Assembly (NCBI GenBank): GCA_951406725.2
Contig: OX597819.1
Coordinates: 104,098,001 to 104,162,000, forward strand
Length of the DNA stretch: 64,000 bases
Reading direction: 5' to 3'
DNA from: Octopus vulgaris
Taxonomy: Eukaryota
The notes beneath the pieces were generated by a model. That model made no database searches, was not told the DNA's origin, and saw only the letters and a program-made list of their open reading frames with translations. A program made the translations under genes and the position numbers. This document shows, in pieces, positions 1-64,000 of the stretch (the first letter of the stretch is position 1; each line of letters opens with the position of its first letter).

Positions 1-160
1 TGTATGTCCTGTACTCTATTTTTTCGTTGTTTAAAAAAACGTCCATTTCCTCGGTTTTGTGTTTATGTTTTCGTTTCTCATTGTGTTCGACGTTTTTTTG
101 GTGTCCTGTACCCATATATGCATGTATATATACATGTAGAGGTAGGTACGTACATATATG
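1..160 (+). mobile_element. Terminus of a dispersed repeat, same family as 10555-10760 in the opposite orientation
   Basis: Shares cgtttt..g.gtcctgtacccata.atgcat.tata with the reverse complement of 10555-10600. Confidence 0.55.
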
Positions 161-189
161 TATGTATATATGCATATGTTTTATTTATT

Positions 190-266
<77 letters not shown>

Positions 267-463
267 ATATGTATACTTGACTCTCGCCTTTAAAGTAATG
301 ATGGTGGACATGGGTGGAGATAATCAAAACAATATTAGTAGAAGTAGTTGTGATAATATTGTTATTGATAGTGTTGTTGCCGGCAGTTGTATCACTGTTG
401 GCACTGATTTTGGTTACACACTAGTATCTGAAGTAGGTAGATAAATTGAGATCAATATCGAGG

Positions 464-464
<1 letters not shown>

Positions 465-552
<88 letters not shown>
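465..552. repeat. (GATA)n microsatellite
   Basis: Perfect tetranucleotide array. Confidence 0.98.
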
Positions 553-553
<1 letters not shown>

Positions 554-1394
554 GGGAGTGAGAGAAGGATATAGACAAAGTTGAAGAAGGAAAGAGAGGT
601 GGTTACAGAGAACGAAAGAGAGAAATAGATGAAGTTGTAAGGTGGTGGTGGTGTTGATGGAAGGGTGAAAAGCAGAGTCAGAATAATAGTAGGTGTTTCT
701 TATAGTTTGTGGTGGTGATGGTGGTGATAGTGTATTAGTTGCAAGTGTGTTGGTGATGGTTGTAGTAGAGGTGGTGTGCTTGTGGTGTTTGTGACTGTAG
801 TTGTGATTGTTGTATAAGCCATAGTTATGATGGGTATGAATGATGTAGTAGTAGTGGTGGTGGTTCTTGTGGTTATTGTGGTAGTGGTCATCATTACAGT
901 ATGGTTATACTGATTATTGTGGTAGTTGTGGCAGTTGTTATAATGATTACTGTTGTTGTGGTTGTTGTTGTTGTTGTGGTGGTGGTTGTGGTGGTAGTAG
1001 GAACCAGCGAAAGAGTGATTAACTAATTAATAGAGCGATGTAGATTTTAAAAAAAAGAAATACAATCCCACTCAAATGAACTTAAAAATCCATAAACAAC
1101 GGCAGCAGCAGTAGCAGCAGCAGCAACAGCAACAACAACAACAAGACCAACAGTAGCAGCAGCAGCTGCAACAACAACAATTACAATAACAACAATGATT
1201 AAGAGAATAAATGTCGATGAAGAAAAAAATGACGTCATTTAAGTGCAAGGAGTTTGTGAAAATTGAGTGTTCCTTCAACAGATATAGAAATGTGATGCGT
1301 ATATTTCTCACTCAGTAGAGCACATACTCACACAATCAATCACGCGCATACACACCCGTACACACACGCACCAGCTCGATCGTTCCATCACATG

Positions 1395-2412
1395 CTCATT
1401 CACTTATTCAAGCACTCACATATTTATTTATTCACTCACTCGCTTTGTCATTCACTCTTGCACTCACTAATGCAAACATCCACCCAAGCACACGTTCTCT
1501 CAAATATAACCTTAGTCATATCCTCACTTCTTCCTTCTCCATTTCACTCACTCATTCACTCACTCACTCACTCACTCACTCACTCATTCACTCAGATTCA
1601 CTCATTCACCCACTCATTCACTCACACACTCACTCACTCACTCATTCACTCACTCACTCACTCATTCACCCACTCATTCACTCACTCACTCACTCACTCA
1701 TTCACTCACTCATTCACTCAGTCATTCACTCACTCATTCACTCACCCATTCACTCGCTCATTCACTCACTCACTCACTCACTCACTCATTCACTCAGATT
1801 CACTCATTCACCCACTCATTCACTCACTCACTCACTCATTCACTCACTCACTCACTCACTCACTCACCCACTCATTCACTCACTCACTCACTCACTCATT
1901 CACTCACTCATTCACTCACTCACTCACTCATTCACTCAGATTCACTCATTCACCCACTCATTCACTCACTCAGTCACTCACTCATTCACTCACTCACTCA
2001 CTCACTCATTCGCTCACTCATTCACTCACTCACTCACTCACTCATTCACTCAGATTCACTCATTCACCCACTCATTCACTCACACACTCACTCACTCACT
2101 CACTCATTCACTCACTCACTCACTCATTCACCCACTCATTCACTCACTCACTCATTCATTCACTCATTCACTCACTCATTCATTCACTCATTCACCCACT
2201 CATTCACTCACTCACTCACTCACTCACTCATTCACTCACTCATTCATTCACTCACTCACTCATTCACTCAGATTCACTCATTCACTCACTCACTCACTCA
2301 CTCACTCACTCATTCACTCAGATTCACTCATTCACTCACTCACTCACTCACACGTCACTCACTCACACACACACACACACACTCACACACTCTCACACAC
2401 ACACACACACAC
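1395..2412. repeat. Compound (CACT/CATT)n array with a recurring higher-order unit, ending in (CA)n
   Basis: About 1 kb of CACT/CATT in which cagattcactcattcac recurs; source of the THS-repeat pseudo-ORFs. Confidence 0.95.
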
Positions 2413-2597
2413 TCAACTTGCAATTAGCCTCGCGAGCATCGTGATCACCGAAATTACTTGATCCGAGATCATCTACATCATTGGTCCCAACGTCTTTTGC
2501 CCCATCCAGTTTCATGCAAGACATGGACCAAAGGATCATGCGCATAACATAACACAATAAGGTACATAAGGTTTGTTTTACTGATTTACATAATCAT

Positions 2598-2710
2598 GCA
2601 ACCTGCTAGAAATAGTAGCCAATCTTCCAGCTTAAGCAAAATGAAAAGAAAGAGGAGCTAGTTTGAGTAAAGAGGGGATGGTGATCGCCTGAACACTTTT
2701 CTTTATCATT
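2598..2710 (+). mobile_element. Dispersed repeat fragment (acctgctagaaatagcagcc family); related pieces at about 4440-4545, 13160-13345 and 44710-44830
   Basis: Shared ctgctagaaatagYagccaa and gatggtcatggYtggaatg-like motifs between copies. Confidence 0.6.
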
Positions 2711-3029
2711 AATATGTAGGAGCTACCCCCTCCTCACACACACAACCGACGACGATGACCACCACCACCACCACTACCACCATTATAACCACCACCATCA
2801 CCACCACTACTACCATCATCACCACCACCACCACAGCATCATGATCCCCCTCCTCCTCCTCACCTCCACCACCACCACCACCCTCCTCCTCCTCCTCATC
2901 ATCATCATCATCATCAACTACAACAACAGCTCTGTATTGAAATGTAACAGGAGACCTTTGGAGTTCAAGTTGCATTGAAGACAGTTGTGCGTATTTATGG
3001 AACGCAATACTTTTTTAATTATTGCATCA

Positions 3030-3345
3030 AATTTTGGGACAAGGCCAGCAATTTTGAGGGAAAAGGACGACTTTATTACATTAACCCCAGTACATTACCC
3101 CCCCCCCCCCCCTAGACGACTTGACTACATTGATTCCAGTACTGAAGGATGAAAGTCGAGCTCGGCGGAATTTGAACTCAGAACGTAAAGAGCCGGAAGC
3201 AATGTCAGTAAGCTTTTTGTCTGCCAGTTCAACGGCTTACAATACTCTTAACTAATACTTTCTGCTCTAGGCCCAAGATAAGAAATTTGGTGGGGAGGGG
3301 AAAGTCGATTATCTCGACCTCGGTGCTTGGCTGATACTAATTTCA
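3030..3345 (-). mobile_element. Octopus-type tRNA-derived SINE family A, two partial copies
   Basis: ctcggcggaatttgaactcagaacgtaaag is the reverse complement of the family A core seen at 22410-22440. Confidence 0.8.
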
Positions 3346-3364
3346 ACCCCATTTACTATGTTGC

Positions 3365-3952
3365 ACGAAAACCTTAAAATATATTCAACATGAACCCACG
3401 ATTGTATCTATAACAGCAAAACTACAAAATATCTTCAGCTCCCAAACCCTAACGTATCTACGACGCCAAACTCCCACAAGCATTTCAATAATACTCCACA
3501 GATGTATTTATAAGATTACAACCGCAAATATATCTAGAACACCAAAATACCAATCACATCTATAACACCAATCCCCAAGCATAGCTATAAGGCCAAAATC
3601 TTAAACATATCTATAACACCAAAACCCCAAACATATCTATAACGCCAAAACTCCATACATGAGATACAAATCCCAAACATATCTAAAACTCCCAAACCGC
3701 AAATATATTTAGATGACCAAAACCCAAAATATATCTATAACATCAAAACTCCAAACATATCTATAATACCAAAATTTCAGTATATCTATAGGACCAAAAA
3801 CTCTGAATATGCCTATAGCATCAAAGCCCACCAAATATCTATAATACCAAATCCCCAAACATATTTAAAACATCCAACCCCATGACATATCTGTAACACC
3901 AAGCCCCTAAATATATCTACAGCACCCAAATCCTAAGCGTTTCTACAACACT
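3365..3952. repeat. Degenerate 26-bp minisatellite (caccaaaaccccaaacatatctataa), about 22 units
   Basis: The atatctata core recurs with about 26-bp spacing. Confidence 0.9.
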
Positions 3953-4004
3953 GCAGAACAGTCTTTCAACACCTTCAAAAAAGCACTTCCTTTTACTCAC
4001 AACT

Positions 4005-4180
4005 TACAAGGTTTGAAATTTTGGGGAATTATACCAAACCCAGTGCTGTACTGGTACTTATTTTATCGACTCCGAAACGATGGAAGACAAAGCTGACAAC
4101 GGCTGAATTTGAATTCGGAGAGTAAAAACGGACGAAATGCAGCCAAGCATTTCGTCCAGCGTATTAACGACTTTGCACTA
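4005..4180 (-). mobile_element. SINE family A, diverged copy
   Basis: ctggtacttattttatcgac...gaatttgaattcggag...aagcatttcgtccagcgtattaacg. Confidence 0.75.
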
Positions 4181-4366
<186 letters not shown>

Positions 4367-5107
4367 ATGATAAAGAGAAAGGTGGAAAGGGCACAAAATT
4401 TCCCCTACACTTGTATAGGTTCCTGACAGTATGGGAATCATTGCATTAGACAATGCAATCCAAGATATTCCTAAAAGACGAGATGGTTATAGTTGGAACG
4501 CCCGAATTATGATCAATCAGGTTGGACCTTCAGTTAAAAAGCAGCAACAACAAATACAAGAAGAATGACAGCAACCTTATTCTCCCCTTACACACTTACT
4601 CTCTTGGGTTGCACATCACCAAAGTTAATTGCAGAGGCACAGTAACTGTTGCTATTTGACGAAGATCATTTTGTCTTCTACTGTGGTCGCTATCAGAACC
4701 AGCACGAGTCAACCTTTACGTAATCACTTGACTTGCAAGAAATTGCAGCGTAATCATCTTCAAATAGTACCTCACCATCGTATAAAATGGTTGAATATGC
4801 AGTGTAAACAAATATCGAATATAAGATTCAAAAAGGGACGATATGAACTTCATACACGGTAATATTCCTCTTAGTATGTGCAAACCTCACCTGAGAACAG
4901 TAGTGACTACGAATCTGCGTGAAACATTCTAAAAACATTACAAAAGTATGGGGTTTTTTTACGAAGACTTTAAAATACTCCATAAACACAATCAAACAAT
5001 ATTTGCAAATACTCCTAACTCCAAATCCCACCAAACACACGGATTTACAAGATGCAAATATCAATAAAAATAGAATTCTCGCTGGTAAGAATTAAGTTTC
5101 TAAACTA

Positions 5108-5177
5108 GATGCTTTGGTTCAATGGTAGAACGCCTGTCATGCTTACAGGAGATGAGGGTTCGAGTCTCACGTTAGCT
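5108..5177 (+). pseudogene. tRNA-like relic (TGC, Ala-like anticodon) or SINE head
   Basis: D arm gttc-aatggta-gaac, anticodon arm cctgt-catgctt-acagg and T loop GGTTCGAGTC are present; the acceptor stem does not pair. Confidence 0.6.
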
Positions 5178-5869
5178 CTTGATCCCTCTTATCCAATGGC
5201 ATTTTTAACTCAATATTTATAAGCTGTTATTTATAGTTTTGCTTGCTTCGAGATTCATCGTTCCAAAAATGGATTATCATTAAAAATGACAGCAGTTGTA
5301 ACGACGAAATAAAGAAAGTATCGTTGCTATCTTCTTTGAACATTGTAATGTCCCCAGAGTTTAGAAACTTAGATAGAAAATTCTATCACTTGTGAAGTTC
5401 AACAAGGATCCCAATGAGATAACATCATATAGACAGGCCCATTAACTTCCTATGAATCCCGTCAAATATTCTAAAATAACTGATAGGTGTATCATTAATA
5501 CACACACACACATACACACACGCACACACACATGCCCTTCTCGAAATCACGGCACATATTCTCTATGTAATATTTGCCCACCAAACACTCACAAATTTAA
5601 CAAAAAAATTACATGATGGCTTCCGAATAAAAACTGCCATACACACCATATTAAATGCGTTCGACAAACTTCTTGCTCCATTGCCCACTATCTACCGATA
5701 TAAAAAATATACTTCAAAAACCTTCAGAAACCACACAAGACATTGGTTTGAAAAAATATCTTTAAACGGCCAAACCTATATAGTCTTTCAGGGCTAACAA
5801 TTTCTCGAATAGAGTACCAGAGAGATCCGTCCCCTTTCCTGCTCTTTTAAGCTTTACTTTCTGGTGCAA

Positions 5870-6150
5870 TCACCAACCAACCAACCAACCAACCAACCAA
5901 CCAGCCAACCAACCAACCAACCAGCCAACCAACCAACCAGCCAGCCAGCCAACCAACCAACTAACTATCCATTCTTCTGAGCAACCAACAAGCCAGCCAA
6001 CCATAGAGAAAGATAGACAAACAAAGAGTCATTGAAACAACCCGCCAGTTAAATCAAGCCATTCAGTCATCCAGCCATCCAACTATCTAACCATTCAACC
6101 AGCCAGCCAGCCAGCCAGCCAACCAACCAGGCAGGCAGACAGACAGACTG
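5870..6150. repeat. (ACCA/GCCA)n microsatellite, degenerate
   Basis: Directly visible. Confidence 0.85.
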
Positions 6151-7116
6151 CTATGCCAGTTGAATTAATAAAATTATTAGTTGTGATGGAGATTTTTTTT
6201 ATGAAGTTCAATCAACGTGCTGTGGCATTTCATTTAGATCGGAGCTTTTCTTCAATTATATTTGACCAGTTGTCACTTTGCACGGACAACACTGGACACT
6301 ATTATCTTTATTTAGATGTTATGGTCACCAGTAATGGTGGTGGTTGTGGTGACAAGGGCGGTGATAGTAGTGATGGTGGTCGTGGTGATTGTGATGGTGG
6401 TTGAGATGGTGGGGGTGATTATGGTGGTTGTAGTGACGGTGGTAGTAGTGGAAATACTGGTGGTTGTAATGGTAGTGGTGATGATGATGATGATGATGAT
6501 GATAGTGGCTGTGATGGTGGTGGTGACAGAGATGCTATTGGTGGTGCTGGCGATGTTGGCTGTGATGGTAGTGATGGCACTGGTGGTGGTTGTGTGGAGG
6601 GTCATGGCTGTGTTGGAATTGTGGATGTGAAGATGATGTAGTTGTAACGGTGGTGGTTGTGCCAGCAATGGCAGTAATGGTGGCAATCTGGAGGGGATAA
6701 AAATGGTATGGGGGGTGGGGGGAGCAAAGAAATAAAAGAAGAAAAAGACGGAGAAGAAGAAGGAGATAAAGAAGTTGGGGAAGATGGAAAAGGAGGAAGA
6801 GGAGAAAGCATGGAGAAAGAAAAAGAGGAGGCCAAGAATAAGAAGAGATGATAATAAAAATAATAGTAATATTAACAATAATAATAATAATAGATGAAAA
6901 GAACGGGAGTGTTAGAATGAAGTAAAGAGAGACGCATACATATATACATAAGTACACACACACACACACACAAGCACGTATACACATGCACGCACACACA
7001 CACACATATATATATAGATATACGTATATATACATAAAAATGTATATACATGCACAAATACACATACGTGCATATATATACATATATATGTATATATATA
7101 TAAATATACTTGTGCA

Positions 7117-7164
<48 letters not shown>

Positions 7165-7315
7165 CGTATACATAAATGTATATAGACACATACATATATA
7201 CATACATACGTATATATGTATAAATATGTGTATGTGTGTGTGTGTGTATGTAGATCAAGAGGAAGATAAAATGCTAAAGTGTAAGAGAGTGTGTGAGTGT
7301 GTCTATGTGAATGTG

Positions 7316-7383
<68 letters not shown>

Positions 7384-7558
7384 CGAGTGAGAGAGAGATA
7401 GGAAGGGGTGGAGAGAATGAAAGAGATAATGAAAAACAGAAGAGAGTGAGATTGACAGATCGATATCTTTTTGTGTCTTTTCACACTCATTCACACACAC
7501 ACACACACAGTGACTCGCGCACACACACACATGTACACTTATACATAGACAACGTACT

Positions 7559-7617
<59 letters not shown>

Positions 7618-8152
7618 GTATGTATACACTGGATGTACTTACACGTAGACACAGACATACGCAGACAGGTATACGTAACCATACGTATTATATATATATA
7701 TATATACAAATATATATATATGTATATATACACACACACACATATTCAAAGACATACTTTGGCACACACACACACACACACACATACAAATACAGACATA
7801 TGCGTGCACAGACATGCACCTAATCACACACACAGATATACACATATTCTCAACCCTTAACAGTTCGAGGGAAAATTTAATTTTGATGTGTGTAGAATAA
7901 AAAAAAATGAGGAAAGGATGTGGTGGCGGTGGTGGCTGTGGTGGTGATAGTGATGGTGTTGGTGTTGAAGGTGGTTGTGATATTGGTGGAGTGATATCGC
8001 ACCTAAATGGCCTAACGATAATGGGGGATGTACACACACACACATATAAACATACACACACACACACGCACATGAACGCATATATATATATATATACACA
8101 CATATATATCGAAACACATATACAGATATTTACATACTTATATATGAAGGTA

Positions 8153-8203
<51 letters not shown>

Positions 8204-8293
8204 GTCTGTGTCTGTGTGTGTGTATATATATATACATATATATAAAAATACACTTACACACATGTATATAAATATTTATATAAATGTATATGT

Positions 8294-8326
<33 letters not shown>

Positions 8327-8697
8327 AAAACATACACGTACCAGTATGTATAAATATAGAGTAAACTCATGTATCTATTATGTTATGCATCGATATATTC
8401 ATGCGTGTTTATATGTCTAATTTAGTTTTATTGTCATTGTATAAAAGCACTGCGAAGAGAGCTTATATATACATAAACACATATACACAAACCTATATAC
8501 GAGTGTATATGTGTATATATATATATAGGTATACATGTATGAGTCCGTGTGATTGTATGTAGTTTGCTGTACAGATATATGCATATATACAAGAATATAT
8601 ATATATATATATATCTTGGTACGTATACATATATAGATATACACACATACACGTATATATGTTTAAAAAATGTATATATTATGTATGTATGTATATA

Positions 8698-8741
<44 letters not shown>

Positions 8742-8903
8742 CATATACATAATATAACAATCATACAAATAAATTTACGAAGTTAATTACATATATACTT
8801 ATAATTTAAATATGTATTATATATATATATGTATATGTTTATATAAATACATACATAATGTATATATATCAATATATACAATATATGTATGTATGTGTGT
8901 ATG

Positions 8904-8940
<37 letters not shown>

Positions 8941-10050
8941 ATATACATACATATATATTCTTGTATATATATTTATATACATACGTGTGTATATGTATGT
9001 GTGTTTGGGTGCATGTAATTGTATTTATTATTTATATATGTATGTATGTGTGGAAAATGCTTCAGTCAGTAAATGTGTTACGAGCTGTCCGTTGCACGGC
9101 TGGAAGAGGTTTGTCAGGAAATTGTGGGGTCGTATTGGAGAGGTGGGTGGTCGGTCGGTCGGGTGGGATGGGTGACGTGATGGAGGGTGTGTGTCTTTCA
9201 TTGCGACATGTGGTCATAAAGAGCTAAATGAAACCATGACTATAGAGGTATTACATTGACTATTGACAGACTGGTGATGGTGGCGGGGGTTGGTGATGAC
9301 GGTGTGGCGGGAGTAGCTAAACGCGGGCATTGCATGCAAGTCACACAATCTCAAAGAAAACGAGAGGGAGGGGAAGGGAGGGAAGGAGTGAGGGAGTGAC
9401 AAAGAGAGGGGTACGGAGGTTTAGTTAATTTGTAATGGAGACAAAATGACCAGTTTTCGCTTGACCTTTAATTATGACAGACTTGAGAAAGGTGGGTCGG
9501 GAACGGGGTATTGATGGTGTCGGCGGTAGCGGTGGCGGTGGAGGTAGCGGCAACGGCGGCGGAGGCGGAGGTGGTGGTGGTGGTTGTGGTAGAGGTGATG
9601 GTCAGTGTGATGAACGCTAGTCTCTGCTTGAATGATTGAGGTGGTGACGGTGATGGAGTGAATAAATGGGAATAAGCAAAAGTATTGTTGAATGTTGCGA
9701 GTTTCGGATTTGGGTGAAAGTTTGTGTGGTGTTGCGGGTGTGTTGAATGCTGTGGTATGGCATTTTGGTGATGTGAGGTGTTGTGTTCTGCGACGGTTTT
9801 TTTTTTTGGTACTGTCTAGTGTGGTGCTCTGAGGTGTCTTATGATGCGTGTGTATTGTGCTGTTGTAGGTCTTACAGCTGTTTCCGAGATATTTTATATC
9901 TCATCGGAGACGGTGTGAGAAAATGGTTAAGCAATATATGTGTGTGTGTGTATATGTATATATATATATATATATATATCCATTTAGATATGTACTTGCG
10001 ATTGTGTATGCACATATATATATATGTATGTATGTAAATGAATAAATGTG

Positions 10051-10092
<42 letters not shown>

Positions 10093-10210
10093 TCTGTATG
10101 TATGCATGTATGTATGTGTATATATATGTATATATACACACATATATTTATATGATAAACTTACTTGGAAATGGATGCGTGGCGTTCAATCATATAATAA
10201 TATAAATAAT

Positions 10211-10281
<71 letters not shown>

Positions 10282-10291
10282 TACATACATA

Positions 10292-10544
10292 TTGGGTTGT
10301 TGCATAATTATTGCGGCTTTTTTCTTTTTCAACAAATTTTATTCCACAAAAACAATAACAATATTTAACAAAAACTTCTTTAAATGACGGTCTGACCGTC
10401 TGCCAGGCAAATGGGAAGCAGTAATTGAAGTAGATGGTGATTATACTCCGGTATAATCATTTAAAGATGTTTTTGTTACATGTTATTGTTGTTATTGAAT
10501 AAAATTTGTTGAAAAAAAGCCGCAATAATTATGCACCAACCCAA
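10292..10544. mobile_element. Mariner-derived MITE (253 bp) with long TIRs and TA target duplication
   Basis: TA|ttgggttgttgcataattattgcggc ... gccgcaataattatgcaccaacccaa|TA. The interior encodes a transposase C-terminal remnant RLPGKWEAVIEVDGDY on the + strand. Confidence 0.9.
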
Positions 10545-10554
10545 TATATATGTA

Positions 10555-10760
10555 TATATATATATATGCATGTATGGGTACAGGACGTCACAAAACGTAA
10601 ACAACATGAAAAACAAAATACGAAGACAGCATGAAATACGAAGGCAAAATTTGGGTATGCGAACAACGAGAGAAACAAATGGAAAACAAGACAAGTAACA
10701 TAAAGAACGACCCTTCATCAGTTGTCGGCTGTCCATGTACTCCTCATTTCGAAAAGCCAA
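10555..10760 (-). mobile_element. Dispersed repeat terminus, possibly Penelope pLTR-like
   Basis: Homologous to 1-160; the minus strand contains GAAA-25 nt-CTGATGAAGGG. Confidence 0.5.
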
Positions 10761-11993
10761 AAAGGAAAAATTCAATTGTCACTAATTGTGACTGATGGTG
10801 CAGGGTAGCATCTACATAGCTAGAAATAAGTGCTAAAAGCCCTTATAGCCGTTATGCATTGACAGGGGAGATAACCACCCCAATGAGTGAGATCATCATA
10901 CTGGTCTAGTTTTGCTTGGAAAGAGAGGTGTAGGCATTGGTGTGTTGGTAAGAAGTTTACTTCCAAAACATATAATAAAAGCAACTCACAGTGATGGATT
11001 AAATTCACACGCGCGCGCACGCGCACAAATTTTGAAAATTTATATTAAAAGCAAATGGAAGAATTTCATCAGGAATAAAGAGAGAAAATATCTACATTTT
11101 CATTTAAATAGGCTACCGGTTTCAATTGTATTTAAGTCAATTTAGTCATGCTGCAAGAGAAGGAACAACAAAGTAAAATAAATTAATCATTTATTTTTGG
11201 AAGTGTTGGAAGTTTTCGTACAAAATTCACTGGTACTGGTTGTTGATATTCTGATGGCTAAACGGATTTAAACGGACTTCAGCTGTGATCAATCTATCGT
11301 ATTGTTTATCTAGAAATCCACTGGGTAATGTATCATGCCCACTTTTGTTTGTGAAAGAGGTTAGGTGGGAGAATTTTAAGAGATTTGTCTGTTATTATAA
11401 GCAGATCGAGCAAGCAAGAAGAGATGTCATCGTTGCCATGGCAAAACGATATTTTGGTCGGTAATGATGTTTTTAGAGCTATATTTCGACAAGAAAACAC
11501 ACATATAAATATGTATGTATATATATGTTTCTGCATGTATATATATATATATAAGCACACCTCCATATACATACGTATATACACATTCACATGTACACAA
11601 ATGTCTATATATCTCTCACTATCTATCGATCTATACATACATACATACATACATACATACATACATACATACATACATACATACATACATACATACATAC
11701 ATACATACATTCGTACATACATACATACATACAAACATACACGCACAAACCAATGAAGTGATTAAGTCGGAAAATGGATTAAAACTTGGAAATTCTGTTG
11801 TTAAAATGACACCACCAACAAAGATTTAACGGTAATTACTAAAACTGGTTGTAGGGGTTAAGTCAAACTAGTTTCTGTTTGGAAAATTTTGAGATGACAG
11901 CTGGACTAAGATAAAGCGAACACCGCTATCAACAGTAACAGTAGCAGGACTACCGCCAACACTGCCAAAAATATCAGTAGTGCGTTCATCATC

Positions 11994-12525
11994 GCCACCA
12001 CCACCACCACCACCACCACCATTACTAGCAATAGCTCCATCACCACCACGACGCTACAACCACCGATACCGCCACCATCACTATCATCACCACCACAACC
12101 GTCGTCGCCTCCACCACCATCACTGCCACCAATAACAATCATCACACTCACCATCACCACCACCACCATCACCGCTACCACCACGACCACCGATACGACG
12201 ACGACGACGACGACTACAACCACCACCACCACCACCGTGACAAGGTTTCTCCTCCCCAAGAGTCATTGCCACCACCACCACCACCACCATTACTAGCAAT
12301 AACTCCATCACCACCACCGATACCGCCACCATCACTATCACCACCACCACAACCGTCGTCGCCTCCACCACCATCACTGCCACCAATAACAATCATCACA
12401 CTCACCATCACCACCACCACCACCACCACCGATACGACGACGACGACGCCGACTACAACCACCACCACCACCACCACCGTGACAACGTTTCTCCTCCCCC
12501 AAGAGTCATTGCCACCACCACCGTC
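11994..12525. repeat. Tandem duplication of a CAC-rich unit of about 250-270 bp (about 2 copies)
   Basis: Non-simple sequences attactagcaata, ccaataacaatcatcacactc and tttctcctccccaagagtcattgcc each occur twice. Confidence 0.9.
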
Positions 12526-12599
12526 TCCACCGCCACCGCTACCACCAAGCTGCAAGCGAACTGAATCTGCAATGATCCGGTTTCATACTGAAGTTGAAG

Positions 12600-12990
12600 C
12601 TACTTTACTCCAATACTCCTTTATGTATTTCACTCCATATACTTCGCTATACCTCCCTCATTTCACATCATCCGCTTACACTACTAACATACTCTCCTAC
12701 ACTCCACTCAATAGACCACTTTAGTCTCCACTCCACATACATCACTATACTACACTCCACATACGCCATCATACTCCACTTTACATCCCCACAATACTCT
12801 ACTCCACACACACTGCTACACTCCAGTCCATAAACAGTGCTACACTCTACATACTCTACTCTACTCTACTCCCCTCCACATATTCTACTCCCTCACACTG
12901 CTACACTCCACTCCATATACACCACTTTACTCCATATGCACCACTCTACACACACTGCTATACTCCACTTATACTACTATACTTCACTCA
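12600..12990. repeat. Degenerate ACTCC/ACTAC-rich minisatellite
   Basis: Recurrent tacactccac and atactccac motifs. Confidence 0.7.
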
Positions 12991-13389
12991 AAATGAATGA
13001 TTATAATTTCCCATGTTCTTACTAATCAATCTGTTATGCTAATCAATCTGTCTATTATATCAATTCGCTTCTTTTCGTAATGAAGCTGTCTATGATATCA
13101 ATTATAATTATAGTAATTTGTCTATTTTACAAATCAGTCTTCGAGCTACAGCAAGAACCTCTACGACATCACTCGACTTGCCAGAAATGGCAGCCAAATT
13201 TTCTTTAAGTCATAATCTATTTTCATACACGAGAAAAGTAACACTGAGTAAGTCATGTAGTTTTAGATAAAGCTACAGAGATGAGATAGTCATGGTTGGA
13301 ATGTCTTTCTATAAGTTTACCTTATCAAAGTTGACCTAGGGATCAACAACAACAACAACGACAATTACAAATCAATGTATTGTAGTAAT

Positions 13390-13500
13390 CAATCAATTTT
13401 ACTAATCAGTCGATTATGCTAATCATCTCTGATGCTAATCAGTGTATTATGCTGATCAGTCTCTGATGCTAATTAGTCTTCGTTGTTAATCAGTTGAGGA
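13390..13500. repeat. About 17-bp degenerate tandem repeat (gctaatcagtc..ttat); a related pair lies at 13020-13060
   Basis: ctaatca recurs at about 15-17-bp spacing. Confidence 0.7.
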
Positions 13501-13939
13501 AATCATAAATGTAGGGTCTTTATGCTTAGTCATAAGAAATCATTAATCCTTAAAGTTCTTGTCAGAGTCGCAAATTGGTCAAGAAGATAATGTATCGATC
13601 TACCGATCGAAAGATCAATGGTTTGTATAATGTCATCAGTCATTGGCTTGTACATGTACGTGCATCCGTACATACGTACATGTAAACATACATACATACA
13701 TACATACATACATACATACATACATACATACATGCATACATACATACACACACACATACACTCACACATATATATATCTCGGATCATTTTTAAAGCTATT
13801 TGTAACGTTTAACTCAGTACAAACTGTCGCATAGTCGGGCTATTAGCAACTAAACTAGCAACCCTAGTAAGCCTACTTTGTCAGTGATGGTCTGGTATGT
13901 CAACAGCAACAATATATATGTATATATGGTATTGTTATA

Positions 13940-14110
13940 TAAGCTTAAAACGATCATCGTGCAAAAACTAAAGAAAATAGTCTAATAAAGGGGTACATAA
14001 GCCCTCGACAGTAAAAAAAAGAAGGATTTCCTATCTGCATGGGACGCGAACAAACATCCCTTTGTTAACGCGACTAAGTGTGTTACCTTTACACCAGCGA
14101 ATTAGCCTCC
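13940..14110 (-). mobile_element. Repeat with a tRNA-like head (A and B boxes); second copy at 61063-61185
   Basis: Minus strand reads tggtgtaaaggt...gttcgcgtccc; aagaaaatagtctaataaag..cataagccctcgacag is shared with 61095-61135. Confidence 0.7.
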
Positions 14111-14166
14111 CCGTTTGTGTCAATTTAAGAACTATTTAGTTCGTATATATATATATATATATATAC

Positions 14167-14552
14167 ACTCTTTTACTATTTTACTTGTTTCAGTCACTTG
14201 ACTGCAACCATACTGGAGCACCACCTTCAGTCAAGCAAATCGACCCCATGACTTATTTTTCAAGCCTAGTACCTATTCCCCCAGTCCCTTTTGCTGAACC
14301 GCTAGGTTACGGGAATGTAAACACACCAACACCGGTTGTCAAGTGGTGAAGGGGAGACAAACACACACACATTTACACACACACACACACATACTTACAT
14401 GACGGGCTTCTTACAGTTTCTGCCTATCAAACCCATTCACAAAGCATCGATTGACCCGAGACTATAGTAGAAGAAATTTCCCAAAGGGGCCAGCCACGTA
14501 GTAGGACTAAACCCGGAATCATGTGGTTGGGAACAAAGCTTCTTACCACACA

Positions 14553-14556
<4 letters not shown>
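14167..14556 (-). mobile_element. Octopus-type tRNA-derived SINE family B, near full length
   Basis: Minus-strand head tggctgtgtggtaagaagc...ccgggtttagtcc; body homologous to 24237-24690. Confidence 0.85.
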
Positions 14557-14598
<42 letters not shown>

Positions 14599-14600
14599 CT

Positions 14601-14641
14601 GGTTTGCCATTAAAAACACCGAAACAATGCATTGTCTAAAG
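14601..14641 (+). ncRNA. 3' half of a hammerhead ribozyme; the CUGANGA half is missing
   Basis: ggt...acc-GAAA-caatgcattg-TC: perfectly palindromic helix III and a GUC cleavage triplet, immediately after a (TA)n run. Confidence 0.5.
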
Positions 14642-14765
14642 ATGATTTAGGGTAAATGTTTTTAAATTTTCTCTAATTTCTGAATTACTACTACTTGGCG
14701 GTTTGAGTCCTGGCTGCTCTTTCTAGTGGGTCGAATGGCCTATTAAGGCCATTCCTCAATTGTTG

Positions 14766-14808
<43 letters not shown>

Positions 14809-14812
<4 letters not shown>

Positions 14813-15256
14813 TTGGCATCCTTTTTGTGTCGGGAGACAATGGAGTTGCGCATAAAGTAGTCTAGTCCGGCTTTTACATTTCATGTCCTGATACATTTCC
14901 TGCTGTGGCTGTGTAGTCCTATCCTGGACAAACACTCCCTCTGGCAGGTACCGCAAATGTAGTGAAGACTGTTCCTGGCTGGTTGTAATGCCATAGTTTC
15001 TTGTTGACATCTTTTTCTTGTCTTTCCTTCTCTCCTCTCTCTCTCTCTCTGTCACTCCTTTGTATTCCCTCTTTACGGTACGTCGCCAGTCTCCCCGGTT
15101 GCCGGCAACTGCCTCCCAACCGCTAATATTGATGTTGCAGGCCTTCACGTCCCTTTTGCAAACATCCTTGTAACGTAAGAACGGTCTACCCACAGACCTA
15201 GTACCCCTAGCAAGCTCTCCGTAGAGTATGTCCTTGGGGATTCCGCCATCTTTCAT
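14809..15256 (-). mobile_element. RTE-clade LINE 3' fragment, 5'-truncated
   Basis: ORF IPKDILYGELARGTRSVGRPFLRYKDVCKRD; the 3' end tccattgtctcccgacacaaaaaggatgccaacc is homologous to 37999-38410. Confidence 0.92.
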
Positions 15257-15377
15257 ATATATATACACACTCACACTACATAAATAATATTTTTATAAAC
15301 AAACCCGAAAGGCTTTGCGAGTTACGGAGAGAAAGCTACAATGGAAGACCCATAACTGTATAATAATTGTATATAAT

Positions 15378-15545
15378 ATATATCATAATGATATATATTC
15401 TCCTATTTGAAGCGACAATTTTTTTAGATATTAACAAATGACTGAAAAACGATGAGCTAACCTCAGATAGAATCGAACTCACAAATCGAAGCTTATATTT
15501 AAAAACTGTCGCTTCAAATCGGAGAATAATTATTATGATATATAT
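15378..15545. mobile_element. Short fold-back (MITE-like) element with a B-box-like centre
   Basis: Arms tattctcctatttgaagcgaca and tgtcgcttcaaatcggagaata; the centre reads gtgagttcgattct on the minus strand. Confidence 0.7.
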
Positions 15546-15549
15546 ATTA

Positions 15550-16822
15550 TTGGGTCGTCAAGTATGAAATTTGTAGGAAAGAAAAAAAAGTTTACTAGTG
15601 TTTTAGAAATACAAGGAATAGTTTTATTCATCAAAGTATGCACCCATATTGTCAATACAATTTTACCATTTCAGCGGTCGCTTGTCCAGCCCGGAACTGT
15701 AAAAGCCTGGCAATCTAGAGTCAATAAAATCTCGGAAGACCTATTTTACAGCATCGTCAGAATTTTTTTTTTTTTTTTTCCTATCAAAAAGTTATCCAAA
15801 TTCTGGAAGAAGTGGTAGTCAGTGGGGGCAAGTTCAGGTGAGTATAATGGATGATGGAGAACTTCCAACCCTAACTCCTGTAGTTTTGCCAGTGTTATTT
15901 TTGCGATGTGTGGTCTGGCGTCGTCTTGTAATAAAATAGGAATGGATCTGTTGACTAATTTAGGCTTTTTTTTTTTTCTGCATCATTTGGTCCAGTTGGC
16001 TGCAGTATACTTCGGCCGTGATTGATGAGTCAGGTTTAATGAAATCATAATGAATCGCACCTATGCCAGACCACCAAACACACACCATTAGCTTCTTTTG
16101 ATGAAATTTGCGTTTTGGATTGTGTTTTGGTGGCTTGTCTTTGTTCAACCACTGCGCTGAACGTTTACGGTTGTTGTATTGGATCTATTTCTCATCACAT
16201 GTTACAATTCGATTAAAAAATTATTCATTTTTGTGACGAGAAAGTAGCATAATGCAGGCTTCCAAACGTTGCTGTTTATGATTTTCATTGATTTCATGTG
16301 GAACCCATTTATCCAACTTTTTCACTTTACCGATTTGAACTAGGTGAGTCAATATTGTTTGCTTGCTAACACCAAACAAAAACGATAATTCACGGGCACT
16401 TTGAGATGAATCTGACTCGAAGGTGGCTTTCAGTTCGTCATTATCCACCTTTGTTTCTGGTCGACCGGGCTGCACATTTGTGAGGTCAAAGTTACCAGGA
16501 GGAAATTTTGCAAACCAATTTGATACTGTTTGCTGAATGAAATACTCCATGAATATTCCGAGCTGTCTGTGATGCTGTATTTCCAAGAAAGAACTCATAT
16601 TTCAAAACTGTACGACTTTCCGACTTACCCATCTCTAAACAAAAATAGCAAAAAACGATTTATAAATACTTTATAAAGCGCAAAATGAGTTAAAATAAAG
16701 AAATAGATGTGTCAGCTTTCTAGCAAAAAATAAGGATTGTCAAAATATAATAATGGTGCAAAATGAGCAGCTGTCAAAGTTTACCATATGCCTTACAACA
16801 AATGTCATACTTGACGACCTAA
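15550..16822 (-). mobile_element. Full-length (1273 bp) mariner transposon, inactivated
   Basis: TA|ttgggtcgtcaagtatgaaatttgt ... acaaatgtcatacttgacgacctaa|TA, with transposase motifs on the minus strand. Confidence 0.95.
15600..16632 (-). pseudogene. Mariner DDD transposase pseudogene with stops and frameshifts
   Basis: GRP HTH linker, WVPHEI, IVTCDEK, KLMVCVWWS, QDDARPH and HSPELAPTDYHFF motifs. Confidence 0.92.
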
Positions 16823-16849
16823 TATATACAGTTATTTTATATATATAAG

Positions 16850-17440
16850 AAGAGAAAGTTGCAAGAGGCGAAATCTGGGGAATACGGTAGCTGTCGTACT
16901 CGGAGATTGCTGTGCCTACCAAAAACTGCTGTACAATCTGCGCTGAATGGGCAGGTGCGTTGTCAGCTGAAAGCAGTTTTTGCACAAAGTTGGCAGACAT
17001 GCGTTTCATACCCAAATCTTCAGTGGTAATGGATTGATCTGAACCGTAACTCATCTGCACATCCTCTGATAACTTACGGATGATGATTCGACGATTTCCC
17101 CTTACAGTTGTACGCACATCTGCGATCTTTTTCTCAGTTTTGCTGGTTGTGGGTCTCCCAGAACTTTCGTCACTATCTACATTTGTTTTGGCTCATACAC
17201 ACCTCTCCATACATTTTCTGCAACTTTGCGTAAGCCTCTGAGCAGGTATCACCAATCTTTTGGCAAAATCTGATGCAGATTCTCTGCTCAATTTTTTAGG
17301 TCATGTTCAATGCGATGATAACGCGCTACACACGTTACTTCCAAGCACTGCTGTTTACAAAAGTGAGCTAGAACGTTAAAACCTAGTGCACATGTACAGC
17401 AGAGCTCCAGGTCAATCTGTGCCAAGTGGCTTTACTCTGA
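16850..17440 (-). mobile_element. Internally deleted Tc1/mariner of a second family
   Basis: EQRICIRFCQKIG N-terminus; SANFVQKLLS fused directly to DNAPAH; upstream region homologous to 31505-31710. Confidence 0.85.
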
Positions 17441-17489
17441 GTGCTTTAACGTCGTTATTTTGGTATCAATCCGACCAGACACACTAATA

Positions 17490-17705
17490 TGATGTGTCTC
17501 CATGACTCTTTGTTTTGGTGTGTTTACATTCCCGTAACATAGCGGTTCAGCCAAAGAGACTGATTGAATAAGTTCCAAGCTTGGAATAAGAAAAAAAAAA
17601 AAGAAAAGGTAGTGAGGTCGATTCGTTCGACTAAAATTCTCCAAAGTAGCGCCCCAGCCTGACCACAGTCAAACCAACCGAAACAACTAAAACATAAACA
17701 ATAAA
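17490..17705 (+). mobile_element. SINE family B, 3' half
   Basis: tgtttacattcccgtaacatagcggttcagc...gcgccccagcctgaccacagtcaaa. Confidence 0.75.
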
Positions 17706-17786
17706 AGAAAAAGGAAACGAACAAATAAAAGATAATTTCTTATAAAATCTCATTAGGGACCCATTTTCAACTGACTACGTGAATCA

Positions 17787-17852
17787 ACGGAAACTTTTGA
17801 CGGAACCTTTTGACGGAACTTTTTGACGGAACCTTTTGACGGAACATTTTGA
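17787..17852. repeat. 13-bp tandem repeat (acggaaccttttg) x5
   Basis: Directly visible. Confidence 0.95.
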
Positions 17853-18410
17853 TATCTCATAATGCACAAGATGATACACTTTTTTTGCTATTTACCTTGG
17901 CTAAAGAGCTTCTTATGTTAACTTTGACACATCCATATAATCCATTACTCGTAGTCTCAGAGCATTTATGAACAATTCCCGATATGTTTTAGTTTCATAT
18001 TATCGCATGTAAGTATTTTCAAGTCATCCATGTAGAATGGATGTGTCTGTAGCATCTGTACATCAGTGGTTTCATTCTTTTGAATTGATAGTGTCTTGTG
18101 CAAGATTTTGGACTGTTCCTCCTCCTCCTTGCAAATGTTGGGGTTAATGTAATCGACCTAACCATTACCCTGAACATTGCTGACCTTGTCAGCAATGTTA
18201 GGAAAAAAATTAGGAAAAAAAAACAAAAAAACTGGCAGAGTCGGTAGGACGCAGAGAAAAGTTCTTTGGATTATTTCTTCTGGTTCTTTATAGTCTGAGT
18301 TCAATTCCTGCCGAGTTAGTAAAATATATTCCAGAGTCAATAAAATATATTACTAGTCAAGTACTGGAGTTGATAATTTCGACTAAACCCACCTCAAAAA
18401 TTCTGGCCTT

Positions 18411-18889
18411 AGGTGGTGAGCTGGCAGAATCGTTAGCACGACGGGCAACTTGCTTAGCGGCATTTCATCCATCTTTGCGTTCTGAAATCAAATTCCTCAG
18501 AAGTCGACTTTGCCTTTCATCCTTTCAGGGTCGACAAAATAAGTACTAAATATCGACTTACCCTCTCCCCGAGATTTCAGGCCAAAATTTCGATACAAAA
18601 ATTTGAAATCATCATCATCATCATTGTTATTATTCAAATTCCGCCAAGGTCGACTTTGCCTTTCATCCTTTCGGGGTACCAGTTGCGTATCGGGGTGGAT
18701 CAAATGGACTGGTCCCCTCCCACCAAATTTCAGGCCTTGTGCCTATCGTCCTCTTCTTCTTCTTCTTCTTCTTCTTCTTCTTCTTCTTCTTCTTCTTCTT
18801 CTTCTTCTTCTTCTTTTTCTTCTTTTTCTTCTTCTTCTTCTTCTTCTTCTTCTTCTTCTTCTTCTTCTTCTTCTTCTTCTTCTTTTTCT

Positions 18890-18933
<44 letters not shown>

Positions 18934-19095
18934 TAATTATAATTATAATTATTATTATTCAAATTCCGCCAAGGTCATCTTTACCTGTCATCCTTTCGGG
19001 GTCGATAAATTATGTACCAGTTGCGTACTGGGGTCGATACACTCGACTAGTCCCCTTCCTCAAAACTTCAGGCCTAGTCCTACTAAAAAGTAGGA
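18411..19095 (+). mobile_element. Cluster of three SINE family A copies (one with head, two headless) interrupted by a (CTT)n tract
   Basis: Head ggtggtgagctggcagaatcgttagcacg at 18412; ttcaaattccgccaaggtc restarts at about 18633 and 18958. Confidence 0.85.
18751..18933. repeat. (CTT/GAA)n array of about 60 units
   Basis: Directly visible. Confidence 0.98.
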
Positions 19096-19558
19096 AAGAT
19101 TATTATTATTATTATCAATATTATTGTTGTTGTTGATGTCGTTGTTCTTGTTGCTGCTACTGTGGCTGTTATTGTTGGTGCTATTGCTGATGCTGGTGTT
19201 GTTGCAGTTGTTTGTGTTGATGATATTCTCATTAGCTATTTTTTTTAAAATCATATTTCATTTGCAATTAAATTCCTAAAACGGCAAATTAATTACAAAC
19301 GAGGCGGTGTTGGTTGTCAATTCATCATGTTTAGTTGGAGAAGCAAGAGGCGATATGCGAAGGCGGCCAGATCTTTACGGGATTCCTCGATGTGTACTCC
19401 GCCACTCTGCCTAATTCCATCTTTGGCAACCATCACCACCACTACCATCACCACCACCACCACCACCACCACCAGTAACACAATCATCATCATCATCGTC
19501 GTCGTCGTCGTCGTCATAATCATCATCATCATCGTCATCATCATTATTGTCATCATCA

Positions 19559-19589
<31 letters not shown>

Positions 19590-19835
19590 CGTCGTCATAA
19601 AAGCTACTGCTATTACAATCTTTAATTCTCATTACTCGCTGCTGACGTCACCACTGTCATCACGACGACCAATCCCAAACTATCAGCAACAGCATCATTA
19701 TTATCGTTGCCTTTGTCGTTATGATCAGGATCAACTTCTCTGTCGTCCTTGTCCTCGTTGTCGTCTTCATCATCATCATAACCATCATAATCACCTTCGT
19801 CGTTATCGTCAATGTCGTGGCCGTCGTTGTCGTTA

Positions 19836-20240
19836 TCTTCCTCCCCCTCCACCTCCTCCTATCCTCCCCTCCCCTCTCCTTTTCCCCCTCATATCCCCTC
19901 TCCTTTTCCCCCTCATATCCCCTCTCCTCCTCACCTCCCCCTCATATCCCCTCAAACCCTCCTCCGCTTACTCCTCCTCCTTCCTCCCCTTCCTCTTCTT
20001 CTTCATTCCCTCCCCTCCTCCCCTCATCTCCTTCTCCCACTCCTCATATTCTCTCCCATCCTCTCTTTCCCTTATTTCTCCTCTTCCTCTTTCCATTTCT
20101 CTTTCCCCTTCCTATTTCTCTTTTTCCTCTTCCCACTTCTCCTCTTCCTCTTATTTTTCTTTTTCCTCTTCCTACTTCTCCTCTTCCTCTTCCTCTTTCT
20201 CCTCTTCCTCTTTCTCCCCTTCCTCCTCCTTCTCCTCCTC
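19836..20240. repeat. Polypyrimidine low-complexity tract
   Basis: About 400 bp that is almost entirely C/T. Confidence 0.9.
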
Positions 20241-21764
20241 ATCCACATCATCACTACCATCAACAACATTATATCACGACGACCACGACTACGACGAAGA
20301 CGACGACCGCCGCCGCCGCCACCGCCACCACCACCACCACCACCACCATTATCACAGTAGCTGCTACTACAATAATCATTAGCATTGTGCCTGAAACAAT
20401 TTTCACCCTCATACTGCCTCTATGACTATCATCGTTTTTATTACATTCCGTTTGTCTTACTAGTTACATAACCAACAACGTTGTTATTCGTGGAGATTTG
20501 GAGATGGATTCTGGAATTCTCGAAGACGGAATCCTGGGGACAAACCACTATCTTAATGGACCATATTTTAATCCCTCATCTGCATCTACAAAGACTATGG
20601 GAAATAATTATATTAAAGAAAACTGATAAAAAAAAAATCATTATCCTTGTCCAACGAAATAGCGGTGAAGAAATCATATGTGAAAGAAAAACCGGAATAA
20701 AATATCAAAGAAATATAATATGAAGGAAAAAAAGAAAAAAAAAAGAGTACTAGGAAGTGACAAACAAACAGCACATCTGATCTTGGCGAAATCGCATTAT
20801 AAACTACGTTTGAAAAACATGAGCATTTCTTTAATAATAACCAAACACTAAAACATTCTAACATCAATACACAATTAACATCTGAAGATAAATGAGCAGT
20901 AACGTTCAATAAATATCTGCAGAAACCAGTCTCAATGCACAATTGGTTAATAGGAGAAAATATTAATTTTTCCAGATAAAAATATATATCCTAAGGACTG
21001 CAGTGTAATAATGTTTTACCAACGATATACAAAGCCTTGATGTTTATACATTCCAATACAAGAGTATCTGATGTGGAAAATAATATCTTAGTTGAGAAAT
21101 AGAAAAAGTGTCGGAGAAATATATATATATGGAAGTAATCAACAGCTGTTGCTAAATCAAGTATTTATTGAATATAGCAGCAGAAAAATAAAAACATCAA
21201 GCGTACATAAACATTAATTATTGACAAAGATTGATTACCGAACAGACATTGACAGTATATCACACTCCTCGATATCGGAGATACTATCTCAACAAACACA
21301 TATGCTGTAATTCTTTATTACCTACCATCAACAAACACATATGGTTTCCCAGTGGTCGCATCTAATACAAGGTAGATAACCATTGCAGCATAACATGAGG
21401 TGGATTAGAAATTTGAATTTTAAATTTTAAATATCATTAAGAAAACGATGCAAAGAATTCATATATTAAATTTTATGCCAACTTATTACGAAGTTCTTAA
21501 AATTTCTAGTCGGTGGAAAACATGTATAACACTATTTCATTCTTTTTAGAAATCGCCAGTATGATTTAATCTACAACTTAGAATTAAACATTTTACAAAT
21601 TGAGATATTTTATTAAAAATCATAAAATATTTTCCCTCTTCGTAGTTTAGGAAGAGAGAAAGCGCATCCAGAATAATAATTAAGTCAACAAAAGCTGTGG
21701 GTCTAATATTAAGGCGGTGAGTCAACTACTTTATATCAAAATGGAAAATGTAAATACAAATATA

Positions 21765-21942
21765 CCATATTTTAACGTGTATAAGGAACCCACGTGTATA
21801 AGGTACCCCCTAATTTTGGGGGCTTAGAATTTGGAAAAAAAGGTTTTGTAAGGGATTATAATACTATCTATGTATAAGAAACTCCCATATTTTTAAACTT
21901 AATTTTTGAAAAAAAGGGTTCCCTATACACATTAAAATACGG
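21765..21942. mobile_element. Tc1/pogo-like MITE (178 bp) with TA target duplication
   Basis: TA|ccatattttaacgtgtataaggaaccc ... gggttccctatacacattaaaatacgg|TA. Confidence 0.85.
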
Positions 21943-22357
21943 TATATGTCAAAATGGAAAATTATACAAATAAGATAAAGTTAAAGAAAACTAAACCCTG
22001 TCATTATGAAAAGAGGAAGTTTTGAAAGAATCCTGCCTTCGTTATTCTTCTGTTTAGTTCTGATTCTATTCTTATATTTGTTGAAAGATGAATGAATGAA
22101 ATAAAAAATATCAGCCAAAAGTAAAAACTAAACGATGCTACTTGGTAGAAAAGTTGAAGAAGAACTCAAAATAATATTTTCAAATTCAGTTGAATGGAGA
22201 ACAAATTTGAAAGAAGTGGGTTAGTTGGTTATACACCCTAGTACTCTGTTTTATCAACCGTGGAAAAGTGAAAGGCAAAATTGACTTCGACGGTATCTGA
22301 ACTAAGAATGTGCACAATCGGTAGAAATACACATTGCAGCATTATTGTTACTACAGA

Positions 22358-22460
22358 ACAGAAACGTTAGCACGCCGGGCGAAATGCTTAGCGCTATTTC
22401 GTCTGTCTTTACGTTCTGAGTTCAAATTCCGTCGAGGTCGTCTTTGCCTTTCATCCTTTG
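22358..22460 (+). mobile_element. SINE family A, 5' part; a diverged minus-strand copy lies at about 22200-22330
   Basis: cagaaacgttagcacgccgggcgaaatgcttagcg...ctttgcctttcatccttt. Confidence 0.85.
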
Positions 22461-23109
22461 CCACAAGCACAACTACTATCCTCACTATCACCTTCACTAC
22501 CACCCCTATTAATCACCAACACTACCACAGCTGCTGTCATGGACACGGCCGCCGCCGCCGCCACTGCTATCTATAACACAAGCGCACAACCATTTCTTAT
22601 CCTCTTTCCCATCCTCTCTTATCCATCAATCCCAAAGAAGGAATATCACACATGATCTTCCTCACCTATCTACCCCTTTGACTATCTCCCCAGCACCCAC
22701 ACCCACCATTCGGGTTTTCCTCCAGTCATTCATCATACAAAGACAAAACTACGTTACACACGAGAAAATGACAATAACAAGCACCTTCACTATTTTGCTT
22801 TCTTGATGAAAGTTGACAAAAATTGCGAAAACAACATTTGCAATTTCAAGACATAAAAGAACATAAAAGCAACAAAAAAAGGACAAACAAACAAAAAACC
22901 CTAAAAAACAACAACCCCAAAACAAACAAACAAACAAACAAAAACTGATCCTTAACCCAGTGCAAGAAAAATAAATAAATAAAATGAAATAAAATAAAAA
23001 GAAAGAAACTTAAAAAACATACGAAAACCCATTCTTTTGCTAATTAATGTTTTGAAACAAATTTTTTGTTCAGTATCTATCTGTCTGTCTATCTATCTAT
23101 CTATCTATC

Positions 23110-23144
<35 letters not shown>

Positions 23145-23178
23145 GTCTGTCTGTCTGTCTGTCTTCTATCTATCTATC

Positions 23179-23250
<72 letters not shown>

Positions 23251-24236
23251 ATATATATATGTTCTGTATATATGCATTTATAGAAATTTTAAGTATTTTT
23301 CCTCTTGTTTAATTTTCTTAAAAAATATTGTGTGGTCGAGTAAATGATGGGTTTGTCGCCAGAAAAAAAAATTCCTTTGATCTTCACAGTCTTAAAATTT
23401 CGTTCTGCTTTTTAAAAAATTCACTTCAGCTAGAAGTCGATAATAACGGATCACTGAAAATGACGTAGCATAGCGTGTATGTATGTATGTATTTATGTAT
23501 GTATGTATGTATGTATGTATGTATGTATGTATGTATGTATGTATGTATGTATGTATGTATGTATGTATGAATGTATTTATGTGTGTATGTATGTGTATAT
23601 GTATGTATATATGCTTGTATGTATGTACATATGTATATATATATATATTCATGTATATATGTACATATATATATGTATATATTCATGTATATATGAACAT
23701 ATATATATATAAAGTATACATATATATATGCCTACACACATACGATAGGGGAGAAATGCACTGAAATTTTTCTAATAAAACTTTATGTATGAAATGCAAT
23801 CTATATGTTGTCTATCGGTTTCACTTTTCAAAGATAATCATGATTTTTTTAATTAATGATGTTATAATTTCATATGTATGCATGTGTGGTGGTGGTGGTG
23901 GTGGTTTGTGTGTGTGTGTGTATGTGTATTTGTATAAAGAAACACAGAAAAGGTAATAAGTGTTTATGCCTATATAATGTTCACGTGTTTCAGAAGATCG
24001 GCAAAAGATCAATTAGAAGAATTTAAATGCCCCGTTGCATGACAACTGCAGCCAACGTTCTTCACCTGCATTATTGACAAACGTATGCATTATGTATAAC
24101 ACCGATAATGTTTTCTCTGTTCCTTTTTTTTTTTTTAATAGAACATACTACTTCGTACACAAGACTATCTGACGTTATAAAGATTGTGAAACCACGTCAG
24201 AAATACGAGTGGATTGTGGAACCGATCTGCCTTGCT

Positions 24237-24455
24237 CTTTTACTCATTTACTCTTTTACTTGTTTCAGTCATTTGAGTGTGGTCATGCTGGAGCACCACC
24301 TTTAGTCGAGCAAATCGACCCCAGGACTTATTGAATGTAAGCCTAGTACTTATTCTCTTTCGCCGAACCGCTAAGTTACGGGGATGTAAACATACCAGCA
24401 TCAGTTGTCAAGCGATGTTGGGGGGACAAACACAGACACACAAACATATACACAC

Positions 24456-24528
<73 letters not shown>

Positions 24529-24690
24529 TACAACGGGCTTCTTTCAGTTACCGTCTACCAAATCCTCTCACTAGGCTTTGGTCGGCCCGAGGCTATAGTA
24601 GAAGAAGCTTGCTCAAGGTGCCACGCGGTGGGACTGAACCAGGAACCATGAGGTTGGTAGGCAAGCTACTTACCACACAGCCACTCCTAC
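24237..24690 (-). mobile_element. SINE family B, full length with internal (TA)n
   Basis: Minus-strand head ggagtggctgtgtggtaagtagc...ggttcagtccc; homologous to 14167-14556. Confidence 0.88.
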
Positions 24691-24985
24691 ATCTAACTTT
24701 TCATAACATGTTGCGCTTTCCGTTGCACCTTTTGGTTTATATATATGTATACACACTCATGTGTATATACACACACGAATGCATGCACGCACGCACACAC
24801 ATACGCACATATATATGTATATCTATATGCATGTGTGTCTGTATACTCTGTCAGTATATGCATTCTTCTAACGACAGTAAGAGTATTTTAACGCTTATTT
24901 CTAACAAAGTATGTGCTTCGGCACCCTTAGTCACACTTAGTGACAATTAAATTTTACCTTTATTATATTACATTGCGCCTAGCTG

Positions 24986-25033
<48 letters not shown>

Positions 25034-25074
25034 GTGTGTGTGTGGGTGTGTGTGCGTGCGCGTATAACCGACGG

Positions 25075-25222
25075 TGGTGTGCTTACGTCCCCGTAAATCG
25101 GCGGTTCGGCAAAACATCCCGATAAAGTTCCAGTACTTAAAAGAAATTTAAGTATTGGGGTCGATTCATTCAACTAAATTTTTTCAAGGCGGTGCTCCAA
25201 CATGGCCACAGTCTAATGACTG
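25075..25222 (+). mobile_element. SINE family B-related 3' fragment
   Basis: ttacgtccccgtaa...aaggcggtgctccaacatggccacagtctaatgactgaaa. Confidence 0.75.
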
Positions 25223-25240
25223 AAAGAAGTAAAAGATAAA

Positions 25241-25289
<49 letters not shown>

Positions 25290-25299
25290 AAAACTTATA

Positions 25300-25458
25300 T
25301 ATAAAGAACGTGAAATTCACGAATTGACAAACACGGAAAAACGGACAGTAATTCAGAGCCTTCATTCTTCAGTCAGAAACCGATTCATCATGGCAAATTT
25401 CGGCTGTTTAATTCTGAGATTTGCTCCGAAAGGGCCAGCCCCAAGGAAAAGCTAAGCT
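25300..25458 (-). mobile_element. Structured dispersed repeat; homologue at 48720-49100 (+)
   Basis: ggggctggcc..ggagcaa.tctc..cagccgaaatt..ctga.gaa..gtccgt is shared between the copies. Confidence 0.75.
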
Positions 25459-25461
25459 ATA

Positions 25462-25522
<61 letters not shown>

Positions 25523-25680
25523 CTTCATTTGCGTAATAATCTTATAACGGCTACTATGTGCCGTCATTCAGAAGGAATACTCCTTTTACTGGATATGAAC
25601 GTTGAGATCCGTTAAAACATGCAGATTCGGATAAAAATTTATAAAACAAGAGGATGGGATGAACCGGCTTTAATCACAAA

Positions 25681-26207
25681 TCGCAGCAATTGTTTCTGTG
25701 CATTAGCAACACCCGTTTGTTGTTGAGTTTTTCAAATTGTACATTTTATTTTATAAATCTTTATATATAAAAGTGAGGTTGTGTGCTGTCTGTCTCCTAC
25801 GATTTAGATTCCTAACTACTCCCACATTTTGCGGTGCAGTTTAACCAAAACCGGGTATCTTATAGTCGTGATTCATATCGAGCCCTTCTGGGTATTAGTG
25901 CGCGTCTACGAGTCTACGATTTAAAAAAAATTTACCATCAATTTTTCCCATTTTTAATGCATTTTTGGAATATATAAGGGAAGTAACTCTCTAAAAATTT
26001 ATTATTAAATCTCAGAACGTAAAAAGCTACAGTAACACCACCACCCCCCTTGGTGGTTAGCCATATTGAGATGGCTATTATACTTTACATCTCTAAAAAT
26101 GCTTATATAGTTATTTCCCTTACAAACCCGAGCAACGCCGAGCGATACTGCTAGTATTATATAAATATGATTCAGCAATAGCTGTGTACTCGCACGTCAT
26201 CAGGTGA
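25681..26207 (-). ncRNA. Degenerate hammerhead motif split by a Helitron inserted in helix II
   Basis: Minus strand: tcac-CTGATGA (26203-26197)-cgtgc ... gcaca-GAAA (25696-25693)-caattg-ct-gcga. Flanks 25640-25681 and 26220-26263 are inverted repeats. Confidence 0.55.
25758..26154 (+). mobile_element. Non-autonomous Helitron, family H1 copy 1
   Basis: A|TC...CTAG|T ends, subterminal hairpin cccgagcaacgccgag and no TSD; closely similar to 26845-27241 and 61625-62022. Confidence 0.92.
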
Positions 26208-26513
26208 GTATATGTTTTTATTTGTGATTAAAACTTCTTCATTCAATCTTCTTGTGTTATAAAGTTATGTATATATTATATACACTCTTCGGCACTCTCG
26301 TATCACTCTTTGCTTCTTATCAACTTCTTTCAAGTTCTACACCGCTAACTTTTTAAAGTGCGTAAGCTCACTTCCACCTTATTAACCATTGATCAAGTAC
26401 CTTTATATTTGATCTTCTGGGATATTTTCATCACAACTTTTTACCCAATATCATCATTTGGTATTGAGCGTTTGGATAATCTTCGGTATTGCTCGTTTGG
26501 AAAAAGCCATATA

Positions 26514-26840
26514 TCTTATATATATATAAAATAGACCTCTGTGTGTGTGTTCGCTTTTCACACGAAAACGGCTACACGAATTGGTTCCTCCAGAGCAATT
26601 GAAGAAACTGTTGTCATCAACTGACCAAGATTCTAAACACTTCCAAAACAATACAACGCTTCACTACAGGTGACATCATTCGGAGCCACAAAAGAAATAA
26701 CTGAGCCAGGATTCATGCAAACTTTCAAGATCCAAGGGCAGATTTATCATCGGATTGGCTAACTACTACCTCTGTCAAATGAACCTGAGATACAATAACA
26801 TGGTTTTGATTTTTTTTTAATAAATAATATTGCTTTATAT
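26514..26840 (+). mobile_element. Helitron 5' end carrying a short RepHel fragment (26589-26785)
   Basis: TC-tatatatataaa-tgtgtgttcgcttttcacacgaaaacggct 5' motif; the internal segment duplicates 28703-28902. Confidence 0.75.
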
Positions 26841-26844
26841 AAGA

Positions 26845-27241
26845 CTAGCAGTATCGCCCGGCGTTGCTCGGGTTTGTAAGGGAAATAACTATATAAGCAT
26901 TTTTAGAGAGTTATAGCCAAAAAATAGCAAAAAAATGCATTAAAAATGGAAAAAAAATTATGGTAAATTTTTTTTTAATCGTTGACTCGTCGTATACATT
27001 TTTAGAGAGTTACTTCCCTTATATAATAGCGAAAAAATGCATTAAAATGGTAAAAAATTATGGTAATATTTTTTTTAAATCGTAGTCTCATCGTAGACGC
27101 GCGCTAATACTCAGAAGGGCTAGATATGGATAACGACTATAAGATACCCGGTTTTGGTTAAACTGCACCGCAAAATGTGGGAGTAGTTAGGAATCTAAAT
27201 CGTAGGAGACAGACACACAACCTCTCTTTTATATATAAAGA
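26845..27241 (-). mobile_element. Non-autonomous Helitron, family H1 copy 2
   Basis: Reverse complement of copy 1, with A|TC...CTAG|T ends. Confidence 0.92.
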
Positions 27242-27574
27242 TTAGCTTCTTTAAGAAGGTTCTTCCATGTCAACTTCTGGTACTGACGTAGCAACTGCGG
27301 CTAGCTTGACAATCACAAGTATGTCTGACGTAGCAACTGTGGCTAGCTACGCACACACAGGTGTGTATACAATACACCGTTGATGAATATTTACATTTTA
27401 ACCGTTTCTATTTCATTTCAGCCGCATTATTCTTTTGGTTCCTGGGGAAATACGTGAATGTCACAGCTCCTTTATATTTCTAGCTTGAAACTCTTACTCT
27501 TCACGTTCCTCATAAAACATTTTGTGTGTGTTGGAACTACGTTTTAATGTCTTTCTTCTTAGGATTTCTGTTAC

Positions 27575-27846
27575 TATCTATCTAAAGTTTTTTCTCTCTC
27601 TCTCTCTCAAATCTCTATCTATCTGCCTACCTACCTACCTACCTACCTACCTACCTACCTACCTACCTATCTAGCTAGCTAGCCAGCTACCTAGCTACCT
27701 AGCCAGCTACCTTGCCATGTGTGTGTTCATTTTTCACGCGAAAATGGCTGCACGAATTAGTACCATATTTGGGGTGCAGGAATAAATTGATCTGAGACTC
27801 AATAATGTGGTCTTGATTTATTTTTTATTAAAAATAAATAATATTA

Positions 27847-27906
<60 letters not shown>

Positions 27907-28902
27907 TCACTTCTTTACTAAATGTACTTTCTCTCACTCTTCCTTCTTCACTCTCTCACACCTCTTTCTTATTCACTCTCTCTCTCTCTCACCCCCTCTT
28001 CCTTCCTTACTCTATCACTAACTCAACTTCTTTCGATTTTACAAATATCTATTTTCAATATTTGGGTAGCGCATTCCCTATTTAACTTCTCATTGTACTT
28101 CCTCTCTTTCTATCTCTTACTCTATCATTCTCTCTTTATTCTGTCTCAACCATTCTTGCTAGCGTTTACCGTTTTAACGATTTCTGGCACCAAGTAAATT
28201 ATTACAGCTATTTTTCATTGTTTACAATCTTCTGTACCGGTATATTTGTGTATGAGTAAATAAGCATGCCTAGAAGGAACGTGTCAAATTTGTCTCCAGT
28301 GTCAAGGTCAGCCAAAGGAATGTCTCTGTCGATGGAAAGAGAGACAGCTGGAAAAAAAAGGAAAGCATACCAAGAAAGAAACGAACTGTGCACTACTACA
28401 GCCAGAGCATCTGAGAATGAGGCTAGAGCTGTGCATTAAAAAATGGTGTTGCTCGGGCATCTCTAAGTGCTGAATAGAGGTATGCACGCCTGACAAGGCG
28501 TAGGATTTCCACTGCAGAAGGAAGAGTAGTTACATCAGCTCAGAGAAGCAACTTCTATGAAACAGCTTTAAACTACGATCCAGCAGTTAATTACGCAGAT
28601 GACACTAAAGTTTACAACTGTAAAGCAAAGAAGTGGCCTGGAGAGATACCTGAACTGTGCTGCTGCGGTGGAAAGGTTGAACTCTCTGCAATGCTCCAGC
28701 CTCTAGAGCAATTGAAGAAACTGTTGTCATCAACTGACCAAGATTCTACGCACTCCCAAAACAAACAATACAACGCTGCACTGCAAATGACATCATTCGG
28801 ACCCACAAAAGAAATAACTGAGCCAGGATTCATGCAAACTTTCAAGATCTAACGGCAGATTTATCATCGGATTGGCTCTCTACTACCTCTGTCAAATGAA
28901 CC
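27575..28902 (+). mobile_element. Decayed autonomous-type Helitron, 5' portion
   Basis: 5' motif tgtgtgttcatttttcacgcgaaaatggct followed by RepHel N-terminal coding remnants. Confidence 0.7.
28400..28902 (+). pseudogene. Helitron RepHel N-terminal fragment
   Basis: CKAKKWPGEIPELCCCGGKVEL zinc-finger motif; YNAALQMTSFG and TFKI*RQIYHRIGSLLP; frameshifted. Confidence 0.85.
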
Positions 28903-29016
28903 ATTGAGTGTTAAAAGTATTAATTTCTGAGAAATACACTAATCTTACACTACAAGCAAAGAATACTGTGTTAATGCTATGAGTTTACAACCCGAGTGAA
29001 ACCGGGCCCTTCTGCT

Positions 29017-29089
<73 letters not shown>

Positions 29090-29469
29090 GTGTGTGTGTA
29101 TGTATATGTATATACACATATAAATACACACCTACATATATATACCGCATACATATAAGACAACTAAGTATAAGTATGTGTGTATATGTATACATGTATA
29201 TAATCTAATATTTATTTTTATGTTATATATGAAAACAACTCATCATTAAGTCGAACTATTATTACTTTTTAATAGAATACATACGCATTAATTTTTATAA
29301 AACAAAGGTTGACTGTGGCTTTGAAGTTTCGATTTTCTCACTGTCATCAAACTGTCAATCCAAGTTGGTTCAAAACCAATATACATTCTACAAATTGTTT
29401 GTTCGTTTCCGTCTGAGCTATAAAAGGTCTTTGAATATTTTTGTTGGTCGTAATCATTCATACGAGTAT

Positions 29470-29565
29470 GTAATTCCTGACGAAGAATCTACTTTTACTT
29501 CATGAAAAGTTTTTCGTTTTTGTCTTTGGAATTAATTAGACTCCGAAACAATATGTAGAATGTAC
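29470..29565 (+). ncRNA. Type I hammerhead ribozyme motif with long helix II
   Basis: gta-attc-CTGACGA-a-gaatct..(45 nt)..agactc-c-GAAA-ca-ata-tg-TA^gaat-g-tac; helices I, II and III all pair, with mismatches at the base of helix II. Confidence 0.7.
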
Positions 29566-29783
29566 ATTTGTTCTGTACCAACCTAGATTATGAATTTAAG
29601 TTCGTCTGCACCTACAATTTTTCCTTTTCTTATATTTCATTTATTGTTTTTGCAAATACTGAATATATATTTTTATATATATTATTTAGTTGGACTGCAC
29701 CGGCGGACTTGGATGTTTGACATCCTTTTGAAGGATTTCAGTCCTCAACTCTTTTACATATACATATACATACACACACACAC

Positions 29784-29821
<38 letters not shown>

Positions 29822-30114
29822 ACATATAAATATGTATACACTAAGATCCACGTGCAAAATATATATGTATATGTGTGAATGTGTGTGTGTTTGTGAGTGC
29901 GTGTGTGTGTGTATGTCTGTGTGTATATATATATATATATATACACATATGTACCTTTATATACATAGGTATGAATGTATATATATGTATACATTTTTAC
30001 ATTTTTCTTCGTACATATATGAATGGTATATATATATATATACATACATATTTACATATATATATATACATATATATATACGTATATATATGCATATTTA
30101 TATATATACGTACT

Positions 30115-30166
<52 letters not shown>

Positions 30167-30247
30167 CACTTCCACACACATATACACACATGCACGCGTA
30201 CTCGCACATATGTATATGTTCATATACATGTATATTTTGCATGCATG

Positions 30248-30281
<34 letters not shown>

Positions 30282-30361
30282 TGTATGTATGTATGTATGT
30301 ATATATGTATGAATGTATGCATGCATGCATGCATGTATGTATGTATGTATATGTATGTATC

Positions 30362-30434
<73 letters not shown>

Positions 30435-30917
30435 TGATTACCTTTTTTTAGAATCTATGACTAAAAATGTCACAATACTCCCGGGACTTGGTGCGTTGAT
30501 TTACCTACGTTTTCACTAATTACAACACAAACTGTTAATAGCATTATTACCTGCACAAACACTTATTCGCCTCGCCATAATTATTGCTGGCACGCCAAAC
30601 CCATCAAGTATATTCTATTAAAATATCTACAGCTGCAGTAACAACAACAACAACAAAAACAAGCGTAACGCAGCAACATCAATAATATATAAGAACTAAA
30701 AGTGATGTTCATAATGAGACAATAAGTAAACCCGAAGATAAATAGAATAAGGAAGACGATAAGAATAAGGCACAATGAAAGATTACCAGAGACAGCAGAG
30801 TTCCATTTATAGCTAATAATTCCCGTAATCCCTTAGTTTTTTGAGTGAATGAAATTTTTTAATTATGTATTTTTCTTTTTCTAAAATTGACTGTTGTAGG
30901 AAAGTATCACTCACACA

Positions 30918-31013
<96 letters not shown>

Positions 31014-31336
31014 TATGTCTAGTTTTCTGCTTGTTCTGCTTTCGTCTAACTTTCTCTCTTTGTTGTGTTGTGTCTGTTCAACCCTTGATATACACACACA
31101 CAGACACACACACACATTCATACATATATGCAAACATACATATATGCGTATGCATTTGAAAATATATATGCATATAATAACTGCATGCATAATGCTTATG
31201 TATATATATATATATGTATTTATATATTAATATACATGTATATTAATATATATATATATATATATATGTATTTATATATTAATATATGTATATATGAATA
31301 TGTATGTATATATACATATATATGTATATATACATA

Positions 31337-31413
<77 letters not shown>

Positions 31414-31434
31414 GAATATGAATATTTAAGCATA

Positions 31435-31783
31435 TATGTGGTCTGATCCATAAGTCTGATCCATAAGTATGTGGATTTGTTGCCATAGTAACGAAGCTAA
31501 AGCATGGAGAGTAAAGCCGTTTAGCAAAGATTGATCTTTATCTCCGCTGTGCCTGCGCACAAAGTTTTAACATTCTAGCTCACGTCTGCTGCTTACAACA
31601 GTGCTTGGAAGGAACGTGTGTAGCGTGTGATCGTTGCATTGACTATGACGAAGAAAGTCGAGCAGAGAATCTGCATCAAATTTTGCCAAAAGCTTGGCGG
31701 TACCTGCAAAGTTTTCAAAAAGTTTTCATCGTTCTCAACCCATTCAAGGAGATCTTGTGCAACTGAAACTCGTGTGTCATTTT
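31435..31783 (+). mobile_element. Tc1/mariner 5' remnant (family of 16850-17440) joined to an inverted internal piece
   Basis: MTKKVEQRICIKFCQKLGGTC on +, then QNDTRVSVAQDLLEWVENDENF on the minus strand. Confidence 0.8.
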
Positions 31784-31794
31784 GGTATATATAT

Positions 31795-32576
31795 ATACCG
31801 GAGTAAGCACATAAATGTGAAACAAGGTGGAAAGAAGAGTACTCAAATACCAGAGGTAAAGTAATATGCTTCATTTAAAAGCAGCTGAAATATAACAAAA
31901 GCTGTTACTCAGAGTTTCACGTTCTCGCTCGTCGGACAGTTTTGTTAAAATAGAACAGAAACAACGATATGATCCAAACTAGTTAAAGGATACACCTTTA
32001 AAAATGGATTTGTTTCATTGGTCCTTTCAATTAACGGTCTTAAGCATGCAATGAACAAAATAAACAAAATAAATGGAATATAAATTCATCCTATTATAAA
32101 AATCGAAGAAAACCTTAAATCGAAGAGTGGATTCAAAATATATATTGGAAATAATTATATACGAAATATAATTCAATTAACACATTAAAATTAAAATTTT
32201 CACGCAGCGTTACATAAATATTTTAGAACAGTTTATACACATACTAGACCATCTATATATATAGATCAAAATACACATACGCATGCACACAGACCACATA
32301 CATATACAGGCATATATATGTAAGACAAATATACGCACAAATACACATATACAGATGTATATATATATATATATATATATGTACGCAATCATGTTCGCAT
32401 ACGAACATCTCTTGGTTTATACATAAAGAAGTTATAACAGGCAAGCTAGATGAGAAGTATCTTTCAAACGTAGGGAGGGGTAAAGAAAAAGGAAAGGAAA
32501 GATCTTAAACGTAACAGTTGGTGAAGGAAACAAGTAAGGGGGAGAGAAGTGGAACACATTATTAAATGATGCTATA
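31795..32576 (-). mobile_element. Inverted pseudo-LTR of the Penelope-like element
   Basis: 32345-32576 is the reverse complement of 35065-35288, and 32250-32350 of 36157-36260; contains an HHR. Confidence 0.85.
31893..31947 (-). ncRNA. Type I hammerhead ribozyme motif with variant core CCGACGA
   Basis: taacaaaa-ctgt-CCGACGA-gcg-agaa-cgt-GAAA-ctctgag-TA^acag-c-ttttgtta; helix I is 12 bp with one bulge. Confidence 0.75.
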
Positions 32577-34386
32577 AATTCCGTAAATACAGCAACCAAT
32601 TACAGAAAAATTAGAGAAATTAACAGCTCGAATAAGATCTTCGTTAATTCTGATAAGACAAAAACCTTATACACGTTTTATAAAGACGTTTACAAGCGTC
32701 TAATTTCGAATAGCATCACATGCAAAAAAGATAACGCAAATTTATACAAAGAGGTGAATTTGGAGGCAAGAAGAATAGCTGACAATCTTAAGATTAGCGA
32801 TAGGATAGAATATCTTCCCCCCCTACCCGCCTTTATTACCCTAAAAGACCATAAAGTAAATTTTAATAGAAGCCCTAAATGTAGATTGATTAATCCGGCG
32901 AAAACTGAAATAGGTATTATTAGCAAATAAATTTTAGATCGTATTTTAACCAAGTTAGATAGTGAATTAAATTTGAGAATTTGGAAAAATAGTAAGTCAG
33001 TAATAGATTGGTTTAAAGGGATTAGCCATAAGCATAACTACAAATTTACGCACCTTAATATTGTTGACTTTTACCCGTCAATATCTAGGCCTTTACTCCT
33101 AAAAGCATTAGACTTCGCCAAGCAGTATGTCAACATCGATAACTTGGAAATAGATATTATCATACATGCGAGGAAATCACTTCTTTTTTTACGAGGATTC
33201 TACCTAGGTCAAAAAGAGTGAGGATTCTCTTTTCGATGTATCAATGGGGGCATACGACAGGGCTGAGTTATGTGTGCTCATAGGAGCTTATATTTTGTAC
33301 AATCTAAAGCTAGAATTCCCGTTTATAGACGCAGGATTATATTGGGATGACGGCCTTATAGTTATCCATAATTTAAATGGCCATAAATTAGACAAGCTTA
33401 GGAAGGATCTAATGGATTTCTTCCAAAGGATGGGCTTACGGATTACGATAGATTCTAACCTTAAAAGTGTAGATTTTTGAGATGTAAATTTAGACTTACA
33501 GTCGAATAAATTCAAACCTTACCTTAAGCCTAATGATAAACTATCTTATATTAGCAAAGAATCCAATCATCCGCCAGTTATTTTTAGGAACTTTGTCAGT
33601 AATGTAGATAGACGAATATCGTCAATTTCTTCGGATGAGGCAGCATTCCAAAATGCCGCACCTTATTACAATAGCGCATTAAGGAATAGTGGATTCTCTG
33701 AGATCTAGTATAACCAACTTAACGCTAGCAGTAATGCTACACGTAAAACTAGGACCAGGAAGATTTTATGGTTTAACCCAGCTTTCAAATGTGGCCGTAA
33801 AAACAAATATAGGTAGGGAATTCTTAAAATTAGTCTTTAGACACTTTCAACCTGACTATAAGTTTTATAGAATATTTAATAGACGAACGCTTAAGATCAG
33901 CTATTCTTGCTGCAAAAACTTAGCCTCTTTTATTAACCAACACAACAATAAGATTACTGCAAATAATCATAGTGCCGATTCTTTTCCTAAAAATTGCAAT
34001 TGCAAAGGTGGGACCTCCTGTCTGTTGGAAGGAAAATGTCTGGAGAAAGGAATCGTGTATAGAGCCAAAGTGCAGATAGAAGGCTCACACGAATATAGAA
34101 CTTACACAGGGGCTTCTGAAAATTCTTTCAAAACCCAATTTTATTCTCATAGAAATTCCTTCCGATACCTCGAAAATAGGACAAAGACAAGCCTGGCAAA
34201 ATATGTCTGGGAATTAAAAGACACGGTACGCATAAAAGATCCCTCAAATGCGATTTATGTCTGTTGGAAAAATTGTATATTTTAATCCAGGACAATAACG
34301 CTTTGACTCAAAGACGCGAACTCTTGAATTCCTGCAGACATGCAACAAAATTCAAAATGTCGGCTAAAAATATACAATATGGATAG
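32577..34386 (+). pseudogene. Penelope-like element ORF (reverse transcriptase plus C-terminal GIY-YIG endonuclease), probably Naiad clade; 5'-truncated with stops and frameshifts
   Basis: SDKTKNLY, AFITLKDHK, IVDFYPSI, MGAYDRAEL, GLYWDDGL, SNHPP, CNC...CLLEGKCL..IVYRA...TYTGASENSFK, CDLCLLEK and CRH motifs. Confidence 0.93.
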
Positions 34387-35350
34387 TATATGTTTTTTGA
34401 TTCTTGAACTAGTTTTTAATCACACTGTTGGATTCGTATCTAATAATACATGATTTATTTCGCATCGCAAAGATATTGTATATATTTCGACATATTTCTT
34501 AAGAAAACCTTCGACTGTTATATGCATATATTATTTTCATTTTTAAGATTCTATTTTTATTTTATTTTATTGTATTTTATAAACCCATTTAATCGTTTAA
34601 TTTATAGATAATTCGATAAAGGGTGTTCTATTTTGCATGTCATTTATCCGAATTTTATTATTATACACTCAGCAATTTTTAAAATAAGTTGTTTGTATAT
34701 ATACGCCAGGAGCTAGATATCTTTTTATGTGGATGTCTGTATTGTTGGCATGCATATGTATTTGTATGTGTGCGTCTATGTATATGTGTAAGTAAGCGCG
34801 TATGTTTATACTTGTGCACATACATACATGGATGTATATGTATGCATGTATACACTTATATTTATGTAGATGTGTATTTACGTGCATATTTCTATATATT
34901 TATATGTGATCTTATATGTGTATTTATGCTAATATACACTTTTGTATACTCATATATACGTAATTTTATTTTATGTACGTTTGTTACACTTATTCCACCA
35001 CCTATCAATCTCTCTTTTATCTTTCCTTACGAGAAATATCCTTTTTCTCCCTATTTGTGACTTGTATAGTGTCATTTAATAATGCGTTCCTCTTCTCTTC
35101 CCCTTACTTACCTGTTTCCCTCACCAACTGTTACGTTTAAGATCCTTCCTTTCCTTTTTCTTCCCTCCTCCCTACGTTTAAAATATACTTCTCATCTAGC
35201 TTGTCTGTTATAACTTCTATATGTATACACCAAGAGATGTTCGTATGCGAGCGTGGTTGCGTACATATATATATACATCTGTATATGTTCATACAGCACC
35301 AGGGGAGAAGACAAAGAAACAAAATAAACTATCAAAAAAAATATTTGATA

Positions 35351-35409
35351 ATTCCAGATTCCGGATTTCTGGCTCTACATAAGAAATGCTTTGCCTTCAT
35401 CAGTGGAAT
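35351..35409 (-). ncRNA. Type I hammerhead ribozyme motif
   Basis: attcca-CTGATGA-a-ggc-aaa-gcat-ttctt-atgt-aga-gcc-a-GAAA-tccgga-ATC^tggaat; 6-bp helix I and palindromic tccgga in helix III. Confidence 0.8.
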
Positions 35410-35446
35410 ATACGCAAAATAGTACATAAATACAATTATATATATA

Positions 35447-35496
<50 letters not shown>

Positions 35497-35499
35497 CAA

Positions 35500-35545
<46 letters not shown>

Positions 35546-35654
35546 ATATTTCGGAATGGTCATATTGCCAGTTTAGCCAATAAAAACACGCACTATATAT
35601 TTGGTGTTATTTTGCTTCAGTGATATTTATTTTTACATTAATCTTAATCTTATT

Positions 35655-35698
35655 TCGCAAAGTTCTTTCGTCACACTCCTGTGACCGCATCAGTGGTC
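35655..35698 (-). ncRNA. Hammerhead-like relic with core CTGATGC
   Basis: acca-CTGATGC-g-gtcac-aggagt-gtgac-GAAA-gaac-TT-tg; perfect 5-bp helix II but weak helix I. Confidence 0.4.
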
Positions 35699-35838
35699 CT
35701 TTGTTTTCTTTCACTTACTTGTGTCTCTCCTTACTAACCGTCTAATAAATATCACTGAAGCAAAATAACACCAAATATATAGTGCGTGTGTTTTTATTGG
35801 CTAAACTGGCAATATGACCATACATACAAACATATATA

Positions 35839-35875
<37 letters not shown>

Positions 35876-36261
35876 ATTAATGTACTATTTTGCGTATATG
35901 CAGAGCCAGAAATGCGGGATCTGGAATTTTGCTAGTTTATTTTGTCTCTTTGTCTTCTCTCCTAGGGCTGTATGAACTTTTAATGTGGTTTTAGAATAAA
36001 GTTTTGACTACTAAATCTAGCATGGTGGTTTCTCTTTGATACCCTTAATTATCATTTTAATAATTATTACCTATGAGGTTTTTATTCCCATGCTAGCCAT
36101 CTGATATGATCGGTATTTTCAATAACGATCTTATCCTTATTTATATAAATTTACATGTGTATATGTGTATTTGTGCGTATATTTATGTCTTACATATATA
36201 TGCTTGTATTTGTATGTGGTTTGTGAGCATGCATATGTGTATTTTGATGTATATATGTATA

Positions 36262-37742
<1,481 letters not shown>

Positions 37743-37819
37743 TACACACACATACAAAGATAAATTGATAGATACAACTGATTGGGCAAACAAAAATATG
37801 AGACACAGCCTAGTGCTTC

Positions 37820-37995
37820 TGTATGTTGATAAGCCTGGTACTTATTCTATTGGTTTGTTCTTGTGAAACCAGTAAGTTAAGCAGATGTAAATAAATTAAC
37901 AGCAGTTGTAAAGCAGTGATGAGGGTGAAACACAGAGACAAAGACACACACATATATAAGATTGATGTGTTTCAGTTCCTGTCTACGAAATCCAT
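37820..37995 (-). mobile_element. SINE family B, partial
   Basis: aagcctggtacttattctat...tttcagttcctgtctacgaaatcca. Confidence 0.7.
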
Positions 37996-37998
37996 ATA

Positions 37999-40642
37999 TT
38001 GTTGTTGGCATCCTTTTTGTCTCGGGAGACAATGGAGTTGCGCATAAAATAATCTAGTCCGGCTTTTACATTTCATATCCTAATACATCTCCTACTGTGG
38101 TTGTGTAGTCCTATCCTGGACAAACACTCCCTCTAGCAGGCGCTGCAAATGTAGCGAAGACTTTGCCTGGCTGGTTGTAATGTCATACTTTCTTGTTGAC
38201 GTCTTTTCTTGTCTTTCCATTTCTCCTCTCTCTCCACGTCACTCTTTGTGTTCCCTCTTTTACGGTACGTCGCCAATCTCCACGGTTCCTGGCAACTGCT
38301 TCCCAGTTGGTAATATTGATGTTGCAGGCATTCATGTCCCTTTTGCAAACATCCTTGTATCGTAAGAACGGTCTTTCCCCAGACCTAGTGCCCCTAGCTA
38401 ACTCTCCGAAGAGTATGTGCAAATATGCTTGGTATTCCTGCTTGTTTGAGGATATCTTTGTTGGGCACATGATTTTGCCATTTGATTCGAAGGATTTTCC
38501 GGAGGTAGCGCAGGTGAAAGATATTTAGGCGACGCTCTTGGCGTGTGTATGGCGTCCAAGTCTCACTTACATACGGTAGAGTGCTAAGTACACATGCCTG
38601 GTAAATCTTCATTTTTGTAGTCTTGGTCAGCTTATTGTTGTCCCATTCCCGTTTGGATAGTTGTGCCATCACAGCAGCTGCCTTGCCAATGCGTATATTG
38701 AGCTCAGCATCAAGGGATGGGTTGTAGGTGACGGTTGAGCTAAGATAGGTAAACTTCTTCACCTCCTGTAGTCTGTGGTCTCCAATATGTATGTTTGGGA
38801 TGTCCGATGTAGCCTGACCCATGATGTTGGTCTTCTTGAGGCTGATAACTAAGCCAAAGTCGCAACATGCTTGCTCAAAACAGTTACTGAGCCTTTGTAG
38901 GTCTTCTTCTGTGTGTGATACCAGAGCGTCATCATTAGCAAATAGCACCTCCTTGATCAGGACACTTCTGATTTTGGTCTTGACACACAGACGTGAGAGA
39001 TTGAACAGTTTCCCGTCACTTCTACTGCGCAGAAACACTCCATCATCTGATGTCTGAAAGGCATGTGACAGCAGCAGCGAGAAGATGCCAAATAATGTAG
39101 GAGTGAGAGCACAACCTTGCTTTGCCCCGTTTTTTATTTGGAAGGCAGCCGATGTTGACCCATTATGCTGTATGGTGCCTTGCATATGATCATGGAAAGA
39201 TTTGATGATCCTCAGCAGCTTAGTTGGACATCCGATCTTTTGGAGCTGGATGAAGAGGCCTTTTCTACTTACCAAGTCAAAGGCCTTTGTCAGGTCAATG
39301 AAGGCCATATATAATGGCACTTTCTGCTCTCTGGACTTCTGAAGTTGGCGTATGGAGAATATCATGTCAGTAGTTGATCTGCTTCTTCTAAAGCCACACT
39401 GCGATTCTGGATAAATTCGAGAAGCAGGCAGTTGTAGCCTGGACAGCATAACGCAAGCAAAGGCCTTTCCAACAGTGCTTAGAAGAGATATTCCACGGTA
39501 ATTGTTACAATCACCACGTTCACCTTTGTTTTTGTAAAGCGTAATGATGTTAGCATCCCGCATATCCTGAGGGACTGGACCCTCACCCCAGCACTAACAC
39601 AGAAGCACATGAAGGTGTCGAAGCAGGATTGTGTTTTTGCCGGTTTTGATATCTAACGGGATGACGTCTTTTCCCGGAGCCTTCTTACTTGCTTGGGAGT
39701 CAATAGCCTTGGTGAGCTCTGCTATAGATGGCAGAGTGTCAAATTCACACGTGACTGGCAAAATCTTGACACCCTCGATTGCAGCCTCCGCTATCGTGGT
39801 CTCCCTTGAGTAGAGATTCTGGTAGTACTCCACCCATCTATCCATTTGCTTGCTTTGGTCCTTGATGAAATCCCCAGTAGTTGATTTCAGAGGGGCTGAC
39901 TTGGTTGCGGATGGACCGAGGGCCTTCTTCAAACCGGCATACATCCCATGGGTGTCGCCACTGTCAGCAGCTGACTGGATACTCTGACAGATTTCCTGCC
40001 AATACCTATTTGCACAGCGTCTGACAGTCAGTTGGGTTTTATTTCTTGCCTTTCTGAGTTCTTCGAGTGACTTTGTAGAAGAATCACTCTTGTATTGCAT
40101 CAGAGCTGCACGCTTTGCTTTGATAACTGTTTCCAGCTCTGAGAGCCCAGCACTGAACTAATCTGGGTTTTGCCTTTCTCTCATGCGAAAAATATCTATT
40201 GATGTGGTATACAAAGCTTCTCTGATATAATTCCACCTACTTTCAGCAGAGGAGGTTGGGCAGCTACTGAGGGCAACTTTGATAGAAACAGCAAATCATT
40301 TTCGCAGTGTAGGGTCCGAGGTTCTGGCAGTGTTAATGCGTGGTCGGCCCATTTTCTGAGAGTGATGGACTTTCTTAGGCAGAATCCTCACCCTGCTTCT
40401 TATTAGTGAATGATGTGTCACAATCCGCACTGTAGTAACTACGGATCAGTTGAACAGAATTCAAAAAGGATCTTCGTGTAAAGGTGAGATCCAGCTGATG
40501 CCAGTGGTGAGATCTTGGATGTCTCCAAGATGCCTTGTGGGATGTCTTGTTGGCAAAGAATGTGTTGGTGATGCACGGGTTATGGTATGTGCAAAATTCA
40601 AGTAGTCTCTGACCATTGCCATTCATGTTGCCAATATCAAAA
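37999..40642 (-). mobile_element. RTE-clade LINE, 5'-truncated within the APE endonuclease; inactive
   Basis: GNMNGNGQRLLEFC and SWRHPRSHHWHQLD (endonuclease); NYRGISLLS, ESQCGFR, FIDLTKAFD, GAKQGC, LFANDDAL (RT, catalytic motif degraded); (CAA)n-type tail. Confidence 0.96.
38394..39563 (-). pseudogene. RTE ORF2 reverse-transcriptase segment (389-aa open stretch)
   Basis: ORF-track translation carries the non-LTR RT motifs; neighbouring segments are separated by stops or frameshifts. Confidence 0.93.
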
Positions 40643-40659
40643 CACATACACTTACATAT

Positions 40660-40729
<70 letters not shown>

Positions 40730-40782
40730 GTTTAAATATTTGTTGTGCAAGATTTTTTATGTGAAGTCGTGTGTTGAAACAG

Positions 40783-40986
40783 ATATTGTTATATTTCGGA
40801 ATAGTCATATTGCCAGTTTAGCCAATAAAAACACACGCACTATATATTTGGTGTTATTTTGCTTCAGTGATATTTAAGATTAATGTAAAAAATAAATATC
40901 ACTGAAGCAAAATAACACCAAATATATAGTGCGTGTGTTTTTATTGGCTAAACTGGCAATATGACCATTCCGAAATATAACAATAT
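40783..40986. repeat. Near-perfect palindrome: 94-bp arms, 16-nt spacer, 1 mismatch seen; same family as 35538-35821
   Basis: atattgttatatttcggaatagtc...gatattta and taaatatc...gaccattccgaaatataacaatat. Confidence 0.95.
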
Positions 40987-40994
40987 ATATATAT

Positions 40995-41142
40995 TTTCAG
41001 GTTCCGTCTAGCTAATCCACGCAGAAGGCGACGTTCGGCCCGAGGCTATAGCAGAAGACAATATGTCAAGGTGTCACGTCGTGGAACTGAACCCGAAATC
41101 ATGTGGTTGGGAACCATGCTTATTACAACACAGCCACGCCTG
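40995..41142 (-). mobile_element. SINE family B, 5' half
   Basis: cggcccgaggctatagcagaagac...gaactgaacccgaaatcatgtggttggga...acacagccacgcc. Confidence 0.8.
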
Positions 41143-42191
41143 TTCAATCTTCCCTTTCATTGTTCTCTGTCGCCTAGTATTGAAATGTGGCTTCTATGTA
41201 ATCTTACAAATATTTGAAGATACTTGAATTTTTTATATTTTCGAACATGAAACTGTGACTAAATTACGCTGATTCTAAACTTGAAATCAAACATCCTCAT
41301 ATAGTGATAAAAGCATCCTAGTTGTAAGAGGAGATCATCTGATTTGCATGCTGAAACATTGATTTGTAATATAATAAAGTTGCATATCTGTAACTGAGTT
41401 GAAAAATTTCGAATAAACAGATTGCGTCATTCAAGCAATTTAAAGACAAAAACACCCTTTCCAAAGGGAAGCAGCTCTAGCACTAGACGCTGGGAAATTA
41501 GGCAATTATATGGAACGCTAAAATCAAAGACCTCACAAATATGCTTAATACAATTAAAAACAAGACATTAATAAAGAGAACAGGTGAGGTCATTCCTAGG
41601 AAAAAGAAAAATCCAAGATATGGCTGGGTAGGGATTTGGCGTGAAACACGTGGGATGATATAGCTTGTCACATGACTTGAGGCGAAACACTTCAAATCTT
41701 GCTCAGTAAAAGATTTACTTTGTGACATGCAGCATCATGAGACGGTAGCTTTCTTGTTCGCAAAGGAATTATAATGCTACGACTGAATCTTCAGTAGGTG
41801 TAATGGGGGTTGACGATTAGATGTTGCTGTAAAAAGGCTTTTATTGAAGGGCTGGGCGAAGGGCATATACATTGTAGGGATAGAAGGAGGAGATGTTTAT
41901 TTTGAGCTAGGAGTAATGGACGCGCGTTATAAGGCAGGAATAGTGGTGGGGACACACACAATGACAGACTGTGAGAAGGTGACGCACGAGGAATGGAGTT
42001 AAGTTTAATACGCCATGTGTGCTATATCACATATTAAGTACTCTCTCGTTCGTTGGCAAATCCTAACGTTTGGTTGTATTACTTCATTACCACAAGGTTG
42101 TATGCGAGGAAAATGGACAGAAAGGATTTATAAAATATTGCGGACAACCCAATATCTTAAGATTTCATGCTTTTTTTCTTTTCCTTTTTTT

Positions 42192-42578
42192 TCTACTCTA
42201 GGCACAAGGCCCGAAATTTTGGGGGAGGGTGTTAGTCAATTAGATCGACCTCAATACGCAACTGGTACTTAATTTGACACCGAAAGAATGAAAGTCAAAG
42301 CCAACTTCTGCGGAATTTGAACTCAGAACGTAAAGACAGAAGAAATACCTATTTCTTTACTACCCACAAGGCGCTAAACAAAGAGAGGACAAACAAGGAC
42401 AGACAAACGGATTAAGTCGATTATATCGACCCCAGTGTGTAACTGGTACTTATTTAATCGACCCCGAAAGGATGAAAGGCAAAGTCAACCACGACGGAAT
42501 TTGAACTCAGAACGTAACGACAGACGAAATACCGCTAAGCATTTCGCCCGGTGTGCTAACGTTTCTGCCAGCTCGCCT
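42192..42578 (-). mobile_element. SINE family A, dimeric or tandem copy
   Basis: Two occurrences of aactggtactt...gaatttgaactcagaacgtaa; head at 42560-42578. Confidence 0.88.
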
Positions 42579-42815
42579 AAGATTTCATGGTTTGCGATAT
42601 TAAACATACAAATCTGCAAATACATACATAAATACATACATATAACAAAATACTTTGTTGTTGATGTTGAAATTCCAATGAAGGAAACTTGGATGTAGGT
42701 TAGAAATCGGTTCTTTCTCTATTGGCAAGAAATCTTGAAATAAACTGAGTATAAATACATATATAAGCATACATACACAGACACATGCACACACAGACAC
42801 GCATACATAAATACA

Positions 42816-42850
<35 letters not shown>

Positions 42851-43038
42851 TGGTATTCTTATACATACGTACACACATATACATACACACACACGCAAGC
42901 ACAGTCATACATGTATAATTTTGTAATTGCTATAAACATGCCACTGTGTATGTGTGTATATATATGTGTAACTACATACGTGTATATACATACATACACA
43001 CATACATATACATACTTATATATATATATATGTATGTA

Positions 43039-43071
<33 letters not shown>

Positions 43072-43078
43072 GTATGTA

Positions 43079-43127
<49 letters not shown>

Positions 43128-45419
43128 ACATACACTGAGACCTTTATGTATGTATGTATGTAAGCATGCCATTTTCTAGTTGTTTAACATTTCTGCCTGC
43201 CATTCAGCCAGACAGTTGCACAGACGTACCGACTCACAGGCCGACAGTCCGACAGACAGTCAATCAGTCAGACTGATTGTAAAAAGATTTTAATTTGAAA
43301 TTTTACGCTTCACTTTAAAAAATTTCTCTATTATTAAATTGTATTGTTTCTTTGATTTCAGTTGTATTATTTCCTCATTATTTGTCTTTTCACATATGTT
43401 AGGGAACCGTTGTCTCTTGTCTCTTTTCATTTTTTTCGTTCCTATTTCATTTTGGCAGTTTAAATTTTTTTTTTTTATTCAAGTTTAAATTTAAAAAGAA
43501 GAGAAGAAACAGAAGCATCAAACAGCATTTTTCTGCCTCTATTTATGCATTTAAAAACACGAAATAAGATTTTTAAAAAATTGAACTATAAAAAAAAGAG
43601 AGAAAAATGTTTTTTCTTCATTATTATAATAGAACTGTTGTTGTTGTTAACGATGGTGTTGTTCTTGATGTTGTTGTTGTTGATGGTTGTGTACAATAAC
43701 TTAAAAGGGTTGCCAAAGTACTTCATTCTTCAATTATGTTATTTAACAAAGCGAAATTTCGACGTTTCCTTCATATTTTCCTCCTTCTCCTCCTCCTCCT
43801 CCTCCTCCTCCTCCTTATTCTCATCTACCTCTTTCTCCTCTACTTTCTCCTCATCTTACCTCTGCTCCTGTTCCTCTCCTTCTGTTCCTTTTTGTACTTT
43901 TTTTTTTTTTTTCAAATTTTTCTTTACTCTATCCAACGTTACCATCCACTCACACAACGTAACACCGTACCCTGAAAAATACTAACCCCGCGCTTAGTTG
44001 CACCATCACCACCACCACCAACAACAACAACAACAACAGCAGCAGCAGGACCATCATTACGAACAGCATCACTTCCGCCACCGCCACCACCACCATCATT
44101 GTGATAACTGACTGCAAACCCTACAGTCACCATGAGCCATATCAATCAACACCACCAACTTTTAAGATAATGTTAACACGGCTAACGTCAACCATGACGA
44201 TGACGGCGGCCACTGCCAAAACCCTTGCCCTTTTCCACCACCCATCTTCGATATTTCCATCGATACAAACATTAAAATAACATACTACCCTCGTCCTCAT
44301 TGAAATTACCATTACCACTACTAACGCCCTGATTATCATCACCATCATCATCATCATCATCACGATCATCATCATCATGAAGGTCATCAGTACCACCGAT
44401 ACCGTCCCCACTACATTACCATCAAAATTACCATCACCATTAGCAACACCAAAGCCATTATGTTACCATCATTGTTACCATTAGCAACGCAAAAGACAAA
44501 CATTACTATCAGTATCACCAGCGTCCACTATTACAAGGATGTCACTTCTAACACCGCGCACTACAACCAATACTTCTGCAAGAGCCGCCACAGACACTGG
44601 CACCAGCTTATATTGCAACCAAAATCGAAACGAGATTTACAAGCTTTATCATTTGCAAAAGACCTTGTGCTTTATGGCGTCTTTACCGAACCACTCCACA
44701 GAACCTCTGACCTGACCTGCTAGAAATAGCAATCGAATCTGTCTCAAATCATATTCTGTCATTAAATGAAATAGGAAGGATGCAAATTATCATATTCAGT
44801 GCCATTATAAGGATATGGGATCACAATGCAAAAAAAAAGGAAAAGAAAAGCAAGCACTAGAAAGCCAAAATTACCAGCATCTCTACCACCATCATCATTC
44901 TCACCACCACCACCATAACTATGACCACCACCACCATCATAACTACTATCACTACTTTTATCACAACACCACTGCCAATCCTCTTCATTACTACTACCAT
45001 TATCACCACAAACACCACCAACACTACCATTGCTACTACTACCACTCTCACCACTACAACCAACGCTACCACCACCGTCACCGAAAATGCTACCGCCACT
45101 GCTACCATCTGCCACCGCCATTATCACCATCATCCCTACCACTACCACCACGATCACCACCACAACCACCACCTCTACTACTACGACGACGACGACCAAC
45201 ACCACCGCTACCACCATCACCGCCATTGTCAAGGTCATTCCTTCCTTATCAACTATCCCATTAACTCTTCTCAGTTGACACTAACACCTGTAAAACTTTG
45301 ATTAATTTTAAAATACAAGAATCCATTTTGGAGATAAAATGTAATTGTCGACTGAAAAAAGGGAGAGGGAATAGGAGGGAGAGCAAGAGTTCTGTGTTCC
45401 GGTTAAGATTTGCTAAATA

Positions 45420-45420
<1 letters not shown>

Positions 45421-45497
<77 letters not shown>
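45421..45497. repeat. (AGT)n microsatellite
   Basis: Directly visible. Confidence 0.98.
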
Positions 45498-45498
<1 letters not shown>

Positions 45499-45969
45499 CG
45501 TGGTGGTAGTTCTTATTTTTGTTGATGTCGTCTTTTTCTTCCTACTGTGTTCTTATTTTCATTCTGGTAATGCGTATACAACTTCTACCCTTGCATACTT
45601 GCATACACTCCGACACATACATGTAATTATGTATGCATCTGCCTGCCTGCCTGTCTGTCTGCCTGTCTGCCCGTCTGCCTGTTTGCTGTCTGCCTGTCTG
45701 CCTGTCTGTCTGTTTGCTTGTCTGTCTGTCTATCTGTCTTTCTATCTAATATATATATATGCACACCATACTTCCAGATATACATAAATACACTCATACA
45801 TACACACGTACATACATTCATGCCCAACAACGTATTCCTACAAACTTAAACTTACGCAGACATATAAAACTTAGATAAAACTTAGATACGTTTCGACCAG
45901 AGATTGGTCCAGGCCATGTCTAACTTAATAGCACCACCTGATAGGATTATTCGAATCCTGTTTAAGTCA

Positions 45970-46055
45970 AGTTTTGTTCAAGTAGTGAGTTCTTGTTGGG
46001 TGAGTTGTATCCAGTTTTGTTCAAGTAGTTAGTTCTTGTTGGGTGAGTTGTATCC
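45970..46055. repeat. 43-bp tandem duplication
   Basis: agttttgttcaagtagt(g/t)agttcttgttgggtgagttgtatcc x2. Confidence 0.95.
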
Positions 46056-47250
46056 AATTATGGGTGGCTTATCTGGTATTCTTTGAAGGAATCTATCCAG
46101 ACTCTGTTTAAAGTTGATGGGATCCTTTTCCTCTTTGATCTCCCTCGGGACAATGTTAAATAGGTACATATATTTTCAAATATAGTTATACATCGAAGCT
46201 TACAAAAAGGTGTACGTACATACATACATACATGCATGCACATAGACATACATCAATAACATGTATATTGATAAATCACCACGTAGAAAAATAGATATAC
46301 ACTCACATTTATATACAAGCACAAACATGCACAAATATATATATATGAGAGAGGGATTCAACGTATACAGTGTATACAAGCATGTACACGTGGATGTATA
46401 TATACAGACATTTACGCCAAATTATGCATACATATCGGTTCAGCAGCATTAATGGTGCGCTCCAGCATAGCTATAGGCGTACACGCTTGAAACAAGTAAA
46501 ATAGTAAATCAATAAACATACATGCGCACTAACATATACTCTGACACAATACACGCATTCATATATATATTTGGAAAGCAAAAGTGAACGTAGAAAATGG
46601 TAAAATAATTTTATAAAAAACATTTCATTACCGGTTTCAGTCATTGAGACTCTTTCAACCGTAAGTATAGAAAACAATTAAATTTTGGAAAAATTGAAAA
46701 AGTTTTTTAAAAGAATATTTGCATGGTATTTAAATACAAGGGGTATCTTCCTTATTTCTGCCTGTCTCTGTATCTCTTGTTTACTCTTGTGGGTTCGAGG
46801 TCGTCGTGAATTCTTGGTAGGAAAGAAGAAGAAAAAGAAGAAGGAGGAGGAGGAGGAAAAGAAAAATAATAATGAGGAGGAGTAGAAGAAGGAGGAGGAA
46901 GAGAAGAAGGAGGAGGAGGAGAAGAAGAAGAAAAATACATACATGTAAATATGTGTGCATGTATGTTGCTGTAGAAAAATTTGAGTGTATGGGTAAAAGA
47001 CACAGAAATGCATATGTATTCTATGTCGAAGGGTATAATTGTGTGACATGTAGCAGGGGTTCTACAAGAGTGAGTTAGAGAATGTGTGTGTTCATATGCT
47101 TGTATTGCATGAGAGTGTGAGCAACTGAAGAAGAGTATGTATATGCGTATGTTTATGCAAAAACAGTGTATGTTGAAAACTGTTTGCCAGTATAGAGCGT
47201 CGCGTATATGTATGTCTGTGTGAACTTAAAATAGAATGTGTAGAGCGATA

Positions 47251-47291
<41 letters not shown>

Positions 47292-48719
47292 GTGGATGTG
47301 TGTGTGTGTGTCCGTGTCTGTGTGTCCGTGTCTGTGTCTGTGTCTGTGTATGTTTGTGTGTGTGTGAGCGCGCTTTTCAATAGAGCAGTGGTGGGTATCT
47401 GGGTTCTCTGAAAGGTACTGCATTGGGTGTCTGTGTGCGGTTGTGTATAAAAGTGATGATGAAGTGGAAAAGTGAAAAGAGAGAAGACAAAAGCTACTTA
47501 TTTATCATTTCAACATAAATTGCTTTCCAATTTCACAGATGGCAGTTCCAATGTGTTTCGATGTGTTCTTCATCATTCTATAGCATAATTAAAACAGTTT
47601 TTGGCTTGAACGATTATCACTGCAACTGCGAAACTACCTGACAGATCATTGCGCTACTTCATTGAATAGAACAAACAATGTAGGACCAGAAAACTGCTCA
47701 GCAGATATGCGTTGCTGTGTCTCCATTAAAAGTTAAGTGTCTATCATCTTAATGGGATAAAAAACAAATTCTTTCATTTTTAACTTTACATTAGATTAAA
47801 ATAAAACGGTTCTCTTGTAGAAGTACATAGATTTGGGCCGATTTTTTTTTCTTTTTAAGAAATCATAAAGTATCATCTACGGAATTTTATTGAATCCGCC
47901 TTCTCTACCTCTTGCAAATACTGTATATATATATATTTATTTATTTTACAAATGTGAATAAAAGAAATAAAGTGAAATTTGAATTATAAAGCATATTTGT
48001 TATAGAATGAATTTATTTCCTCTCGGTTTTTAATGATTAGTACTGAATCATTGCAACTGACAAGAAAAGTAGCCTCTTCTGGATTTGCAAAAACCACATC
48101 ACATCTCACCTAGAAGGCTACGCATTTGTTATCTATGAACAGGTGATAGTTTCTAAATATTTGATAAACATGGGAAATAATGACACTGCTAGACCTCCAC
48201 GTTGTGAGAAATAATTACTGGTTGTGGCCATACCAGCATGGAAGGTATAATCCATATCTTTTTCTGCCCCAGGCATACCAACTTATCAAAAATCATCAAT
48301 ATTACTAAAGTTTGATTTAGACAATCGCTAGTACCACAAACTCTGCTTTTCAACATGCAATTAGATGTTAGTGAGAGAATAAAAAGATTCCTATAATATT
48401 CTTTAGAGGTTAGTTACATAATATGAACACCAGCTGATTTGAAACTTGGTCAATTTTACAAATGAGATAATGAATCTATGAAAAAGATGTGCGACTCCAT
48501 ATATGTTTTTATGTGGCTTTCATATTCATACTTCTGTGAGTTGTTTGGGAATCTGCGAGTATCTGGAAGATTGACATAGATAAGTTGGAATTCTATATTT
48601 GGATGTAGTGTAGGTGTAACATAAGTTTCTACGTGTGCTCCACCATGGTCGCAGTCAAATGACTGAAAAAAGAGGTATAGACCACACGTAAAACATTTCA
48701 TCCACAAGAGGATTTGAAC

Positions 48720-49095
48720 TCATGCACCGGCCAAGCATGACGTTTTTTCTTGGTTCGACTACCATCCGTGCAACATCTATATTCCTCTCTATGTCTATCA
48801 TATCGTATGTCCTTGCCGTAAGGCTTCACTTTCATACACGCCAGCTTAATTTCTCCTTTTTCCCCGTCCTTATACATTCGCTGCCTCCTTCCAAGGAATT
48901 TAACGCTCTTAGCTTATTTTTTCCTCGGGGCTGGCCAGATTGGAGCAATCTCGAGTACAACCAGCCGAAATTGCAAAGACAATCTGGAATTCGCTGAGGA
49001 AAGAAAACTTCGAATGACCCGTCCGTGCTTTTTCTTGTCCCATTTTTTCTATAATCTGTCTGGATGTTTTGTTGTCTCCGTTTTGTATTCCTTTT

Positions 49096-49100
<5 letters not shown>
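48720..49100 (+). mobile_element. Structured dispersed repeat, homologue of 25300-25458
   Basis: ggctgg..agattg-gag-caatct..ccagcc-GAAA-ttg..caa-TC; ends in (TA)n. Confidence 0.7.
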
Positions 49101-49136
<36 letters not shown>

Positions 49137-50320
49137 GGTCGTCTATACCTCTTGAAACAACACCCAAATCTCTTTCAGTCTACCTCGTTAAAAACGGAGA
49201 CATTCTCTAATGTGGTAATGTAGTCCTACGTGAACATATTTTGGGAGGTCTGGACGGAACGTTTTGGCCATCATTATCACCACAACACCATTACGGCCAA
49301 CATTACCACTAATACTGCCGTCATCGCCACCAATGCTACATCCACTATCACTACCAACATCGCCACTACCACCAGCACCAGTACCACTACCAGCATCAGC
49401 ACCACTACTACCGCCTCCGTTTTCATCGCCGCCGCTATCACCGCTGCCGCTACGACCACCGCCGTCACCACCACCACCATCGCCACCACCACCGCTGCCG
49501 CCACCACCATCACAGCCGCCATCACCAACATCATCGTCGCCACCACCACTACCACCGCCGCCGCCACTGCTACTGTCGCCCCCTCCTCACCGCCACCACC
49601 GCCACCATACACCCACCATCACCATGACAAATATCATCCTCATTTTCTTTCCCATCACCACAACCCACTCAACACCCATCACTACAAACATCAGCACCAC
49701 AACTACCACGACTACAACCATTACCACATCCATCGACACTACAGCCGCTTACATCACTGCAACCACCTTCGAAAGCATCATCACAACCATCACAACAATC
49801 ATCACTACTACAAACAAACGCTGACACCATAATCTCTACTACGGGACTACCTCAATCACCACCACAACCACTACCGCCACCACCGCCTTCTCTACCACCA
49901 CCACCTTAACTACCGCCACCAGCATTACCTGTAGCCGCAGCCGCAGCACCACCACCACCACCACCACCACCACCTCACCCCCATCAGCCCTTCTACCTCA
50001 ACCCTCCACTTCACCCCTCCACCTCACCTCTCCACCTCACTCCACTCACCGCTGCCAGATCCCCCCACTATTATGATAACTACAAACACCTTTCCATAAT
50101 ACCATTAACCATCTCCGTAAGCCCGTTATCTTCACACACGTCTCTCATCTTTCTTCCACTTTGCATTTCGCCTCATCCCAGATCCTCTCCTAAATCACTG
50201 AATCGAACCTTTCTTGTCCTCTTTTTTTTTTCTACCCCTTTAAATCCGTGATATATAAAACTACACATTGAATATCAATGTTATTATTTACTAGCTTTCT
50301 GGTGGTGAGCTGGCAGAATC

Positions 50321-50510
50321 GTTTTCTTGCCGGACAAAGTCTTAGCGGTATTTCGTTCGACTTTACACCCTGAGCTTACATTCTACCGAGGTTGACTTTG
50401 TCTTTCATCCTTTCGGAGTCGATGAAATAAGTACTTAGTCAAGTACTGAGGTTGATATAATCGACTAGCTCCCTCCCCTCAAATCTCAGACCTTGTACCT
50501 GTAGTAGAAA
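50321..50510 (+). mobile_element. SINE family A, full length
   Basis: ggtggtgagctggcagaatcg...gactttgtctttcatcctttcggagtcgat... Confidence 0.88.
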
Positions 50511-51780
50511 AGCTTATATATTAGTTCTCAATTATCCGTTTCTTTCCGCTGAAGAAGGCCTCGCCAGGCTCCAGGCTCTAAGCTCTAAGCTCTGTCTCTC
50601 CTCTTCACACTAATGGCGCAAAAAATGAAAATAGGTAACAACAAAACGACAAGAAAAGAACAACAAATCCATCGCCAGTTTTTCGTACATCTTATAATCG
50701 ATACACTTTGGATCAATTATATCCTGTTACTTTCGACATGATAATATTAATTTAAAACTGCATCTTTTATTTGTTGTTGCTGTTGTTTCTGTTGTTGTTG
50801 CTGCTACTGCTGCACTTAATCTAGTTGCAATTAATTCACCCATGTTGCTGTCTTGAAATAAACTTACACTGCAACAGCTCTCCTCGTTGCCAATGTTTTA
50901 CTGTATTGAAAATTGCTGTATCAGTGCGTGCCAGCCTCACCATAAATACAGATAAAAACGAATGAAAGATAAAGACAAACTAAGATCTAATCCAATTATA
51001 TACAGCAAGTACTATTGGTGAGATTTTTATTTTCGATTCATTTGGTAAAATGCTGATTCCGCAGACCAGAAAACCTATTACGGAAAAAAAAAAGAGAAAG
51101 AGAAAAGAAAAGAAAATGTGAAAACAAAGAAATGAAAAAATTAAAATAGAAAAACAAGTAAAAATAAAAATTAAAAATGAGAGAAAAAATTTAATTTAAT
51201 CAGGAAATTGATTAGAATTCAATCAAGGTTGATCAATTATATTCTGTTCTCTTTAGAGGGTTGCTAGTAAGTCCAGTATGTGTCTCTGTGTTAAATATGC
51301 CTATCTATTCCTTAAAAGGTAACTTGTGAGCAATTACGTGTGTAATGCACCAATGAATGTCATTTAAAGATCTGATTGTCTTGTTTAACAGATCATTCGC
51401 AATCTGCTATATACACTTCAATGAACACAATTTTTCTAATTAACCTGATAATATATAATTCTAACTTCAGTTTTTTTTTTCTGTTGTACGTTTCTCAGTT
51501 TTGTTTGCTATTACGCTTTGTTGTAATTGTTGTTGCTCTGGTTGCTGTTGCTGTTGGTTTCCTGTTGTTTTGTTTTTTTTCTCTCTCCCGTCTCTTAATG
51601 CCTCAGGGTCTAAATACAAAGCAAAATCTACCAAGTATTTTACGGAGCTTTCAACATCCATTTACGAATATTCTTTGCTTTTTTTTTTCTCTCACTGTTT
51701 AAATTTAAACCAAATAATTACATCATTATCTTAAAAGGAATAAAGAAAGAATTGTGTGCTAAGAGAAAACGCACATACAC

Positions 51781-51841
<61 letters not shown>

Positions 51842-51963
51842 TACGTATGTATATATGTAGGAATTTAAGAAACAAACAGCAGAAGAATGATCTTTTTTTT
51901 TAAAAAAAAGACAGTCAAAGGAATAACTGATCGATACTTAATATAGCAAGGCTTTGATGTCAT

Positions 51964-51976
51964 CGCCACCTGCTGG
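51964..51976 (-). promoter_or_regulatory. Candidate CTCF site
   Basis: Minus strand CCAGCAGGTGGCG fits the CTCF core consensus CCASYAGRKGGC, in otherwise AT-rich unique DNA. Confidence 0.45.
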
Positions 51977-52284
51977 TATTTGTTCGGAATACATCTATAG
52001 ATTTATAATTTAATAAATGACATTTCTGAAATAAACGATTGCTAATCTAGTGATGTCGGTAAATACTGCAGGCTCCCATACAGCCAGTTCTTAGCTCCAG
52101 ATTCAGCGAGGCTGAGGATGACAAACAAATAGCCCTACTCCTTGGAGAGACGAAGTCTTTATTACATTATCAAATACTTGTCTCCCTATTTAGCTACCTA
52201 AAATCATTATTGCTCTTTTTTAACATCCCTTTCATTCTCAATAACTAAGTAGGGGAGGTCAGGTGGTTGTGTAGATAGTATATC

Positions 52285-52550
52285 AGACTATGTGAGGGCA
52301 CTTGACCTAGTGCACTCACGATCGCAAGATCGTGGTTTCAATTCCTGGACCGGGTAGTGAATCGTGTTCTTGAATAAAGTACTTCATCTCACATTACTCT
52401 GCGATCGCTTCAAAACTTGACGTGTGGTTGATTTGACGGAGAGAGTAAGCAAATGTACAACACATACATTTGATCAATATAAATGAATTATTTGAACAGG
52501 TTGTTCAGCAAGAAATTGCAGGATCATCATTCTTGTACTACGAGAGACTA
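52285..52550 (+). mobile_element. tRNA-derived SINE of a third family, diverged
   Basis: B-box-like ggtttcaattcc followed by gtgttcttgaataaagtactt, a SINE central-domain-like motif. Confidence 0.55.
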
Positions 52551-53450
52551 CCATCATCACATCCGACTATCTGCACATAAGTCATTAGTTAAAATCTGCT
52601 GCCTTTCTGGCAAGAATACTCTATCATATATTGCCTCACTTCTGGAGCAGGTAACTTATGATCCTTTGTATATATATATGTATATGCGTTTATGAATAAT
52701 ACTTATATATTATGTCACACATGTCCCTTCAGTTAGGCTTATAATCAAAGGAGATTTATATTTGTACCAATTCAAAGTTATGTCGTTCATAATCAAAGCT
52801 GGATGTAATTACTGAAATCAGATAAGACGGGGGTTGAAAATGAATAAAATTACTAAGAATATTTATTCTTGTTGCTTAAAACGTTGTGCTGTGCATTAGA
52901 AATTTCAAAGATGGTGTTCCTTTTAATAGATTCCTTTCACCTGCTGTGCTACTCACCTTTTGGTTTCTTTACATCTTTAAAATGACTACAAACTTTTTGC
53001 ACATAAAATGCCGATTCAAATTGGGACTGAAATTCGTTTCCTGTCAGTACGATACAGAAAGAGTTAAAGGTAGATAAGAATCGACTCCAATCAGGACTTG
53101 TATTACACTTATCAATCTTAATAGGATAAAAACAAAACTGATCCCTGCAGAACAATTTCAACAAAGCAATCTATCAGATGCTCTAACGACTGTGCCACTT
53201 GGCCGCCTTGGTCAAGCAGTTTGTTCCTTGATGAAGACGGACATGTCATTGTAGTAAGGAGAGTTGAAACAAAAGAGAAGCAGAGACCCTTCGTAATCAT
53301 ATATAGTTCCTTCCGCTGGTAGATTCCACTTACCAAATGACTGGATCTGTGAATTGTATAATATTAAACGGACAGCGAATGCATGCATTTTTCAGTCTTC
53401 TACAACACACACACACACACGCACACTCACACATTCACACATATATATAT

Positions 53451-53527
<77 letters not shown>

Positions 53528-53528
<1 letters not shown>

Positions 53529-53724
53529 TTTATTTAAAGCAGCAGAACATTCAACAAAACCAGTTACTCAGAGTTTCCCGTTGCCTTTCATCGGACAGTT
53601 AGAAATAATTCTAACATATCTGTATAACTAGTAGATTAGGAGCAGTATATATAAATATATATAATATATATACGTATGTATATATATATACATGTGTATA
53701 TATATATATATATATATATACATA

Positions 53725-53768
<44 letters not shown>

Positions 53769-54612
53769 CTTACATATATATATATATATACATACTTACA
53801 TATATATATAGATACTTACATATACATTCATACATACCTACATACCCACCTATATACATACATATATTTCAGTGATTTAAAGATATTTATATTGTTATCT
53901 TTTAAAGCATATTTACTGATGTTTTTGAAGCATATATAAATATTTCAAAATTTTCAAACCGAAGTATATTTTTCATGCTTCTCTCTCTATATATATGTAT
54001 ATATAAATAAATAAATAAATATATATATATATATATATAATTTTTATATGTGTATATATATATACATATATGTATATACACATACATACAAACACACACA
54101 CACACAAGCACACTCACATATGCATACATATATATGCATTTATGCATATGCATAATACATATTAACAACACCCTAGAGATACGCTCTTCAGTATGATTCA
54201 TGTTTTCACAAGATTCCTAACATTAAGCAATAATTATATATACATATATATACATACATGCATACATACACAGATATGTACACACACAAATATATAAATA
54301 TATACATATATATAAATAAGTATATATATATATGCATATATGTATATACATATATATACATATACATACAACCATACATGCATATATATATATATATATA
54401 TATATACATACTTATATATTATATGATATTTATGTATATTTGAAACTTGCTGCAAATGATGAAAGTGACAAGCAATCAAGATAATTGCAATATGAAGAAA
54501 TAATTCTAACATATTTGTATAACTAGTAGATTAGGAGCAGTTTATATGTATGTATATATAAATATATATAATATACATACGTATGTATATATATATATAT
54601 ACATGTGTATAT
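53528..54612 (-). mobile_element. Non-coding PLE-related partial tandem (pLTR-like direct repeats 895 bp apart) with an HHR
   Basis: agaaataattctaacatat.tgtataactagtagattaggagcag at 53601 and 54496; 53530-53600 is homologous to 31870-31940. Confidence 0.7.
53561..53598 (-). ncRNA. Hammerhead motif, degraded, variant core CCGATGA
   Basis: ctgt-CCGATGA-aag-gcaa-cgg-GAAA-ctctgag-TA^actg; same helix III as 31893-31947, with mismatches in helices I and II. Confidence 0.6.
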
Positions 54613-54617
54613 ATATG

Positions 54618-54667
<50 letters not shown>

Positions 54668-55052
54668 ATACACTATTACTCATACTTGCACCTATGCTTA
54701 TATGTAATCGTGTGTGTGAGTGTGTGTGTGTAAAAAGTCACACATTTGTGCATGCACCCGTTTATACACATAGACAAGATAATATAAGGTATTACATTGA
54801 TAATGAAAAACAAAAAGAAAAAGGGGGGGAGAAAATAAAAAATAGAAGTGTAATTTTAATTCCTTTTCAGAGAATGAAATAATTTGAAAGACTAAAGAAA
54901 AAAAAAACCCAAAAAGCAAAAAAACAAGCGAGAAAACTTAAACTTAACGAAAGGAAAATAAACATAAAAAAGAGCAAAATGACACATGAAAAATCTAGAC
55001 ATCGAAAATATAATAAATGTTCCTCTTACCAGAAAAAAATTATATATATATA

Positions 55053-55119
<67 letters not shown>

Positions 55120-55120
55120 C

Positions 55121-55175
<55 letters not shown>

Positions 55176-55574
55176 CATGCATATGTATACACACACATAA
55201 TACATACATATATATATGTATGTATGTATGTGTGTATATATAGAGTTTCGCATTGCTATTTGTTTCAATTCTTTATTCATATTTACATTATAAATTATTT
55301 ACATATTTACAAATGCAAATTATTTGAAAGAGTTATTCATTCAAATGATAAATTCTTATAAAATGAATATTTATTCAAGTTTCTATAATTTTCTAATTTT
55401 TTTTGTCCATTTTTAGCAAATCTTTTGCTGTCTCCACCGCCTTTCACTCACCTGCCACTTCTTAAAATTGTTGTTATATGATTGTGGTGAGGATATGAGG
55501 TGGGGGGGTTTGTTGGTATAAATATTCATCGGACTGTCCCTCTCTAAGGCTAAAATTAACAAAACAAAATCCAG

Positions 55575-55619
<45 letters not shown>

Positions 55620-55696
55620 GCATAATCATGATCAGCACAATTCCATCATTATAACAAGCTATATTTTGATTAAAAAGTCGATATCCATGCGCACAT

Positions 55697-55727
<31 letters not shown>

Positions 55728-55878
55728 CATATAATTATACGTGTAAACACACACATATATATATATTTCATATATGTATATGAAATATATATAACTGTTC
55801 ATAAATATATATATATATAATGTATATATATATATATATAGATATATATGCATACATATATATATGCATATATATATA

Positions 55879-55926
<48 letters not shown>

Positions 55927-56603
55927 AAATAAAATAATATACATGCACACAAGCCACACACCTCTACAAGAGTTGCACACATGCACACACAGATGCACAC
56001 AACAACAGATATACACACTTACAGAATAATAGATACATCATATACACAAAATCAATTCATATTAAAAAACATCAACCACCATTTTGATAATATATCCGTT
56101 TGCAATCGCACATTCATACACACTCACACACGCATACACACATGCCCACAAACTTACACACACACGCACTCATACATGTATACATGCATGAACACATACC
56201 TCAATGACACGTGTTCAAAATTTTATCACATGACAAGCAAGATTTTGATAAAATTAACATTATAACTCCTTAAAGTTATTTATTCAAATATTCTCATTGT
56301 TCCCCCTCTTTCCCCTTACACAACCCACACTTTCATATAGTTCGAACTAGAAAACTCTCACCACTATTCCTGTCTCTAACACTCACTCCCCCCCTCAACC
56401 CCACCAGCTGGCATCCTTAAAATAGTTCTTAGTTTCATAGTCCAAATCAGATTATTTTCTACCCAGCTATTTTCCCATGGTTTAGGCTTCAGTTGTATTT
56501 GTCGATTGTCAGTTCAGCCCTTCTATGTTTTATGTGTGAATATAAATATTATTACGTAGATATGGACATATATAAGTGTACGTGGGAAGGTAAACATACA
56601 CAC

Positions 56604-56730
<127 letters not shown>

Positions 56731-59700
56731 GTATCGATATATGCATACATATACATATACACATGTGTGTATGTATATATATACATACATATATATATAT
56801 ATGTATATATGCATATATATGTGTGTGTGTGTGTGTGTGTTATGTGTGTGTGTGTATGCATGTAGGAGAAGACATGAGTTTCTAATTCATTTATCTTTCT
56901 CATCTATTGTCAGTCTTTTATTTTCATACTTAGCGATTTGTTAATAATATACCAACCTCCACCATGAATGTATACGTTCTCACCTCACTCCATCACCATC
57001 TTTCATCTCTTTCATATCTTATCATCAACACCATTTCCATCATTATCATCGGCATCGTTGTCGTTTTCATCGCCGAGATCTTCATGAAGAAGCTGATGAT
57101 GTGAATGATGACGATGATGATGAAGGTTAGATGGTGATGATGATGACGACCAAGATCATGATTATCATGATATTCCCTCCTCTTCATCATCATTACCACC
57201 ACGATCCTTCCGTCTCCTCCTCTGCCTCCACACAATCGACATCATTCTACTTTACATTCCGCCCTTTGCGCCTACACCATCACCACCACCACCACCACTA
57301 CCTTCATTATCATGATGAGTGGCCAACGTTACACTCAGTACGAACACAATTACACCATCTTTATTTATGATCATCACTCACAATCTATCCTCCATTTCTA
57401 CAACCATTTCAATCACAAACCCTACTACCATTATTCACACCAAACACACACACACACACACACACATATTATCTCCTGCCATTGAAAACGACAAGCTCCA
57501 CTTCCACTCCCCACCACCACGACTACAACCGCCACAATCACCACTACCGCCAATACTACTACAACTACAACAAAAACAACTACTATTACTACCACCGTCA
57601 CTACCACTACAACCAGCTTCTCTTCCTCCTCCACTCCATCCTCTCTTTCCCTCTCCTTCTCCCTTTCCTCCTCCTCCTTGTCCTCTACTACTACTACTAC
57701 TACCACCGGCAGCAGCGACACCACTAGTACCTCCACAATATCAGCAAAACATGAACAACACCACAAGAAGAACAACTACGACACCACTTCAACTACTACA
57801 ATTACCACCACCAACAAACATCATTACTAACACACCAACAACTACCACCACCACTAATAGAACAACTACTACTACTTCTATGACTAATACAACTACTACT
57901 ATTATAAACAACTCCACCATCACCACAATCACCACCACTATTTCACCTGCTACTACATCTCGCACAAACTCTACAACCACCACCACAACTACTAGCAGCA
58001 GCACCATCTCCATCAACACCACCATTTCCACATCACCACCACCATCATAGCCGCCACCATAGCTGCCACCATTACCACCTCCACAACAACATCAAAATAT
58101 CAAAATATCAAAATTTCATCATTTCGCAGCGTCACCTGCATGGTGTCTGCGGCAGAAGAGGAGACAACTGCTCCGAAATGCTGGCAGCTCACAGTCTAGG
58201 TACGAGGCACTGCAAACTGATTTAGGTGTGTCGATACCATTTGTATACAGTGAGAAATTTTCTCAATAACAAAACACAGTGAATAGTTTGTTCTCCAATT
58301 CGAACGTACCTCAAGCATATTTGAACTGGTAATAACATGGCATTTAGATAATCATTCGTGCTTGGAATTTTAAAGTATTTATCTCTTTAATTTATATGAC
58401 AATGGGTGGATTATAGCCTCGGCGGTTACGTGTGTGTAACGAACAATCAATGGTTGGCGGGGTTCCTGACAGTGAAAGTGACAAGTGAGTGGTTGTATCT
58501 TGATAAAGAGTAAATTTCTCAAGGGGCCTTGTTTACATCTATTATATACGATTATATATATCCTGCAAATATATATATATAAGATACACACACACACACG
58601 CACACACACATAGACACACACACACGCACTCACACGCACAGTACAGTGGCGCGCACACATACATATATGCACAATACAGGCGTACATAATACACACACAG
58701 ACACACGTACTCACACGCACAGTACAGAAGCGCGCACACATAATGCATACACACACACACAAATACATTCACATGTACACATACATATACATATACATAC
58801 ACACACATACATGCATGCATGCATGCATCCATCCATACATATATACATATGTATCTATACTCGTAGAAAGATTTGCTTTAATTAAAAATTATTAATGACA
58901 TCAAAATTCTTTAAAAAGACAACCCTGAAAGACGTTAACCTTTTGGAAGGAAGTTCTGGTAGTGTGTTAAGCGCTTTCGCTGTTTACAATTTTCAAACAC
59001 CAGTACTATGGCATAATTGGTATAGAGCAGGTTGTTTATCGTTGCAGTCTTGATTGTTTCTGGTTTAATTTCCGATTGAGAATTCTTATAAAGTATTCTA
59101 CTTTTGCCTTTCGTAGTAGATCCTTCTTCCTTTAGTTTGAAAAAGAAAAGATTCTGAATTTTCCATTTGCATTAATGCCAAGTTGTTTTATCATGAAACA
59201 TGTCTAAGAGACGAATCTTTGATTTGTTGCTTATGTACGGGAATCGGGTTCGAAGATGCTTAACGCCATTATTATAAAATTATACACCGGAAATGGGGCG
59301 AATTGCTTCAGGATTCCTTTGGTTTCGCATAGTTAGGTGATCTAGAGATTGTAGAATAGTGCTTTATTATAATTGAAAAGATATGATTTACTCTCATGGC
59401 GACACTTGGAAATCTTTTCGTAATTTCTATTTACAATTTCTGTTGTAGTTAATATTTGAGACCTCTCAGAGAGATTTCAAGGCTTCAGGGTAATGGCGGA
59501 CGTTTTCCTTACACAAGTTACTAACCTTGATATCTGCAACAGAATTACTCCATGTAAACAAACCCAAGGGTCAAGTGTTAAACTGGGTGATGAATTACGT
59601 CTATCACCTAGGAAAAAGTGCAACTTCTTTGATGAGCTTAAAGATAGATTCTGTGTGCGAAATTTCACATAAAGTTTTGGTTGATGTTAGGATATAGTAG

Positions 59701-60944
59701 ACGACACTTGTTCAAGTGTTACGCAATGGAGTCGAACACAAAACTACGTTGTTAAGCAAACATCTGAGTCACACCGCCACAGCTGCACCAATAAATTGTG
59801 GGTTGATGTTTATTTATTTAGACCAAAGAGCTAGCACCAGTAATTTGAATATGGGTTTTTCATCAATGATGATACTTCATAACAATCATTCGAAACTCAT
59901 TAGCAAGTGTCCACTCTAGAAATACTTCCGGTGTATCAAGCTTGAAGGAAATACTTACGAAAATACTTTGGACAGACAAAAAAAACACTCAACAACAATG
60001 TAACAGTTATCAAAAATATCCAGAACGTCAAGAGTTACCGTACCGTCTGTATCTTGCGAAAAACCATCATGGTCTTGTAAATTATTCTGTTTCTACAGCG
60101 AATCGAAACCGCATTTAAGCATTCATTTAAAAAAATCTATCTCTATACTATAACGAATAGCTACTTTGATTGATAGAAAAAATTAAATATAGTCAGGAAA
60201 TTATGTTTTTTCTTCGTCATTGGAGACACTTTGATAATAAAATTTTGTTTTTAAATTTTCTCTCTTGTATTTTTGTTTTATGTCCTAATCGCACACTTGA
60301 AAGATTTTCTTTAAAAATGTCAAAGTCTTGGTAACAGAAATTCCTTAGCGAAAAGTTTCTATCAAAGAGAAGCGAGTTTGGTACGAAATAATTTTGTTAT
60401 TTTTTGTGGTAACAAAAAGAAATTAGACGAGTTTTTTTAAACTGTCAAAGAGTGAAGAAAAATGGTTCAGTTTTAAAATTGGTTGGAGAAAATCTAGTTG
60501 AGATTGCAGCAATGCATGCCTTTGGAAATTATAATTGTAATGATAGGAGGAGGAAGAAGAGGAAGGAGGGGAGAAAGAGGAGGAGGAAGAAAAGGTGGAG
60601 GTTTCTATATTTCGTTGAAGTGAGATCAGGTAAATATCTAAGCAATAGTATCTGCTCAAGTTTGTCATATGTTTACACACAGACAGACACACACGCACAC
60701 ACACACACACACACACACTCACACATGCGCCTATGTATATGCTTGAATGCGTGTGTGTGTATGTGTGTACATGTTTTTGTGCTTGTGTAATTAAAGACTC
60801 ATATTTATGCAAACATTTGCGCACAAACCACACGCATTCACCGTGCGTGCGCACACATACAAATGTGTATACACACAAACATACACGCACACGCGCACAT
60901 ATATATACACATATATACGTACATACATGCATACACACATACAC

Positions 60945-60978
<34 letters not shown>

Positions 60979-61062
60979 GTATACATGCGAATGGTTTTTT
61001 TATAAACGGTGCCGTGTTTTACAATCCTCTAAATAATAATAATGGTATTTTTATATATGGTT

Positions 61063-61185
61063 AAAGCTTATGGCGATCACCGTGCATTGACTAAGGAAAA
61101 TAGTCTAATAAAGCGTCATATAAGCCCTCGACAGAAAAAAGAAGGCTTTCCTATCCGCGTGGGACTCGGAACAACATCCCTATGT
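61063..61185 (-). mobile_element. Second copy of the 13940-14110 repeat
   Basis: aagctta...gaaaatagtctaataaag..cataagccctcgacag...gggactcggaacaacatccct. Confidence 0.8.
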
Positions 61186-61364
61186 TTTATATATATATAC
61201 GTAAATTTAATTGCCATATCAAAGTGGCTATTCTATGTTACTACGAGTATAACCCCAGGTAGATCTTCCGCCAGCAATTATCGGTGCGACACTGCACTCT
61301 TTATATACAATATATATTGATAGCGGGAGAGCGAACCCCTACCATCCTATAGCAGAGAACAGGA

Positions 61365-61413
61365 TCGTGGGACTGACACAGTTTCGAGCTGGTTGGCTGA
61401 TCCTCATTTGCGA
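61365..61413 (-). ncRNA. Degenerate hammerhead motif, left arm
   Basis: tcgcaa-ATGAGGA-tc-agc-caacca-gct-c-GAAA-ct-gtgtc-ag-TC^ccacga. Confidence 0.5.
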
Positions 61414-61526
61414 GCAGCTGGTCACCAGAGCTATAGCCAGGGTCGGCTCCAGCGAGCAATATATTGTAAACTAAGTGGCAATTGGTTACTGATTTGCAAC
61501 AAGCTTTCACTCTGGTGACAAGGTGC

Positions 61527-61575
61527 TCGCGACTGAAGATATGACAACCAGCTCGAAACTAAGTCAATTTCGCGA
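61527..61575 (+). ncRNA. Degenerate hammerhead motif, right arm
   Basis: tcgcga-CTGAAGA-tatgacaaccagctc-GAAA-ct-aagtc-aa-TT^tcgcga; perfect 6-bp helix I, damaged helix II. Confidence 0.55.
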
Positions 61576-61624
61576 TCCTGTTGTCTGCTAGAGGATGGTA
61601 GGGATTCGCTCCTCCTGCTATATA

Positions 61625-62022
61625 TCTTTATATATAAAAGTGAAGTTGTGTGTCTGTCTCCTACGATTTAGATTCCTAACTACTCCCACATTTTGCGGTG
61701 CAGTTTAACCAAAACCGGGTATCTTATAGTCGTGATTCATATCGAGCCCTTCTGGGTATTAGCGCGCGTCTACGATGAGTCTACGATTTTTAAAAAAATT
61801 TACCATCATTTTTTTCCATTTTAATGCATTTTTTCACTATTATATAAGGAAAGTAACTCTCTAAAAATGTCTACGATGAGTCAACGATTTAAAAAAAAAT
61901 TTACCATCATTTTTTCCCATTTTTAATGTATTTTTTTGCTATTTTTTTGGCTATAACTCTCTAAAAATGCTTATATAGTTATTTCCCTTACAAACCCGAG
62001 CAACGCCGGGCGATACTGCTAG
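61625..62022 (+). mobile_element. Non-autonomous Helitron, family H1 copy 3
   Basis: A|TC...cccgagcaacgccggg-cgatactg-CTAG|T; near-identical to copy 2. Confidence 0.93.
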
Positions 62023-62260
62023 TATATATATAATAGGCTTCCACACAATTTGCGTTCATTATAGTAGAAAGCACTTGACCAAAATAAATGGTAAAAGATG
62101 TTTTCTCAAACTGTCACATAATGGGATCGAACACAGGATCTAGTGATTGCGAAGCGAACATCTTAACCATCCGGCCATATTGCGTTCTCGACAACAGCAG
62201 CAGCAGCAGCAACATCATCATCACATTCATCATCACCATCACCATCATCATCACCATCAC

Positions 62261-62337
<77 letters not shown>

Positions 62338-64000
62338 ACAACAACATCGAACTCACGAGCTTCAGCAGCAGTGAATGCATGAAACGATATGTTTGCTGGA
62401 GGCTGGTCAAACGCCCACTTCCCTAAAAATATGCATATGTATGCATAAGGTAACATATGCCAATACACTCATGCATGCATGTATTTACGTATGTGTGTGT
62501 GTGTGTGTGTGTGTTTTCTGTGTATCACGTATATTTGTCTTTTCCCACCTCCACCACAACCACCACCACTATGACATCAGTAGCATCGATATTGTCAATT
62601 TATGAGAAATGAAATCATACAAGTAGAAACTTGCAGAAAACCTCCTCAGGTTAACTTTATGAATAATAAAGACCAAGCTGGAACATTTATCAAACTTATC
62701 TTTTCTTGGCCCTTTCACATCTCACCGAACCTCACTGTCTGTATATATGTCTGTATGTGTATTTGTGTATGTGTGCATTTGCAAATTTGCGTATGCGTAT
62801 GCGTCTGTGTGTAGATGTGTATTTGTAACTTCCACTTCTTATGAAACCATGCATATGTATATATGTTTGTGTTTGTGTTTGTGTGTGTGTATGTGTGTGT
62901 GAGTGTGTGTGTGTACGCGGAGGTTTTACAGCTCAGCCTTCCACGATGTTTGTGTCTGTGCATATGTATACGTATTTGTGTCATGCGCATGTATATGTCT
63001 GTGCATATGTATGAATATACATGTGTGTATGCATATGTGTTTGTGTGTACATATATGCATATGTATTTGGGTATGCATAAGTGTGTGTGTGTGTGTATAT
63101 GTGCATATGCGTATATATTAGATATCAGCATACGTACATGTATGTATGTGTGCGTGTGTGTGTATGTATGTATGTGTCTGTAAATGTGTGTCCGTATATA
63201 TTTCTGTATATAAGCGTATGTGAATCTGTATTTGTATATGCGTTGTTATATGTACCTGTGAGTGTACGTGTGTGTGTGTGTACTTGTGTGTGTGTACTTG
63301 TGCCATTCATTTCACACCAAATCATATCTGTCTGTATATGTATGTATATTTGCGCCTGCATGCGTGTATGTGCGTTAGTAGGTGTGAGTATTTGTGACTT
63401 TTACATCTCACCAAACCATGTATGTGTATTTATGTATGTATGCATGTATGTAGTAAATTGTGTTCGTGTCTAGATGTGTGTTTACGTCTACGTGTCTGTC
63501 TGTATATTTTTGTGTGTGCATGTGTGCGTATATTTGTATATATTTGTACGTATTTATGGTTTGCACATCTTAGTAAACCCTTTGTTCCTCTGTGTGTGTG
63601 AGAGAGAGTTTGTGTGTGCGTGCGTGTGTGAGTGAGTGAGTGTGCGAGAATTTATGTGTTTGTGGGGCGTGTATAATTGTGTGTATATATGGCCTCTGTA
63701 TTTATGTTGCTTTGTGTTTTGTGAGAGTCTGAATACGTGCGCATGTTTAAGTATCACTATGTGTGATACTGCGTGTATATGTATATAAGTATATGTGTGC
63801 ATGAGTCAGTGTATATATGTCAACTGCATTTGTTTCTGAGTGTGTGTGTGTGTCTTTGTGGCTTTCCTTTATGTTTCTGCGTGTGTACGACTTTATGGGC
63901 ATATATATGTATGAATGTCTCAGTGTGTTATTTTGCATTTCTGTTGTATGTTTGTACATGTCTTTCAAATGTGAGAAAACCACATGACGTATATGACTGT

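Follow-up and report, generated by a model that had tools for sequence, protein, structure and literature searches.

The closest described counterparts of the locus reported here are insertions of EN+ Penelope-type retroelements (PLEs), which are cited in what follows, like the other systems, from the available text of the papers concerned. Pen2a_Av lies inside Pen3 with a one-sided tail, an inverted pLTR and a 9-bp target-site duplication (TSD), and represents a case of PLE-in-PLE nesting (PMC3846280). The Hydra clade is marked by a DKT motif and a CxCX5C linker, and a CX2-5CxxC linker is common to Neptune, Nematis and Naiad (PMC8557442).

A related arrangement was found in a 64,000-nt stretch of Octopus vulgaris DNA (GCA_951406725.2, contig OX597819.1, positions 104,098,001 to 104,162,000; hereafter the window, whose own numbering is used). 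The locus very probably comprises three nested PLEs, likely inserted in succession: a host PLE received an outer fold-back, which received an inner fold-back stump. Like the EN+ PLE insertions on record (Pen2a_Av, PMC3846280; PMC8557442), it combines inverted, 5'-truncated copies with a tail at one end, TSDs of similar size, insertion of PLE into PLE and (TA)n targets. It differs from Pen2a_Av in showing three levels instead of two, in its tails of about 55 nt (inner) and 90 nt (outer) as compared to 30-40 nt, and in the reduction of the inner and outer units to ORF-less stumps. The fold-backs are by-products of PLE integration and do not constitute an independent unit; such arrangements have been published before (PMC3846280, PMC8557442, PMC4209133). 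As such, the nest reflects the ordinary decay of elements already known and is of a known kind; the copy in the window is dead DNA, and no function is predicted for it. Its anatomy is real, and every layer is a genome-wide PLE family, none of them a MITE.

Three elements at one locus

The host is predicted to be a decayed coding PLE of Hydra type. The DKT motif, the CxCX5C linker, a C-terminal EN and a hammerhead ribozyme (HHR) are all present, an assignment made by motifs. The RWK motif was not seen in the host frame, whose 5' part is missing, and the RT/EN frame gave no Pfam match above the cut-off. Host-family loci contain ten matches to the HHR motif, with C4 in seven and U4 in three. A preliminary description of the locus, made from the sequence alone, had listed three HHR-related motifs; all three were found, and the HHR of the inverted host pLTR (at about 31941-31902) adds a fourth. 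Apart from this and the corrections given below, every coordinate of that description proved accurate (Table 1).

Table 1. Features of the nested locus in window coordinates
Feature	Position	Strand	Remark
Inverted host pLTR	31785..32576	-	extends beyond the view of the preliminary description; 9.3% divergent from direct copy
Fourth HHR, minimal type I motif of host PLE	31902..31941	-	core 31935-31929, C at position 4, palindromic helix III
Host RT + EN frame, 5'-truncated, broken	32538..34370	+	three-frame translation; DKT motif, CxCX5C linker
Host 3' UTR and direct pLTR, left part	34371..35288	+	
14-nt target duplication, left copy	35275..35288	+	last 4 nt also match outer-family sequence (microhomology)
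Outer left arm, part of ~483-nt ORF-less HHR unit	35289..35504	-	stops at unit position ~306, before either usual end
Outer HHR	35351..35410	-	core 35403-35397; predicted cut near 35356; helix III G-to-A
15-nt direct repeat (likely TSD), left copy	35490..35504	+	37 nt from inner arm, across a TA run
Inner left arm, pLTR piece of coding PLE	35541..35742	-	from frequent 5' stop (ref 268) to short 3' end
Inner HHR-like motif	35656..35699	-	A9C, U17, 2-nt deletion in helix I
Inner right arm	35744..35821	+	ends just past start codon of family's long ORF (35814-35816)
15-nt direct repeat, right copy	35820..35834	+	
Outer right arm	35872..36152	+	private 29- and 14-nt deletions; reaches family's long 3' end
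14-nt duplication, right copy (36153-36166), and resumed host pLTR	36153..36262	+	cut off at ~36263 by another repeat

The host family provides directly observed empty sites for the outer insertion. The 14-nt repeat that flanks the outer layer with one mismatch had been read as a target duplication, with its single occurrence in the inverted pLTR as an empty-site control. Both sides of the insertion site are present in 25 of the 29 host loci examined, and in all 25 they are contiguous with the 14-mer in single copy, which confirms the duplication as real. Because four of its bases are common to the insert, its length is 11-15 nt. Further downstream, a repeat starting with a CTAG-containing word at 36263 cuts off the host pLTR ahead of its HHR; we take it to resemble a Helitron-type end. 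The remainder of the direct host pLTR was not found within the window.

Nesting order and divergence between arms agree. Divergence amounts to 9.3% between the inverted and the direct host pLTR, 8.7% for the outer layer and 0 of 76 positions for the inner layer, values that arm-to-arm conversion could have lowered. The inner layer is thus the youngest, and the ages of host and outer layer are not separable by divergence. The outer and the inner fold-back are both atypical in that one arm of each ends short of either usual end, and later deletion may therefore have shaped their junctions. Contigs of four DNA-type runs, in which alleles lacking the inner or the outer layer were sought, break at the TA runs.

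The outer fold-back, a dispersed unit

The outer layer extends from 35289 to 36152. Its arms, previously placed at 35287-35433 and 35872-35977, match in inverted orientation with 9 mismatches in 104 aligned bases and with deletions of 29 and 14 nt in the right arm; these positions stand, except that the right arm runs on to 36152. The HHR described as complete on the minus strand indeed has its core and an AUC, and helices I and II fold. However, helix III carries a mismatch, an extra A precedes GAAA family-wide, and an A opposes an A at the base of helix II, likewise throughout the family. The plus copy has lost its core, as had been noted, through the 29-nt deletion, whose junction has a single match in the genome; a recurrent jump of the RT was rejected as its origin on the strength of that one match. 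Rfam yielded no HHR at the gathering score or at E values up to 10, and the HHR calls made here consequently rest on motif anatomy.

Searches of the 2.8-Gb assembly revealed a dispersed family. A first look gave 1,829 candidates, 40 of which were scored and are 89-92% identical to the arm, and a 30-mer of the outer HHR has 135 exact matches in the genome. Sixty loci mapped to one unit form head-to-tail partial tandems of about 483 nt with variable 5' truncation and with inversion points anywhere from unit position 1 to 444. The period is 472-546 nt in four loci, and the longest ATG frame has 42 codons. Upstream of 30 loci chosen by the unit start alone, mostly the end of a previous unit was encountered. 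Among 60 copies spanning the HHR, CUGANGA is kept in 47, together with GAAA in 43, with NUH and helix I in 36 and with a 3-bp helix III in 31; the extra A before GAAA is present in all 60. Partial tandems are common, and one pair of HHR matches on the same strand, 476 bp apart, occurs among 100 listed of the 135.

After removal of 20 duplicate loci, 33 outer fold-backs could be classed by their ends. In 15 of them a long end is paired with a short end and in 18 one end lies elsewhere; pairs of two long or two short ends did not occur. One arm ends at unit position 305-311 in two further loci (L006, L016) as well as in the window, perhaps at a third, minor 3' end.

With its tandem, non-coding unit that carries one type I HHR, the outer family fits a non-LTR retrozyme, which would have been moved by a PLE enzyme. 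In common with non-LTR retrozymes (PMC7229834; bioRxiv 10.64898/2026.07.22.740005) it has ORF-less head-to-tail copies, one type I HHR, an AT-rich composition, a length (483 nt) within their range of 51-972 bp and a TSD of more than 4 bp. Unlike them it is seen here chiefly in the form of fold-backs and incomplete tandems, whose long and short ends are PLE-like, and it contains the invariant extra A before GAAA. When peptides of the host and inner PLEs were compared by tblastn with 89 outer loci, no ORF joined to the unit was found, and the hits nearby were four distinct ones. Neither an autonomous partner nor a parent PLE of the unit was found; similarity to the host or inner pLTR is absent.

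The inner fold-back and its coding family

The inner layer (35541-35821) appears to be the truncated, inverted pLTR stump of a young coding PLE of Neptune type with RT and GIY-YIG domains. Its arms (35556-35631 and 35744-35821) are identical at 76 of 76 positions, plus a 2-nt indel, and the third HHR-like motif that they had been said to enclose lies there on the minus strand. The supposed loop, by contrast, is part of the left arm, which renders the inner unit asymmetric. The repeats reported to flank this layer are 15 nt long, and an independent empty site is lacking for them. The left copy is separated from the end of the inner arm by 37 nt that include a TA run.

Related copies are 93-99% identical to that of the window, and GIY-YIG and RT frames lie upstream of their pLTR. 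Six long stretches represent full pLTR-ORF-pLTR units, none of them fully intact. The best has a period of 4,649 bp (~4.65 kb) and a frame of 1,302 codons with one stop, YVDD and YVGET; its Pfam matches, RVT_1 (E 2e-4) and GIY-YIG (E 0.002), stay under the curated cut-off. RT and C-terminal GIY-YIG share one ORF, the pLTR carries an HHR, and copies occur as pLTR-ORF-pLTR partial tandems or inverted and truncated with a one-sided tail, all of which is in line with EN+ PLEs. The linker, CX4CxxC, fits the CX2-5CxxC pattern and places the family in the Neptune/Nematis type, an assignment made from the linker. As in PAc (Poseidon of Anolis, PMC11167929), two 3' ends lie inside the 5' part of the ORF and the HHR is close to the start codon; the family differs from PAc in its linker and in an ORF that starts about 100 nt past the predicted cut and not inside the HHR.

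Several observations concern other members of this family and its surroundings. A second fold-back is present at window positions 40729-40986; it pairs a long with a short end, its arms start at ref 384 and 365, it has no HHR and it sits between TA runs. In the 5' half of the ORF of one locus (L240), the RT is preceded by a long segment rich in Asn, which is similar to the N-rich inserts of PMC3846280. A separate palindrome of about 274 bp is inserted in the 3' UTR of another copy (L039). Identical fold-backs with identical flanks occur at about 6-7 loci (L040, L042-L047), about 5-6 of them on one contig, and behave as segmental copies do, whether by segmental duplication or as an assembly repeat. 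The window also holds a broken LINE-type RT frame on the minus strand (38394-40600; Pfam RVT_1, E 3e-26).

The ends of inner copies follow a nearly strict pattern. Of 41 fold-backs (6 duplicates dropped), 37 combine a long and a short end, four, including that of the window, have one odd end, and none has two ends alike; five of six further long loci are also of the long-short type and one (L199) has two long ends. Counted from the start of the ORF, the two 3' ends are at about 23 and 80 nt, within its first 80 nt. Among the first 100 matches listed, inspection by eye gave 23 minus/plus pairs, spaced 119-3,981 bp apart, and no plus/minus pair. Loci chosen solely by their 3' part contain 42 truncated arms; 9 of these end at ref 255-273, about 50 nt ahead of the core, as does the left arm in the window, and we would guess that a transcript starts near this point. 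Contigs of four putative RNA runs extend over the inner pLTR and portions of the ORF.

These family data bear on what the layers are. The preliminary description had proposed successive retro-insertions of non-coding ribozyme cassettes. Insertion of the layers into one another and into a PLE end was upheld, but the inner layer turned out to be a pLTR piece of a coding PLE. That both layers are self-propagating cassettes with the fold-back as the mobile form is hence very improbable: such a model is compatible with the ORF-less outer unit with one HHR each and with its strong folding back, and is refuted for the inner layer by that pLTR. Moreover, inversion points differ among loci, the core-deletion junction is private to the window, and the identical fold-backs, the only ones of that kind, have their flanks in common. 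The chance that the layers are fixed-length TIR MITEs with fortuitous HHR-like words is negligible, even though inverted arms in TA-rich DNA and the missing Rfam match would suit them. Independent copies with variable inversion points, a possibility already raised, were found for both layers, and with them the MITE model fails; unequal arms of variable length, the wide spacing of inner pairs, the linkage to RT and GIY-YIG and the presence of HHR helices and core in family order all speak against it. Neither layer has the fixed length, symmetric TIRs and short fixed TSD of MITEs.

Direct repeats at the flanks are rare in both families. They were detected at 3 of 41 inner fold-backs (control mean 0.3) and at 2 of 33 outer ones (control mean 0.8), by an exact-match test that misses the outer repeat of the window. 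Nearly all inner copies terminate in (TA)n. Most copies of the families sit in such DNA, which accounts for the rarity. One might alternatively assume a correct nest whose two direct repeats arose later by microhomology-driven deletion or slippage in TA/CA-rich DNA, considering that each repeat lies at the arm that ends short, with 2-4 nt of microhomology and in a low-complexity context, and that family copies seldom have such repeats. We regard this as unlikely because the outer repeat exactly duplicates a stretch of the host that occurs only once in all 25 of 25 copies, because one outer copy (L011) bears an abutting 16-nt repeat, and because TSDs of 8-10 bp on such PLE units are published (PMC3846280). 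A target duplication is preferred for the outer repeat and is the likely origin of the inner one.

Hammerhead variants and a proposed course of integration

The HHR of the inner family occurs in three states. Exact matches in the genome number 626 for the canonical A9 form and 3,263 for A9C, 1,387 of the latter with U17 in addition, and reversed controls gave none. Older copies are under-represented in such exact matching, and the real excess of C9 is therefore estimated to be nearer twofold. Median pairwise distance is 8.5% for A9/C17 (10 arms), 3.5% for C9/C17 (24 arms) and 1.0% for C9/U17 (42 arms), with the C9 sets biased towards the window copy (13 C9 arms taken from the pattern list give 1.4%). 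Loop mutations were seen in 23 of 100 listed A9 matches versus 6 of 100 listed C9 matches. In a tree the variant labels cluster, though it is unrooted and needs six changes for four groups. Based on age and on the canonical state we infer that the series would lead from the canonical form, the oldest, to A9C and on to A9C+C17U, the youngest.

Other features of these motifs were noted. Putative-RNA contigs mostly show C17 (L240:6656), and U17 makes up about 4 in 10 of the genomic C9 matches, a difference that may arise because the youngest copies are silenced or from an artefact of the contigs. Two of ten A9 copies (L189, L197) have a perfect 5-bp helix I and the rest a mismatch there, possibly an earlier step of decay. 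One fold-back (L169:1443-2338) combines an A9 arm with a C9 arm, which points to two templates, back mutation or conversion and speaks against the use of just one RNA template in all cases. We considered whether A9C and C17U had been maintained because they are silent in a frame that begins at the core AUG, and rejected the idea: both are synonymous there, but this frame ends after 19 codons, the start of the long ORF lies 132 nt further on, and by eye no splicing that would join the two was seen. Folding of the inner motif with the second GAAA instead was dismissed because, by eye, helix I is then missing.

Judging by mutagenesis work, A9C and U17 would likely lower HHR cleavage. For core mutations in general a lower HHR activity is described, A9C being unnamed in the available text (PMC3088659, PMC9901934). 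The presence of near-intact full-length copies in the variant series suggests that cleavage is likely dispensable for the spread of the inner family. There is precedent for this idea, as HHR mutants left PAc insertion in vitro unblocked (PMC11167929) and HHR-less Naiads thrive (PMC8557442). The HHRs resemble the minimal type I HHRs of metazoan PLEs (PMC4209133) in the extra nucleotide between 9 and 10.1, the short palindromic helix III and opposite-strand pairs 100-700 bp apart; they differ in that A9C is fixed in the most numerous inner subfamilies, a variant not found in the available text of that paper. No report of A9C or of such a series was found in the literature searched, whose supplements or figures may list it. 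Recently active Penelope families of Octopus vulgaris are described in PMC13282606, whose main text does not use the word ribozyme, and the available text of PMC6155905 yielded nothing further.

The pairing of ends can be accommodated in a model of integration. The RT-endonuclease of a PLE would cut both strands of AT-rich DNA (after PMC11167929), and each DNA end would prime reverse transcription at either of two fixed sites inside the RNA, giving the long and the short end. Both cDNAs would halt early at variable points and be joined head to head, which would produce unequal arms with their 3' ends outward, and the staggered cut would leave the duplication of 11-15 nt. Nesting would likely follow from a shared liking for (TA)n-rich DNA, which the elements themselves carry. 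Self-priming on the antisense template, instead of priming from both DNA ends, was proposed earlier from junction palindromes (PMC3846280), and several junctions overlap by 1-14 nt; by itself it leaves unexplained the long-short combination in 42 of 43 classed inner units, which matches two RT start sites (PMC11167929), and we think it has little chance of being correct. It is tempting to speculate, with slightly more doubt than conviction, that an autonomous PLE lost a core base of its HHR (A9C) and then acquired a poorer triplet (C17U) in its two most recent and largest bursts, that cleavage was dispensable or selected against, and that the long-short pairing would reflect a dimeric enzyme using each RT start once per insertion.

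The pairing of long and short ends limits, on the basis of counts, how PLEs may integrate. Three natural variants of one ribozyme that differ in age would permit a direct test of whether PLEs need their hammerheads or simply carry them along, a question raised by PMC8557442 and PMC11167929. The locus serves as an entry to a family of thousands of dated copies.
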